Source: Alphaproteobacteria bacterium (GTDB taxonomy: Bacteria; Pseudomonadota; Alphaproteobacteria; Bin95). Taken from it: a stretch of 64,000 bases of DNA. Shown here piece by piece: positions 1 to 64,000 of this stretch. The stretch is taken from assembly GCA_964291285.2 (NCBI GenBank), contig OZ219787.1, positions 992,001-1,056,000 of the forward strand, read 5' to 3'. Below the pieces are notes generated by a model. It searched no databases. It worked only from the letters and a program-made list of their open reading frames with translations, and was not told where the DNA came from. Position 1 is the stretch's first letter. Each line of letters begins with the position of its first letter. Both the position numbers and the translations under genes were made by a program.

Positions 1-223
1 CCGTGTCCACGAGGAGGTCGATCTTCATGTTGGGCCGGAGCTCGCCCTCCTGCACCGCCCTGATGTAGCGCGGCAGCATGCCGACGCCGTGGCTGTCATG
101 GCCGGTGAGGTTGGCATAGACGAGGTTGTCGGCGACATCGGCCGGCTCGTCCCCGGCGCTTCCGGCTGCGGCGCAGACGGCGCGCACGACGGCGCGCAGG
201 TTCTCATGGCGGATCGTGGGCAT
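1..223 (-). CDS. Ldh_2-family (malate/lactate/ureidoglycolate) dehydrogenase, N-terminal part; runs off the window edge
   Basis: Manual translation from ATG at 223: MPTIRHENLRAVVRAVCAAAGS...VADNLVYANLTGHDSHGVGMLPRY; the GHDSHG motif is typical of the Ldh_2 family. Not in the ORF track. Confidence 0.8.
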   Translation of the reverse strand, partial: MPTIRHENLRAVVRAVCAAAGSAGDEPADVADNLVYANLTGHDSHGVGMLPRYIRAVQEGELRPNMKIDLLVDT

Positions 224-239
224 GGAGGTCGGTCCGTTT

Positions 240-1334
240 CTATTCGGCGGCGGCGAGGCGTTCCGGGAAGAGCGACCCGAGGCCGTCGGGGGCGGCGAGG
301 CCGCGCTCGGTGATGAAGCCGGTCACGAGCCGCGCCGGGGTGACGTCGAAGGCGTAGTTGGCGGCGGGCGAACCCGGCGGGGTCACGGCGACGGCCGCGA
401 CATCGCCCGCTTCCGTTTGCCCCCAGACCTGCTGCACCTCACAGGCGTCGCGCTCCTCTATCGGGATCGAGGCGAGGCCGTCCGACACCGTCCAGTCGAT
501 GGTCGGGCCGGGCAGTGCGACATGAAACGGCACGCCGTTGTCATGGGCGGCCAGCGCCTTGGTATAGGTGCCGATCTTGTTGCAGACATCGCCGGTCGCG
601 GTCGTGCGGTCGGTGCCGACGATGCAGAGGTCCACCAGCCCGCGCTGCATGGCATGGCCGGCGGCATTGTCCACGATCACCGTGTGCGGCACGCCGTGCC
701 TGCCGAGCTCCCAGGCCGTGAGGTGCGCGCCCTGGTTGCGCGGCCGGGTCTCGTCCACCCAGACATGCACCTCGATGCCGGCGTCGTGGGCGCGGTAGAT
801 GGGGGCGAGCGCCGTGCCCCAATCGACGGTGGCGAGCCAGCCGGCATTGCAGTGGGTCAGGACGTTGATCCGGCCGTCCTTCTTTCCGGCCGCTGCGCGG
901 ATGAGGCCGAGCCCGTGTTCGCCGATGGCATAGTTGATCGCCACATCCTCGTCGCAGATTTCGCCTGCGCGTCCGAAGGCTGCTTCGGCGCGCTCCGCCG
1001 CTGGCAAGTGACGCACCCGCCGGACCACGTCGTCCAGCGCCCAGGCGAGGTTCGCCCCGGTCGGGCGGGTGGCGAGCAGGGTGCGCCGGGCGTCCTCGAG
1101 AGCGGCGTCGGAGGCGTCCCGGAAGAGCGCGAGCGCGAGGCCGTATGCCGCCGTCGCGCCGATCAGCGGCGCGCCGCGCACCAGCATGGCGCGAATGGCA
1201 TGGGCGGCGTCCTCAAGCGACTCCAGCCGGACGGTCTCGAAGCGGTGCGGCAGGCGGGTCTGGTCGATGATGCGCACGGCGCGGCCGTCCGCTTCCGGCC
1301 AGATGCTGCGATAGGCGGTGCCGTCGACCTTCAT
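240..1334 (-). CDS. mtnA: S-methyl-5-thioribose-1-phosphate isomerase
   Basis: Motifs [52 protein letters not shown]; adjacent to mtnP. Confidence 0.95.
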
Positions 1335-2215
1335 GCGCCGCCGTTTAGCACTCTCCCCGCGACGGCGTCCAGCTTGGCTAGGAGCGCCGGATCGCGCTGT
1401 TCCGGCGCCGTAATCAGCGCATGGTCCAGCGCCGTGTGGCAGCCGGCGAAACAGGCCTCGCGGCGCTTCGCCAGCGCGGGCGCGGCGTGGCGGACGAGGC
1501 CCCGGCCGCGCTCGGCATTGTCGAGCAGCACGCGGATCACCGCCTCGACGGAGACATCCTCATGCTCGTCGTGCCAGCAGTCGTAGTCGGTGACCATGGC
1601 GACGGTGGCGTAGCAGAGCTCGGCCTCGCGCGCGAGCTTGGCCTCCGGCATGGCGGTCATGCCGATGACGGCGCAGCCCCAGCTGCGGTAGAGGGCGCTT
1701 TCGGCGCGGGTGGAGAATTGCGGCCCTTCCATCGCCAGGTAAGTGCCGCCGCGGTGCAGGGAGATGCCGGCGCCGGCGGCGGCTTCCTCCAGAATGCCGC
1801 CCAAACGCGGACAAACCGGGTCGGCCATGGAGACATGCGCCGCGCAGCCCTCGCCGAAGAAGCTCTTGGCGCGCGCGAAGGTGCGGTCGATGAACTGGTC
1901 CACCAGCACGAAGTCGCCGGGCGCGTGTTCCTCCTTCAGCGAGCCGACCGCCGAGAGCGACACGATCTCCGTTGCGCCCGACCGCTTCAGCGCGTCGATA
2001 TTGGCGCGGTTGTCGAGGTCGGTCGGGCTTATGCGGTGGCCCCGCCCGTGGCGCGGCAGAAAGCGCAACTCGGCCTCGCCCAGCCGAGCGTGGAGAATCT
2101 CGTCGGAAGGCCGACCCCAGGGACTCCCGACCGCAATCCAGCGCCTGTCGTCCAGCCCGTCGATATCGTAGAGGCCGCTGCCCCCGACGATCCCGATCAC
2201 GGGCGGCACGGTCAA
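1331..2215 (-). CDS. mtnP: S-methyl-5'-thioadenosine phosphorylase
   Basis: C-terminal part of ORF 1331..3031: [51 protein letters not shown]. Start is TTG 2215 (overlapping the petC stop) or GTG 2209. Confidence 0.93.
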
Positions 2216-2982
2216 TGCAGGTCTCTCCAGACCTTCCGCTTCAGCGCGTAGAGCAGGCCGGTCAGCACCAGCAGGAAGATGATGACCTTGACGCCCAGCC
2301 GGTGGCGGTCCTCGAGCTGCGGCTCGGCGGCGAACATCAGGAAATGCGAGACATCGACGGCCATCTGCTCGACCGTCGCCGGCGTCCCGTCGGCATATTC
2401 CACCAGGTCGTCGCTGAGCGGCGGCGCCATGGCGATCCGGTGGCCGGAAAAATACATGTTGTAGTTCTGGTTGTCGGCCATCTCCATGCCTTCCGGCGGG
2501 TCGGCATAGCCGGTCAGCACGGCGGCGATATAGTCCGGTCCCGCGGCCTGGTTCTTGGCGATCAGGCTGAGGTCGGGCGGCAGCGCGCCGCCGTTGGCGG
2601 CCTTGGCGGCATTGTCGTTCGGGAAGGGCGACACGAAGCGGTCCGAGAGCTTGCCCGGCCTCTCGAACATCTCGCCTTCCCCGTCCGGCCCGTCCTCGAT
2701 GAAGGCATTTGCCGCCTCGGCCTTCGCCGCGGCCTCGGACATGCCGATCTGCGTGAGGTTGCGGTAGAACATCAGCCGCATGCCGTGGCAGGCGGAGCAG
2801 ACCTCGCGATAGACCTGGTAGCCGCGCTGGAGGGCGGCGCGGTCGAACGTGCCGAAAACGCCGTGGAAGCTCCACTCCCGCTCCGGCGGCTGCGGGCCTC
2901 CCCCGGCCGCCGAAGCGGCGCCGGGCAGGACGGCGAGTCCGAGGGCGGCGGCGAGCGCGGCGCCGAGCAAACGGTTGCGCAT
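2212..2982 (-). CDS. petC: Cytochrome c1
   Basis: Signal peptide, LQRGYQVYREVCSACH heme motif, PPDLSLI, C-terminal membrane anchor. Confidence 0.96.
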   Translation of the reverse strand: MRNRLLGAALAAALGLAVLPGAASAAGGGPQPPEREWSFHGVFGTFDRAALQRGYQVYREVCSACHGMRLMFYRNLTQIGMSEAAAKAEAANAFIEDGPDGEGEMFERPGKLSDRFVSPFPNDNAAKAANGGALPPDLSLIAKNQAAGPDYIAAVLTGYADPPEGMEMADNQNYNMYFSGHRIAMAPPLSDDLVEYADGTPATVEQMAVDVSHFLMFAAEPQLEDRHRLGVKVIIFLLVLTGLLYALKRKVWRDLH

Positions 2983-4235
2983 CACGCTCTCTCCATCGCG
3001 CCGGCGCCGGTCGGGGGCGATGAACCTCCACCGAGCACCGGTTCCCCGATACTGAGCGGCAGCGGCCGCGGCCGCTCGAACACCGACAGCAGCGGCAGGA
3101 TCACGAAGAAATGCGCGAAATAGTAGATCGTCGCGAGGCGTCCGATATGGATGTACCAGCCTTCCGCCGGCTGCGACCCGATATAGCCGAGCACCAGGCA
3201 GTCGAGCACCAGCAGCCAGAAGACCTGCTTGTAGATCGGGCGGAAACGGGCGCTGCGCACCGGCGAGCGGTCCAGCCAGGGCAGGATGAACAGCACCGCG
3301 ATGGCCGCGAACATGGCGACGACGCCCAGCAGCTTGTCGGGAATGGCGCGCAGGATCGCGTAGAAGGGCAGGAAATACCATTCCGGCACGATATGCGCCG
3401 GCGTCACCAGCGGGTTCGCCGGCACGTAGTTGTCCGGATGGCCCAGATAGTCGGGCGCGAAGAACACGAACAGGCAGAAGACCGTCAGGAACGCGCCCAG
3501 CCCGAACATGTCCTTGACCGTGTAGTAGGGATGGAAGGGGATGCTGTCCTGCCTGCCGCGGGCCTCGATGCCGAGCGGGTTGTTGGAGCCGTGCGTGTGC
3601 AGCGCCACCACATGCAGCACCACCACGCCGACGATGACGAAGGGCAGCAGGTAGTGCAGCGAGTAGAAGCGGTTGAGCGTCGGGTTGTCCACCGCGAAGC
3701 CGCCCCAGAGCCAGCTCACGATATGCTCGCCGACCAGCGGGATCGCCGAGAACAGGTTGGTGATGACCGTGGCGCCCCAGAAGCTCATCTGACCCCAGGG
3801 CAGGACGTAACCCATGAAAGCCGTCGCCATCATCAGCAGCAGGATGACGACGCCGAGAATCCAGAGAATCTCGCGCGGCGACTTGTAGGAGCCGTAATAG
3901 AGCCCGCGGAAGATGTGGATATAGACGAGGATGAAGAAGAACGAGGCGCCGTTCATGTGGATGAACTGGATCAGCCATCCGAACGGCACGTCCCGGCGGA
4001 TTCGCTCCACGCTGTCGAACGCATGGTCCACATGCGGGGTGTAGTGCATCGCCAGCATGATGCCGGTGAGGATCATCACGATCAGCATGAAGCCGGCGAG
4101 CGAGCCGAAATTCCACCAGTAGTTCAGGTTCTTCGGTGTCGGATACTCATGCATCTCGTGGTGCATGAAGGTGAAGACCGGCAGCCGGTAGTCGATCCAG
4201 CGGACGATGGGGTTGTCGAACTTGGGCGCAGCCAT
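2982..4235 (-). CDS. petB: Cytochrome b of the bc1 complex
   Basis: [43 protein letters not shown] motif; start MAAPKFDN at 4235. Confidence 0.97.
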
Positions 4236-4240
4236 CGCAC

Positions 4241-4786
4241 TCAACCGATCAGGATGCGGGTGTCGTCGAGGAAGCGGTAGGGCGGCACCGGCAGGTTCTC
4301 CGGCGCCGGCCCCTTGCGGATGCGCCCGGAGGTGTCGTAGTGCGACCCGTGGCAGGGGCAGAACCAGCCGCCGTATTCGCCCTTCTCGTCGGTATCCTTC
4401 TGGCCGAGCGGAATGCAGCCGAGATGGGTGCACACGCCCACCAGGATCAGCCATTCGGCCTTCTGCACCCTGTCTGTATCGGCCATCGGATCGGGCAGGC
4501 TGTCGAGCGGCGTATCCTCGGCGTCCCTGATTTCGGCCTCGGTGCGCCGGCGCACGAATACGGGCTTCTTCTGCCAGACGACGGTGATCGACTGGCCGGG
4601 CTCGATGGCTTCCAGATCGACTTCGGTGGTCGAGAGCGCGAGCACGTCGGCCGCGGGATTCATGTTGTCGATCAACGCCCAGCCGGCCGCGGCCGCGCCC
4701 ACCGCGCCCATGCCGCCAGCCGCATATTCCAGAAAATCGCGGCGCGTGACGCCGTCGCCGCCCGCCCCGTCCGCCGTTGCCGCCAT
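4241..4786 (-). CDS. petA: Rieske iron-sulfur subunit of the bc1 complex
   Basis: Tat motif TRRDFL; Rieske boxes CTHLGC and CPCHGS. Confidence 0.97.
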
Positions 4787-4975
4787 GTACGGAAACTCCT
4801 CCGCGCCTCCGGACACCGGGCGCTTGCCGCATAGCCCGTTCGAGTATGTCTTGCGGCCCCCGCGCCGCTATGCGACCCGATGCCGCGTAAATGGCCTCGC
4901 CCGCGCATAATCGTTCATTTGCAGGCGGATATGCCGCACATTGCGGGCCGGATCCGCCGCAGGGGAGGCCCGGTC

Positions 4976-5806
4976 GTGACGGACGCATCCGAACCGCGCC
5001 GGACGAGGGCGCGGCTCTGGTTCGAGGAACTGCGCGACGCCTTCTGCGCCGCCTTCGAGGCGCTGGAGCCGGGCGGCGCGCGCTTCGAACGCCGGGCCTG
5101 GGAGCGGCCGGGCGGCGGCGGCGGCGTCATGTCCGTGATGAAGGGCGAGGTATTCGAGAAGGTCGGCGTCAATGTCTCGACCGTGCACGGCGCCTTCCCG
5201 GACGAGTTCCGGGCGCAGATACCGGGCGCGGCGGAAGACCCGCGCTTCTGGGCCTCCGGCATCTCGCTGGTCGCGCATATGGCCTCGCCCTTCGTGCCGG
5301 CCATGCACATGAACACCCGCCATATCGAGACGACCCGGGCCTGGTTCGGCGGCGGGGCGGACCTCACGCCCATGTTCCCCGAGCGCGCGGCAGAGGAAGG
5401 GCACGCTTTCCACGCCGCGCTCGAAGATGCCTGCAACCGCCACGACGCGGATTATTACCCGCGCTTCAGGGCCTGGTGCGACGAGTATTTTCATCTGCCC
5501 CACCGGAACGAGCCGCGCGGACTCGGCGGCATCTTCTTCGACAATCTGGCGAGCGGCGACTGGGAAGCGGATTTCGCCTTCGTGCAGGATGTCGGGCGCG
5601 CCGTGCTGGAGGTCTATCCCCGGATCGTCGGCATGCGGGTGAGCGAGCCCTGGACCGAGGCCGACCGTATGCACCAGCTCCGCCGGCGCGGGCGCTATGT
5701 GGAGTTCAACCTGCTCCATGACCGGGGCACCCGCTTCGGCCTGATGACCGGCGGCAATATCGACGCCATCCTGATGTCTCTGCCGCCGCTCGCCGCCTGG
5801 GATTGA
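4976..5806 (+). CDS. hemF: Oxygen-dependent coproporphyrinogen III oxidase
   Basis: [47 protein letters not shown]; GTG start at 4976 after GGAGG. Confidence 0.95.
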
Positions 5807-5916
5807 GCCGGATACAGACGGTGACGCTGGCGGGAAATCCGGGTTAAGGTTTCACCAGTCGAACTCCGCGCGCTCCCGTCCCATGCGCCCGCGGCTGACG
5901 ATAAAGGGAGACCACC

Positions 5917-6936
5917 ATGCTGAAACGTATCGCGACCTTGCTCACCGCCTGCCTCGCGGGGGCCCTGGCAGCGGCGCCTTCGGGGGCCGAGACGGTCCTC
6001 AAGATTTCCAGCTGGGCCCCGCCGACCCACCCCATGAACTCGGTCGTGTGGCCGACATGGGGGAAATGGGTCAGCGAGGCGACGGAAGGCCGGGTGACAA
6101 CCAAGATCGAATACAAGCTGGCGTCGCCGCTCAACCAGTTCGCGCTGGTGCGCGACGGCATTGCGGACGCCGCCTGGATCTTCCACGGCTACAACACGCG
6201 CTATGTGGCCTCGCAGGTCGTCGAGATGCCGGACCTCGGCACCAGCGCCGAGGCCGCCAGCGTCGCCTACTGGAAGGTGCACGAGAAATACCTCCACAAG
6301 GCCAATGAACACCGCGGCACCGTGCTGATCGGGCTGATGTCGCACGGCCCGGCGGTCATTCAGACGAAGAAGCCCCTGACGGCGCTTGCGGACCTCGAGG
6401 GCATGAAGATCCGGGTCCCCGGCGGCGTCGGCAGCCTGGCCGGCAAGGCTCTCGGCGTCACGGCGGTGAAGCTGCCCGCGCCCAAGGTCTACGAGGCTTT
6501 GTCGTCCGGCGTCGCAGACGGCATCTTCATGCCGATAGAGACCCAGAAATCTTTCCGCCTGAAAGAGGTCGTCCCGCATGTGACGATAATGCCGGGCGGG
6601 CTCTATTACGGCAGTTTTGCGCTCCTCATGAGCCCCGCCGCGCTGGAAGGGATGTCCGAGGCCGACCGGAAGGCGGTGATGAGCGTTTCGGGCCTCAGGC
6701 TGTCGCAGTTCGCCGGCACCCAGTGGGATGCCGCCGACGAGGCCGGCCTGGCGGCGGCGAAGGAGGCGGGCACCACGATCCAGGAAGCGAGCCCGGCCAT
6801 GAAGGAGGACTATCTCGCCCTCATGAAGCCGGTGGAAGAAGCCTGGATCGAGCGTGCGGGCAAGGACGGCTACGACGCCCGGGCCGCGCTCGCGGACCTC
6901 CGCCGGATCGCCCGCGAATATGACAAGGCGCGGTGA
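5917..6936 (+). CDS. TRAP transporter substrate-binding protein (DctP family)
   Basis: Signal peptide, DLEGMKIRV, VYEALSSGVADG; first gene of a P-Q-M triplet. Confidence 0.9.
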   Translation: MLKRIATLLTACLAGALAAAPSGAETVLKISSWAPPTHPMNSVVWPTWGKWVSEATEGRVTTKIEYKLASPLNQFALVRDGIADAAWIFHGYNTRYVASQVVEMPDLGTSAEAASVAYWKVHEKYLHKANEHRGTVLIGLMSHGPAVIQTKKPLTALADLEGMKIRVPGGVGSLAGKALGVTAVKLPAPKVYEALSSGVADGIFMPIETQKSFRLKEVVPHVTIMPGGLYYGSFALLMSPAALEGMSEADRKAVMSVSGLRLSQFAGTQWDAADEAGLAAAKEAGTTIQEASPAMKEDYLALMKPVEEAWIERAGKDGYDARAALADLRRIAREYDKAR

Positions 6937-7493
6937 GCGACCCGGACCGGCCTGACGGAACGCCTCCTTCGGGACGGCGCGGCCGCAATCGGCTGATCGC
7001 CGTCCCGGAAGGGGCGTCCGCGCTCGTGCTGTTCGCGTTGATGGCGATGACCTGCATCGACGTCATCGGGCGCGAACTCTTCGGGACCCCTCTCGACGGA
7101 GCGACCGAGCTGACGCAGCTCATGCTGGGCGTCATCGTGTTCGCCATCCTTCCCTCGGTGTGCCTCCGCGAGGAGCATGTCTCCGTCGATCTCATCGATC
7201 TCTGGTTCCCCGGGCGGCTGGTCCCGCTGCGCCAGGCGGTGCTGAACGCGGTCATGGCGGTCGCGCTCGGCTTCGTGGCCTGGCGGGTCTGGATCATTGC
7301 CGGCCTGACTGCCGATTACGGCGACGCGACCGAGTTCCTCGAAATCAGGCTGGCGCCGATCAACTACTTCATCGCCGTGCTCAGCGGCTGCGGCGCGGCG
7401 GCGTTTGTCGTCAACACTGTCCGCCACGCGCGGGCGGCGCTTTCGACATCCGCCGCCGCGAACGATGCGCCGGACGGCGGCGGAACCGCCTGA
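6933..7493 (+). CDS. TRAP transporter small permease (DctQ)
   Basis: About 4 TM segments, DVIGR and EHVSVDL motifs; overlaps the dctP stop. Confidence 0.88.
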   Translation: MSDPDRPDGTPPSGRRGRNRLIAVPEGASALVLFALMAMTCIDVIGRELFGTPLDGATELTQLMLGVIVFAILPSVCLREEHVSVDLIDLWFPGRLVPLRQAVLNAVMAVALGFVAWRVWIIAGLTADYGDATEFLEIRLAPINYFIAVLSGCGAAAFVVNTVRHARAALSTSAAANDAPDGGGTA

Positions 7494-7514
7494 CCGGATA
7501 GCGGTTCGGGGACC

Positions 7515-8831
7515 ATGGACGTCGTTTTCATCGGCTTTGCAGCACTTCTCGTTCTGGTGTTCCTCAGAATGCCGATCGCGTTCGCGATGGGCCTGGTGGG
7601 CTTTGCCGGCTTCGGCTATCTGACGGGATGGAAGCCGTCGCTCTCGATGGTCGGCACGCTGGTTTCAGAAACGGCGCTTTCCTACGGCCTGTCGGTGGTG
7701 CCGCTGTTCATCCTGATGGGCAATCTCGTATCGCGGGCGGGGCTCTCCGGCGAGCTCTACGCCGCCTCCCACGCCTTTCTCGGCGACAGGCGCGGAGGAT
7801 TGTCGATGGCGACGATCGTCGCCTGCGGCGGCTTCTCGGCGATCTGCGGCTCGAGCCTCGCGACGGCGGCGACGATGTCCAAGGTGGCCATGCCGCCGAT
7901 GCGCCGCTACGGATATTCGGACAGCCTCGCTTCAGCCTCGATCGCCGCCGGGGGCACGCTCGGCATCCTGATCCCGCCCAGCGTGATTCTCGTGATCTAC
8001 GGGCTGATGACGGAGACCAGCATCCGCGAACTGTTCGCCGCCGGCTTCATTCCCGGCCTCGTCGGGGTGCTGTTCTATCTCGGGGCCGTGCAGTGGGTGG
8101 TCTGGCGGCGCCCCGAGGAGGGACCGAGAGCCGAGCGCACCCCGTGGCGGGGACGCCTGGCGGCGCTCGGCGGCGTCTGGGGCACGCTGCTGCTGTTCGT
8201 GCTGGTGATGGGCGGGATTTACGGCGGGCTGTTCACCCCGACGGAGGCCGCCGGCATCGGGGCCGGCGGCGCCTTCATCATCGCGCTCGCCCGGGGCGCG
8301 CTCACCTGGCGCTCGCTGCTCGAAGTGCTGACCGACAGCGCGCGCACCACGGCGATGCTGTTCACCGTGCTGATCGGCGCTCTGATCTTCTCGAACTTCG
8401 TCAACCGGGCCGGGCTGCCGGCCGGTCTGCTCTCGCTGGTTACGGGTTACGATCTGCCGCCGCTGGTGGTGATCGCGATCATCCTGGCGATTTATCTCGT
8501 GCTCGGCTGCGTCTTCGAGAGCCTGTCGATGCTGCTGCTGACGATCCCGATCTTTTTCCCGGTGGTACAGGGGCTCGGCTATGCGGGGCTGGACGCGGAG
8601 GCAATTCTGGTCTGGTTCGGCATCATTGCCGTCGTGGTCACCGAAATCAGCCTGATAACGCCGCCGGTCGGCCTCAATGTCTTCGTGCTCTCGGGCGTCC
8701 TCAAGGACGTCAAGACGAGCACGGTATTCAAGGGTGTGACGCCGTTCTGGTGCGCCGACATCGGGCGCCTTGCGCTCCTGGTCGCATTCCCCGCGCTTTC
8801 GCTCGCCCTGCCGCGGCTGTTCTACGGCTGA
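7515..8831 (+). CDS. TRAP transporter large permease (DctM)
   Basis: VPLFILMG, GGTLGILIPPS, FTPTEAAG, ITPPVGLN motifs. Confidence 0.93.
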   Translation: MDVVFIGFAALLVLVFLRMPIAFAMGLVGFAGFGYLTGWKPSLSMVGTLVSETALSYGLSVVPLFILMGNLVSRAGLSGELYAASHAFLGDRRGGLSMATIVACGGFSAICGSSLATAATMSKVAMPPMRRYGYSDSLASASIAAGGTLGILIPPSVILVIYGLMTETSIRELFAAGFIPGLVGVLFYLGAVQWVVWRRPEEGPRAERTPWRGRLAALGGVWGTLLLFVLVMGGIYGGLFTPTEAAGIGAGGAFIIALARGALTWRSLLEVLTDSARTTAMLFTVLIGALIFSNFVNRAGLPAGLLSLVTGYDLPPLVVIAIILAIYLVLGCVFESLSMLLLTIPIFFPVVQGLGYAGLDAEAILVWFGIIAVVVTEISLITPPVGLNVFVLSGVLKDVKTSTVFKGVTPFWCADIGRLALLVAFPALSLALPRLFYG

Positions 8832-8847
8832 GCGGGGTCCGGCCCGG

Positions 8848-9723
8848 TCAGGCGGCGGCGCGCTCCGCCTCGGGCCGCCAGGCCGGCAGGGGCGCGCCCT
8901 CCACGGTGACGCGGTGCATGAGGCGGCGGTGGCCGGCATAGTCGTTGAGCGCGCAGTGCCAGGTCGCGCGGTTGTCCCAGAAGACCACCGTGCCCGGCTC
9001 GAAGCGCACCCGGCAGGTGAATTCCGGGCGGCTCCCGTGCTCGTAGAGCATCTGCAGCAGCGGGCGGCTCTCCTCGACCGTCCAGCCGTCGAAGCCGATG
9101 GTGAAGCCGCGGTTCACATAGAGGGAGGGCCGGCCGCTCACCGGATGGCGGATGACGACCGGATGGACGGCGTCCTGCGTTGCAGCCTCATTGTTGCCGA
9201 GCCGCCCGGCGAGATCGCTGCCGTCCGTCACATAGTAGGCGCGCGTCCCGAAGACATGGCGGCTCGAATGCACGGCCTTCATGCCCAAAAGCATCACCTT
9301 CAGCCCGTCCGAGAGGGCGTCGTATGCGGCATACATGCTGGAGAACAGCGTGTCGCCGCCGAAGGGCGGTAATTCGCGCGCGACCAGGATCGATCCGAGC
9401 GCCGGCTCGATGTCGTAGGTGTGGTCGGTGTGCCACTCGCCGCCGATATTCGCCTTCTGCTCGGGCTCCTTGCGCACCTCGGCGATACCCGGCCAGCCGT
9501 CCACCGCCTTGAAGAAGCGGTTGATGTTGACGCCGCCGAACGCCTCGCCCATCGCAAGGTGGCCCTCAGGCGAGACCGTCTGTCCGCGAAACACCAGCAC
9601 GCCGTATTCGCCGAGCCCGGCCTGCAGCGCTTCCACGCGCTCCGGGGTCAGCTCCCGCTCCAGGTCGATGCCCGAGACCTCCGCGCCGCACGCGCCCGAA
9701 ATCGGGGTGAAATCCATTGTCAC
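8848..9723 (-). CDS. TauD/TfdA-family 2-oxoglutarate/Fe(II) dioxygenase
   Basis: WHTD, GGDTLF, HPVVIRHP, FWDNRATWH motifs. Confidence 0.92.
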   Translation of the reverse strand: MTMDFTPISGACGAEVSGIDLERELTPERVEALQAGLGEYGVLVFRGQTVSPEGHLAMGEAFGGVNINRFFKAVDGWPGIAEVRKEPEQKANIGGEWHTDHTYDIEPALGSILVARELPPFGGDTLFSSMYAAYDALSDGLKVMLLGMKAVHSSRHVFGTRAYYVTDGSDLAGRLGNNEAATQDAVHPVVIRHPVSGRPSLYVNRGFTIGFDGWTVEESRPLLQMLYEHGSRPEFTCRVRFEPGTVVFWDNRATWHCALNDYAGHRRLMHRVTVEGAPLPAWRPEAERAAA

Positions 9724-9780
9724 GCCTCCCCTGTTCTGCGAGCAATATAGCGCGCCGGGAGAAAACGGGGGAGAGCCGGA

Positions 9781-11232
9781 ATGACCGAGACCGCCTTCAA
9801 GTCCGCAACCGAGCTTGCTGCCATGATCCGCAAGCGGGAGATCGGGGCGGAGGAATTACTCGACCTCTACTTCGCGCGCGTCGACGAACACAACCCGACC
9901 CTGAATGCGGTCATCTGGGAGGATCGCGAGGGCGCGCGCGAGACAGCGCGCGCCGCCGACCGCGAAACCGTCCGGGGCGGAGACCTGCCGCCGCTCCACG
10001 GCGTGCCGATGACGATCAAGGAGAGCTACGACCTGGCCGGCTCCCCGACGACCTGGGGCGATCCCGAGTTCCGCGACAATATCGCGGAGACGGACAGCGT
10101 GTCGGTGCAGCGGTTGAAGGCCGCCGGCGTCAACCTGTTCGGCAAGACCAACGTGCCGCTCATGCTGGCCGACTGGCAGAGCTATAACGACATTTACGGC
10201 GTCACCAACAATCCCTGGGACCTCGGGCGGACGCCGGGCGGCTCCTCCGGCGGGTCCGGCGCGGCGTTGGCGGCCGGCATGACCGGCATCGAGGCCGGGA
10301 GCGACATCGGCGCCTCGATCCGCAACCCCGCGCATTATTGCGGCGTGTTCGGCCACAAGCCGAGTTGGGGCCTCTGCCCGCCCCGGGGACATGCGCTGCC
10401 CGGCGTGCTGGCGCAGTCCGACATTTCCGCGGTCGGGCCGCTGGCGCGCTCTGCGGACGACCTGGAGGTGGCGCTCGACGCCATGGCGGGACCGGACGAG
10501 ATGGAGGCGGCGGGCTACCGGCTCGACCTGCCGGAGCCGCGTACTGCCGGCTTCGAGGGCCTGCGCGTCGCCGTCATGCTGGAGGCCGAGCCGTCCGAGA
10601 TCGATTCGGTCTATGGCGACCTGCTGCAGGACCTCGTGGACCGCATCGCCGCCACCGGCGCGGTCGTGAGCGACACAGCGCGGCCCGAGATCGACATGAA
10701 CGCGCTCCACGAGAATTATGTCCTGCTGCTGCGGGCCGCGACCAGCGCCCGCCAGCCGGAACCCGTGCTGCGCGAGCATGAGGACGCCGTGAAGCGGCTC
10801 GGCGCGGACGACCCGAGCTATTACGCCCGCATGGCGCGCGGCAACACCATGCGGCATCGGGAGTGGCTGGCGTTCCGCGAGCAGCGCGAGCGTTTCCGCT
10901 GGGCCTGGCACCGCTTCTTCCGGGACTGGGACGTGCTGCTCTGCCCTGTCGCGGCCTCGACTGCCTTTCCGCACGACCATGAGGGCGAGCGCTACCAGCG
11001 CACGGTCCGGGTCAACAACCGCGAGGTGGCGACGACCGACCAGCTTTTCTGGGCAGGCTTCAACGGCGTCTGTTACCTGCCCGGCGCCGTGGCCCCGGCC
11101 GGCATCGCAAGCGACGGCCTGCCCGGCGGCGTCCAGATCGTCGGCCCCTATCTCGGCGACCGGGCCTGCATCCACACCGCCCGCCTGATCGAACGCCATT
11201 TCGGCGGCTTCCAGCCCCCGCCGGGCTATTGA
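9781..11232 (+). CDS. Amidase-signature family amidase
   Basis: GVPMTIKES, TPGGSSGGSGAALAAG, GSDIGASIRNPAHYCG. Confidence 0.93.
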   Translation: MTETAFKSATELAAMIRKREIGAEELLDLYFARVDEHNPTLNAVIWEDREGARETARAADRETVRGGDLPPLHGVPMTIKESYDLAGSPTTWGDPEFRDNIAETDSVSVQRLKAAGVNLFGKTNVPLMLADWQSYNDIYGVTNNPWDLGRTPGGSSGGSGAALAAGMTGIEAGSDIGASIRNPAHYCGVFGHKPSWGLCPPRGHALPGVLAQSDISAVGPLARSADDLEVALDAMAGPDEMEAAGYRLDLPEPRTAGFEGLRVAVMLEAEPSEIDSVYGDLLQDLVDRIAATGAVVSDTARPEIDMNALHENYVLLLRAATSARQPEPVLREHEDAVKRLGADDPSYYARMARGNTMRHREWLAFREQRERFRWAWHRFFRDWDVLLCPVAASTAFPHDHEGERYQRTVRVNNREVATTDQLFWAGFNGVCYLPGAVAPAGIASDGLPGGVQIVGPYLGDRACIHTARLIERHFGGFQPPPGY

Positions 11233-12443
11233 GCGGGGGCAGAGCGCGTGGCGAGACTCGTCCCGACGGTTTCGGATTTTCGTCTTGCCGGGGCACATGA
11301 CGGCGAGAGCGAGACGCTTTTGTTGCTCAAACGCCGGCTTCCGCCGGAAGTTTTCGTCTATCACGGTGTCCACTGGACCCGCTCTCACGGTAACCACACG
11401 GCTTTCGGCGAAGTCGATTTCGTTGTCGTCAGTCCCGCCGGCCGGGTTCTGGTTATCGAACAGAAGAACGGCGCGCTCGTCGAAGAAGGCGATGGCCTCT
11501 ACAAGGATTATGCGGGCCAGCGCAAGGATATCGTCCGGCAATTGAACCGTAATCTCGATGGATTGCGCGACGCCTTCCGCGACCGACATGGCAGGGATCT
11601 AAAACCCAAATCCCTGTTGTATTTTCCAGACCACAGGGTGAGGGTCCTCGACGCCGCCGGCCTCGACGCCAGGCGGATCGTGGACGCCTCGCGGCGCGAC
11701 GGGCTGCCGACGACTGTCTTGGAGCTTCTGGAAGACGATGGCGGCGAAGACGGCATAGATTATGCCGAACGTGTGCATCGTTTCTTCGAGCAACGGTTCG
11801 ATGTCGTGCCGGACGTCAACAGCTATATCGACAGGCAGGAGCAGCGCTTCAACCGACTCAATGCGGAATTGCGCCAGGTCATAGACAATATCTCGATGTC
11901 GCCCCTGCGGCTGCGCGTCCAGGGCGTCGCCGGTTGCGGCAAGACCAGCATTGCGATGCACTACTACAGGCGGGCGGCGGAAGCGGGCCGGAAGCCGTTA
12001 CTGCTTTGCCATAATCGGCCGCTGCGGGAGAAGTTGAACGCCCTCCTGCCGGATTCGGGCATGGTGCAGACGCGCTACGGCCTTACCACCAAATTCCTGG
12101 AGGATCGCGGCCACCCACCGGATTTCGGGCAACGGCCCGGCAATCCCGACTTCTGGAACGATCTGGAAGACCGGCTACTGGAAATCGGGATTCCCGACGA
12201 GTGGAAGTTCGACTGCCTTGTAGTCGATGAAGGCCAGGATTTCGACGAGGATGCACTGGAGAAATTCCGGCTGTTCCTGCGGGACGACCACGACATTCTC
12301 TGGCTGGAGGATGCGGACCAGAATATCCGGGGCGCCGATCCGTTCGTCGCTGCCGGCTTCGTCACCTATCGCGCGCGCCGCAATTGCCGCTCGCCGGAAA
12401 GCATCGCGCGTTTCGTCCGCACCGTTCTGCCGTCATTCGACTT

Positions 12444-13470
12444 CCTGCTTATTCTTGAGAGTCATCTTGTGAGATTGTAGGTTTGGAAGGGTTTCTGTTA
12501 TCGGGAGGTCATGGATATGGCATTCAAGGTTGCATCGCGTGTTCGTGGCTTGAGCGACGATGCGTTCCGAGCGTCGTTCGGCACGGAGGATCAGTGCCGG
12601 GCGGTGCTAGCCCGATTGCGCTGGCCGAACGGTTTCGAGTGCGGCTCCTGCGGGCATCGGGGGCACTGCATTCTTGCCGGGCGCAGGCTTTACCAGTGCA
12701 ACCGCTGCAAGAAGCAGGTTTCGGTGACGTCGGGGACGATCTTCCACTCGACCAAGCTGCCCCTGACGTTGTGGTTTGCGGCGATCCACCTTGTGGTGAC
12801 GGCGAAGAACGGCATTTCGTCGGTGGAACTCGGTCGCCGCCTCGGGGTCAGGCAGCCGACCGCCTGGAGCATGAAGCAGAAGATCATGGCGGTGATGGCC
12901 CGGCGCGAAGCCGACACGCGGCTCGAAGGACGGGTCGAGATGGACGACGCCTGGCTCGGCGGGTCGCGCTCCGGCGGCAAGCGCGGCCGGGGCGCGCCGG
13001 GCAAGACGCCCTTCGTGGCGGCGGTCTCGACCAGCGCCGAAGGGGCTCCGCGCAAGGTCAAGCTCGTCCCGGTCAGGGGCTTCCGCAAGCGCGAGATCGC
13101 GCGCGGCGCCAAACGCTGGCTGGCCCCGGGGACGGAGGTCGTCACCGATGCCCTGCACTGCTGGAACGCCCTCGACGGCATCGCCGCAAGCCACAGCGCC
13201 ATCCGTACCGGCTCAGGCCGCCGGGCAGCCCGCATGGCCCCCTTCAAATGGGTCAACACGACCCTCGGCAACATCAAGAGCGCCATCGCCGGAACCTACC
13301 GAAAGCTCGGTCCCGACCATGCCGAACGCTACCTCGCCAGCTTCGCATGGCGATACAACCGACGATACCAACTCAACTCCATGATCCCACGCTTCCTTCA
13401 CAGCGCCGTCAGAACACAACCCATCCCATATCAACTACTCATTGCAGGATGATCCTTGAGAATAAGCAGG
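12444..13470 (+). mobile_element. IS1595-family insertion sequence, 1027 bp
   Basis: Imperfect ~26-bp terminal inverted repeats starting CCTGCTTATTCT; 8-bp target duplication TTCGACTT at 12436-12443 and 13471-13478. Confidence 0.93.
12511..13452 (+). CDS. IS1595-family transposase
   Basis: RWPNGFECGSCG...CNRC zinc ribbon, SGTIFHSTKLPL, VEMDDAWLGG, VVTD, YLASFAWRYNRR. Confidence 0.93.
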   Translation: MDMAFKVASRVRGLSDDAFRASFGTEDQCRAVLARLRWPNGFECGSCGHRGHCILAGRRLYQCNRCKKQVSVTSGTIFHSTKLPLTLWFAAIHLVVTAKNGISSVELGRRLGVRQPTAWSMKQKIMAVMARREADTRLEGRVEMDDAWLGGSRSGGKRGRGAPGKTPFVAAVSTSAEGAPRKVKLVPVRGFRKREIARGAKRWLAPGTEVVTDALHCWNALDGIAASHSAIRTGSGRRAARMAPFKWVNTTLGNIKSAIAGTYRKLGPDHAERYLASFAWRYNRRYQLNSMIPRFLHSAVRTQPIPYQLLIAG

Positions 13471-14010
13471 TTCGACTTTGAACCGGGGAACGACCTTCCG
13501 GGACTCGGCGTAAGCGTCCAAGGCTATGACAACCCGGACGACCAGCTTCGACTGGCGGCGGCATCGGTCGCGGAACTCAGAAGGCTGGGTTTCCGGCCGG
13601 AGGATATAGCGGTGGTGACCATGCGCGGGCACGACAGGTCGTCGCTGAGCGATCGCGACTGCCTCGGCAGTGCCGCCGTCCGCCGCTTCACCGGGAATTA
13701 CGACGACAACGGCAACCAGATGATGACGGCGGGGGATATATATTTCGACAGCATAGGCCGCTTCAAGGGCCAGGAAGCTCAGGCAATCATTCTGTGCGAT
13801 GTCGATCCGGACCTCGAGCGGGTGGAGCACCTCTCACGCCTTTATTGCGGCATGACCCGCGCGACCGTGCGCCTCGAACTGCTGGCGAACCGGGCCAACC
13901 CGCTTTACGAGACGCTCCGGTTGGCTGCCGGTTGAACCCGTATGAGGCCGGGCGGCGGAAATCCGGGCGCATTCGGAAACCCGCCTTGCTTTCCGGTGTA
14001 TGATCGACCC

Positions 14011-14196
14011 ATGACACGCACCGTAAAAGACATGGACGACCGCGCTCGCGCCGAAGCGACGGGTCGTCGCCGCTCCGGCGCGAAACGCGACGAGGATGCC
14101 GTGGAACCCTTGAGCCTCGATGAAGCGCGGCGGATGCGCGGGTCGGGCTGGGAGGGTGACCTGGACGAGATGCGCGGCTCGGACGGGAGGTCCTGA
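14011..14196 (+). CDS. VapB-like antitoxin, orphan and possibly degenerate
   Basis: MTRTVKDMDD...KR..AV.EPLSLDEARRMRGSGWEGDLDEMR resembles the VapB antitoxin pattern (RTNIDIDD...KR.AV...G.GWEGDLD..R), recalled from memory. No PIN toxin follows. Confidence 0.55.
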   Translation: MTRTVKDMDDRARAEATGRRRSGAKRDEDAVEPLSLDEARRMRGSGWEGDLDEMRGSDGRS

Positions 14197-14197
14197 C

Positions 14198-15073
14198 ATG
14201 AAGCTCGGCGTTGTCTTTCCGCAGACGGAGATCGGGGCCGATCCGGCTGCCTGCCGCGACTTTGCGCAGGCGGCCGAGGAGCTGGGCTATGCGCACCTGC
14301 TTGCCTTCGACCATGTGCTGGGGGCCGACCCGGCCGCGCATACGCTGACCGGCCCCTATACGCACAAGTCGATGTTCCACGAGCCGATGGTGCTGTTCGG
14401 CTGGCTTGCGGCGCTGACCGGGCGGATCGGGTTCGTCACCGGCATCCTCATCCTGCCGCAGCGCCAGACGGCGCTTGTCGCCAAGCAGGCGGCGGAGGTG
14501 GATATCCTGTCCGGCGGACGGCTTCGGCTCGGCATCGGCGTCGGCTGGAACCAGGTCGAATACCAGGCGTTGAACGAGGACTTCACCAATCGCGGCAAGC
14601 GTTCGGAAGAGCAGATCGCGCTGTTGCGCCGGCTCTGGACCGAGGAGTTGGTGACCTTCGAGGGCCGCTGGCACGAGTTCCGGGACGCCGGCATCAACCC
14701 CCTGCCGGTGCAGCGCCCGATCCCGATCTGGATCGGCGGCCATGCCGAGGCGACCATCGAGCGGATCGGGCGCATCGGCGACGGCTGGTTCCCGCTGGTC
14801 ACGCCTTCGGACAAGACGGCGGCGCGTGTCGAGCGGCTCAGGGACTACGCCCGCGCGGCCGGGCGTGACCCGGCGGAGATCGGCATCGAGTCCTGGCTGC
14901 GCTACGCCAAACGGGGTGATGCTGTCGGCCCGGAGTCGTGGCAGGCCGATATCGATTTCTGGCGGAGCGTCGATGCGACCCACCTGACGGTGAACACTAT
15001 GGATGCCGGGCTCCGGGGGGCGGATGCGCATGTCGAGGCCATGCGGCGCGTGAAGGAATCGGTGGACCTGTGA
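14198..15073 (+). CDS. LLM-class (putatively F420-dependent) oxidoreductase
   Basis: AEELGYAHLLAFDHV, ILILPQRQTALVAKQAAEVDILSGGRLRLGIGVGWN. Confidence 0.88.
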   Translation: MKLGVVFPQTEIGADPAACRDFAQAAEELGYAHLLAFDHVLGADPAAHTLTGPYTHKSMFHEPMVLFGWLAALTGRIGFVTGILILPQRQTALVAKQAAEVDILSGGRLRLGIGVGWNQVEYQALNEDFTNRGKRSEEQIALLRRLWTEELVTFEGRWHEFRDAGINPLPVQRPIPIWIGGHAEATIERIGRIGDGWFPLVTPSDKTAARVERLRDYARAAGRDPAEIGIESWLRYAKRGDAVGPESWQADIDFWRSVDATHLTVNTMDAGLRGADAHVEAMRRVKESVDL

Positions 15074-16688
15074 ACGGCGGCGCTGAGGACGCCGGCAGCT
15101 TCGACTGGATCGTCGTCGGCACCGGCTCGGCCGGCTCCGTTCTGGCCGCGCGGCTTTCCGAGCGGGCGGGCGACCGGGTGCTGGTGCTGGAGGCGGGCGG
15201 GATGGACCGCAACCCGTTCATCCACATTCCCGCGGGCTACACCAGGACCCTCAACAGCGACGCCGTGAACTGGCGCTTCGAGATCGACCCGGAGGACTAC
15301 ACGCGCAACCGGACCATGCCGCTGCCGCGCGGCAAGGTCGTGGGCGGCTCCTCATCGATCAACGGGATGCTCTACGTGCGCGGCAACGCCCGCGACTTCG
15401 ACGACTGGGCGCAGATGGGCAACCGCGGCTGGTCCTGGGAGGAGGTGCTGCCCTTCTTCAGGAAATCCGAGCGGCGAGAGGGCGGCGATCCGGCCTTTCG
15501 CGGCACGTCAGGAGAGCTTCGGGTCTCCGACATGCGCGACCGCTTCGATCTTACCGACGACATCATTCGCGGCGGCGAGGAGTTCGGCTATCCCCGCAAC
15601 CCGGACTATAACGGCGCCTCGCAGGACGGCTTCGGTTACTATCAGGTCTGCCAGAAGAGCGGGCTCAGGCACAGCGCCTTCCGGGCCTTCCTGAAGCCTG
15701 CGTTGAGACGCCCAATATCGAGTTGCGCACCCACGCGCTGGCGGAGCGCATGGTGATCGAAGAGGGGCGCGCCGTTGCGGTGGAATACCGGCGGAGCGGC
15801 CGGCTGGAACGGGCGGCGGCGAGGCAGGGCATTGCGTTGTCGGCGGGTGCGGTGCAGTCGCCGCAGTTGCTGGAGTTGTCGGGCATCGGCAATCCCGAGG
15901 TGCTGCAGGCTCAGGGGATCGAGGTGCAAAGGGCGCTGCCGGGCGTCGGCGAGAACTATCGGGACCATTACATGGTGCGGAAGTCCTGGCGCATCGGGCG
16001 TCCGGTCACCATCAACGAGAAGTCGCGCGGGCTGGCCCTGGCCGGCGAGATTCTTCGTTATGCGCTGACGCGGCGAGGACTGCTGACGCTCACGCCCGGC
16101 GTGGTCGCCGGGTTCGTGCGGACGCGGGACGACCTTGCCGTCCCGGACATTCAGTATCACATCGTGCCGGCGAGCTATGACGATCCCCGAACCAAGGCGC
16201 TGGCGCGAACGCCGGGCATGACCATCGGCACATACCAGACGCGGCCGGAAAGCGCCGGGACGATCCATATCCGCTCGGCCCGCGCCGACGAGCAGCCGGC
16301 GATCAAGGGCAACTATCTTTCTGCGGAATTCGACCGACAGGCATTGGTGGGCGGCATGAAGATCGCCCGCGCGCTGATGGAGACCGGAGCCATGCGCCGC
16401 CATGTCGCTTTCGAGGAACTGCCTGGACCGGATGTGGAGAGCGATGAGCAATGGCTGGACTTCGCCCGCGAGGCGGGGTTCGCGATCTATCACCCGGTCG
16501 GCACCTGCAAGATGGGGACGGACCCGATGGCGGTGGTCGATCCGCGCCTTTGCGTGCATGGCGTGGCGGGCCTGCGGGTGGCGGACGCCTCCGTCATGCC
16601 GACGCTCACCAACGGCAACACCCACGCTCCCACCATGATGATCGCCGAAAAGGCGGCCCACATGATGCTGGAGGATGCGGGGGCCTGA
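15070..16688 (+). pseudogene. GMC oxidoreductase (choline dehydrogenase-like) with a single-base frameshift at about 15711-15713
   Basis: N-half has IVVGTGSAG and GGSSSINGM; the C-half, in another frame, has YHPVGTCKMG and LRVADASVMP. One added C restores RRPNIELRTHAL. Could be a sequencing error. Confidence 0.85.
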
Positions 16689-16709
16689 CCGGCGCCGGAA
16701 GAACCGGCC

Positions 16710-17906
16710 TCAGCGCGCCGTGCGCCGTGAGGCGACGACCGCGCCGAAGGAGCAGAGGAAGGCGAGGACGAGGAAGGCCCCGCAGCCGAGGAACAGAAGG
16801 ACGGGCCAGTCGCGGTCCATCGTCCAGCCGAACAGGAGCGGCGCCAGGCCGCCGCCGATGGACAGCCCGACAAATACGAAGCCGATCACCCGGCCGGTGC
16901 TGCCCGGCGGTGTGATCCGCCTGAGGATCAGGTCCCGCGCCGGCAGCACGACACCCATCCCGAACCCGGCCGCGCCCAGCAGCACGGCGAGGCCGAGCAC
17001 GCCGATATCGGCGAAGCCCGCAAGCGCCGTCAGCGCCCCGGCGCCGATCAGCGCCGCGCCGGTCAGGCGTAATTGGAATCCTTCCCGGTCGGGCAGCTCC
17101 CCGCCCGCGAGGATGCCGAAGGCAAGCGCAAGCAGCGCCGTGGTCCACACCACGCCGGCGGATGCCGGGTCGAAGCCGTAGAGCTTGTCGAGTCCGACCG
17201 CGGTGAATGACATGATCCCGCCGCTCGCCATGCCGTAGGCCGCGAAGAAACCGAAGAACAGCAGGATCGGCAGGGAGAGCCACCGCGCGGGCGCGGCGTC
17301 CGCAGCCGCGTCCCTGGCCCGGGGCGGGGAGGCGACGGCGCCGCCGCTCACCGCCATCGCCAGCACGGTCGCGATGCCCGCCGCGCCGACCAGCATGACG
17401 GCGTTCCGCCAGCCCATCGATTGCGCCAGCGTCGCCATTGTGAGCGGCGCCACCGCCGTGCCGAAGAAGCCGAGGAAGGTGTGCATGCTGTAGGCGCGCG
17501 GCAGCCGCCGTTCGCGAATGCGCGCCGCCAGCACCGCATAGTCGGCGGGATGAAACACGCTGTTGCCGATGCCGGCCGCCACGGCCAGCAGCGCCAGCGC
17601 CCAGTAGCTGGAAACGAACCCGATGGCGGCAATGGCGGCGGCGTTGAGTGCAAGCCCCGCCAGCAGGACCGGGCGCGCGCCCCAGCGGTCCACCGCCAGC
17701 CCGACCGGCGCCTGGAGCACGCCGCCGACCACCGCATAGCCGGTGACCAGAGCGCCCAGCAGCGCATAGCTCGCGCCGAACTCGTCGCGGAAGTAACCGA
17801 ACAGGGGCGGCAGGCTGAGCGCGTAGAAATGGCTCAGGAAATGCCCGGCGCCGATCAGCGCCAGCGTCCGGGTCTCCCCGCGAGCCACCTCTGCCGTTTG
17901 CGCCAT
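16710..17906 (-). CDS. MFS transporter
   Basis: About 12 hydrophobic segments, AVDRWGAR motif A, GNSVFHP. Confidence 0.9.
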   Translation of the reverse strand: MAQTAEVARGETRTLALIGAGHFLSHFYALSLPPLFGYFRDEFGASYALLGALVTGYAVVGGVLQAPVGLAVDRWGARPVLLAGLALNAAAIAAIGFVSSYWALALLAVAAGIGNSVFHPADYAVLAARIRERRLPRAYSMHTFLGFFGTAVAPLTMATLAQSMGWRNAVMLVGAAGIATVLAMAVSGGAVASPPRARDAAADAAPARWLSLPILLFFGFFAAYGMASGGIMSFTAVGLDKLYGFDPASAGVVWTTALLALAFGILAGGELPDREGFQLRLTGAALIGAGALTALAGFADIGVLGLAVLLGAAGFGMGVVLPARDLILRRITPPGSTGRVIGFVFVGLSIGGGLAPLLFGWTMDRDWPVLLFLGCGAFLVLAFLCSFGAVVASRRTAR

Positions 17907-18032
17907 GCTCGAATCCTCTTCAGGCCGGCGCGCAATATGCCTGCCGGGAGCCGAAGACGGAACCGGCCTGCTTGCCGGCCCCGCCCGCCGTCGGCATCAT
18001 CGTCCGGAGTGCGCACCCGGCGAGGAGGAGTG

Positions 18033-18368
18033 ATGGTCCCGGTCACGGACGAACTCCTGGACGAGATGGTCCGGGCGATTGTGGAAGAGGTCGATCCCGA
18101 GCAGGTGATCCTGTTCGGCTCGCGCGCCCGCGGCGATGCGCATGACGGCTCCGACGTGGACCTGATCGTCATCGAGGCCGAGCCGTTCGGGGCAGGGCGG
18201 AGCCGCGTGGAAGAGGCGGCGCGGCTCTACCGGGCGGCGTCCGGCCTCGGCGTGAGCAAGGACATCCTCGTCTTCACGCTCGCCGAACGGGAATACTGGC
18301 GTGATTCCCTGAACCACGTCCTCGCCCGCGCGCTCCGGGAAGGCAGGGTGCTGTATGAGCGACCTTAA
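18033..18368 (+). CDS. Minimal nucleotidyltransferase (MNT)
   Basis: ILFGSRARGDAHDGSDVDLIV (GS-x10-DxD); GGAGGAG ribosome-binding site; overlaps the HEPN gene. Confidence 0.9.
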   Translation: MVPVTDELLDEMVRAIVEEVDPEQVILFGSRARGDAHDGSDVDLIVIEAEPFGAGRSRVEEAARLYRAASGLGVSKDILVFTLAEREYWRDSLNHVLARALREGRVLYERP

Positions 18369-18759
18369 ATGCGCTCGACTGATGTTCCGCTCAGCGGAAC
18401 AGGATCTGCGTTCGCTTGAGATTTTGGCGGCGGAGGGACCAGAAGAAGGGTTCGGCTTCCATGTCCAGCAGGCCCTGGAGAAGGCATTCAAGGCGTGGCT
18501 GGCGCTCCTGGACGAGCTTTATCCACTGACCCACGATCTCGAGACGCTGCTGGACCGCCTGGCTGTATGCGGCGCGGATGTCGAACCCTGGCGCGAAACC
18601 GAACGCTACACGCCCTACGCCGTCCAGTTCCGCTACACCGGCGTCGATCCCGAAACCGAAGCCATAGACCGCGACGAGGCCGCCGCATCCGTCCGGACGC
18701 TGCTGGCGAGAGTTGCGCAGGAGTTGGCGGAAGCGGAGGGCGGAACGGAACGGGGCTGA
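18355..18759 (+). CDS. HEPN domain protein (MNT-HEPN pair)
   Basis: AEQDL...FHVQQALEKAFKA...THDL...RY pattern. Confidence 0.88.
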   Translation: MSDLKCARLMFRSAEQDLRSLEILAAEGPEEGFGFHVQQALEKAFKAWLALLDELYPLTHDLETLLDRLAVCGADVEPWRETERYTPYAVQFRYTGVDPETEAIDRDEAAASVRTLLARVAQELAEAEGGTERG

Positions 18760-18897
18760 ATGGCACCCGTCATCCCTCTGCCGCAGCAATTTCATCCGCC
18801 TGACACGGCTTTCGTGCTGCCTCCGCCTTGCGCGGCGGCGCCGGACGCACCTATGGTGAGGGTCGGGCCGATTCGGGTCTGTTGCTCGGAGGGTGTT

Positions 18898-19461
18898 GTG
18901 ACGCCGCCTGTGGAGAGCGTACCGACGCTGGTGCTGAATGCGGATTTCCGCCCGCTCAGCTATTTCCCGCTGTCGCTCTGGTCGTGGCAGGAAAGCGTCA
19001 AGGCCGTGTTCCTGAACCGGGTGCAGGTGCTCGCGGAATACGACCGCGAGGTGCGTTCGCCGAGCTGGGCGATGCGGCTGCCCTCCGTCATCGCGCTCCG
19101 GGACTATGTGGCGCCGGCGCGGCATCCGGCCTTCACGCGCTTCAACGTCTTCCTGCGCGACCGCTTCGGCTGCCAGTATTGCGGCGCCCGGCTGCCGCCG
19201 GAGGACCTGACCTTCGACCATGTGGTGCCGCGCTCGCGCGGCGGGCGCACGGGCTGGACCAATGTCGTGGCCGCCTGCGGGCGCTGCAACCGCGCCAAGG
19301 GCGACCGGCTGCTCCGCGATTCCGGCATGCGGCTCCAGGCCGAGCCCGTGCGCCCGAGCGTCTGGCGCCTCCAGGAGAACGGGCGCAGCTTCCCGCCCAA
19401 TTTCCTGCATGAGAGCTGGTCCGACTTCCTCTACTGGGACAGCGAGCTCGAACAGGGCTGA
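18898..19461 (+). CDS. HNH endonuclease family protein
   Basis: LVLNADFRPLSYFPLSLW, RDRFGCQYCG, DHVVPRSRGG..W.NVVAAC..CN..KG; GTG start after GGAGG. Confidence 0.9.
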   Translation: MTPPVESVPTLVLNADFRPLSYFPLSLWSWQESVKAVFLNRVQVLAEYDREVRSPSWAMRLPSVIALRDYVAPARHPAFTRFNVFLRDRFGCQYCGARLPPEDLTFDHVVPRSRGGRTGWTNVVAACGRCNRAKGDRLLRDSGMRLQAEPVRPSVWRLQENGRSFPPNFLHESWSDFLYWDSELEQG

Positions 19462-19485
19462 GGCGCCGTCCCCTTCAGCGGGAAC

Positions 19486-19565
19486 CGTCGCCCCGGCCCC
19501 CGAGCCGGGGCCTCTCGATACTCCCGCAAGCCGCCCAAGGCCCCGGCTCGGGGGCCGGGGCGACG
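19486..19565. repeat. REP-like palindrome (family CGTCGCCCCGGCC) between convergent genes; possible terminator
   Basis: Perfect 28-bp inverted repeat at 19486-19513 and 19538-19565; a related copy lies at 55973-56081. Confidence 0.8.
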
Positions 19566-19626
19566 AGGAGGGGCGTCAACCGGACAGCAATGGAACGGGT
19601 CCGGGCATGACGGAGAGGGGCGCCGC

Positions 19627-20868
19627 TCAGCCGAGGCTTTCCTCGATGCGGATCGCCTCGTTCCACTTCGCCATGCGCTCGGAGCGGGCGAAGGAGCCGA
19701 CCTTGAGGCCGGGCGCGCGCCAGCCGACGGCGAGGTGGACGACGGTCACGTCCTCCGTCTCGCCGGAGCGCGCGGAGACGATGCCGCCGAAACCCGCCTT
19801 GCGCGCCGCGTCCCAGGCCGCCTTCGCTTCCGTAAGCGTGCCGCGCTGGTTGGGCTTGACGAGCAGGGTGTTGGCCGCGCCCCGCCGGGCCGCCTCCTCG
19901 ACCTTGCGGGCGGAGGTCACCAGCAGGTCGTCGCCCACCACCTGCACCCGGTCGCCGTGTTCGGCGGTGAAGGCGGCGAAGCCCTCCCAGTCGTCCTCGG
20001 CCAGCGGGTCCTCGACCGAGACGACCGGATAGCGCGCGAGCCAGCCGCCGACGAGGCGTCCCATGCCTTCGCTGTCCAGCTCGCGCCCCTCCAGCGCGAG
20101 GCGGTAGCGCCCGCCCCGCCCGAACTCGCTCGCCGCCACGTCGAGCGCGATGGCCACCTCCTCGCCCGGCCGGAACCCGGCGCGCTCGATGGCGCGGACC
20201 AGCATGTCGAGCGCGGCCTCGTTGGTGTCGAAATCGGGCCAGAAGCCGCCCTCGTCCGCCACGCCGCGCAGCCGCCCCGCCTCCGCCATCAGCAGGCCGG
20301 CGGCGCGATAGACCTCGGCGATCCGGTTGCAGGCCTCGGCGAAGCTGCCGGCGCCCGGCGCGGTCGCCATGAAGTCCTGGATGTCGACCCGCCGACCGGC
20401 ATGGGCGCCGCCGCCGAAGATCTGGATTTCCGGGGCGGGCAGCGACACCGGCCCCTCGCCCGCGAGCCAGTGCCAGAGCGGCAGGCCCGCGGCCGCCGCG
20501 CCCGCCCAGGCCGCCGCCATCGACACGGCCACGCAGGCATTGGCCCCGAGGCGCGACTTGTCCGCCGTGCCGTCGAGCGCAATGAGCTGATGGTCCGCTG
20601 CCTCCCGGTCCTCGACATCGACGCCCCGGAGCGCGGCTGCGATCTCGCCCTCGACCGAGGCCACCGCCTGCATCACATCGAGCCCGCCGAAGGCCGCGCC
20701 GCCGTCCCGCCGGTCGAGCGCCTCGCCCGATCCGGTCGAGGCTCCCGCGGGCGCGATGGCGCGGCCGGTCGCGCCGCCGGCGAGATGCACCTCGGCCTCC
20801 ACCGTCGGCCGCCCGCGCGAATCCCAGACCCGCCTTCCGCGCACCCTCTCGATCTCGAACGCGCTCAT
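19627..20868 (-). CDS. Enolase-family protein (divergent paralog)
   Basis: DSRGRPTVE, GASTG, DEGGF, LDVAASE, VEDP, VGDD, KPNQ, SARSGETED, RSER. Confidence 0.88.
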   Translation of the reverse strand: MSAFEIERVRGRRVWDSRGRPTVEAEVHLAGGATGRAIAPAGASTGSGEALDRRDGGAAFGGLDVMQAVASVEGEIAAALRGVDVEDREAADHQLIALDGTADKSRLGANACVAVSMAAAWAGAAAAGLPLWHWLAGEGPVSLPAPEIQIFGGGAHAGRRVDIQDFMATAPGAGSFAEACNRIAEVYRAAGLLMAEAGRLRGVADEGGFWPDFDTNEAALDMLVRAIERAGFRPGEEVAIALDVAASEFGRGGRYRLALEGRELDSEGMGRLVGGWLARYPVVSVEDPLAEDDWEGFAAFTAEHGDRVQVVGDDLLVTSARKVEEAARRGAANTLLVKPNQRGTLTEAKAAWDAARKAGFGGIVSARSGETEDVTVVHLAVGWRAPGLKVGSFARSERMAKWNEAIRIEESLG

Positions 20869-21857
20869 ACGGCCGTCTCCGCCGCCCAGGCCGCGGCGAT
20901 TTCGCCGAGGCTCGCGGGCGGGCGTTGCAGCAGGCGGCGGGCGAAGGCGCGGGGGCGGGCCTTTTGGCTTTCGCGGGTCAGGTATTCGACCGGCGACTTG
21001 CCGTCCAGGCGCGCGAGCAACAGGCCCGGCAGCAGCCGCGCGGCGCGCCGGTCGAGCACCGGGTCCGGCCCGTAGCCGTCCGTGAGCGCGCGGAAGCAGG
21101 CCAGGTAGGCCGCTTCGTGCTGCGGTTTCCACACGCTCTTCAGCAGCATGTGGTTCAGGCAGAAGGCGATGTCGAAGGCGGGGTCGCCGTACCAGGCGCA
21201 TTCGGCGTCCAGGAAGACCGGCCCCCGGGGCCCGGTGAGAATGTTCTTCGGGCTGACATCGCCGTGGACCAGCGTTTCGCGCGTCGCCGCCGTCGCCTCG
21301 GCGAGCCCGGTCAGCTGAGGCGCAAGGTCCGGGTGCCGCTCCGCCGTTGCCAGAAGGTAGGGCTCCAGCCGGATGGCGTGGAAGATCGCGTCCGTGGCGA
21401 AGGCGGCGGCGGTCGCCTTGTCGCCTTGATGCCTGCGGTGGATGACGGCGAGTCGCCGGCCGACCTCGCGCGCGAAGGCGGGATCGGCGCGGCCGGCGGC
21501 GAGCTCCGCTTTCCAGACGGGGTGCGTCTTCGGCTCGAGCCACGCCATGGCAAGCGCGCCCGCTTTTCTGTCCTGCCCCAGCAGGCGCGGCGCGGCCTCC
21601 GGCAGCAGCGCGTTCACGGCCGCCAGCCAGCCCGCTTCCGAGCCGTTGCGCTCGACCGGGGCGCGCCAGTCCGCCTTCACCTTGAGGCGAGGCAGCGCGC
21701 GCTTGACGCAGACGGGACCCGCTGCCGTCTGGACCCGGTAGATGTCCGAGGAGACGCCGCCCTCCAGCGGCTCGAAGCGGGGCCGCTCCTCCGCGCCGGC
21801 AAGCCCCATGCGGCGGAGCGCGGCGGTGAGCGCGGCAGTGTCCCCGGTTTCGTTCAT
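20865..21857 (-). CDS. APH/choline-kinase-like phosphotransferase
   Basis: LEGGVSSDIY, VCVKRAL, HGDVSPKNIL, FLDAECAWYGDPAFD; overlaps the enolase start. Confidence 0.85.
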   Translation of the reverse strand: MNETGDTAALTAALRRMGLAGAEERPRFEPLEGGVSSDIYRVQTAAGPVCVKRALPRLKVKADWRAPVERNGSEAGWLAAVNALLPEAAPRLLGQDRKAGALAMAWLEPKTHPVWKAELAAGRADPAFAREVGRRLAVIHRRHQGDKATAAAFATDAIFHAIRLEPYLLATAERHPDLAPQLTGLAEATAATRETLVHGDVSPKNILTGPRGPVFLDAECAWYGDPAFDIAFCLNHMLLKSVWKPQHEAAYLACFRALTDGYGPDPVLDRRAARLLPGLLLARLDGKSPVEYLTRESQKARPRAFARRLLQRPPASLGEIAAAWAAETAV

Positions 21858-21902
21858 GGGCGGCGTTCCGGCATGACAGGAAGAGCGCCGCCGCACCGGC
21901 CC

Positions 21903-22940
21903 TCAGGCGGCCGCCATCGCATAGACGCCGCCCACCTCGTCCGGCAGCTCGACTTGCGCCCAGCTTTCACCGCCGTCCTCGGTGCCGAAGGTGCGCCCGC
22001 CGCGCGCCCCGCACCAGACGCGGTCCGGGTCGGAGGCGCTCTCCGCGACGATCATCAGCGTCGAGTTGACATCGACGCCTTTGTCGAACCGCTCCCAGGT
22101 CTCGCCGAGGTCTGTGCTGCGCCAGAGCGAGCCGGCATCGCTGGTGGCGGCCTTGCTGAACGCGCCGAAGAGCGTCTTCGGGTCGTGCCGCGAGACCGTG
22201 ACGTCGCGGGCGTAGGTCAGCGGCGAGTAGTCGCCGATGCCCATTTCGCGCCATGTCTCGCCCCGGTCGTCGGAGCGGAAGAGGCCCATGCGGGTGGCGA
22301 GGAACACCGTGCCGGGCAGGGCGGAGCTGATTGCCAGCGAGTGCGTGTCCATCATGCCTTCGCTGTCCATGTCGGAGCCGATGGCGCTCTTCAGGTGCTC
22401 CTGGCCCGCAAGGCGCAGCAGGTCCCCATTGCAGCTTTCCCAGGTATCGCCGCCGTCGAGCGAGCGCAGCACGCCGCCGACTTCCAGCCCCGCATAAATC
22501 TCGTCCGGCGCGCTCGGGTCCGCGGTCATGCGGATGACGCGCGTCGGGAAGCCCATGTCGCAATGCCCTTCAGGCACCGCCGGGTGGAGCCGCTCCCAGC
22601 GCGCGCCGCCATTGGTGCTGCGGTAGATGGAGGTGCCCGTGGTGCCGGCATAGAGCGTGTCCGGGTCGCCCGGCCGCGCCATCACCGACCATGTTGTCCG
22701 GTCCTCCGACGGCAGGTTGAGCGAGCGCCAACTCTCGCCCCCGTCCTCGCTGACATAGGGCCCGGCCTGCGTGCCGGCATATGCCTTCTCGCCGACAAAG
22801 CCGAGCGCGCGGATTTCCGGCTCTTCCGGCAGCCCCCGGCTCACCCGTTGCCATTCCGTGTCGGCCCCGGCCAGCCTGAAGAGCCCCTGGCGATGCTTCA
22901 TGCCGGGCTGTGCGGCCCCGGCGAGAACGATGCGGTCCAT
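21903..22940 (-). CDS. BNR/Asp-box repeat beta-propeller protein
   Basis: Repeated SxDGGxxW boxes (SEDGGESW, STNGGARW, SLDGGDTW, SDDRGETW, STDLGETW, TEDGGESW). Confidence 0.85.
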   Translation of the reverse strand: MDRIVLAGAAQPGMKHRQGLFRLAGADTEWQRVSRGLPEEPEIRALGFVGEKAYAGTQAGPYVSEDGGESWRSLNLPSEDRTTWSVMARPGDPDTLYAGTTGTSIYRSTNGGARWERLHPAVPEGHCDMGFPTRVIRMTADPSAPDEIYAGLEVGGVLRSLDGGDTWESCNGDLLRLAGQEHLKSAIGSDMDSEGMMDTHSLAISSALPGTVFLATRMGLFRSDDRGETWREMGIGDYSPLTYARDVTVSRHDPKTLFGAFSKAATSDAGSLWRSTDLGETWERFDKGVDVNSTLMIVAESASDPDRVWCGARGGRTFGTEDGGESWAQVELPDEVGGVYAMAAA

Positions 22941-23135
22941 GATGCGTGCCCTCCGCTGTCAGGCCGGGAGTGTAGCACTGCCGCACAAACGGTCGAAGCC
23001 GAACCGGAGCCAGCCGGACCGGCCCTTCGCAGCGCTTTCGGACAGGCAACCGGGGCGTTGAAGGCTGCCCTGCGAGACCGCACGACGCCAGGCGACGCAC
23101 GAAACCGTCCGGCCCATAGAGTCCACTCCACGCAA

Positions 23136-23552
23136 GTGTCATGAGATGTCATGATCTGCATGTGCACAGCACATATGCTGTGATTCTTTCGGGCATGGCG
23201 CCGCCGTTTCGGGCGGTAGCTCCGGTTATGTCGTCCGGTTTGTCCGACTTCGCGTCTTCGGCATAGCCGACTTCTCCTGAGCCTGTTTCGTTCCATTCAT
23301 CTCGCCGCCGGCTACCCCAGGGCGGCAGGACCCTGATTCGCGCATATCGTGCGCGGGCGCCTGTGCCGGCGCGGGTGCGTGTCGGCGCCGGCGCGGTTCG
23401 CGCGCCTGATTGCGCGCACGCGAGGCAAGCGCAGGACGCACCTCACCTGTCGGCTGAATCGGGGTCGTTCCGCACCGGGCCGGCGCGGGCGGAAAGCGGC
23501 TCCGGATGCCTCCTCCCTCGCACTCATCATATCACAATTTCTGAAAATACAA
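23136..23552 (-). repeat. Dispersed non-coding element, copy 1 (candidate ncRNA or non-autonomous element)
   Basis: Collinear blocks shared with 55861-56355: TGTCATG repeats, ATATGCTGT, a 41-bp identical core at 23377-23417, GCGGCTCCGGA, and a minus-strand TG-n-TATGAT. Confidence 0.75.
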
Positions 23553-23685
23553 GCCAAGAATGGAGAAATATTGCCTAAATACAAAATGCGTACTGCCCCT
23601 TTCACTGCCCCGCCCGAGGCCGGGATGACGGATGGGGCCATGCGACGCCCGGCCAGCTGCCGGGGATGTGAGAAGCCGGCAGGAG

Positions 23686-25440
23686 TCAGATCGGGGCGGT
23701 GGCGGCTTCGAGCCAGAGCGGGTCTTCGCAGGCGGCGATGTCGCGCACCCGGGCGTGGTAGCCGTTCAGCCAGTCGCGCTCGGCGGGGGTAAGGAGCACG
23801 GTGTCGATCAGGCGGCGGTCGATGGGCGCGAAGGTCAGCGTCTCGAAGCTCAGCATCTCCGGGACATCCGGGTCCTCGCGCACCAGCAACAGGTTCTCGA
23901 TGCGGATGCCGAAGGCGCCGGGCTCGTAATAGCCGGGTTCGTTGGAAAGGATCATGCCCGGCAACAGGGCTTCGTCGCCGCGCCTGGAGATGCGCTGCGG
24001 GCCCTCATGCACCGAGAGATAGCTGCCGACGCCGTGGCCCGTGCCGTGGTCGAAGTCGAGCCCTCCCTGCCAGAGCGGCGCGCGGGCGAGCGTGTCGAGC
24101 TGGGCGCCGGTGGTGCCCTCGGGAAACCGCGCCGTGGCGAGCGCGATATGCCCCTTCAGCACGCGCGTGAAGCAGGCGCGCTGATGGTCGGTCGGAATCC
24201 CGATGACGACCGTGCGGGTGATGTCCGTGGTGCCGTCGAGGAACTGCGCGCCGGAGTCCACCAGGTAGAGCATATCCGGCGCGAGCGTTCGGTCGGTGGC
24301 CTCGGTCACGCCGTAATGGACGATGGCGCCGTTCGGCCCCGCCCCGGAGATGGTCGGGAAGCTCAGGTCGCGGAAGAGCGGCAGCTTCTCCCTGTAGCCG
24401 CGCAGGCGGGCGGCGGCGGAACGCTCCGTCTGCCGGCCGGACGTGCCTTCGCGGTCGAGCCAGGCGAGGAAGTCCGCCACCGCGCCGGCGTCGCGGCGGT
24501 GCGCAGCCCGCGTTCCTGCGATCTCGCCTTCGTTCTTGCAGGCCTTGGGCAGGATGCAGGGGTCGCGCTCGCGTACGATCTCCGCGCCCGCCGCTTCCAG
24601 CCGCGAGAGGACCCAGGCCGGCGCGCGGGCGGCATCGACCTGCACCGTCTTGCCCGCGAGCGCGTCGAGTGCCGGCCCGAACGCCTCCGGCGGCGCCAGC
24701 GACACCTCATTGCCGAGATGGGTGCCTAAACCCGGCGCCGGCTTCGCCGGATCGACGAACAGCGACACCCTCCCTTCGCGGTCCAGCAGCGCGAAGCAGA
24801 GCGGCAGGGGCGTGTGGGCCACGTCGCCGCCGCGCACATTGAGCAGCCAGGCGATGGAGTCCGGCAGGGTCAGCACGGCGCCGTCGCGGCCGGCCCCGGC
24901 GAGCGCGGCGGCGAGCTCGCGGCGCTTGTCGGCGGAGTCCCGGCCGGCATGGACGATGTCATGCGCGACGATCGGCGCGCTCGGCGGGGCGGGCCGGTCG
25001 GTCCAGACCGCGTCCAGCGGATTCTCCGCGCAGGCGACCAGGCGGCCGCCTGCCCTGCCGGCGGCTTCCTCGAACTTCCGGACCTCCTTTTCCACATGCA
25101 GCCAGGGGTCGTAGCCGAGCGCGCCGCCGGGAGGCAGGTTCGCCGCAATCCATTCGTCCGGCGGATCGTCGCTTATGTGGAGGCACGCGAAGACCTCCGT
25201 ATCCACCTGCTCCGGCATTTGCAGCGTGTAGCGGCCGTCGCTGAACACCGCGCCCTTTTCCAGCAGCAGGATCGCGATTCCGGCCGAACCGGTGAAGCCC
25301 GTAAGCCAGGCCAGCCGCGCTGCGCTCGGCGGCACATATTCGCCTTGGTGCTCGTCGGCGCGCGGCACGAGGAAGCCGTCGAGGCCCCGCCGGCGCAGTT
25401 CGGCGCGGAGCGCGTCCACGGCCGCCCGGCGGCCGTTCAT
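23686..25440 (-). CDS. pepP: Xaa-Pro aminopeptidase (M24B)
   Basis: DEHQGEY, WLTGFTGSAG, DGRY, DSGAQFLDGTTDITRT, HGTGHGVG, SNEPGYY, GIRIENL. Confidence 0.92.
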   Translation of the reverse strand: MNGRRAAVDALRAELRRRGLDGFLVPRADEHQGEYVPPSAARLAWLTGFTGSAGIAILLLEKGAVFSDGRYTLQMPEQVDTEVFACLHISDDPPDEWIAANLPPGGALGYDPWLHVEKEVRKFEEAAGRAGGRLVACAENPLDAVWTDRPAPPSAPIVAHDIVHAGRDSADKRRELAAALAGAGRDGAVLTLPDSIAWLLNVRGGDVAHTPLPLCFALLDREGRVSLFVDPAKPAPGLGTHLGNEVSLAPPEAFGPALDALAGKTVQVDAARAPAWVLSRLEAAGAEIVRERDPCILPKACKNEGEIAGTRAAHRRDAGAVADFLAWLDREGTSGRQTERSAAARLRGYREKLPLFRDLSFPTISGAGPNGAIVHYGVTEATDRTLAPDMLYLVDSGAQFLDGTTDITRTVVIGIPTDHQRACFTRVLKGHIALATARFPEGTTGAQLDTLARAPLWQGGLDFDHGTGHGVGSYLSVHEGPQRISRRGDEALLPGMILSNEPGYYEPGAFGIRIENLLLVREDPDVPEMLSFETLTFAPIDRRLIDTVLLTPAERDWLNGYHARVRDIAACEDPLWLEAATAPI

Positions 25441-26486
25441 GCCGCATGGCTCCCGGTCACGAAGGGCCAGAGCGCGTCCGCCCCCTCCGCCGCGATCAGG
25501 CGGCCGAGACGGACGGACCAGGCGCGCTCATTGCCGAACTCGTCCCGCCAGCACCACAACCTCCTCGTGCGGTGGTGCAGGGAATGTTCGTAGGTGAAGC
25601 CCATCGCGCCGTGGACCTGGTGCGCAATCGCCGCCCCCTTGGACGCTGCCTCGCCGGCGCGCGCCTTCGCCGCCGCAATCGCCGCAGTGCCGGCAGGGCC
25701 GAAATCCCCGGCCGCCACGGCCTCGCCCGCGGCATCCGCCGCCGCTTCGGCCGCAGCCGCCTCGCCGGCGAGCTCCGCCAGCGCGTGCTGCACCGCCTGG
25801 AAGCGCCCGATGGGCCGGCCGAATTGCTCCCGCTCCTGCGCATATTGCACCGACTGGTCGAGCAGCCGGGAGAGCGCGCCCACCATCTGCGCCGCACGGA
25901 CCGCCGCGCCGACAAGCGTCAGGCGGTCCCGGTCGAGCCCGTCGGGCGCCGGGGCCGAGCGCAGCGGGCGCACGCCGTCGAAGGCGATGTCGTCCCGCGC
26001 CTCGCCGGCAAGGCTCGTTCCCGGCACCAGCGCGCAGGCCTCGCGCTTGACGAGAAGGATGCAGCCCGCCGCGACGAGGACGACATGCCCGGCCTGGCGC
26101 GCGAACGGCACCTGCCGCGCCGTGCCGGAGAGAACGCCGGCCTCAAGCTCGACGGTATCGGCCGGGCCGACCGGGGCCACGGTCAGGGGACCGCCCGGCG
26201 CGGCGAGGCCGCCCTGCTCCAGCAGCCAACCCGCCAGCAGCGTTTCCGCGAGCGGCGCCGGGACCGCCCAGGCGCCGGCTGCTTTCAGAATGCCGAAGCC
26301 GTCGCCCGTCTCCGCGCCGCCGCCGCCCAGTTCCTCGCGGACCCAGGCCAGGGTGAGGCCGCTCTCCTCCAGCGCCTCCCAGAGCGCGGCCGGCCAGACG
26401 CCGGTCTCCGCATCGTTGACGGCCTCCGGCGGGCAGAGGTCGGCAAGGATGCGCTCGGTGGTGTCGAGGACGATCCGGTCGCTCAT
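25437..26486 (-). CDS. Acyl-CoA dehydrogenase family protein (short partner subunit)
   Basis: REQFGRPIGRFQAVQH, HQVHGAMGFTYE; start MSDRIV overlaps the upstream ACAD stop. Confidence 0.88.
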   Translation of the reverse strand: MSDRIVLDTTERILADLCPPEAVNDAETGVWPAALWEALEESGLTLAWVREELGGGGAETGDGFGILKAAGAWAVPAPLAETLLAGWLLEQGGLAAPGGPLTVAPVGPADTVELEAGVLSGTARQVPFARQAGHVVLVAAGCILLVKREACALVPGTSLAGEARDDIAFDGVRPLRSAPAPDGLDRDRLTLVGAAVRAAQMVGALSRLLDQSVQYAQEREQFGRPIGRFQAVQHALAELAGEAAAAEAAADAAGEAVAAGDFGPAGTAAIAAAKARAGEAASKGAAIAHQVHGAMGFTYEHSLHHRTRRLWCWRDEFGNERAWSVRLGRLIAAEGADALWPFVTGSHAA

Positions 26487-27643
26487 CTGAGACCTAGTTC
26501 TCGGGCGACGATGCCCTTCAGCACCTCGTTGGTGCCGCCGCGAATGGTGGAGGAGGGTGCGTGGAGCACGCCGTCCGCCAGCACCTTGCCGTAGAGGTCG
26601 GGGGACTGGCTCGCTGCCGTTGCCGGCAGCAGGTTCCGGGCCTCGCGCACAAGCTCGCCCTCGAAGCGCGTGCCCATGTCCTTGACGAGCGCGGCGGCGA
26701 CTTCCGGCGCCTCGCCCTCGTCCAGCAGCTTCGAGATGCCGAGCGACATGCGCCGGAGCGCCATGGTCCGCGCCGCCAGCGCGCCCACCGTCTCGGCGTC
26801 CCGGTCGTCCGGCTCGGGCCCGAGTTCGCGCACCAGCTCCGTCAGCACCGGGAAGGTGGACAGGAACCGTTCCGGCCCGGAGCGTTCGATGGCGAGCTCG
26901 CCCGTCACCTGCCGCCAGCCGTCCCCGGCCTCGCCGACCACCGCGTCGTCCGGCACGAAGGCACCGTCGAACACGGTCTCGTTGAAGTGCCGCTCGCCGG
27001 CGATGTTGCGGATGCCGCGTATCTCGATGCCGGGCGATTTGAGGTCGACCAGGAACTGCGTCAGGCCGGCGTGGCGGGCCTTCATGTCGCGGGGCTGGGT
27101 GCGGACCAGCGCGATCATGTAGTGCGAGCGGTGGGCGCCCGAGGACCAGATCTTGCGCCCGTCGATCCGCCAGCCGCCGTCCACCTTCACCGCCGTCGTG
27201 CGGACCGAGGCGAGGTCGGAGCCGGAGTCCGGCTCGCTCATGCCGATGGCGAAATAGCACGTCCCGGCGGCGATGCGCGGCAGGATCGAGCGCCGCTGCT
27301 CCTCCGTGCCGTAGCGCAGCAGCAGCGGCCCGGACTGGCGGTCGGCGACCCAGTGGGCGGCGCAGGGCGCGCCGGCCGAGACCATCTCCTCGGTGACGAT
27401 GTAGCGGTGCAGCGCGGGCTTCCCGCCGCCGCCGTAGCGCTTCGGCCACATCATGCCGAGCCAGCCGCGTTCGCCCATCTTGCGCGACCATTCCGGCGAC
27501 CAGCCGGACCCCCAGCTGTCCGCCATCGGCGTGAAGCCGCCGGACGCCTTTTCCTCGCGGATGAACGCGCGGACCTCCTCCCTGAGCGCGCGCTCCTCCG
27601 GGCCGAACCCGACCCTCGGGAAGCGGAACCGGTCCCCCGTCAT
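26483..27643 (-). CDS. Acyl-CoA dehydrogenase
   Basis: GMSEPDSGSDLAS, GRKIWSS, HFNETVFD, TIRGGTNEV. Confidence 0.92.
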   Translation of the reverse strand: MTGDRFRFPRVGFGPEERALREEVRAFIREEKASGGFTPMADSWGSGWSPEWSRKMGERGWLGMMWPKRYGGGGKPALHRYIVTEEMVSAGAPCAAHWVADRQSGPLLLRYGTEEQRRSILPRIAAGTCYFAIGMSEPDSGSDLASVRTTAVKVDGGWRIDGRKIWSSGAHRSHYMIALVRTQPRDMKARHAGLTQFLVDLKSPGIEIRGIRNIAGERHFNETVFDGAFVPDDAVVGEAGDGWRQVTGELAIERSGPERFLSTFPVLTELVRELGPEPDDRDAETVGALAARTMALRRMSLGISKLLDEGEAPEVAAALVKDMGTRFEGELVREARNLLPATAASQSPDLYGKVLADGVLHAPSSTIRGGTNEVLKGIVARELGLR

Positions 27644-27749
27644 GCTCTCCCCCTTCGCTGGACTGGTGCGATTATGCCGTCAGGCCCGGCCGTCCTCAAT
27701 CGGCGCCATGGCCGCGCCCTTTTCGTCACCCCGCATGAAGCCGCCCGGC

Positions 27750-27778
27750 TTGACACCGCGCCGTATGTTCCCTATATA
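27750..27778 (+). promoter_or_regulatory. Sigma70-like promoter upstream of HTH gene copy A
   Basis: TTGACA-N17-TATATA; an equivalent sequence lies at 63209-63236. Confidence 0.6.
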
Positions 27779-27992
27779 CCCCATTCCACTGAGAAAACAT
27801 GCTGAGAGAGGCCATGACCTGACGGACCGGCGGCGGTTGGCGCCGCGCTTGCGCAACACCCGATCCGAAGGCGCGGGAGCCGGCGGCCGGAGCCCTCGCC
27901 GGCAGACGGGCGAAGTGCGGCCGGGCGGCGCGGGTGTCGCGGCCGGGTTTGGCCGAAACGGGAACCGGAACGAGAGAAAAGGAGGAACGGCG

Positions 27993-28418
27993 ATGGACGG
28001 ACCTGTGGACGGATTGCCGGCGCGGCGGCCGGGCCGGGCGGTGGGCGAGGACCTGCGGGCGGCGGCGGTGGCGGCGGTGGTGCGCGAGGGCATGAGCCAC
28101 CGCGCGGCGGCGCGGCGGTTCGGCCTCGCGCTGAGCAGCGTCGGCAACTGGGTGCGGCGCTTTCGCGAGCGCGGCCATGTGCGGGCGGACCCGAAGGGCG
28201 GACCCGCCTCGCGGATCGAGCCGCACCGCGAGCGCATCCTGCGCATCCTGGCGGCGCGGCCGGGGCTTTCCATGTACGGGCTCCGCGACGCGCTCGCCGC
28301 CGAGGGGCTGGTCTTCCACCCGGCGACGGTGCAGCGCTTCCTCCTGCGCCACCGCCTGGAGCGCACCCGCCGCCTCGCCCGCCAGCGCCGCAAGCGCAAG
28401 CGGTGGACGGAGCGGTAG
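27993..28418 (+). CDS. IS630-transposase-type HTH protein without a DDE domain (copy A, 141 aa)
   Basis: GRAVGEDLR..AVAAV.EGMS..AAARRFG...W.RR.RE.G...P.L....LR..LAAEG...TVQRFL matches IS630 OrfA; AGGAGG RBS; no OrfB downstream. Confidence 0.78.
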   Translation: MDGPVDGLPARRPGRAVGEDLRAAAVAAVVREGMSHRAAARRFGLALSSVGNWVRRFRERGHVRADPKGGPASRIEPHRERILRILAARPGLSMYGLRDALAAEGLVFHPATVQRFLLRHRLERTRRLARQRRKRKRWTER

Positions 28419-28477
28419 CGGCGCGGGAGGCGGCAGGGGCGTGCCGAGAGGCCCTCCCCGGTCGCCGTCCTTCGAAA

Positions 28478-28578
28478 CCCTCATCCTGAGTAGCCGACCG
28501 GAGGGAGGCGTATCGAAGGACGGCTGCCGACGGAGCGATCCTTCGATACGCCGCGGGCGCGGCTACTCAGGATGAGGG
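28478..28578. repeat. REP/MITE-like palindrome (family CCCTCATCCTGAGTAGCCG)
   Basis: 19-bp perfect terminal inverted repeat plus inner GGCGTATCGAAGGA/TCCTTCGATACGCC; further copies at 62892-63140. Confidence 0.85.
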
Positions 28579-28635
28579 GGCCGGCACAGCCCGATTCACC
28601 GCCCCGGTCCCCAATCCCTGCCGGCCTCACGCATC

Positions 28636-29751
28636 TCAATCGCGCCCACAAAGGAGTGGTTCATCCACGATGCGCAACAGGCCGGCCCGGAGGTCAGAAG
28701 GAGGTCCGGCCAGATTCACGGTGGTGAACCGGAGAACATGGCCCTGGATCTGCGCGGCCTCGTCGACGGGGTGCTCCGTGGTCGGGTGAAGGAGTACGCC
28801 TTCGGCGAGCCGGGCGGACGGAGGAACGTCGACCTGGGAACGAAGGTAGGCGTAAATCTGGTAGAGGTGCCCGCTACGTAAGGTGTCTCGAAATTGGGCG
28901 GGTTTGAGCAGGGACGTGAACTTTGTGTCGATTACGATCTTTCGCCCGGTGTCCTTGTGAAACAGCTCGATGTCCGTCTCCATCCTGGGGAGGATTGCCT
29001 CAAGTCCATGCGTGCTGGCTTGGAGCGGCCAGTGAAGGACGCGCCCAGGTGAGACCGTCCAGCCTTGGTCCGAGAGGGCGACCCTGTAGAAGCCGTAGAC
29101 CGCGCGCTCGAAGAGCTTGCGAAGCCAATGCGGATCGCGGTCCGCCTGCGCCAGCAAGTGCTCGCCGCTGGTCTCGGTGGGCAAGGCGAGGTCGAAGGCC
29201 AGGCGGGCGACCGCGATCATGAAGCGGTCGTTGGCGTCATGGCGTCCGAAACGATCCGCGCTGACCTCAGGAGTCGAGGGCACTCGCCCGCCGACACCCA
29301 TTGCGCGGAGGTGCCGAGCGAGAGCCCGGCAGCGGTGCGCGAGGGGAGGTTTCGCAACTTCACGCGCGATAGCCTCCAGTGCGCCTCGGACATAGCGGTT
29401 GCGCGGCGTGTCGATGGTGAGGTCCTCGTAGCGGCACGCGACCTTGCCCAGTTGGATGAGTTGCCGGGACTCGGTGCGGAGGAGGTCGATGGTCCCACGC
29501 ACACGATCCAGGACGGCTGTTCGCGGTTCGTAGGCGCGATGGAGGTTTCGCCTCAACCGTTCTTCCACCGCGCGGGCGAGCAACTCGGCGATGAGGTCCG
29601 GGAGGTTGTCAGGCATCTTCTCGACGTCAAAACGGTCCGTGCCCCGCATCCGGAAGAAATCCGATGCGTAGAGCATAAGCAGCCAGACGTTGCGAAGTGG
29701 AATGCCGTTCGTCCCGGTGGCACGGGAGTTATGTTCGACCTTTGGATTCAC
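28636..29751 (-). CDS. mcrC: McrC-family restriction nuclease subunit
   Basis: IPLRNVWLLMLYA, DTPRNR, LFERAV, METDI...VIDTKF, HLYQIYAYL (PD-(D/E)xK); coupled to mcrB. Confidence 0.9.
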   Translation of the reverse strand: MNPKVEHNSRATGTNGIPLRNVWLLMLYASDFFRMRGTDRFDVEKMPDNLPDLIAELLARAVEERLRRNLHRAYEPRTAVLDRVRGTIDLLRTESRQLIQLGKVACRYEDLTIDTPRNRYVRGALEAIAREVAKPPLAHRCRALARHLRAMGVGGRVPSTPEVSADRFGRHDANDRFMIAVARLAFDLALPTETSGEHLLAQADRDPHWLRKLFERAVYGFYRVALSDQGWTVSPGRVLHWPLQASTHGLEAILPRMETDIELFHKDTGRKIVIDTKFTSLLKPAQFRDTLRSGHLYQIYAYLRSQVDVPPSARLAEGVLLHPTTEHPVDEAAQIQGHVLRFTTVNLAGPPSDLRAGLLRIVDEPLLCGRD

Positions 29752-31604
29752 CAGTCGTCAAGCAGGCGGTCCCGCTCCTGTCTGGCGCGATCGGGATCGT
29801 CGAACCAGTACTCCTCAAGCAGCGGCGCAAGCTCTGTCTCGACGACGTCGCGGAACCAGCCATTGACGTTATCGGGATCGAGTCGGGCGGCGGGTGTCAC
29901 GTAGCTGTGCCCAACGCAGAACTGTTCACCCAGAGACTTCGCAATCGCCTCGTTGAGCACCCCCATGCGGCTTTGGATGTCGTCTGCAGCATCCGTGTCG
30001 ATTCCCAGTTGCTCTGTGACCCACCGGTGCCAGGCTCTGTCAATCCTCGGCTTGAGGGTGGCGAACGCGAAGCGCCGACGCAGAGCCAGGTCGACGAGCG
30101 CGAGGGAGCGATCCGCGATGTTCATGGTGCCGATGACATAGAGGTTCCCAGGGACATGGACGCGCTTGGTTTCGTCTCCGGTCGCGTAGGAAAGTTCCAG
30201 CGCCTCTTCTTCGGACCGCTTATCCGCTTCGAGCAGCGTGATGAGTTCCCCGAAGATCTGGGCGGGATTGCCGCGATTGATCTCTTCTATGACCACTACG
30301 AACGGCGTCTCGTCGGTGGAAGCCGCCTCGACCGCGCGAAGGAAGATGCCCTTCGTTAGTTCGAGCCCGCTTGCGGATGGGCGCCAGCCGAGAACGAAGT
30401 CCTCGTAAGACAGGGTCGGATGGAACTGCACGCTACAGATGCGTCCGCGGTCTCGGCGGCCTATCAACGCGTAGGCAAGACGTTTGGCCAACCAGGTTTT
30501 GCCGGTTCCCGGCGGGCCTTGGAGTACGAGGTTCTTCTTGGTTTCCAGTCTGTTGAGAAGTGTGTCGAGTTCACTACGATCCAGAAAGCAGCCGTCCTCC
30601 AGAATGGAGGCTACAGTGTACGGCGGTTCGGTTTGTAGTTCGGGGAGGGGCGGGAGAATACCGACGGCTCGCTTGAGGTCATTCACGAGGTCGGGATAGC
30701 CCGACACGTCGGTGAGGGTCTTGGTCACCAGCGGCTTGTCCCGGACGTGGACGCCACCAGGGAAGTTGGAGTGCCAATCGACATCGCGCACGTTCTTGTA
30801 CTCTGGACGGGCAGAGTCGAAACGGTAAGCGGAGGTTACTGTGCCGTGGCCAATTACGCCGCTAGTTCCGAGCTTCGCGAAAATGGTGTCGCCCGGTCTC
30901 ATGTCGTGACAGAACTGCCAGCAGGCCAGCGAGTCGTTTCGGCCAAGGTCTATAACCTCTCGACTCTCATACCCGGTGATGTCGCCAATGTGGTCCCAGC
31001 CCAGACAAGCGATGCCTTCGCGTCGGCACTCGTCCCAATACCTAGCCCCTGGACCGAGCGCCATCAGCCAGTAACGAGGTTCGGCATTGGGCTCGACTTC
31101 CAATTGCCGGTCCAAGTCGTCGGCTTCAGTGCGTACATCGACTAGCAGGAAAACGGTCGAGAGGAACTGCTCTACGCCGGCAGGATTCCTGGGAACGGGG
31201 ATGGCCACGCGCGAGTCCACGAACGGCAGGCCCCGTTGCGTAGCGAGTGCGTCGAACCTCTCTCTTCGTTCGGGGTTGCGTCCGTCGCGCTTTGCGGGCC
31301 GATAGGCCCAACGCAACTGGTCGTCGCGGATTTCGTGTGTCTCGAACAGGATGCCGGAACGATTAGCCTCATATGCGATCAGATGAAATCGCGAGGGGTG
31401 GTTGTACGACCACTGGATGAGGAGCAGATATAGTTCGCTCGTGTCAGAGGAAATACGGAATGCGCCAACGCAGTCCTTTCCGTCAGCCCAGTCGTGGAAG
31501 GCGACGAGCGGTGTCTCGAGTTGCTCTTCGAGGCGGAACGAGTCGGAATCACGCAGGCCTGTTCGAACGAGCTGGCTGATCTGTTCGGCGGTGTCGCGAT
31601 CCAA
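29748..31604 (-). CDS. mcrB: McrB-family AAA+ GTPase with an extended N-terminal region
   Basis: LQGPPGTGKT, VQFHPTLSYEDFV, IEEINRGN, GTMNIADRS, ALRRRF; lower GC than the flanks; TTG start. Confidence 0.9.
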   Translation of the reverse strand: MDRDTAEQISQLVRTGLRDSDSFRLEEQLETPLVAFHDWADGKDCVGAFRISSDTSELYLLLIQWSYNHPSRFHLIAYEANRSGILFETHEIRDDQLRWAYRPAKRDGRNPERRERFDALATQRGLPFVDSRVAIPVPRNPAGVEQFLSTVFLLVDVRTEADDLDRQLEVEPNAEPRYWLMALGPGARYWDECRREGIACLGWDHIGDITGYESREVIDLGRNDSLACWQFCHDMRPGDTIFAKLGTSGVIGHGTVTSAYRFDSARPEYKNVRDVDWHSNFPGGVHVRDKPLVTKTLTDVSGYPDLVNDLKRAVGILPPLPELQTEPPYTVASILEDGCFLDRSELDTLLNRLETKKNLVLQGPPGTGKTWLAKRLAYALIGRRDRGRICSVQFHPTLSYEDFVLGWRPSASGLELTKGIFLRAVEAASTDETPFVVVIEEINRGNPAQIFGELITLLEADKRSEEEALELSYATGDETKRVHVPGNLYVIGTMNIADRSLALVDLALRRRFAFATLKPRIDRAWHRWVTEQLGIDTDAADDIQSRMGVLNEAIAKSLGEQFCVGHSYVTPAARLDPDNVNGWFRDVVETELAPLLEEYWFDDPDRARQERDRLLDDW

Positions 31605-31754
31605 GGGACCAATCTCCGAGGTTGTAGAATGCTCGAACGCCTCTGTAGGCGTCTCTGCGTGCGGGCGGCAGTCTATCCCACTCCGTAACGGCCGGCCGCC
31701 GCTCCATTTCTTCGCAGGCTCGTTCGCGAGGGTGACCGGGCTCGGCTCATGCCA

Positions 31755-32564
31755 TCAGGCCAGGACGTCCTCGACCAGCACCATGACGGCGCCGTTGTTG
31801 TGGGCCCGGCCGACGAAGGCCCGGCCGCGGGCGTCGCGGCCGACGGGGACGCCGTTCGCTTCCATGAGGCGGACGGCGCGGCCGGGGTCGGCGAAGGCGA
31901 TGACCTGTCCCGCCATGCAGGGCAGGGGCGGGGCGGCCTCGCCGGGGAACAGGGCCGCGAATTCTCCGGCGGAGAGCGCCGCAAAGCCGGCGGGGGCCGC
32001 GCCGGAGGCGGCGAGCCGGGCCGCAAGCTCGTCCGGCCGGTCGGAGACGAACAGGCATTGCCGGAGCGCGACGGCACCGTTCGGATGCCCCAGCAGTTCC
32101 GGCCGCCAGAGCACCTCCGGCGTCTGGTGCTCGATGACGATGATCCGGCCCTCCGGCCAGCTTGCGTCCTCGGAGAAGATGTTGCGGAAGCGCATCTCGC
32201 CCGCCGGCGTCGGGCGGGCGCGCTGCACCGGCGGCCGGAAGCCCTGCGCCGCCAGGCCCGGCCACGCCTCGTCCGCCGAGTGGCAGCGGAAGGCCGCGAT
32301 GTGGATGCCTTCATGCCGTGCCATGAAATGCGACCACGGGTTGAAGCGGTGGGGCGCGCGGATGCCGATCAGCTCCAGATAGCCCTGGCGGAAGAGCGCG
32401 CAGCGGTTGGCGGTGGCCCAGGGCCGCATGCCGTCCTCGCCCGGCACCGCGCCCTGCTGCGGCGTTTCCGGGGAGAGCAGGAAGCCCAGCCGCTCCAGCG
32501 CGGCGGCGCCCGCATCGAGGTCGGCGCGCATCTGGCCGGTATGGTCGAGGGGCCAGGCCGCCAT
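31755..32564 (-). CDS. VOC/glyoxalase-like protein
   Basis: LDH...DL......RLGF, TANRCALF..GYLELI, HPNGAVAL. Confidence 0.78.
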   Translation of the reverse strand: MAAWPLDHTGQMRADLDAGAAALERLGFLLSPETPQQGAVPGEDGMRPWATANRCALFRQGYLELIGIRAPHRFNPWSHFMARHEGIHIAAFRCHSADEAWPGLAAQGFRPPVQRARPTPAGEMRFRNIFSEDASWPEGRIIVIEHQTPEVLWRPELLGHPNGAVALRQCLFVSDRPDELAARLAASGAAPAGFAALSAGEFAALFPGEAAPPLPCMAGQVIAFADPGRAVRLMEANGVPVGRDARGRAFVGRAHNNGAVMVLVEDVLA

Positions 32565-32567
32565 CGG

Positions 32568-34574
32568 TCAGGGAAGCCGCACGTCGGTCAGCGGCCGGCC
32601 CCAGTCCCGGGCGCGGGCGAGCACGCGCGGCAGGTCCTCCTCCAGCATGAAGCCGTCCTCGATGAGCGTCCGCGCCGCCGCCTCCACCGCCCGCAGATAG
32701 CCCGCCGCATCCCCGTAGCGCTCCAGCAGGGAGGGGCGGGGGTCGCCCGCCGCGGCGCGCTCCTCCGGCGTGTCCGGGAAGGGGATGTAGCTGCCGGAGA
32801 ACTCGTGCATCGCCCCGCCGGCAACGCCGCGCCGGCGGATGTTCCAGCCGGCGAAGGTGCCGACGGGCGCGGCGACCATCGGCGCGCGCACGCCGGCCAC
32901 CTCGTTGCCGTCCGCATCGACCGCCGGCACCAGCACGGGGTAGCCGTCTTCGGCCAGCACCTCCGGCGGCTCCCTGTCGAGAATCCCCTCGCCGGCGCGC
33001 GGGCCGAAATCGAGCGCCGGCATGAGGTTGGGCGATTGCGGCACCGCCCCGCCGGGGATCGCCGGGAATTGCTCCCGCCACGCCGCGTAGGGCACGAGCG
33101 TGCCGTCGGCGGCGCGGGGATGGCGGCTCGGCGGGGGCGGCGGGCCGCCGTCCGCCCAGCGGTCGAGCGCGTCGAGCATGGCGCGGAACAGCATGGAAGT
33201 CTGCGCGACATTCAGCCAGTTCTCGCAGACCGCCCGGCGCGGCTCGCGCTGGTTCGGGTCGGCGGAATGCTGGGTGCCGGTCCAGTGGTAGAGGCGCACG
33301 CCCTCCGGCTCGGCGAGGTCGTTGCCCCCGCAGTCCGTGTGGACCAGCGAGCCGCGCCGCTGCCAGTATTCCGTCGCGGTCTGCGTGTGGACGATGAGCG
33401 GGTCGGTGTCCGGGCGCTTCAGGATGGCGTCGGTGCGGCCGCTGTGCGGGTCCGTGCAGGGGCTGTAGGCGAAGGGGAAACCGTCGGCAGGCGCGTAATG
33501 GTCCTCGTGCAGCTGGCCGCCCGAGACCACGGCATTGGCGAAACGCTGGTTCAGCCACTTGCCGCCGGCGCCCGAGACATGCGGCATCAGCCCGTCGAAC
33601 ACCCGCCGGCCGGCGGCGTCGGCGTTGAAGCCCCGCCAGACGAAATCGCGGATCGCGCGGCCGGTCTGCGAGCGGCCGTAGCCGTAAGCCCTGTCGATGC
33701 CGCCGAGCGGGTTGCCGACGCCCTCCTCGTGGCGCAGCCAGCTCACGAGGTCGCGCACCGCGACATGCCCGAGGCCCATCACCAGCGGGTCGCGGCCTTC
33801 ATAGACGATCTCGTAGATCCAGCCGGGGCGGAAGCCGCCGGGCAGGTGGACATGGCTGTCCGACGGCACGACGGACCGTTCGGGCCCGAGCCCGTCGAGC
33901 CCGCCGCCGGTCTCGATGCGCGCGAAGGACCAGGCGTCCGGCGGCACCGGCCGGCGCGGCGCATCGGCATAGGGCCGCATGGTGAGGCTCGCCTTCGCCG
34001 TATCGAGCGAGACCGCCGGATGGGAGCGCGTCGAGCCGCGGCCGCTGAGCGGCAGGCAGACGACGCCCGGCCCGTCGGCGATGAACTCGGTGCGCACCGG
34101 CCCCGTCACCGGCCCGTCCTCATGGCGCGCGACGGGCAGGTCGAGCAGCATCCGGCCCTCGCCCGGCAGCAGGTCGCCCTGCCAGGCGCCGAACACGACC
34201 GTGTAGCCGCGCCGGAAGAGGAAGCCGTTGCCGGCATGGGCCGGGGTCTCGGGGTCGTTGCTGTGTTCGGCGTCGCAGAAATACTGGAGCGCGCGCTTGT
34301 TGCCCCGGTTGCCCCAGTCGAAGAACAGCTGCCGGTTGCCGAGCGCCGGGTCCGCCGGCTGCAGGATGAAGACATCGGCGCTGAAGCGGACCAGCCCGTC
34401 GCCGTCCCTCGGCGCGAGCGCAATGTCCGTCACCCCCGCCTGCGCCGGCGCCAGCGGATCGACCCGGTGGTGTGCGCGGCCCTCGATGCGCTCATAGGCC
34501 CCGGTCCCCGCAAACCGCTCTCCGCCCGCAAAGGGCCGGCGGTCGCGGATCTCCAGTTGCACGAAATTGGTCAT
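32568..34574 (-). CDS. Alpha/beta-hydrolase domain-containing protein
   Basis: GYGRSQTGR nucleophile-like motif, EYWQRRGSL, VDADGNEVAGVR, PRPSLLERY. Confidence 0.72.
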   Translation of the reverse strand: MTNFVQLEIRDRRPFAGGERFAGTGAYERIEGRAHHRVDPLAPAQAGVTDIALAPRDGDGLVRFSADVFILQPADPALGNRQLFFDWGNRGNKRALQYFCDAEHSNDPETPAHAGNGFLFRRGYTVVFGAWQGDLLPGEGRMLLDLPVARHEDGPVTGPVRTEFIADGPGVVCLPLSGRGSTRSHPAVSLDTAKASLTMRPYADAPRRPVPPDAWSFARIETGGGLDGLGPERSVVPSDSHVHLPGGFRPGWIYEIVYEGRDPLVMGLGHVAVRDLVSWLRHEEGVGNPLGGIDRAYGYGRSQTGRAIRDFVWRGFNADAAGRRVFDGLMPHVSGAGGKWLNQRFANAVVSGGQLHEDHYAPADGFPFAYSPCTDPHSGRTDAILKRPDTDPLIVHTQTATEYWQRRGSLVHTDCGGNDLAEPEGVRLYHWTGTQHSADPNQREPRRAVCENWLNVAQTSMLFRAMLDALDRWADGGPPPPPSRHPRAADGTLVPYAAWREQFPAIPGGAVPQSPNLMPALDFGPRAGEGILDREPPEVLAEDGYPVLVPAVDADGNEVAGVRAPMVAAPVGTFAGWNIRRRGVAGGAMHEFSGSYIPFPDTPEERAAAGDPRPSLLERYGDAAGYLRAVEAAARTLIEDGFMLEEDLPRVLARARDWGRPLTDVRLP

Positions 34575-34664
34575 GTCCCCATATTCTCCCGAGCGGCAGC
34601 CGCGACAATAATCGGCTGTTCGGGGAGGTCCATGGGCGTGTCCTTGTGGCGCAGAGAGGAAGCG

Positions 34665-35549
34665 ATGACAGACTGTAAACAGGATGGTGACGCTTCGACC
34701 GCCGCGGCAGGCTTGATTCAGTGGGTCGCCGAGGGCGCGGCTGCAGCAAGGACCGTCGTTGCGGAAAAGGCAGAAAAGGGAGATGCTCTGATTCGTTCAG
34801 GGGCAGCCGGCACAGCGGCCAGTTTTGCTGCCGCTAGCGCAGCTCTTGTCGGCTACGCCAAGAATCTGGATTGGAGCCTCATCGACCATTCCAAGTGGCT
34901 GCACGTCGGCACCCATGGAGTTGGCAGAAGCCTTGAAGAGGCCAAACTTGTGTGGGAGTCGATTCCGGAGCAATTGCGCGCTCTCGGCCCGGAAGCAATA
35001 GCCAAACGCCTCGAAGGTTTCGACTGGAGCCATATCGTCCCCTACAGCAAGGGTGGCGGCAATGACGCGGCGAACGGGATTTTTGAGTTGGCCGACTTGA
35101 ACCGGGCCCGTGGCGCAGAGCAGATGACCGGGGCCGAGATCGAGGCGGCGGCGCAGGTCCTTTCGCAAACAGCATTCGAGGCTGCGCTTCAGGAAATCGC
35201 CTCCCAGGCATTGGCCGGCGCTGCCATGAGCGCGGCAGTGTCTTGTGTACTTTCGAGCTTGAAATTCGGTCTCGAATACCAACGCGGCAATATCGACCGG
35301 GACACAATGTACCGGAGCATCGGCTTGGAAACAGGCAAGTCCGCCGTTGTTGGGGCAGCAATACTTGGCATCGTATCCGCTCTAGCGTTGAAATTCCCTG
35401 CCGTCATTCCCCTTGCACTACCCCTGATATTGTTGCTTGCGGCAGTGGGCTTCTGCATTGTCGGCCACAAACTAGTCGGCCTTGGTAAAGGCTGGTACGA
35501 GCTTTATCGGGAGTCTGCGGCCATCGGGCTCCCGTTTCGGTTCGCGTAA
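34665..35549 (+). CDS. Hypothetical protein with an HNH-like motif and C-terminal membrane segments
   Basis: DWSHIVPYSKGGGNDAANGIFELADLNRARG; hydrophobic C-terminus; lower GC. Alternative start at 34632. Confidence 0.65.
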   Translation: MTDCKQDGDASTAAAGLIQWVAEGAAAARTVVAEKAEKGDALIRSGAAGTAASFAAASAALVGYAKNLDWSLIDHSKWLHVGTHGVGRSLEEAKLVWESIPEQLRALGPEAIAKRLEGFDWSHIVPYSKGGGNDAANGIFELADLNRARGAEQMTGAEIEAAAQVLSQTAFEAALQEIASQALAGAAMSAAVSCVLSSLKFGLEYQRGNIDRDTMYRSIGLETGKSAVVGAAILGIVSALALKFPAVIPLALPLILLLAAVGFCIVGHKLVGLGKGWYELYRESAAIGLPFRFA

Positions 35550-35552
35550 GCC

Positions 35553-36317
35553 ATGTCCGCAGCCGGGTCCGTCGTTCTGACCGAGCAAAGGGGCGCGGTG
35601 CGCCATATCGTGCTCAACCGGCCGGAGGCACTGAACGCGATCGACGACGCCCTGGTCCCCGCGCTTACACAGGCGTTCCGGGACGCCAACGCCGATGCCG
35701 GGACGCGCGCCATCGTCTTCCGGGGCGCGGGACGGGCCTTCTGCGCGGGCGCGGACCTCAAGGCGCGGAAGATCGCGGGAAGCGAAGCCGCGGCGCGGGC
35801 GCGGGCGCAGGCGATCCAGGACGTCACGCGCGCCATCGTCTTTGGCGACGTGCCGGTGGTCGGCGCGATCCACGGCTGGGCGGTCGGCGGCGGCTTCGAA
35901 TGGGCGCTCAATTGCGACTTCCCGATCTGGGCCGAGAGCGCGCGGGGCTTCTTCCCGGAAGTGTCCTGGGGCCTGTTCGTCACCGGCGGCGTCTCGGCCA
36001 TCCTGCCGAACCTGATCGGCCTCCAGAAAACCAAGGAACTGCTGATGCTGGGCGAACGCTACGATGCGGCGGCGCTCCACGAGCTCGGCATCGCCTGGCG
36101 CGTGGCGGCCGACGATGCGTTGCTCGTGGAAGCGGAAGCCGTGGCCGAACGGCTGGCGGCGCTTCCGGTGCGCGCCGTCCGCGACATGAAGCGCACCCTC
36201 AACCGCGCCGCCTACGGCGATGTGGCGGAGGCGATGGAGCGCGAGGTGGACGCGGTGGCGCGCTCATACAACGACCCCGAGACCTTCGAACGGATCGCCG
36301 CCTTCAGCGACCGCTGA
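35553..36317 (+). CDS. Enoyl-CoA hydratase/isomerase family protein
   Basis: LNRPEALNA, GRAFCAGADL, HGWAVGGGFE, FFPE. Confidence 0.92.
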   Translation: MSAAGSVVLTEQRGAVRHIVLNRPEALNAIDDALVPALTQAFRDANADAGTRAIVFRGAGRAFCAGADLKARKIAGSEAAARARAQAIQDVTRAIVFGDVPVVGAIHGWAVGGGFEWALNCDFPIWAESARGFFPEVSWGLFVTGGVSAILPNLIGLQKTKELLMLGERYDAAALHELGIAWRVAADDALLVEAEAVAERLAALPVRAVRDMKRTLNRAAYGDVAEAMEREVDAVARSYNDPETFERIAAFSDR

Positions 36318-36741
36318 AAGCGCTGTCCGGGTCCGTCAGCGCCTGGAGGCGCAGTCCCGCCATGCGCGCAAACCGCGTGATGAGCGACTTGCGCCGCGCC
36401 GGGTTGAGCCGGCCTTCCTCCGGTTCGCGCAGCAGCTCCGCGCCGAAGCCGTCCGCGACCAGCAGGCCGCAGCCCTCCGGGATCAGATGCCTGGGAAACT
36501 CTTCCGGGACGGCGAAATAGAACGCATCGCAGAAGGCCGGATAGTCCTGCCACTTGGCGTCCGCGCGGAAATCGGCTTCGGAGGACTTCACCTCGACGAC
36601 GGCAATGCGGCCGTCCTCGGCGATCGCGATCACGTCCACGCGGCGGCGATTGCGCAGGGTGAATTCGGTCAGCACCGCATAGCCGGCGTGGCGCAGGAAC
36701 CGGCACACGCCGCGCGCGAGGAGGACACCGTCGTTCTTCAT
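36304..36741 (-). CDS. mmcB: MmcB-family DNA repair nuclease
   Basis: LARGVCR, EFTL..RRRVDV, VEVKSSEADFRADAKWQDY, FCD.FYFAV. Confidence 0.85.
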   Translation of the reverse strand: MKNDGVLLARGVCRFLRHAGYAVLTEFTLRNRRRVDVIAIAEDGRIAVVEVKSSEADFRADAKWQDYPAFCDAFYFAVPEEFPRHLIPEGCGLLVADGFGAELLREPEEGRLNPARRKSLITRFARMAGLRLQALTDPDSAFSGR

Positions 36742-36745
36742 ATGT

Positions 36746-37789
36746 TCAGATTAGCCGATCCTTGCCGTCGAGCGCAAGCCGGACGACCTTCTTCATGGCC
36801 GTAGGCAGGGCGTAGCCGTCGAGAGCGTCGATGGGCGCCCAGACGCAACCCTCGGGCGGGGCGGCTGCGCTCCTGCCGGTGCGCACGTCCAGTTCGAGGA
36901 TGAAATGCGTGAAGCCGTGCCGGGCGACGGCGCCGAGCGGCTCCCATGCCCCTTCGACCGGCGGGGCCTCGGGCGGCAGGCCGTCTTCGACCCAGGGGCC
37001 GGAGGGCACTTCCATCATGCCGCCGAGCAGGCCGCTCTCCGGCCGGCGGCGGAGCAGCACCCGCCCGGCGCCGTCCTCGGTCCAGTAGGCGATGCCCCGC
37101 CGCACCGGGCGCCGGCGCTTCGGGGCCTTGACCGGCAGGCTTTCGGCAGTCCCGGCCGCCCTGGCGAGGCAGTCCTTCGACCAGGGGCAGACGCCGCAGC
37201 GGGGACGGCGCGGCAGGCACACCGTCGCGCCGAGGTCCATGACCGCCTGCGCATAGTCGCCGGGGCGCGCCTCCGGGGTCAGGCTCGCCGCCGCGTCCCG
37301 GATCGCCTTCTTCGCGGCGGGCAGCGGCGTCTCGATGCGGAAGAGGCGCGCCATCACCCGCTCGACATTGCCGTCCACGACGGTCGCCTTGCGGTCGAAG
37401 GCGATGGCGGCGATGGCGGCCGCGGTGTAGGCGCCGACGCCGGGCAGGGCGCGCAGGCCGGCCTCGCTGTCCGGGAAGCGCCCGCCATGCTGCGCGGCGA
37501 CGATGCGGGCGGCGGTGTGCAGGTTGCGCGCCCGGGCGTAATAGCCGAGCCCCTGCCATGCCTGCAGCACCTCGTCCAGCGAGGCGGCGGCAAGCGCCCC
37601 GACATCGGGCCAGCGCTCAAGGAACCGGTGGAAATAAGGGCCGGCGGCCGCGGCCACGGTCTGCTGCAGCATGATCTCGCTCAGCCACACCCGATAGGGC
37701 TCCGCGCGCTCGCCCGGCGGCGCGCGCCAGGGCAGCTCGCGGCGATGCGCGTCGTACCACGCAAGCAGCGCCTCCGCCTTCGCCTTCAT
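36746..37789 (-). CDS. mutY: A/G-specific adenine glycosylase
   Basis: VWLSEIMLQQT, WQGLGYYARARNL, LPGVGAYTAAA, VDGNVERV, Fe-S cysteines. Confidence 0.95.
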   Translation of the reverse strand: MKAKAEALLAWYDAHRRELPWRAPPGERAEPYRVWLSEIMLQQTVAAAAGPYFHRFLERWPDVGALAAASLDEVLQAWQGLGYYARARNLHTAARIVAAQHGGRFPDSEAGLRALPGVGAYTAAAIAAIAFDRKATVVDGNVERVMARLFRIETPLPAAKKAIRDAAASLTPEARPGDYAQAVMDLGATVCLPRRPRCGVCPWSKDCLARAAGTAESLPVKAPKRRRPVRRGIAYWTEDGAGRVLLRRRPESGLLGGMMEVPSGPWVEDGLPPEAPPVEGAWEPLGAVARHGFTHFILELDVRTGRSAAAPPEGCVWAPIDALDGYALPTAMKKVVRLALDGKDRLI

Positions 37790-37881
37790 GGCCTCTCCCT
37801 GCCGCCCTCGAGGCGGCTTCGGTCAGCATAATGCCGGGATTCCGTCATTGAGGTTTGTCCCGTTTGGGGCATGCTGGGCGC

Positions 37882-38364
37882 ATGACCGGGAGAAACCCAG
37901 GCAGGCGCAGAACGGGTCGGTTTGTGGCCGTCGGGGCGGCGGTGGAACGAGGGCTCGCGCCGACCGCCCGGAAGCACGGCTTTTCGGAAACGCGGCTCCT
38001 GCTGCGGTGGGAGAGCGTCGTCGGGACCGAAATCGCGGCGTGGACGCGGCCGCTGCGCCTGGTCCGCGGCGTGCTTCATCTGCGGGTCGCGTCAGCCTGG
38101 GCGACCTATATCCAGCACCAGGGGCCGTCGATCCGGGACCGCGTGAACCTGTTCCTGGGGCGCAAGGCGGTGACGCGCATCGTCCTGAAGCAGGGCCGCA
38201 TCGACCCGCCGCCGGTTGCAGGGCCTCCCGTGGAGCCGGCGCCGGAGCCGGTTGCGGTGTCCGGCATATCCGACCCCGAACTCAGCATCACGCTCGCGCG
38301 ATTGGGCGGTGCCGTGCAGGCGCGGCAGAAACGGATGACCACGTTCCGCAAGACCTCGCCCTAG
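37882..38364 (+). CDS. DUF721/DciA-family protein
   Basis: GF....LL.RW..VVG.EIA...P..L..GVL.L.V...I.DRVN.FLG; lies between mutY and a DsbA-family gene. Confidence 0.75.
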   Translation: MTGRNPGRRRTGRFVAVGAAVERGLAPTARKHGFSETRLLLRWESVVGTEIAAWTRPLRLVRGVLHLRVASAWATYIQHQGPSIRDRVNLFLGRKAVTRIVLKQGRIDPPPVAGPPVEPAPEPVAVSGISDPELSITLARLGGAVQARQKRMTTFRKTSP

Positions 38365-38451
38365 CAGATTTTCCGAAGATATATTTTTGACTCCGGATGC
38401 CTTGTTTATGCCCCAATTCTAAAGTAGCATACGACATCTTGTTGTGAGGCT

Positions 38452-39135
38452 ATGCCGATGCGGAACATATGGACCGTTGTTGTCGTCGTGGCAGTCGCAG
38501 TCATTGTCAGCGCCGCCTACAACTCCTTTTTCGCCAGACAGACCGGTTCGCAACTTGCCGTGAGTCCGCTGGACAGCGTCGCCGCCCACGCGGCGGACGC
38601 CGTTTCGAATCCGGAAATCGGGCTGGAAGAACGAGTGCTCGGCGAGGAAAGCGCCAGAGTCACGATCGTCGAATATTCATCGCTGACCTGCCCGCATTGC
38701 GCGCAATTCCATGCCGAGGGCTACAGGCACCTGAAGAGCGCCTATATCGACACCGGAAAGGTGAAACTCGTCTTTCGCGATTTCCCGCTCGACGGCCTGG
38801 CGTTGCGTGCGGCGGCGCTTGCCGAATGTGTGCCGGCCGGACGCTATTTTCCCTTCCTTCAATTGCTCTTCGAGGGCCAGGGAGTCTGGGCGCGTTCTGA
38901 AAACCCGCTGGTGGAACTCCTGCGTCTCGGGCAGCTCGCGGGCCTCAGTCAGGAACGCGCGAACGAGTGTCTTCAGGACGAGGCGGGGCTGGAGAAGATT
39001 ATCCAGGAACGGCTGGCCGGCCAGGAGCAATACCAGATCGATTCAACGCCGAGTTTCATAATCGACGGGCGCAAGCATCCGGGCGCCCTGACTGCGGATG
39101 AACTCGACGAAATCCTGGCGCCCCTTCTGGGCTGA
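38452..39135 (+). CDS. DsbA-family thioredoxin-fold protein
   Basis: VEYSSLTCPHCAQFH, FRDFPLD, STPSF. Confidence 0.9.
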   Translation: MPMRNIWTVVVVVAVAVIVSAAYNSFFARQTGSQLAVSPLDSVAAHAADAVSNPEIGLEERVLGEESARVTIVEYSSLTCPHCAQFHAEGYRHLKSAYIDTGKVKLVFRDFPLDGLALRAAALAECVPAGRYFPFLQLLFEGQGVWARSENPLVELLRLGQLAGLSQERANECLQDEAGLEKIIQERLAGQEQYQIDSTPSFIIDGRKHPGALTADELDEILAPLLG

Positions 39136-39155
39136 CCTCTTCTTCACGGCAGCCG

Positions 39156-40109
39156 CTATCCGGTCGCCCACAATGCGGCCAGCAGGCAGGCGTGCAGGGC
39201 GCAAGCAGCAATAAAGAGGCGCAGGGCGCGGCGAATGTCCTGCGGTGTCGCCCGGCTGCGGCCCCGGCCCATCCAGGCGTCCTCGACCGCCCTGCCGCCA
39301 TAGCGCCGGGGGCCTGCAAGCGCGAGTCCCAGCGCGCCCGCCATCGCCGCCTCCGGCCAGCCGGCGTTCGGCGAGCGGTGCCGGTGTGCGTCGTTCATCA
39401 CGGCGCGCCATGCGCCGAGCGGGCTTGCCCGGCGGAAGCAGAACGCCGCGCCCATGAGCAGGAGAGCGGAAATCCGCGCCGGCAGGAAACAGGCGATATC
39501 GTCGGCCCGCGCCGACCAGGCGCCGAAAGCCTCGTGGTGCTGCGTGCGGTGGCCGATCATGCTGTCGAGCGTGTTGACCGCCTTGAAGGCGCAAAGCCCC
39601 GGCAGGCCGAGCAGCAGGAACCAGAAAGCGGGCGCCACCACGCTGTCGGAGAAGTTCTCCGCCAGTGACTCGATCCCGGCGCGGGCGACGCCGTGGGCGT
39701 CGAGCGAGGCCGGATCGCGCCCGGCGACGTGGGAAACCGCCTCGCGCCCCTGATCCAGACCGGCTTCGAGGCCGGCCGCGACCGCCGCGACATGGTCGTA
39801 CAACCCGCGCTGCGCGATGAGCAGGAAGGCCAGCAGGAGGGTCGGCAGCCATCCCAGCAGGCTGAGGGCCCAGCCGGCCGCCGCGGCGGCCGCAGTCACG
39901 GCCAACAGGGCGAAGGCCCCGCGCAGCCGCCGGTCGGCGGCCGGGCGCTCGGGCCGGTTGAGGCGGGTATCCATGCGCTCGATCATGCGCCCGATCAAGG
40001 CAACCGGGTGCGGCACCCGGCGGAACAGGGCCGGCAAGTCGCCCAGCGCCGCGTCCAGCAGCAGGGCGCCAAGCAGGATCGGGACGATGCTTGCGGTTCC
40101 GTCTATCAT
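39156..40109 (-). CDS. cbiB: Adenosylcobinamide-phosphate synthase CbiB/CobD
   Basis: HPVALIG, ESLAENFSDSVVAP, KAVNTLDSMIGH, SPNAGWPEAAMAGAL. Confidence 0.93.
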   Translation of the reverse strand: MIDGTASIVPILLGALLLDAALGDLPALFRRVPHPVALIGRMIERMDTRLNRPERPAADRRLRGAFALLAVTAAAAAAGWALSLLGWLPTLLLAFLLIAQRGLYDHVAAVAAGLEAGLDQGREAVSHVAGRDPASLDAHGVARAGIESLAENFSDSVVAPAFWFLLLGLPGLCAFKAVNTLDSMIGHRTQHHEAFGAWSARADDIACFLPARISALLLMGAAFCFRRASPLGAWRAVMNDAHRHRSPNAGWPEAAMAGALGLALAGPRRYGGRAVEDAWMGRGRSRATPQDIRRALRLFIAACALHACLLAALWATG

Positions 40110-40141
40110 GGGCGCCGATTCTACTCGAAACGAGAGGTACG

Positions 40142-41074
40142 ATGCCCAAGACCGGAGTCATGGTTTGCGGTCACGGCAGCCGCGATGCGGATGCGGTGCA
40201 GGAGTTCCTGTCCCTTGCCGAGGGGCTCCGGCCCCGCCTGCCGGACTACGATCTGGAAATCGGCTTCCTCGAATTCGCCCGTCCGGTAATCCGCGAGGGG
40301 CTGGAAGCGCTGGCGGAACGCGGCAACCGGCGCATCCTGGCGGTCCCCGGCATGCTGTTCGCCGCCGGGCATGTGAAGAACGACGTGCCCTCCGAGATCA
40401 ACGAGTTCGCGCAGGCGCACCCCGAGATCGACATAAGGCTCGGGCGAGACCTCGCCATCGACGCGAAGCTGATGCAGGCGGCCCGCGAACGCATCGAGAG
40501 CGTGCTCGACGGCGAAACGCCCCGCGCGGAAACGCTGCTGATGGTGGTGGGGCGGGGCACCAACGACCCGGACGCCAACTCCAATGTCAGCAAGGTCGCC
40601 CGGATGCTGTGGGAGGGCATGGGCTTCGGCTGGGCCGAGACCTGCTATTCGGGCGTCGCGCACCCGCGTGTCGATGCCGGGCTGGAGCGGGCCGCCCGGC
40701 TCGGCTTTTCACGGATCGTCGTCTTTCCCTATTTCCTGTTCACCGGCGTGCTCGTGCGGCGCATCTACGACCAGACCGACAAGGTTGCAGCGGCCCACCC
40801 CGGAATGTCCTTCGTCAAGGCGCCCTATCTGAATGACCATCCCCTGGTGCTGGACAGCTTCGCGGAGCGCGTCCGGGGAACGCTGACGGGCGACAACCTG
40901 ATGAATTGCGCGCTCTGCAAATACCGCGAGCAGATCGTCGGGCGGGAGGATGAAGTCGGCACGCCGCAGGCGGGCCATCACCACCATGTGCGCGGCGGCG
41001 GACACCCGCATTCCCATGAGCATGGGCACGACCATTCCCACGAGCATGGGCACGGCCACTCCCACGGGCACTGA
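40142..41074 (+). CDS. cbiX: Sirohydrochlorin cobaltochelatase (long form) with a His-rich tail
   Basis: GHGSRD, GFLEFARP, AAGHVKND, PYFLFTG, MNCALCKYR, C-terminal (HSHEHG)-like repeats. Confidence 0.9.
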   Translation: MPKTGVMVCGHGSRDADAVQEFLSLAEGLRPRLPDYDLEIGFLEFARPVIREGLEALAERGNRRILAVPGMLFAAGHVKNDVPSEINEFAQAHPEIDIRLGRDLAIDAKLMQAARERIESVLDGETPRAETLLMVVGRGTNDPDANSNVSKVARMLWEGMGFGWAETCYSGVAHPRVDAGLERAARLGFSRIVVFPYFLFTGVLVRRIYDQTDKVAAAHPGMSFVKAPYLNDHPLVLDSFAERVRGTLTGDNLMNCALCKYREQIVGREDEVGTPQAGHHHHVRGGGHPHSHEHGHDHSHEHGHGHSHGH

Positions 41075-41685
41075 TGCATACATATCTGCGCGATCCGGCG
41101 GCGATCTACCGGCTCTCCTTCCGCATGGCGCGCGAGGAAACGGACCTGTCGGGCCTGCCGCCGCGCGCCGCCGGGCTTGCCCTGCGCCTCGTCCATGCCT
41201 GCGGCCGGCCTGAGATCGTGCAGGACCTGTCCTTTAGCGACGGGGTGTTCGAGCGGGCGGAATCCGGCCTGGCGGCCGGGGCGTCCATCATTGCCGACAC
41301 ACGCATGACGGCCGAGGGCATCATCGGGCGGACGGCCGTCTGCGCCATAGACGAACCTTCGGTCGCGGAGGCGGCGCGTACCGGCGGAAAGACGCGGGCC
41401 ATGGCTGCGATGGACGCGCTGGCGGACCGTTTCCAAGGGGCCGTGGTGGCGGTCGGCAACGCCCCGACGGCGCTGTTCAGGCTGCTTGAGCTCGTGGCCG
41501 GAGGCGCGCCGCAGCCGCTGGCGGTGCTGGGCTTTCCGGTGGGCTTTGTAGGCGCGGCGGAGTCGAAGACGGCGCTGATCGAAAGCGGCCTGCCGCATAT
41601 CGCGCTCCGGGGCCGCTTCGGCGGCAGCGCGCTCGCGGCAGCGGCCGTCAATGCGCTGCTCTACCCGTCCGAGACTGCGCCGTGA
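41074..41685 (+). CDS. cobH: Precorrin-8X methylmutase
   Basis: IYRLSF, RLVHACG, GNAPTALF, GFPVGFVGAAESK, GGSALAAAAVNAL. Confidence 0.93.
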   Translation: MHTYLRDPAAIYRLSFRMAREETDLSGLPPRAAGLALRLVHACGRPEIVQDLSFSDGVFERAESGLAAGASIIADTRMTAEGIIGRTAVCAIDEPSVAEAARTGGKTRAMAAMDALADRFQGAVVAVGNAPTALFRLLELVAGGAPQPLAVLGFPVGFVGAAESKTALIESGLPHIALRGRFGGSALAAAAVNALLYPSETAP

Positions 41686-42884
41686 CGCCGTGGCTGACCG
41701 TGCTCGGCATCGGCGAGGAAGGCCTCGATCCGGCGGGCCGCGCCATCGTCGAGAGCGCGGAGTTCCTGGTCGGCGGCAAACGCCATCTGGCGCTCGCCGG
41801 ACCGGCGCCGGCGGCGCGCATGACCTGGCGGCGGCCGCTGTCGGAGACGCTGGACGCCATCCTCGCGCGGCGCCCGCAACCGACCGTCGTGCTCGCGACC
41901 GGAGACCCGATGTGGTTCGGCATCGGCACGTCGCTGGCGCGGCGGGTGCCGGCCGGGGAAATGCGCATCCTTCCGGCCCCCGGCGCCTTCTCGCTCGCGG
42001 CGGCGCGGCTCGCATGGCCGCTGGACGCCGTCTCGACGCTGTCGCTGCACGGCAGGCCCCTCGGCCTGCTCGCGCTGCATGTCGCGCCCGGCGCGAAACT
42101 GCTGGCGCTCTCCCATGACGGCCGCACGCCGGCCCGTGTTGCGGAATGGCTCGTCCGTCACGGATATGGTGCGAGCCGGATAACGGCGCTGGCGCATATG
42201 GGCGGGCCGCTGGAGACGAGCGCAGAAGAGCGCGCCGATGCCTGGACGGCGGAGGTTCCGGACCTCAACACGCTCGCCATCGAATGCGTCGCCGGAGACG
42301 GTGCGCGCATCTTCTCCCGCGCGCCGGGGCTCCCGGACGCGTTCTTCGAGCATGACGGCATGCTGACCAGGGCCCATGTCCGCGCGGCGACGCTCGCCCT
42401 GCTCGCGCCGACGGCGGGCGCGCATCTCTGGGATATCGGGGCGGGGTCGGGGGCAATCGGCATCGAGTGGATAAAGGCCGGGGGAACGGCGGACGCGGTG
42501 GAGTCCCTCGCCGCCCGGCGCGCGGCGATGGCGCGCAATGCGGAGGAGCTCGGCGCGCCGGGGCTGGAAATCCATGCCGGAGAGGCGCCGGCGGCGCTTG
42601 CCGGACTGGCGGAGCCCGACGCCGTGTTCGTGGGCGGCGGCCTCAGCGCGGACGGCGTCATCGAGGCTGCGTGGGAGGCGCTCAGGCCGGGTGGCCGCAT
42701 CGTGGCCAATGCGGTTACGCTGGAGGGCGGGGCGCGGCTGGTCCGGGCCCGGTCCGAACTGGGCGGCGACCTCTACCGCATTTCGGTCGAGACGGCCGCG
42801 CCGGTCGGACGCTTCAACGCCTTCCGGCCCGCCATGGCGGTGACGCAGTGGGCCGCGCGCAAGCCGTGGCAGGCGGGCCCGTGA
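41682..42884 (+). CDS. cobL: Precorrin-6Y methyltransferase/decarboxylase (CbiE+CbiT)
   Basis: VLATGDPMWFGIG, LWDIGAGSGAIGIEW, VANAVTLE. Confidence 0.92.
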   Translation: MTPWLTVLGIGEEGLDPAGRAIVESAEFLVGGKRHLALAGPAPAARMTWRRPLSETLDAILARRPQPTVVLATGDPMWFGIGTSLARRVPAGEMRILPAPGAFSLAAARLAWPLDAVSTLSLHGRPLGLLALHVAPGAKLLALSHDGRTPARVAEWLVRHGYGASRITALAHMGGPLETSAEERADAWTAEVPDLNTLAIECVAGDGARIFSRAPGLPDAFFEHDGMLTRAHVRAATLALLAPTAGAHLWDIGAGSGAIGIEWIKAGGTADAVESLAARRAAMARNAEELGAPGLEIHAGEAPAALAGLAEPDAVFVGGGLSADGVIEAAWEALRPGGRIVANAVTLEGGARLVRARSELGGDLYRISVETAAPVGRFNAFRPAMAVTQWAARKPWQAGP

Positions 42885-43585
42885 GCGGCTGGGTCTGCGG
42901 CGTCGGCGTTGGCCCGGGCGACCCCGAACTCCTGACGCTGAAGGGCCTGCGCGTCATGCGGCAGGCCGATGTGCTCGCCTTCCCGGCCCCGCTCGAAGGG
43001 CCGAGCTTCGCGCGCTCGATCGTCGCGCCCTATCTCGACGACGCCCGGATCGAACTGGCGATCAGGATGCCGATGCAGGCAGCGCGTTTTCCCGTCCAGG
43101 CCGTTTACGACCGGGCCGTGCAGGACATTGCGGCGCACCTCGAGGCCGGACGCGGCGTCGTCGTGCTCTGCCAGGGCGACCCCTTCCTTTACGGCTCCTT
43201 CCTGTATCTGTTCGCCCGCTTGTCGGCGGACTGGCCGGTCGAGGTCGTGCCCGGCGTGTCGTCGCTGACAGCCTGCGCGGCGGCGGCCGGTTCGGCGCTT
43301 GCGGCGCGCAACGATGTTCTCTCTGTGTTGCCCGCCCCGCTCGGCGACGCGGAACTGGAAGCGCGCCTTTCGGCTTGCGACGCGGCGGCCCTTGTCAAGG
43401 TGGGGCGGCATTTTGAGCGCGTGAGGAGCCTTCTCGTGCGCCTCGGCCTGGGGGACCGCGCCCGGCTGGTCGTCCATGCCGGACTCCCGGACGAGCGGGT
43501 TCTGCCCCTCCACGAGGTCGATCCGGCGGATGTGCCCTATTTCTCGACCATCCTCCTGCACAAGCGGGGCAGGGCCTGGCTATGA
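42881..43585 (+). CDS. cobI: Precorrin-2 C20-methyltransferase
   Basis: GVGVGPGDPELLTLK, GDPFLYGSF, VVPGVSS, PYFS. Confidence 0.92.
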   Translation: MSGWVCGVGVGPGDPELLTLKGLRVMRQADVLAFPAPLEGPSFARSIVAPYLDDARIELAIRMPMQAARFPVQAVYDRAVQDIAAHLEAGRGVVVLCQGDPFLYGSFLYLFARLSADWPVEVVPGVSSLTACAAAAGSALAARNDVLSVLPAPLGDAELEARLSACDAAALVKVGRHFERVRSLLVRLGLGDRARLVVHAGLPDERVLPLHEVDPADVPYFSTILLHKRGRAWL

Positions 43586-45222
43586 CGGTCGCAGTGGTGC
43601 TGACCGAGCGCGGCGCAAGCCTTGCGGGGCGGCTCGGCCTCGATGCCCTGCCGCTGGAAGAGATGGAAGGCCGGTTCGAGGCGGGCGAGCCTGTCGTCGC
43701 CGTGATGGCTGCCGGTATCGCCATCCGCCGGCTCGCGCCGCTTCTGGCCGACAAGCGCGAAGAGCCGCCGGTCGTCGCGGTCGCGGAAGACGGCAGCGCC
43801 GTGGTGCCGCTGCTCGGCGGCCATCGGGGCGCCAACCGCCTGGCCCGCCGGATCGCCCGGACGCTCGGCGTCAAGGCCGCCGTGACGACGGCAAGCGATG
43901 TCCTGTTCGGCGTGGCGCTGGACGATCCGCCTCCGGGCTGGACGCTCGCCAATCCGGAGATGGCGAAACAGGTCATGGCGTCCCTGGTCGCCGGAGAGCC
44001 GGTGCGCCTTGAAGTCGAGGCCGGCGATACCCGGTGGCTGGCGCCGCTGCCCTGGTCGGATGAGGGCAGGCTGGCGGTGCGCGTGTCCGATCGGTCGCTG
44101 GCTCCGAAGGAAGACGAACTGCTGCTGCATCCGCCCAGCCTGGTCCTGGGCGTCGGGCTGGAGCGCGGCGCGTCCGGCGACCTCCTGCTCGGCCATGTTG
44201 CCCGGACGCTGGAGGCCGAGGGACTGGCGCGGGCTTCACTGGCCGCTGTCGCGACACTTGACCTCAAGGGCGATGAGCCGGCCGTTGCAGCGCTCGAATT
44301 GCCGCTGCGCCTGTTCGATGCGGCGGTGCTGGGCCGGATCGAGGTGCCCAACCCGTCCCCGGCGGTCGCAGCCGCAGTCGGCACTGCAAGCGTTGCAGAA
44401 GCGGCCGCGCTCGCCGCCGCCGGCGAGGATGCCGTTCTGGCTGTGCAGAAGCGGATCGGCACGCGGGTCACCTGCGCCGTCGCGCGGGTCGCGCCGCCGA
44501 AAGGCCGGCTTACGGTAGCGGGCGTCGGCCCCGGCGCTCCTGCCATGCGGACCGCAGAGGTGGAGGCCGCTATCGCCGGCGCCGCCGACATTGTGGGCTA
44601 CGGGCCGTATCTCGACCTGGTCGCCGACCTTACCGGAACCAAACGATGCCACCCCTTGCCAATCGGCAAGGAGAAGGAGCGTACAGACCTCGCGCTGCGG
44701 CTCGCCCGCGAAGGAAAGGATGTCGTGCTCCTCGCTTCCGGAGACGCCGGCGTCTATGCGCTTGCAGGACTGGCGCTGGAGCGCAGCAGCGGCGCCGTCC
44801 CCGTGACGGTGCTGCCTGGCATCACGGCAATGCAGGCCGCGAGTGCGAAGGCCGGCGCGCCGCTGGGCCACGACTTCTCCGTTATCTCGCTGTCGGACCT
44901 GTTGACGCCGATTGAGGTCGTTCGCGCCCGTGTGGAAGCTGCTGCCGCTGCGGATTTCGTCATTGCCCTCTACAACCCGGCCTCGAAAGAACGCCGCCGG
45001 CCGCTCGACGAGGCGCTGGAGATCCTCGCACGACACCGGGACCCCGACACACCCGTCGTCAGGGCCCGCAATCTCGGCCGGGCGGACGAACTGGTGGCCA
45101 TCGAGACCCTGGTCGGCCTCGACCGGGAGGCCGTGGACATGACGACCGTGCTGATCGTGGGCAACAGCCGGACGACCATCGTCGGCGACCGAGTGGTGAC
45201 GCCGAGGGGCTATTCGTCGTGA
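43582..45222 (+). CDS. cobJ: CbiG + precorrin-3B C17-methyltransferase fusion
   Basis: N-terminal DKREEPPVV/PLLGGHRGAN/SVAEAAAL (CbiG); C-terminal GVGPG, SGDAGVY, GHDFSVISLSDLLTP, TPRGY. Confidence 0.9.
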   Translation: MTVAVVLTERGASLAGRLGLDALPLEEMEGRFEAGEPVVAVMAAGIAIRRLAPLLADKREEPPVVAVAEDGSAVVPLLGGHRGANRLARRIARTLGVKAAVTTASDVLFGVALDDPPPGWTLANPEMAKQVMASLVAGEPVRLEVEAGDTRWLAPLPWSDEGRLAVRVSDRSLAPKEDELLLHPPSLVLGVGLERGASGDLLLGHVARTLEAEGLARASLAAVATLDLKGDEPAVAALELPLRLFDAAVLGRIEVPNPSPAVAAAVGTASVAEAAALAAAGEDAVLAVQKRIGTRVTCAVARVAPPKGRLTVAGVGPGAPAMRTAEVEAAIAGAADIVGYGPYLDLVADLTGTKRCHPLPIGKEKERTDLALRLAREGKDVVLLASGDAGVYALAGLALERSSGAVPVTVLPGITAMQAASAKAGAPLGHDFSVISLSDLLTPIEVVRARVEAAAAADFVIALYNPASKERRRPLDEALEILARHRDPDTPVVRARNLGRADELVAIETLVGLDREAVDMTTVLIVGNSRTTIVGDRVVTPRGYSS

Positions 45223-45980
45223 CCGTGCATTTCATCGGCGCGGGCCCCGGTGCGCCGGACCTGATTACGGTGCGCGGGCTGGAACTGATCCGCTCGGCGC
45301 CGGTCGTGCTCTATGCAGGCTCGCTGGTGCCGCAGGAGGTGATCGCCGAGGCGCCGGCCGATGCCAGGGTCCGCGACACGGCCGCGATGACCCTGGATGA
45401 AATCGAGGCGGAATTCGTCGCGGCCGAAGCCGGGGGCAACGACGTGGCGCGGGTGCATTCCGGCGACCCGTCGCTCTATGGCGCGACCGCCGAGCAGATG
45501 CGCCGCCTGGACCGGCTGGGGATCGACTACACGGTAACGCCGGGGGTGCCGGCCTTCGCTGCCGCCGCCGCCGCGCTCGGTATCGAACTCACCGTGCCGG
45601 GCATCTCCCAGACGGTCACGCTCACCCGGACCGCCGTGCGCGCGACGGGCATGCCGAGCGGGGAGGAACTGGCCGCGCAGGCGAGGAGCGGCGGCACCCT
45701 GGCGATCCACCTCTCGACGGCCAATCTCGCCAATGTCGTCCGCACGCTCAGTCCGGTGCTGGGGGAAGACTGTCCGGCCGCCGTCGTCTATCGGGCGAGT
45801 CAACCGGACCAGCTGATCGTCGCCGGAACGCTCGCGACGATCCGCGACCGGGTGAAAGCCGCCGGCCTTGCCCGCAGCGCGCTCATCCTTGTCGGTCGCG
45901 CGCTCGCGGCCGGAGGGTTCAGGGAGAGCCGCCTTTACGATCCCGCGCATCATCACGCATCGCGGCCGCGGCGGCGATAA
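45219..45980 (+). CDS. cobM: Precorrin-4 C11-methyltransferase
   Basis: VHFIGAGPGAPDLITVRG, LYAGSLV, RVHSGDPSLYG, SRLY. Confidence 0.95.
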   Translation: MTVHFIGAGPGAPDLITVRGLELIRSAPVVLYAGSLVPQEVIAEAPADARVRDTAAMTLDEIEAEFVAAEAGGNDVARVHSGDPSLYGATAEQMRRLDRLGIDYTVTPGVPAFAAAAAALGIELTVPGISQTVTLTRTAVRATGMPSGEELAAQARSGGTLAIHLSTANLANVVRTLSPVLGEDCPAAVVYRASQPDQLIVAGTLATIRDRVKAAGLARSALILVGRALAAGGFRESRLYDPAHHHASRPRRR

Positions 45981-46374
45981 TCCGCCGGGTCTCGGACCAG
46001 AGCCGGTAGTCGTCGAGCCCGTCCAGCGGGGTCCAGCGCGCCTCCGCCGCATCGTCACCCGCAACCGCCTCGCCGGAGACCCATTCGGCGGCGAAGTCGA
46101 TCAGCGTGTAGTGGGAAATCGCGGCGCCGGTCTCGTCGCGGCGGATGCCGTCCACGACATCGACGAGGCCGATCAGCGCGATCTCGACCCCGGTCTCCTC
46201 GCGGATTTCGCGGTGGGCGGCGTCGCGGACGGTTTCGCCCCGCTCCTGCTTGCCGCCGGGAATGCTCCACTGGTCCTTGCGCGGCGGCTCGCCCCGCCGG
46301 ACCAGCAGCACATCGTCCCCGCGCAGGACGACCACCCCGACTCCCACGACCGGCCTCTCCGCGCCAACCATCAC
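45919..46374 (-). CDS. NUDIX hydrolase
   Basis: Nudix box GGKQERGETVRDAAHREIREETG; AGDDAAEARW. Confidence 0.9.
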   Translation of the reverse strand: MMVGAERPVVGVGVVVLRGDDVLLVRRGEPPRKDQWSIPGGKQERGETVRDAAHREIREETGVEIALIGLVDVVDGIRRDETGAAISHYTLIDFAAEWVSGEAVAGDDAAEARWTPLDGLDDYRLWSETRRIIAAAAAMRDDARDRKGGSP

Positions 46375-46389
46375 CGCGCCTCTCTCAGG

Positions 46390-47112
46390 TCAGGCCATAT
46401 ACTGGCCGCCGTTCACCGAGACTGTCGAGCCGGTAACGAAACAGGCGTCGTCGGCGACCAGGAAGCGCACGACATGGCAGATCTCCTTCGGGTCCCCGAA
46501 CCGCCCGACCGGGATGTTGCCCTTGATGACCTCCTGCACGCGCTCCGGGATCGCGCGCACCATCTCGGTATCGACATAGCCCGGGCAGATGGCGTTCACG
46601 GTGATGCCCTTGGCCGCGTTTTCGAGCGCCAGCGCCTTTGTGAAGCCGAGAATGCCGGCCTTGGCGGCGGCATAGTTGGTCTGGCCGATCTGCCCCGTCT
46701 GGCCGTTGACCGACGAGACGTTGACGATCCGCCCGAAGCCCCGGTCGCGCATCTTGCCGATCACGGTGCGGCACATGTTGAAGCAGGAGGTGAGGTTGGT
46801 CTCGATCACCTCGTGCCAGGCTTCCTCGGGCATGCGGTGCAGGAAGACGTCATGGGTGATGCCGGCATTGTTGATGAGGATATCGACCGGCCCGTGGCTC
46901 TCTTCCAGCTTGTGGACCGCGCGCTCGCAGGCACCGTAGTCGGAAACGTCGAACTGCATGATGTCGATGCCTGTTTCCTCGTGGAAGCGCTGCGCGCGCT
47001 GGACATTGAGGTGGAACCCGGCGACCACGTCGTAGCCGTCCGCCAGCATGCCTCGCGATATTTCGGCGCCAATCCCTCTCGTGCCGCCGGTAATCAGGGC
47101 CACTCTCGGCAT
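46390..47112 (-). CDS. phaB: Acetoacetyl-CoA reductase
   Basis: TGGTRGIG, NNAGIT, SSVNGQTGQIGQTNYAAAKAG, NGGQYM; PHA gene context. Confidence 0.9.
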   Translation of the reverse strand: MPRVALITGGTRGIGAEISRGMLADGYDVVAGFHLNVQRAQRFHEETGIDIMQFDVSDYGACERAVHKLEESHGPVDILINNAGITHDVFLHRMPEEAWHEVIETNLTSCFNMCRTVIGKMRDRGFGRIVNVSSVNGQTGQIGQTNYAAAKAGILGFTKALALENAAKGITVNAICPGYVDTEMVRAIPERVQEVIKGNIPVGRFGDPKEICHVVRFLVADDACFVTGSTVSVNGGQYMA

Positions 47113-47135
47113 TGTCTCGGCTCCTTGGTTTTTTT

Positions 47136-47175
47136 TGCAATGCACAAAAGGTGGCGGTGTTATGTTGCAATGCAA
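47136..47175. promoter_or_regulatory. Putative PhaR-binding sites upstream of phaB
   Basis: TGCAATGCA at 47136-47144 and 47166-47174 (TGC-N3-GCA) in an AT-rich gap. Confidence 0.6.
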
Positions 47176-47203
47176 TATAAACATCGCCGGACGTGGCATC
47201 GTG

Positions 47204-48388
47204 TCACGGAAGGCCGTTCATCCAGGCGAGCAGGGGCCGCCAGACGCGCCGGGGTGCGGTCTTCGACGCCATGAGCCCGATATGCCCCAAACGCGGCCGG
47301 CGCACGGTGGCGCTGGGCAGGGCGCGCGCGAGCGCGAGTGCGGAGGCAGGGGGCACGATCCGGTCGCCCGCGGGGACAACGACCCATGCCGGCAGCGCCG
47401 CGGCTTCGGGCCGGACCGGTTCACCGTCGATGCGCCATTCGCCCCGTGCGGGCTCGTTGCGGCCGTACCAGCCGGCGAAACACTCGCGCGCGACCGGCGC
47501 CGCCAGAGGTACGCCGTCATTCACCCAGTCCTCGAGTTCCACAAAGGCCCGTTCCGCTTCGGAACCGGGCTCAAGCGCGCCGAAGGCCAGGAACTTCCTC
47601 GGCGTGAGCATCGGGTCGAGGGCGTAGAAGCAGGTCTGGAGTGCATCGACCGGCATTTCCCCGCTGCCGGCCAGCATGTCTGCGAAGGCGGTGCCGGCGA
47701 AGGCAAGCCGCCGCGCCTCCGGTCCGCCTCCGCCGTGGAAGTCCCAGGGCGCGGCGAGAAGCGCCAGGCCGGCGAACGGCACGGACGTCCGCAGTACCGT
47801 CGCAAGGGCCAGCAGCCCGCCCATGCAGTATCCGATGGCAACCGGCGGGCGCTCGGACAGGCGCGCCGCCTCACAGGCGAAGGGCTCCAGGACATTCCGG
47901 ATGTAGCCCGTGCAGTCGAAGCCTCGCTCGCGCTCCCCCGGGCTTCCCCAATCGACGAGCAGCACGCGCCAGCCGCGGGCCGCAAGCCACCTCGCGAAGC
48001 TGCGGCGTCCGGACAGGTCGCAGACATGGTAGCGGTTGACAAGCGAGGGCACGACCAGCGCCACCCGTTCGCCTTCGCCGTAGGAGATCAGCCGCGCTGC
48101 GCCGCTTCGCGCGACGACCGTTTCCATCCCGCATGCGCGCCGGAAAGGGTGGGCGCAATAACGGGCGACTGCCGCCTCGAAATCCGTGAGGCGCCGCAGT
48201 GCTGCCTGCCCGACCGCCTCGGGAGCAACGGCAAGTCCGGCGAAGTCGGTGGCGAGGTCGCGGTGCCAGAGGAACGCGCTAGCCGGTCCCGTCGCGGCCG
48301 CTGCTGCCGCGCCGCCCCAGACCGCCGCCGCCGTCGCCATGTGGAGCGCCAGCGGCCTCGGGCCCGTCCTTCCGCCCGGGAGGTTCAT
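47204..48388 (-). CDS. PhaC-like alpha/beta hydrolase (PHA synthase family)
   Basis: VPSLVNRYHVCDL, VDWG, lipase box GYCMGG, DRIVP, GHIG. Confidence 0.8.
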   Translation of the reverse strand: MNLPGGRTGPRPLALHMATAAAVWGGAAAAAATGPASAFLWHRDLATDFAGLAVAPEAVGQAALRRLTDFEAAVARYCAHPFRRACGMETVVARSGAARLISYGEGERVALVVPSLVNRYHVCDLSGRRSFARWLAARGWRVLLVDWGSPGERERGFDCTGYIRNVLEPFACEAARLSERPPVAIGYCMGGLLALATVLRTSVPFAGLALLAAPWDFHGGGGPEARRLAFAGTAFADMLAGSGEMPVDALQTCFYALDPMLTPRKFLAFGALEPGSEAERAFVELEDWVNDGVPLAAPVARECFAGWYGRNEPARGEWRIDGEPVRPEAAALPAWVVVPAGDRIVPPASALALARALPSATVRRPRLGHIGLMASKTAPRRVWRPLLAWMNGLP

Positions 48389-48500
48389 CCGGCAGCGGCG
48401 GGAACGCCAGACTCGCGGTCTCCCGCCACCAGGCGAGAACGTTCCTTTCCCAGAGGTCCAGGAAATCGTCCGCCTGTTCCTTGTCCGGCTCTTGACTCAT
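48279..48500 (-). CDS. Small hypothetical protein upstream of the PhaC-like gene
   Basis: MSQEPDKEQADDFLDLWERNV...; overlaps the start of the next gene. Confidence 0.45.
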   Translation of the reverse strand: MSQEPDKEQADDFLDLWERNVLAWWRETASLAFPPLPDEPPGRKDGPEAAGAPHGDGGGGLGRRGSSGRDGTG

Positions 48501-48580
48501 TGGCACGGGATTTTACATTAGATTGAAGGGCTTGCGCCCGTCGTGATTGGATAGCGGATTTTGATTGGATAGAGGTTGTC

Positions 48581-49888
48581 ATGATGCCTTCCCGCCCGGG
48601 CCGGGTTCGGGCTGCCCTCTTCGTTGACTTCGACAATGTATTCCTCAGCCTGGAAGCCGTCGATGCGCGCGCTGCCAAGCGGTTCGCCGAGCAGCCGGGC
48701 CGCTGGATGCACTGGCTGGAGCGCGGATACCATACCACCGGCGGCGGCCGGGAAGGCCGCACGCGCCGCGCGCTTCTCATGCGCAACTGCTATCTCAATC
48801 CCGCCACCTTTTCCCGGTTCCGCGGTTTCTTCACCCGGAGCGCGTTTTCCGTCATCGACTGCCCGCCGCTTACCGGAGGCGGCAAGAGCGGCACCGATAT
48901 CTACATGGCGATCGACATCATCGACGCCCTCGACCATGCCACGTCCTTCGACGAGTTCATCATCCTGTCGGCCGATGCCGACTTCACGCCGGTCCTGCTG
49001 CGCCTGCGCGCCCACGACCGGCGCACGGCGATCCTCGCCAATGCCGTGGTCGCGCCGGCGCTGACGGCCGCCTGCAGCTACACCATCGAGCAGTCGGTGT
49101 TCATCGAGAGCGCGCTCGGGGACGCATCGGCGGGCGGTCCGGCCGTGCCGGGCCCGGCGGATGCCGCGCGCCCGTTCTCTCCCCGTCCCTTCACGCCCCG
49201 GCCGTCCCTGACGGGCGACTATTCGGTGCTCCCGGAGGTTGCCGCCGTTCTGCATGAGTCGATCGAGCAGGACGGGCCGATCCCCGCCGCCGAGCTGCCG
49301 CACTTCTTCTTCCGCTTCGCCAATTTCCGCAACAGCGACTGGTTCGGTTTCCGGTCCCTGCGCCGCCTCGCCGAGGCGCTGACGACGGTCGATCCGATGC
49401 TGGAATGCGGCGAGCCCGGCGAAGAATGGCAGATGGCGCTGCGCGAGGCGCCGCTGGAGGCCGCTCCGGCCGAGACGTTCGAGTTCGAGTCATCGGCCGA
49501 GACCGGGGAGGGCAGCGAAGGGCTGCCGGCCCTGATCGAGACGATCCACCACCTGGTCGGGATTCCGGCACTGGATCCCGACGGGTTCGACCTTCTGTTC
49601 GAGCATATGGCGAAGCTGTTCGACGAGGGCGTGACCGACCGGTCCGCCATGACGCGCCTGCTTCAGGAGCGGGCCGGCGAGGAAGGCATGTCGCTTCCGC
49701 GCGAAGCGGCGGAGTTCGTCACCACCGGGCTCTGGCAATCGGGCTTCGACGTCGCTTCGGACGCCTCCGACCCGGACGTGGTGGCGAAGGCGTTCCGGGA
49801 CTATATCGTCGTCAGGTGCGAACAGGCGCAGCGCCCGCTGAGCACGGAAGAGCTTGCGCTGGTCGATGAGTGGCTGGTGGGAGCCTAG
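48581..49888 (+). CDS. NYN-domain (LabA/PIN-like) protein with a C-terminal extension
   Basis: ALFVDFDNV, GKSGTDIYMAIDIID, ILSADADFTP. Confidence 0.85.
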   Translation: MMPSRPGRVRAALFVDFDNVFLSLEAVDARAAKRFAEQPGRWMHWLERGYHTTGGGREGRTRRALLMRNCYLNPATFSRFRGFFTRSAFSVIDCPPLTGGGKSGTDIYMAIDIIDALDHATSFDEFIILSADADFTPVLLRLRAHDRRTAILANAVVAPALTAACSYTIEQSVFIESALGDASAGGPAVPGPADAARPFSPRPFTPRPSLTGDYSVLPEVAAVLHESIEQDGPIPAAELPHFFFRFANFRNSDWFGFRSLRRLAEALTTVDPMLECGEPGEEWQMALREAPLEAAPAETFEFESSAETGEGSEGLPALIETIHHLVGIPALDPDGFDLLFEHMAKLFDEGVTDRSAMTRLLQERAGEEGMSLPREAAEFVTTGLWQSGFDVASDASDPDVVAKAFRDYIVVRCEQAQRPLSTEELALVDEWLVGA

Positions 49889-49908
49889 CCCGCATTCCTG
49901 TGCTATGC

Positions 49909-49917
49909 TGCACCGCA
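49909..49917. promoter_or_regulatory. Putative PhaR autoregulatory site
   Basis: TGCACCGCA (TGC-N3-GCA) overlapping a TATGCT -10-like region upstream of phaR. Confidence 0.5.
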
Positions 49918-49944
49918 ACCCGGACCCGATGAGGCGGCGGCATC

Positions 49945-50523
49945 ATGGCTGCGACCGAGGAAGAGGCCCCGATCCGCATCCGGAAATATGCGAACCGGCG
50001 CCTCTACAACACTGCGACCAGCAGCTACGTCACCCTTGCGGACCTGGCCCAGCTGGTCCGTGACGGGGTCGAGTTCACGGTCGAGGACGCCAAGAGCGGC
50101 GAGGACCTGACGCGGGCGACGCTTACCCAGATCATCGTCGATGAGGAGCAGAGCGGCGCAAACCTGCTGCCGGTCTCGCTGTTGCGCCAGATCATCTCCA
50201 TGTACCGCGACAATGCCGGCTGGATGCTGCCGGCCTATCTCGAGCAGTCGATGGAGTGGTTCACCGCCAATCATGACGCCATGCGCCGCGAGGTCGAGCG
50301 CGCATACGGAGCAGGCACGGCATTCGGCTCCCTGGACGATCTGGGCAAGCGCAACCTTGCGCTGTTCGAGCAGGCCATGCGGCTCTGGAACCCCTTCGGG
50401 GCGGCGGCGCCGGAACCGAAGGAAGCGCCGCCCGATGCAAGCGGCGAACTGCAGGCCATGCGCAGCGAGATCGCCCGGATGCAGGAGCGGCTGGACGCGC
50501 TGGCAGGGAAGGGCGACGACTGA
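49945..50523 (+). CDS. phaR: PHA synthesis repressor
   Basis: IRKYANRRLYNTATSSYVTL, DAKSGEDLTR, LLRQII. Confidence 0.95.
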   Translation: MAATEEEAPIRIRKYANRRLYNTATSSYVTLADLAQLVRDGVEFTVEDAKSGEDLTRATLTQIIVDEEQSGANLLPVSLLRQIISMYRDNAGWMLPAYLEQSMEWFTANHDAMRREVERAYGAGTAFGSLDDLGKRNLALFEQAMRLWNPFGAAAPEPKEAPPDASGELQAMRSEIARMQERLDALAGKGDD

Positions 50524-50541
50524 CGGGGCCGGCCTCCAGGG

Positions 50542-51690
50542 CTACGGGCCGCCGTAGAGCCAGGCCATTCCTTCGCGCAGGTCCGTCGTCGAGAGAACGT
50601 GGTTGCGCAGTTCGCGGCGCACGCCGTCCGCGTGGTAGATCTCGCCCATCATCCGCGCCGTCAGCTGCACCCGCGCGGTGCGGAGGTAGCGGGCCTGCGA
50701 ATAGGAGCGGAAGGCCCGCTCGACATCGTCCTCGGCAGCGAGCGCATCGGCCAGCGCCACCGCATCCTCGACCGCCATGCAGGCGCCCTGGGCCAGATAT
50801 TGCAGCATCGGGTGCGCCGCATCGCCCAAGAGGCAGACCCGCCCGCGCGACCACTCGGACACCGGCTCCCGGTCGCAGAGCACCCACATCCGCCAGGTCT
50901 CGATCTTTTCGAGCAGCGCCATCGGCCGGGCGGAGACGCCGGCGAAGCGCTCCATCAGCTCGCCCGGATCGCCTTCGCTGTCCCAGCCTTCGACATAGCG
51001 GTCGGAGTGGAACACGGCCACCAGGTTGAACAGCGTCGAGCGCCTGAGCGGGTAATGGACCAGATGGTTGCGGGGGCCCGCCCAGAGCGCCGCCGCATTC
51101 CAGCGCAGCGCCTCCGGCACCTCCTCCATCGGCAGCACGGCCCGGTAGGCGATATGGCCGGAGACCTTGGGCGGGCCGTCGCCGACGACATGTTCGCGCA
51201 CCTTCGACCAGAGGCCGTCCGCGCCGACCAGGAACGCCCCTTCCCGCCTGCCGCCGTCCGCCAGGCGGGCGCGGGCACGCCCGCCCGAATCCTCCACCGA
51301 GACGACCTCGGCGTCGGTCTCGAATGTGACCGACCCGGACGCTTCGCAGGCTTCCAGCAGGGTGCGGTGGAAATCCGCGCGGTGCGTCACGGCATAGGGC
51401 GCGCCGAAGCGCTGCCGGAACGCCGCGCCGAGGTCGCCGGTCAGGACGGTCTCGCCGGTCAGCGCGTCCATCATCACCAGCCGGTCCACGAACACGGCAT
51501 CCCGCGAGATGGCCTCGCCGATGCCCAGCCGCTCGAACATGCGGAAGACGTTGGGCCCGAGCTGGATGCCGGCGCCGATCTCCCCGAAGACGGGCGCCTG
51601 TTCCAGCACATGGCTGGCAATGCCGCGGCGCGCGAGCGCCAGCGCCGCCGCAAGCCCGCCGAGGCCGCCGCCGACGATCAGCGCGCTCAC
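50542..51690 (-). CDS. FAD-dependent monooxygenase (3-hydroxybenzoate 6-hydroxylase-like)
   Basis: GGGLGG, EIGAGIQLGPN, GADG, GDAAHPMLQYLAQGACMA. Confidence 0.88.
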   Translation of the reverse strand: MSALIVGGGLGGLAAALALARRGIASHVLEQAPVFGEIGAGIQLGPNVFRMFERLGIGEAISRDAVFVDRLVMMDALTGETVLTGDLGAAFRQRFGAPYAVTHRADFHRTLLEACEASGSVTFETDAEVVSVEDSGGRARARLADGGRREGAFLVGADGLWSKVREHVVGDGPPKVSGHIAYRAVLPMEEVPEALRWNAAALWAGPRNHLVHYPLRRSTLFNLVAVFHSDRYVEGWDSEGDPGELMERFAGVSARPMALLEKIETWRMWVLCDREPVSEWSRGRVCLLGDAAHPMLQYLAQGACMAVEDAVALADALAAEDDVERAFRSYSQARYLRTARVQLTARMMGEIYHADGVRRELRNHVLSTTDLREGMAWLYGGP

Positions 51691-52514
51691 AGCCGGCCCG
51701 CCCAGCGGTCGAGCAGCGGCAGGACCTCGTCGGCCCCCGCGCTCGGCAGGTTGAAGACCACCCTCTCGACCCCGGCTTCGCGCCAGGCGTCGAGCCGGCC
51801 GGGATCGTCCTCCGCGCCAAAGACGGTAATCGGCACGGAGCGCCCGGCCTCCGCTTCCATGGCGCGGAACTCCGCCAGCTTGTCCAGAAGGTGGTAGGTC
51901 GGCCTCTCGGCATGCGGCACCCAGCCGTCGCCCCAGGCGAGCGCCCGGCGCGCACCGTGCGGGAACTCGCCGCCGACCAGCACGGGCGGCCCTCCCGGCT
52001 GCGCAGGCTTCGGGCGCGAGCGCATCGGCCCGAACGACAGGCGGCGGCCCGACCAGGACGCCTCCTCCTCGCTCCAGACGGCGCGGATGGCGGCGATGCG
52101 CTCGCGCAGGACCCCGAACCGGTCTTCGAACGCCGTGCCGTGGTTCGCCATCTCCTCGCGGTTCCAGCCGCCGCCGACGCCGAACAGGAAACGGCCCTCC
52201 GACAGGGCGTCGAGGCTCGCGGTCTCTTTCGCGAGCTGTATCGGGTCGCGCTGCGCGGCGAGGCAGATGCCGGTCGCGACCTTCAGGCGCTCCGTGGCGG
52301 CCACGGCCATGGACAGCACGACGAACGGGTCCGCGACATCGGCATATTTCTCCGGCAACGGCCCGCCCTGCGGCCAGGGCGAGGCGCGCTCGACCGGAAT
52401 GTGGGAATGCTCCGGGGCCCAGAACGACTCGAAACCGCGTTCCTCGAGCGCCCGCGCCAGCGCCTGAGGCCGCATGGAATAGCCGGTAACGAACATCGCT
52501 GCGCCGAACAGCAT
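51687..52514 (-). CDS. LLM-class (putatively F420-dependent) oxidoreductase
   Basis: ALEERGFESFWAPEHSHIP, QRDPIQLAKETASLDALSEGR, GWNREEM. Confidence 0.88.
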   Translation of the reverse strand: MLFGAAMFVTGYSMRPQALARALEERGFESFWAPEHSHIPVERASPWPQGGPLPEKYADVADPFVVLSMAVAATERLKVATGICLAAQRDPIQLAKETASLDALSEGRFLFGVGGGWNREEMANHGTAFEDRFGVLRERIAAIRAVWSEEEASWSGRRLSFGPMRSRPKPAQPGGPPVLVGGEFPHGARRALAWGDGWVPHAERPTYHLLDKLAEFRAMEAEAGRSVPITVFGAEDDPGRLDAWREAGVERVVFNLPSAGADEVLPLLDRWAGRL

Positions 52515-52537
52515 GGGGGCCTCCTCCCCTCGTTCCG

Positions 52538-53530
52538 CTAGGGAATCAGTTGTTTGTCCAGCATGGCGTGGACGCCCTGCTGCTGGTTCACCAGTTGCGT
52601 GATCCGCAGGTCGCAGGCCAGGCTGCACAGCATGTAGGCGTCCTCGCGGGACAGGTTCGAGCGCAGGCAGATGAAGTCGATCATCCGGCTGAGCGCCGTC
52701 CGGGCGGCCCGGTCGAGCGAGGCGTCGAAGGCGAACTGGATCCACCGGTCCGCCGTCTCCGCCATCGGCGCTTCCAGCGCCATGTCCTTGCGCAGCGTGA
52801 GGCGGAACCGCCCGTTGAGCGCGGTTTCCACGGCCGTCAAGCACACTTCGCCGTCGCCCTGCACGGCATGGCCGTCGCCGCAGGAAAAGAGGGCGCCGTC
52901 GGCGAACACGGGCAGGTAGAGCACCGAGCCGGCGGTCAGCTCCTTGCAGTCGATATTGCCGCCGAAGGCGCGCGGCTGGACCGTGCTCACCATGCCCCAA
53001 TGCGCCGGCGGGGCCGTACCCATGACGCCGAAGAAGGGCCGGCAGGCGAGCATCCCGCCCCAGGGCATCCGGGCTTCGCCGGCGTCCCGGTCGAGCGGGA
53101 TCGTGACCATCCGCCCTTCCGGGAACTGGTCCGGCAGCGCGCCGCCGAGCGGCCGGATCGCGTTCCAGCCCCAGTCCGCGCCGAGACGCGCCTCCAGAAT
53201 CTCGACCTGGAGCACATCGCCCGGAACGGCGCCCGCGACGGCGACCGGCCCGGTCAGGATATGGCCGGAGCCGAGCGGGCGCGGCGTCTCGGCGTGGATG
53301 CGGGGCAAGGCTTCGGGCACCTCGAAACCCGGCCCCGGGAGAGCGTCCGGCGCGCCGGAGACGGTCTCGATCTCGACCTCCGCGCCGCTCTCGACGGTAA
53401 GCGCGGGCTTGAGCCGGGCGTCGAAGAAACCCCAGTGGACGGTGTCGGTCGCGGCTTGCAGTCGGTCGGGCATGGGCAGCGGTCCAGGTTCGGTTCGGGC
53501 CGCCGATACTGCACCGGGCGGCGTCGTCAT
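52538..53530 (-). CDS. Acetamidase/formamidase family protein
   Basis: HILTGPVAV.GA.PGD, GGNIDCKEL, GDGHAVQGDGEV. Confidence 0.9.
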   Translation of the reverse strand: MTTPPGAVSAARTEPGPLPMPDRLQAATDTVHWGFFDARLKPALTVESGAEVEIETVSGAPDALPGPGFEVPEALPRIHAETPRPLGSGHILTGPVAVAGAVPGDVLQVEILEARLGADWGWNAIRPLGGALPDQFPEGRMVTIPLDRDAGEARMPWGGMLACRPFFGVMGTAPPAHWGMVSTVQPRAFGGNIDCKELTAGSVLYLPVFADGALFSCGDGHAVQGDGEVCLTAVETALNGRFRLTLRKDMALEAPMAETADRWIQFAFDASLDRAARTALSRMIDFICLRSNLSREDAYMLCSLACDLRITQLVNQQQGVHAMLDKQLIP

Positions 53531-53553
53531 TTCCAGTTCCGCGCGCAGCTGCT

Positions 53554-55683
53554 TTAGCCGAATACCGGCATTCCCAGCACGCCGCGCACCTGGTCCACCT
53601 GTTCCAGCGCCCAGCGGAATTGGCGCTGCCTCGGGGCGGACATCTCCTTCGGCGCGACCGAATTGCCGTGGGGAATGCCGCGCCCGATATCCCGGAGCTG
53701 CTGGGCGAGTATCTCGTCGAGCAGGATGCGGTGCGCCTCGACGAGGTTGCCGACCGCCTCCCGGCTGTCCTCGGCCACCGCGCCTGCTGCCTCCAGCCGC
53801 GCCGGCGTCGAGCGGTCCCTTATGCCGTGCTGGATGGCGAGGATCCGCGCCGCCGAAAAGATCGGCATGATCCCGTGGCGCTTGGCGTCCAGGCGGCCCT
53901 TCTTCAGCCTGAGCCGCCCGAACAGGCCGAGCGGCGAGGTGAAATCGACGGCATTGGCCCGAAGCGCGATCTGGAAGGCGCGCGCATTCGCCGCCATGCC
54001 CAGCGCCTCGCCGTGCAGTTGTTCACCGAGCGCCGCATCGCCGTAAACCGGGACGCTGTCGAAGAAAATGTCGCAATTGAGGACATCCTCCGGCAGCGAG
54101 CGCCCGATCCATCCGCCTACTGTCCGGCGCCAGCGGTCGAGGTCCATGCGCCACTCGGCGTTGCGGGCCATGACCCCGCCCTTGCAATAGGCGACGCCCG
54201 CCTCGTCCAGAATATCCGCGAGCCGGCGTCCCAGTTCCTCGAACCACCGGTCCTCCGGCCCGCCGGCGGCGCCCGAGGCGTAAACGACGGCATTGTCCTG
54301 GTCCATGGCGAGCAGGCTTTCGCCGCGTCCGCCCGAGCCCAGGACCAGCAGGGCGAACGGCGCGGGCGGCGGCCCGAAGCCTTCCGCCGCCATGTCCCGC
54401 TCGGCCAGTTCCGCGGCGCGCCGCGTGAGCGCGCGGAGCTCGCGCGAGACCACCGAGGCGACGATGCGCGCATCCACCTCGTCGGCCGCGAGGCCGCCCA
54501 CGACCCTCGTCAGGTTCGCCCAGACCTTGCCGAGTTCGGCCGGCGCCTCCGCGTGGTCGATCTCCCGGGCGAGGAACACCGCATCGCCCGCCCGCTGTTT
54601 CAGCAGGTCGCGGGCGCTGACGGCGCCGACAAGGCTCCCGTCTTCCGACACGACGCCCAGATGGCGGAACCCGCCGACGGTCATGAGCGTGTTCGCGCGG
54701 TAGAGGAACTCCGAGGCCGGGATCGTCACCAGGGGCCTGGCGGCGAAACGGTCCACGGTTTCATCCAGCGCCCCGGCCCCCAGCGTGTCGATGGCGCGGG
54801 CGATATCCCGCTCGGTCAGGATGCCGAAGCCGGCCTCCCCGCCGGAGGCGACGAACACCGAGCTGATTTTCCGCTCCGTGAGTTCGCGCAGGGCGCCGCG
54901 AAGGCGCATCGCCGGCTCCACGACCGCGGGCGGGGCGGACATGATGTCCTCCACGCGGTGCCGGAACGGGAAGCTGTCCACGCGGGCGAAGGCTCCCGGA
55001 TCGGCGCTTCGCACCCGGTCCGCCGCAATGACGGGCTGCCAGCCCGCCTTCGCTTCCTCGTCCTGTTGCGGGGTGAGCGCAAGGCAGGCCCGCTCCGCCT
55101 GGGCAAGCGTCGCAATGCCCCTCTCGGCCAGCCGCGGCACCAGGGCGGCATAGACCGCCGCCGCGGCCCTCGCATCGCCGAGCGCGCTGTGCCGGCCTTC
55201 GATGCCGATGCCGAGCCGGCCGGCTATGGCGTCGAGCGAAGGGTCTTTCGATCCGGGCGCGAGCAGGGCGGCGAGCTGGCGCACGCAGAGCGACCGGCAG
55301 GGCCGCCAGGGAATTCCGTGCCGGTTATGCTCGGCCTTCAGGATCGCGAGGTCGAAGCCGACCGCATAGCCGATCACCACGCGCCGGCCGATCCAGTCCG
55401 CAAACGCCGGCAGGACGGCGTCCGCCCTTTCCGCCGCCTGCACGTCCTCGTCCGAGATGCCGTGGACCGCCGTGGAGGAGGGCGGAACGGGCATGTCCGG
55501 GTTGACCAGGCGGTCGAAGATGTCATCGGCAAGGACGGCGCGGCCGTTCAGCGCCACGGCGCCCACCTGCAGGACCCGGTCCCTGCCGGTGTCGAGGCCG
55601 GTGGTCTCGGTGTCGAGCGCAACCGCCTCCAGCGACGCCAGCGGCACGGCGCCCAACCCCGCATCTTCCGTCCGGGCGATCAT
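53554..55683 (-). CDS. DEDDh exonuclease + CBS pair + DUF294 nucleotidyltransferase fusion
   Basis: ALDTETTGLD...HSALGDA; CBS (GILTERD, FRHLGV); LGSGGRGESLLAMDQDNA, YCKGGVMA. Confidence 0.85.
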   Translation of the reverse strand: MIARTEDAGLGAVPLASLEAVALDTETTGLDTGRDRVLQVGAVALNGRAVLADDIFDRLVNPDMPVPPSSTAVHGISDEDVQAAERADAVLPAFADWIGRRVVIGYAVGFDLAILKAEHNRHGIPWRPCRSLCVRQLAALLAPGSKDPSLDAIAGRLGIGIEGRHSALGDARAAAAVYAALVPRLAERGIATLAQAERACLALTPQQDEEAKAGWQPVIAADRVRSADPGAFARVDSFPFRHRVEDIMSAPPAVVEPAMRLRGALRELTERKISSVFVASGGEAGFGILTERDIARAIDTLGAGALDETVDRFAARPLVTIPASEFLYRANTLMTVGGFRHLGVVSEDGSLVGAVSARDLLKQRAGDAVFLAREIDHAEAPAELGKVWANLTRVVGGLAADEVDARIVASVVSRELRALTRRAAELAERDMAAEGFGPPPAPFALLVLGSGGRGESLLAMDQDNAVVYASGAAGGPEDRWFEELGRRLADILDEAGVAYCKGGVMARNAEWRMDLDRWRRTVGGWIGRSLPEDVLNCDIFFDSVPVYGDAALGEQLHGEALGMAANARAFQIALRANAVDFTSPLGLFGRLRLKKGRLDAKRHGIMPIFSAARILAIQHGIRDRSTPARLEAAGAVAEDSREAVGNLVEAHRILLDEILAQQLRDIGRGIPHGNSVAPKEMSAPRQRQFRWALEQVDQVRGVLGMPVFG

Positions 55684-55860
55684 GGCCGAACCCAGCCGCT
55701 CCTGTTCAGGGCATGCGAAACGAAAGAAGGCCTCGCGGGACCCGCTCCCGGCCAAGCTATCGCGCCCGCCGCAGGCCGCCAAGAGAGCGGGGCTTCGCGA
55801 TGGAGGCGGGGCGGTCCGGCCGCCGCGCGCCGACAGGTCGAAGGGGCCCGGTCGCGCGAT

Positions 55861-56355
55861 GTGTCATGGAATGTCATGAGATGTCATGTTCTGCATACGC
55901 AAGGTTTATATGCTGTAGCCGTTTCCGGCATGAAGTCATCCACTCTTCGGTCTCCTTCTGTGTCTTGCGTTCACCGTCGCCCCGGCCCCGGAGCCGGGGC
56001 CCATCCCTGACCGTTGCAGCCCGGTGGAGAGGGCGGAGGATGGACCCCGGCTCTCCGCTCCGCTCCGGCCGGGGTGACGGTTGCGCTTTGCGGTCATCGT
56101 TCCTCCTTGCTCCGACCGGGAGCGGGTCCCTTTTCCGCGCGTATCCTGCGCGGGCGCCCGCGCCTGCCCGGGCGCGTGTCGGCGCCGGCGCGGTTCGCGC
56201 GCCTGATTGCGCGCGCGAGGCAGAGGACGCACGTCTCCCGTCGGCTTCTCACGTGTTTTCAGAAACCGGCGCCGCTCGGCCGCGCGGCACCCGGGGACGC
56301 GGCTCCGGAGTCCGCTTCCCTGGGGACCATCATACCACAATCCGCCAGATGTCAA
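55861..56355 (-). repeat. Dispersed non-coding element, copy 2
   Basis: TGTCATG three times (55862, 55872, 55882); 41-bp core at 56174-56214 identical to 23377-23417; minus-strand TTGACA-N15-TATGAT at 56355-56329. Confidence 0.75.
55973..56081. repeat. REP-like palindrome (family CGTCGCCCCGGCC) nested in the dispersed element
   Basis: ACCGTCGCCCCGGCC...GGCCGGGGTGACGGT inverted ends; similar to 19486-19565. Confidence 0.75.
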
Positions 56356-56558
56356 GATCAAAATAAGAACAAAAAGCAGAATTATTAGATTTGTTTCATG
56401 TTTCGGCAAGGATGGGGACGGCGCGGGCCGGACCGGGACTACGCAGTGCGAAGCGACCGGACCCCGATGCGTTTCCGGGCGCGACATTGCCGCTGCGTGA
56501 CGGCGGGGCGGGCGAGTGCTATCCGGGGCGGCGAAGCGTGAAGCCGGAGGGCTGCCCC

Positions 56559-58127
56559 GTGACTGCCCGCGACCGCATAGCTGTTCGCCGCGCCCTGATT
56601 TCCGTGTCCGACAAGACGGGGCTGGAGGCGTTCGGGCGCTTTCTTGCGGAGCGCGGCGTCGAAATCCTCTCCACCGGCGGCACGGCCCGGCAGCTGGGCG
56701 CGGCCGGCGTCCCCGTCGTGGAGGTTTCGGAGCGGACAGGCTTTCCGGAAATGCTGGACGGGCGCGTCAAGACCCTGCATCCGGCGCTGCATGGCGGACT
56801 GCTGGGGCTGCGCGACGACCCGGGCCATGTCGAGGCCATGGACGCGCACGGCATCCGGCCCATCGACCTGCTGGTCGTCAATCTCTACCCGTTCGCGGAG
56901 ACGGTGGCGGCCGGCGCGGACGAGGACACCTGCATCGAGAATATCGACATAGGCGGCCCGGCGCTGATCCGGGCGGCCGCCAAGAACCACCGCTTCGTCG
57001 CGGTCGCCACCGCCCCGGAGCATCTGGACGGCATCCGCGCCGAGATGGAGACGGACGGCGCGACGCCGCTGTCGCTGCGCCGCCGGCTCGCCGCCGAGGC
57101 TTACGGCCATACCGCAGCCTACGACGCAGCCGTGTCCCACTGGTTCGCCGGGCGGACGGGCGAGGCCTTCCCGCCGCGCATCTCGCTGTCGGGGGTGCGC
57201 CGCCAGACCTTGCGCTACGGCGAGAACCCGCACCAGTCCGCCGCGTTCTACACCGACGGCAGCGCCCGGCCGGGCGTCGCGACCGCCGAGCAGGTGCAGG
57301 GCAAGGAGCTCAGCTACAACAATTTGAACGATGTGGACGCGGCCTTCGAGCTCGCGGGCGAGTTCGAGCGCCCGGCGGTCGTCATCGTCAAGCACGCCAA
57401 TCCCTGCGGCGTGGCCGTTTCGGAAAATCCGGCGGACGCCTGGGAGAAGGCGCTCGCCTGCGATCCCGTCAGCGCCTTCGGCGGCATCGTCGCCGTCAAC
57501 CGCCCGCTGGACGGGGCGCTGGCGGAGCGGCTGGTCGGCCTCTTTCTCGAAGCCGTGATTGCGCCCGGAGCGGACGAAGAGGCCCGTGCGCGGCTCTCCG
57601 CCCGGACCAATCTCCGCCTGCTGCTGACCGGGACGGTGCCGGACCCGCTTGCGCCGGCCATGACCTTCCGCTCTCTCGCCGGCGGGTTCCTGCTCCAGGG
57701 CCGGGACAACGGCCGCGCGGATGCCTTCCGGACCGTCACGAAGCGCGCGCCGAGCGAGGCCGAGATGGCGGACCTGGAGGTGGCGTTCACCGTCTGCAAG
57801 CATGTTAAATCCAACGCCATCGTCTATGTGAAGGATGGGGCGACGGTGGGCGTGGGCGCCGGGCAGATGAGCCGGGTGGACAGCGCCCGGATCGCCGCGC
57901 GCAAGGCTGCGGATACGGCGGATGGCGGCACTCCGGCGACCGTCGGCTCGGTGGTGGCGTCGGACGCCTTCTTCCCCTTCGCCGACGGGCTGCTGGCCGC
58001 TGCGGAGGCGGGCGCCACCGCCGTCGTGCAGCCGGGCGGCTCGGTGCGCGACGAGGAGGTGGTCCGGGCGGCCGACGAGCACGGCCTCGCCATGGTATTC
58101 ACCGGCATGCGCCATTTCCGCCACTGA
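56559..58127 (+). CDS. purH: AICAR transformylase/IMP cyclohydrolase
   Basis: [49 protein letters not shown]. Confidence 0.97.
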
Positions 58128-58143
58128 CGGGACCCCTTGCCCC

Positions 58144-59073
58144 ATGCAAACCGGAAGGGCCCTGCCCCGGTCGGTCGCCGAGACCGGCGAACTCCTCGAA
58201 GCCGGCGACTATGTGTCCGACACGGCGCTGGCGACGGCGGTGTTCCTGTCGCTGAAGCTCGGCAGGCCGCTGTTCCTCGAAGGCGAGGCGGGCACCGGCA
58301 AGACGGAGATCGCCAAGGTGCTGGCGGCGGTGCTCGGCCGCCGGCTCATCCGCCTGCAATGCTATGAGGGCCTGGATGTGGCGTCCGCCGTCTATGAGTG
58401 GAACTACGCCCGGCAGATGATCGAGATCAGGCTGGCGGAGGCCGCGGGCGGGGCCGACCGCGAGCGCCTCGGGCGGGACCTGTTCGGGCCGGACTTCCTG
58501 ATCGAGCGGCCGCTGCTGCAAGCCTTGCGCGGCGGCGGGGACGGGCCCCCCGTGCTGCTGATCGACGAGCTCGACCGCACGGACGAGCCCTTCGAGGCCT
58601 ATCTGCTGGAAGTGCTCTCCGACTTCCAGGTGACGGTGCCGGAGATCGGACCGATCCGCGCGGCGGTTCCCCCGGCCGTCGTCATCACCTCCAACCGCAC
58701 GCGCGAAATCCACGACGCGCTCAAGCGGCGCTGCTTCTACCACTGGGTCGGCTATCCCGACGCGCGCCGCGAACTGGACATCCTCGCCCGCAAGGCGCCG
58801 GCGGCCCCCGAGGCGCTGTCCCGCCAGGTCGTCGGCTATGTGCAGAAAGTGCGCGAACTCGACCTGTTCAAGCTGCCGGGCATCGCCGAGACCATCGACT
58901 GGGTGCATGCGCTGATGCAGCTCGACGCCGTCGCGCTCGACCCGGCGATGGTGAACGACACGCTCGGCGTGCTGCTGAAGTACCAGGACGACATCGCGCG
59001 CCTGCAGGGCAGCGAGGCCGAGCGCATACTGAACGAGGTGCGCGCCGAGCTGGCGGCCGCGGGGGCGGCATGA
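58144..59073 (+). CDS. MoxR-family AAA+ ATPase (CoxD-like)
   Basis: [35 protein letters not shown]. Confidence 0.9.
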
Positions 59074-60275
59074 ACGGCGGGCGGCTGCCCGAGAACATCA
59101 TGCATTTCGGCCGGGTGCTGCGCACCGCCGGCCTGCCGGTCGGCCCGGACCAGGTGCTGAAGGCCATCGAGGCGGTCTCGGCGGTCGATATGGCCGACCG
59201 GGCGCAATTCTACTGGGCGCTCCATGCCGCGCTGGTGAACCGGCGCGGCCAGCAGGAGCTGTTCGACCAGGCGTTCCATGTCTTCTGGCGCAATCCGCGC
59301 CTGCTGGAGCGGATGATGTCGCTGGTGATCCCGACTTCCAGCGTCGATACGGGGCCGGAGGAGTCGGAACCGCTGGCGCGCCGGCTGGCGGAGGCGCTGA
59401 CGCCCGAGCAAACCGGGCTTCGCGAGCGGGAGGGGGACGAGGAGGTCGAAATCCGCGCCGAGCTCACATGGTCGGACCGGGAAGTGCTGCGCACGATGGA
59501 TTTCGAGACCATGTCGCTGGAGGAGCAGGAGGCGGCGAAGCGCGCCATGGCGAAGATGCGCCTGCCGCTCCGGCCCGTGCCCGCGCGGCGCTTCCGGCTG
59601 CATCCGAGGGGGCGGCGGCCGGACCTGCGGGCGACGCTCAGGGGTGCGATGCGCACCGGCGGCGACTTCGTGGCGCTCCGGCGGAGGCGCCGGCTGCGGC
59701 GGCCGCCGCCGCTGGTGGTGATCTGCGACATTTCCGGGTCGATGGCGCGCTATTCCCGGATGCTGCTGCACTTCATGCACGCCGTCACCAATGACCGCGA
59801 CCGGGTGCATTGCTTCCTGTTCGGCACGCGGCTGACCAACGTCACCCGCCAGCTTCGCCAGAAGGACGTGGACACGGCGCTTGCGGGCGTGGCGGAGGCG
59901 GTCGAGGACTGGTCCGGCGGCACCCGCATCGGCGCTTCGCTCAGGAGCTTCAACCGCCTCTGGTCGCGCCGGGTGCTGGGGCAGGGCGCGGTGGTGCTGC
60001 TCATCAGCGACGGGCTCGACCGCGACTCCGGCGCGGGGCTGGCCCCGGAGATCGAGCGCCTGCACAAGTCCTGCCGGCGGCTGGTCTGGCTCAACCCGCT
60101 GCTGCGCTACGACGCCTACGAACCGCGCACGCGCGGTGCGGCCGCGCTGATGCCGCATGTTGACGAATTCCGGCCGGCGCACAATCTGGATAGTCTTGAG
60201 GAGCTGGCTGCGGCGCTCGGGCGCGAGCCGGCCCGCCGGCAGGAGGGAGTGAGCGAATGGCTGACGCGGCTGTAG
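59070..60275 (+). CDS. VWA domain protein (CoxE-like)
   Basis: CDISGSM MIDAS motif, FGTRLTN, DWSGGTRIG, SDGLD, WLNPL. Confidence 0.9.
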   Translation: MNGGRLPENIMHFGRVLRTAGLPVGPDQVLKAIEAVSAVDMADRAQFYWALHAALVNRRGQQELFDQAFHVFWRNPRLLERMMSLVIPTSSVDTGPEESEPLARRLAEALTPEQTGLREREGDEEVEIRAELTWSDREVLRTMDFETMSLEEQEAAKRAMAKMRLPLRPVPARRFRLHPRGRRPDLRATLRGAMRTGGDFVALRRRRRLRRPPPLVVICDISGSMARYSRMLLHFMHAVTNDRDRVHCFLFGTRLTNVTRQLRQKDVDTALAGVAEAVEDWSGGTRIGASLRSFNRLWSRRVLGQGAVVLLISDGLDRDSGAGLAPEIERLHKSCRRLVWLNPLLRYDAYEPRTRGAAALMPHVDEFRPAHNLDSLEELAAALGREPARRQEGVSEWLTRL

Positions 60276-60592
60276 GCGAAGCGGACGCGATTCTCGACCG
60301 GGCGGCGGCCTGGGCGGCGGCGGGCAGGGGCGTTGCGCTCGCCACGGTGGTGAAGACCTGGGGCTCCTCGCCGCGCGCGGTCGGCAGCCAGCTGGTCGTG
60401 GACGACACGGGCGCGTTCGAGGGTTCGGTGTCGGGCGGCTGCATCGAGGGCGCGGTCGTGACCGAGGCCCGCCGGACCATCGAGGACGGCGCGCCGCGCC
60501 TGCTCGATTTCGGCGTGAGCGACGAGGAAGCCTGGGAAGTCGGGCTTGCCTGCGGCGGGTCGATCGAGGTGTTTGTCGAGAAGCTGGCATGA
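60257..60592 (+). CDS. XdhC/CoxI-family protein (N-terminal domain)
   Basis: ATVVKTWGSSPR, GSVSGGCIE, GLACGG. Confidence 0.88.
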   Translation: MADAAVGEADAILDRAAAWAAAGRGVALATVVKTWGSSPRAVGSQLVVDDTGAFEGSVSGGCIEGAVVTEARRTIEDGAPRLLDFGVSDEEAWEVGLACGGSIEVFVEKLA

Positions 60593-61266
60593 AGGCGGAA
60601 ACGCTCGCCCGCCTGCGCGCCGCCCGCAGCGAGCGGCGCCCGGTCGCGCGCGTCGCGGCGCTCGACGGCAGCGTGGATGCGGTCGTGGAGGACGGCGAGG
60701 GACCGTTGCCGGAGCCGGTGCTGGAAGTCGCGCGCGCTGCGTTGAAGCAGAACCGCAGCCACGATTTCGAGCATGAGGGCGGGCGCTGGTTCGTGCAGGT
60801 GTTCAACCCGCCGCTCCGGCTGATCGTCGTCGGCGCGGTGCATATCTCGCAGCCGTTGATCGGGATGGCGTCCGGCCTCGGCTACGATGTCACGCTCGTC
60901 GATCCGAGGGGCGCGTTTGCGACGGAGGCGCGGTTTCCCGATGTCGAGATCTGCGACGAGTGGCCCGACGATGCGCTGGAGGCGCTCGGCGTGGACGGGC
61001 GCACGGCCGTTGTGACCTTGACCCACGATCCCAAGCTGGACGATCCCGCCCTGCATGTCGCGCTCCGCTCGGAGGCGTTCTATGTCGGCGCGCTCGGCAG
61101 CCGCAGGACGCATGCGCAGCGGGTCGAGCGGCTGGTCGAGGCCGGGTTCGACGAGGCCGCCATCGGCCGCATCCGCGCGCCCATCGGCCTCGATCTGGGC
61201 GGACGGGCGCCGGCCGAGATCGCGCTCGCCATCGCGGCGCAGATGACGGAGGCGCTTTACCGATGA
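60589..61266 (+). CDS. XdhC/CoxF-family protein (Rossmann part)
   Basis: IVVGAVHIS, LTHDPKLDD, YVGALGS, PIGLDLG..PAEIA. Confidence 0.88.
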   Translation: MKAETLARLRAARSERRPVARVAALDGSVDAVVEDGEGPLPEPVLEVARAALKQNRSHDFEHEGGRWFVQVFNPPLRLIVVGAVHISQPLIGMASGLGYDVTLVDPRGAFATEARFPDVEICDEWPDDALEALGVDGRTAVVTLTHDPKLDDPALHVALRSEAFYVGALGSRRTHAQRVERLVEAGFDEAAIGRIRAPIGLDLGGRAPAEIALAIAAQMTEALYR

Positions 61267-62858
61267 AGTTCGGGCCGGTCCCGCTCGAGGACGCCGAAGG
61301 CGCGCTGCTGGCGCATTCGATCCGGCTGGAGCGGGCGGTGTTCCGCAAGGGCCGGCTGCTGTCGGCGGCCGACCTTGCCGCGCTGGCGGAAGCGGGCGTT
61401 GAAGAGGTGACGGCGGCCCGGTTCGAGCCGGGCGACATGGGCGAGGACGGCGCGGCCGCGGCGGTCGCGGCGGCGGTGGCCGGCGAGGGGCTGGAGGTCG
61501 CGGCGCCGTTCACCGGGCGCGTCAACCTGTTCGCTTCCGAGCGCGGCGTGCTGACCGTCGAGGCGGGGCTTGTGGACCGGCTGAACCTGCTCGACGAGAG
61601 CATCACGCTCGCGACCTTGCCGCCCTACAGCCTTGTCGAGCGCCGGCAGATGGTGGCGACGGTGAAGGTCATCCCCTTCGCCGCGCCGGAAGAAGCGGTC
61701 CGGCGGATCGAAGGCCCGCTGCTGGCGCTGCACCCGCTCAGGCCCAGGCGGGTGGCGCTGATCCAGACCGAGCTGCCCAGCGTCAAGGCGAGCGTGCTCG
61801 ACAAGACGGTCGAGATCACCCGCGCGAGGGTCGAGGCGCTGAACGGCGCGCTGATCGGTGAGAGCCGCGCCGCGCATGAAGAAGCGGCGCTGGCGCGGGC
61901 GATAGGGGAGAGCCTGGGGCAGGGTCCGGACATCCTGCTGATCGCCGGCGCCTCGGCCATCGTGGACCGGCGTGACGTGCTGCCCGCGGCCATCGAGGCG
62001 GCCGGCGGCGCGGTCGAGCATTTCGGGATGCCGGTCGATCCCGGCAACCTGATCCTCCTCGGGCGGATCGGGGCGGCGCCCGTCATCGGCCTGCCGGGCT
62101 GCGCCCGCTCGCCCAAGGCGAACGGCTTCGACTGGGTGCTCCAGCGCCTCGCCGCCGGGCTGGAGGTCGGACGGCGCGAGATCATGTCGATGGGCGTCGG
62201 CGGGCTGCTGGTCGATATTCCGGGCCGGCCCCAGCCGCGCACCCGGAGCCGGCCCGCTGCGGAGCCCGCCCGCCTGCCGCGCATAGCTGCCGTGGTGCTG
62301 GCCGCCGGGCAGTCCCGGCGCATGGGCTCGGCGAACAAGCTGCTGGCGGAGGTGGACGGAGCCGCCATGCTCCAACGGGCGCTTGGAGCCGCGCGGGCCT
62401 CCCAGGCAGCCTCCGTGCTGGTGGTGACCGGGCACGAGCGCGAGCGTATCGAAGCGGCGGTCGATGCGCCGACGGTCCACAATCCCGACTTTGCGGAGGG
62501 CCTCTCCACGTCGCTCAGGACCGGCATCGCCGCCTTGCCCGAAGATGTCGACGGCGCCGTGGTCCTGCTGGGCGACATGCCCTTCGTTTCGGCCGCCCAT
62601 ATCGACCGGCTGATCGCGGCCTTCAACCCGCTGGAGGGCCGGTCGATCTGCGTGCCGACCTTCAACGGCAAGCGCGGCAATCCCGTGCTCTGGGGACGGG
62701 AGCTGTTCGCGGAGATAGGCGGCATTTCCGGCGATGTCGGGGCCAAGCACCTGATCGGGGCCAATGGCGACCTGCTGGTCGAGGTGCCGATGCCGGACGA
62801 GAGCGTGCTGCGCGATGTCGATACGCCCGACTCGCTCGCAGAGGCCCGGTCGGGTTAG
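61263..62858 (+). CDS. Molybdopterin-binding domain + MocA-like cytidylyltransferase fusion
   Basis: TGRVNL, GMPVDPGNL, PGCARSPK; C-terminal LAAGQSRRMG.NKLL, LGDMP, GNPV, GDVGA, DVDTP. Confidence 0.88.
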   Translation: MKFGPVPLEDAEGALLAHSIRLERAVFRKGRLLSAADLAALAEAGVEEVTAARFEPGDMGEDGAAAAVAAAVAGEGLEVAAPFTGRVNLFASERGVLTVEAGLVDRLNLLDESITLATLPPYSLVERRQMVATVKVIPFAAPEEAVRRIEGPLLALHPLRPRRVALIQTELPSVKASVLDKTVEITRARVEALNGALIGESRAAHEEAALARAIGESLGQGPDILLIAGASAIVDRRDVLPAAIEAAGGAVEHFGMPVDPGNLILLGRIGAAPVIGLPGCARSPKANGFDWVLQRLAAGLEVGRREIMSMGVGGLLVDIPGRPQPRTRSRPAAEPARLPRIAAVVLAAGQSRRMGSANKLLAEVDGAAMLQRALGAARASQAASVLVVTGHERERIEAAVDAPTVHNPDFAEGLSTSLRTGIAALPEDVDGAVVLLGDMPFVSAAHIDRLIAAFNPLEGRSICVPTFNGKRGNPVLWGRELFAEIGGISGDVGAKHLIGANGDLLVEVPMPDESVLRDVDTPDSLAEARSG

Positions 62859-62891
62859 CGGGCATCGAGCCTGTTCGGCGGGATGCAGGCG

Positions 62892-63140
62892 TCCTTCGAT
62901 ACGCGCCCCCTTCGACTGGCTCAGGACAGGCTGCTGGCGCGGTCGCTACTCAGGATGAGGGAAGGAGGACCGCGGCCGCGCGCCCGGAGCCGGCCCGCGA
63001 GGGCGCCCCCCCTTCGACACGCTCAGGGCAGGCTTTCCCTCGTCCTGAGTAGCCGACCGGAGGGAGGCGTATCGAAGGACCGCTCCGCCAGCCGCCCGCC
63101 ATCCCTCGATACGCTGCTGCGCGGCTACTCAGGATGAGGG
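62892..63140. repeat. Cluster of REP/MITE-like palindromes
   Basis: Full copy at 63037-63140 nearly identical to 28478-28578; half copy at 62892-62961; two CCCTTCGAC..GCTCAGG.CAGG units. Confidence 0.85.
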
Positions 63141-63208
63141 ACAGAGGGTCGGGACGCCGGGCCGGACCGGGCCCGGCACAGTGATGCGGGGTCGCGGGCA
63201 GTTTTTCC

Positions 63209-63236
63209 TTGAAATAATCCCCAAATGTTCTATATT
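63209..63236 (+). promoter_or_regulatory. Sigma70-like promoter upstream of HTH gene copy B
   Basis: TTGAAA-N16-TATATT in an AT-rich patch, preceded by ATGTTC as in copy A. Confidence 0.55.
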
Positions 63237-63470
63237 TGTATCGAAGACGGCTACACCGGAGCCCGTGAGGCCATGACCTGAACGACTGGCGGCGGCTTGC
63301 GCCGCGCTCGATGCAAAGCTGGAACGCCGGCGGCCGGAGGGGCCGGGTGGCGGCGGGCAGGCGTGCGCGCACGGCGCAGGCGGCTCGCAATCGGGTTCGG
63401 TGGAAACGGGCCGTCAGTCGCAATCGGGTTCGTCAGGCGCGGGAGCGGAGATGGAAGGGGAGGAGACGGG

Positions 63471-63911
63471 ATGACGGATGGATCGACAGGCGCCCCGGCG
63501 GGCGATTTGCGGCTGCGGCAGCAGGGCCGGGCGGTGAGCGAGGACATGCGCCGCCATGCGGTGGCGGCGGTGCTGCATGAGGGCATGAGCAGACAGGCGG
63601 CAGCGCGGCGGTTCGGCGTGTCGGCGAGCAGCGTCGCGCTGTGGGTCCGGCGCTATCGGGAGCGCGACGACCTGCGGCCCGACAAGCCGGGCGGCAGCGC
63701 TTCGCGGATAGAGCCGGAGCGCGGGCGCATCCTCCGCATTCTGGCGGCACGGCCGAATCTGACCATGTACGAGTTGCGCGACGCGCTCGCTGCGGAAGGC
63801 GTGTCATTCCATCCGGCTACGGTGCAGCGCTTCCTGGAGCGCCACGGCCTGGACCTGAAAAGCCGCCGCGCCGCCCGCGCCCTCCATCGCAGCCGGCGAC
63901 GCGCCCGATAG
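63471..63911 (+). CDS. IS630-transposase-type HTH protein without a DDE domain (copy B, 146 aa)
   Basis: 79/109 identical residues, ungapped, to copy A by manual alignment; GGAGGAG RBS; no OrfB. Confidence 0.78.
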   Translation: MTDGSTGAPAGDLRLRQQGRAVSEDMRRHAVAAVLHEGMSRQAAARRFGVSASSVALWVRRYRERDDLRPDKPGGSASRIEPERGRILRILAARPNLTMYELRDALAAEGVSFHPATVQRFLERHGLDLKSRRAARALHRSRRRAR

Positions 63912-64000
63912 GCCCGGTCCCCCGCCCGCTACCTCCCGGGGGCATAGACGAAGCCGTCCATGAGGCGGCGCGCCGTGCGGTAAACGACCGCACGTTCGGC

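What the first reader, a model, noticed from the sequence alone, without database searches (positions are those of the whole stretch)
27750..28418. Stand-alone IS630-derived HTH genes with a conserved ~200-nt leader (two paralogous loci): candidate domesticated DNA-binding protein plus RNA module
Seen: 27993-28418 and 63471-63911 encode intact 141 and 146 aa proteins, 79/109 identical without gaps over the core. Each has a strong RBS and an Arg-rich tail. Neither has a DDE OrfB, an A-rich frameshift run or evident IS ends. Both sit about 215-235 nt behind a sigma70-like promoter. The leaders share collinear blocks: GAGGCCATGACCTGA (27808-27822 / 63267-63281), a GCGGCG-N5-CGCCGC hairpin with an invariant stem and a changed loop, GCCGGCGGCCGGAG (27879 / 63326) and CGGGTTYGG..GAAACGGG, with divergent sequence in between. 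Known: this fold is the DNA-binding OrfA of IS630/Tc1 transposases, normally joined to a catalytic domain. Inference: divergence with intact frames and block-wise leader conservation fits selection rather than IS decay, i.e. a transposase-derived regulator family with a structured cis-RNA or partner RNA.
Basis: partly seen in the sequence, partly recalled or inferred. Interest (0 to 1): 0.8.

Follow-up and report, generated by a model that had tools for sequence, protein, structure and literature searches.

The report
SOS-boxed transposase-derived HTH gene family
The two small genes belong to a family of about forty fast-evolving, catalytically dead descendants of a transposase DNA-binding domain, most with a predicted DNA-damage (LexA) switch and a conserved leader holding a two-codon mini-gene, a set-up that seems undescribed.

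Summary
It is far larger than two loci. The genome holds about 42 stand-alone paralogs of 112-160 aa, and 14 of 16 other genomes of this uncultured alphaproteobacterial genus hold 2-35 copies.

Each unit is self-contained:
- a sigma70-like promoter overlapped by a GTTC-N7-GTTC box, the same motif found before lexA, imuA-like, SRAP and mmcB-like genes;
- a mini-ORF (mostly ATGACCTGA);
- a leader of about 210 nt with conserved blocks;
- a strong SD and a paired-type HTH gene.

No unit has a DDE domain, terminal inverted repeats or target duplications. The leader is unlike the left ends of the nearest DDE-bearing IS630 elements, which are 41% identical in the HTH part.

The reading frame is under selection: 74 of 80 CDS indels are multiples of three, against 42 of 212 in leaders. 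Constraint is relaxed, with ML omega 0.28-0.33 against 0.07 for lexA.

Units come and go between species about 90% identical in flanking genes. A structured RNA is not shown; the covariation tests were weak.

Best reading: an SOS-controlled, domesticated DBD-only family with a cis-regulatory leader. The targets of the proteins are unknown.

The parts
27750..27778 (+). Locus A promoter: -35 TTGACA (27750-27755), 17-nt spacer, -10 TATATA (27773-27778)
   Evidence: Read. Not called by the scan tool, because the last -10 base is A. Homologous to the family promoter.
27767..27781 (+). Locus A degenerate LexA-type box GTTC-CCTATAT-ACCC. The first half-site is perfect; the second has 3 mismatches.
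   Evidence: Family consensus TGTTCTATATAaGTTCC. Orthologs in other genomes carry GTTC-N7-ATTC.
27814..27822 (+). Mini-ORF ATG ACC TGA behind the purine-rich GAGAGAGG
   Evidence: 74 of 113 anchored units carry exactly this 9-mer, and all 113 have an in-frame TGA after 2-4 codons.
27830..27846 (+). Hairpin-forming GCGGCG-GTTGG-CGCCGC just after the mini-ORF
   Evidence: Covariation support is weak.
27879..27892 (+). Conserved leader block GCCGGCGGCCGGAG
   Evidence: CCGGCGGCCGG (1 mismatch or fewer) occurs in 52/114 leaders against 33/570 random genomic windows.
27912..27962 (+). Locus A version of the AGGTGCG(CGCG) block, followed by the CGGGTTTGG..GAAACGGG module
   Evidence: GGTGCGCGCG with 1 mismatch or fewer in 57/114 leaders against 28/570 controls.
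27993..28418 (+). Gene A: 141-aa paired-type bipartite HTH protein with an Arg-rich C-terminal helix; SD AGGAGG at 27980-27985
28440..28585 (.). REP-like palindromic repeat (CTACTCAGGATGAGG / GTATCGAAGGA type) just downstream of gene A
   Evidence: 116 such clusters in the genome, and 11 of 42 units have one within 400 nt downstream.
27722..31748 (.). 4-kb segment (unit A + REP + McrC-like + AAA_5 McrB-like genes) that is absent at the syntenic site of genomes G010 and G007
63209..63241 (+). Locus B promoter TTGAAA-16-TATATT, with the overlapping box GTTC-TATATTT-GTAT (63227-63241; 2 mismatches in the second half-site)
63273..63281 (+). Locus B mini-ORF ATGACCTGA
63289..63339 (+). Locus B hairpin GCGGCG-GCTTG-CGCCGC (63289-63305) and block GCCGGCGGCCGGAG (63326-63339)
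63385..63431 (+). Tandem direct repeat TCGCAATCGGGTTC, two copies 33 nt apart, private to this leader
   Evidence: with 1 mismatch or fewer it occurs only twice in the 6.1-Mb genome, both times here.
63471..63911 (+). Gene B: 146-aa paralog; SD GAGGAG at 63460-63465

Best explanation
Both loci belong to a genus-restricted, multi-copy family of self-contained transcription units. Each unit encodes a catalytically dead protein that keeps only the DNA-binding domain of an IS630/Tc1-type transposase (a paired-type bipartite HTH plus an Arg-rich tail).

Shown:
- The proteins stand alone, keep their reading frame and evolve fast.
- Each gene carries its own promoter and a conserved 5' leader.
- In most members a GTTC-N7-GTTC box overlaps the -10. 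The same motif precedes lexA, recA (one mismatch), imuA-like, SRAP and mmcB-like genes in this genome.

Inferred mechanism:
- LexA keeps most units off, and DNA damage releases them.
- The transcript starts about 25-30 nt before a 2-4 codon mini-ORF (Met-Thr-stop; always TGA, mostly TGAC). Ribosome occupancy of this mini-ORF, together with the GC-rich leader that follows, tunes how much full-length mRNA or translation of the strongly SD-led HTH gene results.
- The protein then binds DNA. Targets may be the copy-specific repeats in its own leader (autoregulation) and/or IS-like targets.

The window's own two members have weakened boxes (A 3 mismatches, B 2 mismatches in the second half-site). 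They may be only weakly controlled by LexA, or not at all.
For: Family and stand-alone state:
- The genome holds 44 tblastn places, 42 of them ORFs of 112-160 aa at 40-73% identity to A.
- 14 of 16 other genomes of the genus have 2-35 copies. None were found in 8 genomes of two sister genera.
- All 70 loci from 185,579 species' genomes lie in records titled MAG: Alphaproteobacteria bacterium, except one weak hit.
- Pfam HTH_23/HTH_28/PAX match. The NCBIfam IS630 profile matches only its positions 1-130 of 299.
- AF2 pLDDT is 82.5. Best folds are the Pax5/Prd/Pax6 paired domains, then SETMAR, Mos1 and Tc3 DNA-binding domains.
- The nearest DDE-bearing proteins are 38-41% identical over the HTH part and carry DDE_3.
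- The 32 DDE_3 places in the genome belong to near-identical true IS copies, none fused to a unit.

Selection:
- CDS indels: 74 of 80 are multiples of 3. Leader indels: 42 of 212.
- An SD precedes 110 of 114 genes.
- ML omega is 0.326 (12 sequences). In the same six genomes it is 0.282 against 0.067 for lexA.

SOS box:
- The lexA promoter carries GAACCAATATAGAAC in G000; in six genomes it is conserved, A or G at one spacer position.
- Of 20 perfect GTTC-N7-GTTC sites with AT-rich spacers in the genome, 10 are family promoters.
- Others precede lexA, an S24 LexA-like gene, an ImuA-like gene (NF033429, E 5e-16, below cut-off), SRAP (PF02586, E 2e-64) and an MmcB-like gene (PF06319, E 9e-48). recA has a one-mismatch box.
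- 72 of 114 anchored units have a box with 1 mismatch or fewer, 42-49 nt before the mini-ORF.
- GTTCN7GTTC is listed as the Caulobacter SOS box (PMC9578287, Table 1; passage read).

Leader:
- Identity among six orthologs is 0.86 in the 5' leader and 0.87 in the CDS, against 0.40 in the flanks.
- Mini-ORF statistics are and block enrichment.
Against: - No expression data exist: no RNA run holds the locus.
- LexA binding is inferred from motif sharing only. The box spacer doubles as the -10, so part of its conservation is promoter conservation.
- 42 of 114 anchored units have 2 or more mismatches. These include both window loci and a whole subclade with a different promoter.
- Naive NG86 dN/dS is 0.74 (median of 9,726 pairs). 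It is about 1.1 for A against its closest ortholog (dN 0.063, dS 0.057), while the neighbouring acyl-CoA dehydrogenase gives 0.126. Constraint on the protein is therefore weak or partly diversifying.
- RNA structure is unproven.
- The mini-ORF set was defined by a sequence pattern, so its 113/113 in-frame stops are partly circular. Its SD-like stretch lies only about 2 nt from the ATG.
- Tandem repeats near the SD occur in only 27 of 141 units (13 of 14 matches or better).
- No DNA target of the proteins is known.
Confidence: 0.6

Rival explanations
1. The units are a new kind of selfish or mobile gene cassette (promoter + leader + DBD-only gene, often with a REP-like element). They spread or are exchanged within the genus rather than serving the host. 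SOS control would time their activity.
For: - A-type orthologs in five genomes share homology only from the -35 to the stop codon, and their flanks are unrelated.
- Of 35 relatives' units whose flanks are colinear in G000, 18 sites are unoccupied, 13 of them with 130 nt or fewer between the flanks.
- Copy number ranges from 0 to 40 within one genus.
- dS of gene A against its G006 ortholog (0.057) is lower than that of the neighbouring gene (0.178).
- REP-like elements lie within 400 nt downstream of 11 of 42 units, against about 1% for random windows.
- Unit A lies inside a 4-kb indel with an McrBC system.
Against: - No terminal inverted repeats, no target-site duplications and no recombinase in the unit.
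- At least one unoccupied site is a deletion remnant that keeps a perfect-box promoter (C1:958205).
- Copies are divergent rather than near-identical, unlike active elements.
- No match in 50,697 phage records, and only IS630 transposases below 47% identity on plasmids.
Confidence: 0.2
2. One reading: the leader is a structured cis-RNA or partner RNA that works with the protein, for example by binding the Arg-rich tail to leader hairpins.
For: - The 5' leader is as conserved as the CDS.
- Conserved blocks are shared by paralogs only 45-70% identical in protein.
- The hairpin after the mini-ORF is formable in 86% of cells, against 43-55% when partners are slid. Many G-U/A-U alternations appear on the sense strand.
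- An Arg-rich C-terminal helix is predicted.
Against: - RNAalifold found no consensus pairs on 30 leaders.
- Only 1 of 22 pairs had a compensatory change on 15 leaders, and the covariation term was unfavourable (+0.26).
- In one search the covariation score (0.174 against 0.144) was reached by 23 of 500 shuffles, and 2 pairs with double changes by 84 of 500.
- The MFE of the 50 nt after the mini-ORF has mean z -0.46. It is no stronger there than 45 or 90 nt further on.
- No Rfam match even at E of 1 or below.
Confidence: 0.25
3. The genes are decaying remnants (solo OrfA pseudogenes) of IS630 elements, and the shared upstream sequence is the old IS left end.
For: - The HTH part is homologous to IS630 transposases.
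- NG86 dN/dS is near 0.74.
- A few copies are damaged (stops in 2 of the 30 best own-genome matches; one frameshifted C-terminus).
- Other IS elements have inserted into some leaders.
Against: - 74 of 80 CDS indels keep the frame.
- 131 of 143 unique units encode 125-165 aa.
- ML omega is 0.28-0.33.
- An SD is present in 110 of 114.
- The left ends of 72 P0121-like IS630 elements have 0 boxes, 0 mini-ORFs and one marginal 34-nt similarity.
- The resident 1,169-bp IS630 ends do not match the leaders.
- In other genera the related HTHs sit in ordinary IS630 copies with DDE (23 of 26 loci) and have no such leader.
Confidence: 0.05
4. The GTTC-N7-GTTC repeat in family promoters is bound by the HTH proteins themselves (a shared autoregulatory operator), not by LexA.
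For: - Paired-type domains bind bipartite sites.
- The repeat is the most conserved promoter feature across paralogs.
- More distant stand-alone paralogs without the long leader also have it.
Against: The same motif, including a similar TATAT-rich spacer, sits before lexA in six genomes and before other classic SOS genes. It equals the published alphaproteobacterial LexA box.
Confidence: 0.1

Closest known systems
IS630 / Tc1-mariner transposases (nearest found: P0121-like IS630 elements of soil metagenomes)
   Same: The N-terminal bipartite paired-type HTH is homologous (41% identity over residues 20-135, including the WVRRFRERG motif). The stand-alone proteins end about where the DDE_3 domain begins.
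   Different: No DDE_3 domain, no terminal inverted repeats, no TA duplication. Copies are divergent instead of near-identical. The long leader with LexA box and mini-ORF is absent from 72 such IS left ends.
DBD-only regulators encoded by insertion sequences
   Same: A transposase DNA-binding domain expressed without a catalytic domain. Such proteins bind IS ends and repress.
   Different: Those proteins are encoded inside an active IS beside the full transposase. Here there is no cognate element in the genome, and the genes have their own promoters and leaders.
Domesticated eukaryotic Tc1/mariner/pogo DNA-binding domains (Pax paired domain, SETMAR, CENP-B)
   Same: The fold matches: Pax5, Prd and Pax6 paired domains rank first, then SETMAR, Mos1, CENP-B and Tc3. 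The concept of a host-retained transposase DBD also matches. PMC7386202 was seen as a search listing only.
   Different: This case is bacterial, multi-copy (up to 40 per genome), fast-turnover and SOS-boxed. No fusion to other domains.
Alphaproteobacterial LexA regulon (Caulobacter SOS box GTTCN7GTTC)
   Same: The same direct-repeat box overlaps the promoter (PMC9578287 Table 1, passage read).
   Different: Half of the perfect boxes with AT-rich spacers in this genome (10 of 20) belong to one paralogous family of unknown function rather than to repair genes.
Leader mini-ORFs / start-stop elements and leader-peptide attenuators (recalled)
   Same: A very short ORF, conserved as start + 1-3 codons + stop, sits in a long 5' leader before GC-rich hairpins. 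In one clade a hairpin followed by a T-run follows it.
   Different: No amino-acid-sensing codons, and no demonstrated alternative structures or terminator. Translation is untested.

Membership tests
IS630-family insertion sequence / transposase | N-terminal bipartite HTH DNA-binding domain | tested here: met
   Pfam HTH_23/HTH_28/PAX. The NCBIfam IS630 profile matches positions 1-130 of 299, below the cut-off (49 and 68 bits against 100). 41% identity to the HTH part of a DDE_3-bearing protein.
IS630-family insertion sequence / transposase | DDE_3 catalytic domain, in the same protein or an adjacent OrfB | tested here: not met
   No DDE match in either protein. The 32 DDE_3 places in the genome are separate IS copies. 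A 'longer' search with protein A alone found none. The profile found only three longer proteins, at 38-49% identity.
IS630-family insertion sequence / transposase | Terminal inverted repeats and TA target duplication; near-identical copies | tested here: not met
   Homology among orthologs runs only from the -35 to the stop. Junctions of 8 indels were inspected, and the 5 where both flanks aligned showed no TSD or TIR. Copies are 40-73% identical. The resident IS630 ends are unrelated to the leaders.
LexA (SOS) regulon | GTTC-N7-GTTC box at the promoter | tested here: inconclusive
   Family: 29 perfect and 43 one-mismatch boxes among 114 anchored units. Window locus A has 3 mismatches and locus B has 2, both in the second half-site.
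LexA (SOS) regulon | LexA binding and induction by DNA damage | not testable with these tools
   No RNA run lists the locus. The organisms are uncultured MAGs.
Paired-domain fold | Two three-helix subdomains joined by a linker | tested here: met
   The AF2 model has helices 19-60 and 76-119 plus a C-terminal helix 124-140. Foldseek top hits are 1k78_A, 1pdn_C and 6pax_A (E 5.5e-4 to 3.3e-3, TM 0.38-0.48).
Any described RNA family (Rfam 15) | Covariance-model match in the leader | tested here: not met
   0 matches at gathering score on the whole window and 0 at E of 1 or below on both leaders.
uORF / leader-peptide attenuator | Conserved short ORF with start, stop and SD in the leader | tested here: met
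   113 anchored units have 2 codons (76), 3 (4) or 4 (33), and all end in TGA. Three kinds of in-frame insertion (3 or 6 nt) keep the frame. Purine fraction is 0.82 upstream, and an SD-like tetramer occurs in 73 of 114. Caveat: the set was picked by a pattern.
uORF / leader-peptide attenuator | Mutually exclusive RNA structures or a terminator controlled by the uORF | tested here: inconclusive
   A hairpin follows in all clades, but covariation is weak. A T-run follows it in only one clade. One sequence shows compensatory changes for an alternative pairing (read by eye).
IS-encoded DBD-only repressor (InsA/OrfA type) | Encoded within an IS that also encodes the cognate transposase | tested here: not met
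   No cognate element was found. The nearest true IS630 HTH in the genome is 36% identical over 71 residues.

The most novel reading that the evidence does not exclude
The family is a bacterial counterpart of transposon-derived repressor arrays. It would be a fast-diversifying, SOS-triggered battery of DBD-only 'decoy' proteins. Each would be tuned to the ends of a different incoming IS630/Tc1-like element or other invader. They would be switched on when DNA damage or incoming single-stranded DNA signals mobile-element activity, and gated by a translated start-stop mini-ORF in a new type of leader. Alternatively, the units are themselves a new class of self-propagating cassette without a nuclease.
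Probability: 0.15. Interest if true: 0.85.

Novelty: new variant of a known kind. Interest (0 to 1): 0.62.

Why it matters
Transposase DNA-binding domains kept by the host are well known in eukaryotes. In bacteria, orphan 'transposase HTH' ORFs are usually dismissed as IS debris.

Here one such domain has expanded to about 40 intact, divergent copies per genome. Each copy is insulated as its own unit. The family accounts for half of the perfect SOS boxes with AT-rich spacers in the genome.

If LexA control is real, the largest block of this organism's predicted DNA-damage regulon has an unknown function. The conserved two-codon mini-ORF in a leader of about 210 nt may be a compact regulatory device that can be tested with reporters.

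The rapid gain and loss of units, without transposon hallmarks, also poses a question about how they move.

Tried and rejected
- RNA evidence: the look-up of sequencing runs listed three holders, none on record as RNA ('no RNA holder listed').
- RNA structure:
  - RNAalifold on a 30-sequence MAFFT alignment across clades gave no pairs, probably in part because hairpins were misaligned.
  - Clade-level tests gave weak covariation.
  - MFE z-scores and positional MFE comparisons showed nothing special about the hairpin after the mini-ORF.
  - I did not build a covariance model. An alignment fitted to the structure would have leaned towards it.
- Conserved neighbours: tblastx of 3-kb flanks of 42 units found only IS copies, one segmental duplication (g35/g36) and REP-like repeats.
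- Trans targets: the tandem-repeat words of nine leaders were searched genome-wide. B's word and g08's occur essentially only in their own leaders. The GC-rich or short words have many hits that I take for chance. No regulon emerged.
- PADLOC gave 0 families for A and B. PHROGs gave only transposase-type HTH hits.
- IS ends: neither the resident IS630 nor the P0121-like IS630 left ends resemble the leader.
- A first iqtree codon run on 32 sequences hit the time limit. It was repeated with 12 and with 6 sequences.
- Literature searches found no paper describing LexA-boxed stand-alone IS630-type HTH families. This covers the held library only, and supplements were not consulted.
Full report
OBSERVATION.

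The window is 68% G+C alphaproteobacterial DNA (G000, contig C3:992001-1056000; genome 6.13 Mb in 5 contigs).

The two ORFs are real. They span 27993-28418 (141 aa) and 63471-63911 (146 aa), each behind a strong SD. They are 67% identical (86/128, E 2e-53).

The promoter of B is called by the scan tool (TTGAAA-16-TATATT, 63209-63236). That of A (TTGACA-17-TATATA, 27750-27778) is seen by eye only, because the tool requires T at the last -10 position.

WHAT THE PROTEINS ARE.

- Pfam gives HTH_23, HTH_28, HTH_psq and, for B, PAX.
- The NCBIfam IS630 and IS481 transposase profiles match only their N-terminal 110-130 positions, far below cut-off.
- An AlphaFold model built on 29 paralogs (pLDDT 82.5) shows two three-helix bundles and a C-terminal Arg-rich helix.
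- Foldseek ranks the Pax5, Prd and Pax6 paired domains first (E 5.5e-4 to 3.3e-3). SETMAR, IstA, Mos1, Tc3 and CENP-B DNA-binding domains follow.
- A profile search among longer proteins found three relatives with a DDE_3 domain. The best, P0121 (313 aa), is 41% identical over residues 20-135 of A, and its DDE_3 starts at residue 145.

The family therefore descends from the DNA-binding half of an IS630-type transposase. It stops about where the catalytic domain would begin.

IT IS A LARGE FAMILY, NOT TWO LOCI.

- The genome holds 44 tblastn places. 42 of them are ORFs of 112-160 aa with 40-73% identity to A, nearly all with a strong SD.
- In 40 relatives, 14 of 16 other genomes of the same genus have 2-35 matches. 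Two have none. No match was found in 8 genomes of two sister genera, and one weak match (1e-16) appeared in another family.
- A pattern scan of one genome for each of 185,579 species returned 70 loci. All lie in records titled 'MAG: Alphaproteobacteria bacterium', apart from one weak partial hit.
- The protein database holds 252 relatives of similar length. Those that are named are called 'helix-turn-helix domain-containing protein' or 'transposase'.
- True IS630 elements also live in this genome: 32 DDE_3 places, mostly near-identical 341- and 367-aa ORFs, with a 1,169-bp element defined. They are separate from the units, and their HTH is only about 36% identical.

ANATOMY OF A UNIT.

Aligning 89 unique leaders gives this order:
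- cTTGAC..(17)..TGTTCTATATAaGTTCC.
- About 40 nt ending in a purine-rich stretch.
- ATGACCTGAc.
- A GC hairpin of variable sequence.
- gcCGGCGGCCGG.
- aC.GG.gAgGTGCGc.CGc.
- A variable part, sometimes with tandem 24-35-nt repeats.
- GGAGGAG and then ATG.

The distance from the mini-ORF to the gene start is 210 nt at the median (range 52-358).

Across six genomes the A-type orthologs share homology only from the -35 to the stop codon. Identity by region is as follows:
- Promoter 0.75.
- 5' leader 0.86.
- Mid leader 0.79.
- 3' leader 0.73.
- CDS 0.87 (third codon positions 0.84).
- Flanks 0.40.

No conserved neighbouring gene exists. REP-like palindromes lie within 400 nt downstream of 11 of 42 units.

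THE BOX.

The motif overlapping the -10 is GTTC-N7-GTTC, which a review lists as the Caulobacter SOS box (PMC9578287, Table 1; passage read).

In this genome:
- lexA itself carries GAACCAATATAGAAC, conserved in six genomes with one spacer position A or G.
- recA has a one-mismatch box.
- The genome has 20 perfect sites with an AT-rich spacer. Ten are family promoters.
- Five of the other ten sit before lexA, an S24 LexA-like gene, an ImuA-like gene (NF033429, E 5e-16, below cut-off), an SRAP gene (PF02586, E 2e-64) and an MmcB-like gene (PF06319, E 9e-48; window 36307-36741).

Among 114 unique units anchored on the mini-ORF, 29 have a perfect box and 43 a one-mismatch box. Nearly all of these boxes lie 42-49 nt upstream of the mini-ORF ATG.

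Against this:
- 42 anchored units have two or more mismatches.
- One subclade uses a different promoter.
- The window's own loci are weak. A has GTTC-N7-ACCC and B has GTTC-N7-GTAT.
- Part of the box's conservation is simply the -10.

More distant stand-alone paralogs in this genome (g38, g39, g40, g42), which lack the long leader, also carry one-mismatch boxes.

Their relatives in other genera are ordinary IS630 copies. 23 of 26 loci have a DDE part on the same strand. They have typical left ends of about 105 nt and no promoter box. The three one-mismatch hits there lie on the opposite strand, at or next to the element's terminal CTAGAGC motif.

THE MINI-ORF.

- Of 113 anchored leaders, 76 have two sense codons, 4 have three and 33 have four.
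- All end in TGA, 81 of them as TGAC.
- 74 are exactly ATGACCTGA.
- The longer forms look like three independent in-frame insertions of 3 or 6 nt.
- Codon 2 varies among ACC, ACG, ACT and ATC.

This fits a translated start-stop element. The set was chosen by a pattern, though, and the SD-like GAGG sits only about 2 nt from the ATG. Translation is an inference.

SELECTION.

- Naive Nei-Gojobori dN/dS is high: median 0.74 over 9,726 pairs.
- For A against its closest ortholog, dN is 0.063 and dS 0.057.
- The adjacent acyl-CoA dehydrogenase in the same genome pair gives dN 0.022, dS 0.178 and omega 0.126.
- A codon model that accounts for the extreme GC3 bias (GY+F3X4) gives 0.326 for 12 A-clade sequences.
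- In the same six genomes it gives 0.282 for the HTH against 0.067 for lexA.

The reading frame is clearly protected. In 76 nearest-neighbour pairs, 74 of 80 CDS gap runs are multiples of three, against 42 of 212 in leaders. Indels are four times denser in leaders. 131 of 143 unique units encode 125-165 aa.

The genes are functional but weakly constrained or partly diversifying. The variable positions include the starts of both predicted recognition helices. This last point is read by eye and was not tested.

TURNOVER.

Genomes G010 and G007 share about 90% identical flanking genes with G000. At the site of unit A they join the acyl-CoA dehydrogenase upstream region directly to the 3' end of a glyoxalase-like gene.

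G000 has an extra 4 kb there (27722-31748). It comprises unit A, a REP-like element and a McrC-like plus AAA_5 McrB-like pair. Imperfect direct repeats of about 45 nt bracket it (27674-27718 and 31749-31793).

83 units of relatives had usable flanks:
- 35 have both flanks colinear in G000.
- 17 of those sites hold a unit in G000 and 18 do not.
- 13 of the 18 have 130 nt or fewer between the flanks.

Eight junctions were inspected. At five of them both flanks aligned, and none of those showed a target duplication or inverted repeat. One empty site keeps a perfect-box promoter stub, so it is a deletion.

Other IS elements have landed in at least four leaders.

IS THE LEADER AN RNA MODULE?

Sequence conservation argues for function, but structure is unproven.
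- RNAalifold found no consensus on 30 leaders.
- It found 22 pairs with one compensatory change on 15 leaders.
- For the hairpin after the mini-ORF in 17 leaders, 86% of cells pair, against 43-55% when partners are slid.
- In the same test, covariation was reached by 23 of 500 shuffles, and double changes by 84 of 500.
- Folding energies are only slightly below shuffles (mean z -0.46). They do not differ by position.
- Rfam has nothing.

Tandem repeats before the SD are enriched: 27 of 141 units against 4 of 423 shuffles, at 13 of 14 matches or better. Where tested they are private to their own leader. That would suit copy-specific binding sites, but they are present in only a minority of units.

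CONCLUSION.

The 'domesticated transposase DBD with a conserved leader' reading is broadly right. The 'structured RNA' part is open.

The main additions are the scale of the family, its SOS-type box, the mini-ORF, the relaxed but real selection, and the rapid gain and loss of units without transposon hallmarks.

Function is inferred. The units are most likely damage-induced DNA-binding proteins, probably autoregulated. They could act on mobile DNA.

No expression data could be obtained, and the organisms are uncultured.

Noticed in passing
window 27722-31748 (repeats at 27674-27718 and 31749-31793): A 4-kb insertion relative to genomes G010 and G007. It carries unit A, a REP-like element and a McrC-like (PF10117) plus AAA_5 McrB-like gene pair. 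It is bracketed by imperfect direct repeats of about 45 nt that duplicate the 3' end of the glyoxalase-like gene 31755-32564.
   Followed up: partly
window 28440-28585 and 62890-63140; genome-wide: A REP-like palindromic repeat family (CTACTCAGGATGAGG / GTATCGAAGGA words) with 116 clusters in the genome. 11 of 42 HTH units have one within 400 nt downstream, against about 1% for random windows. A second REP type (CCGGGGTGACG-like) also abuts some units.
   Followed up: partly
window 36733-36747, upstream of 36307-36741 (-): A perfect GTTC-N7-GTTC box (GTTCTTCATATGTTC) lies in front of an MmcB-like DNA-repair gene (PF06319). It is a likely SOS gene inside the window.
   Followed up: yes
G000 C1:958124-958252: A deletion remnant of a unit. 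The family-type promoter with a perfect box and a degenerate mini-ORF remains, but the gene is gone. G012 and G009 have a full unit at this site.
   Followed up: partly
G000 C3:950090-951424, C3:1167453-1168941, C2:1043907 region, C3:2121719: Other insertion sequences have landed inside leaders, between the promoter/mini-ORF and the HTH gene. Two leaders (g05, g07) carry the same IS end.
   Followed up: no
G000, e.g. C3:200171, C3:952730, C4:702420: A resident IS630 element of 1,169 bp with ends starting ATACCAGCGG, in more than a dozen near-identical copies. A second type has a 367-aa ORF. Both are unrelated to the unit leaders.
   Followed up: partly
units g13, g15, g16, g17, g21, g25, g35, g36 (G000) and relatives: A subclade whose promoter reads TTGCAA/TTGATT ... 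TAAATA/TATATT, without a recognisable GTTC-N7-GTTC box, although the mini-ORF and leader are kept.
   Followed up: no
gene A against its G006 ortholog (L034): Synonymous divergence of the HTH gene (0.057) is three times lower than that of the adjacent acyl-CoA dehydrogenase (0.178). Non-synonymous divergence is three times higher (0.063 against 0.022). This is unexplained. Possible causes are recent exchange, gene conversion or nucleotide-level constraint.
   Followed up: no
clade g04/g06/g20 and relatives (alignment A5): In the four-codon mini-ORF variant, the 6-nt insertion creates a small hairpin that pairs the SD-like AGGGCC with UGGNCCU and encloses the AUG. The following GC hairpin is succeeded by a T4-5 run, which looks terminator-like.
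   Followed up: no
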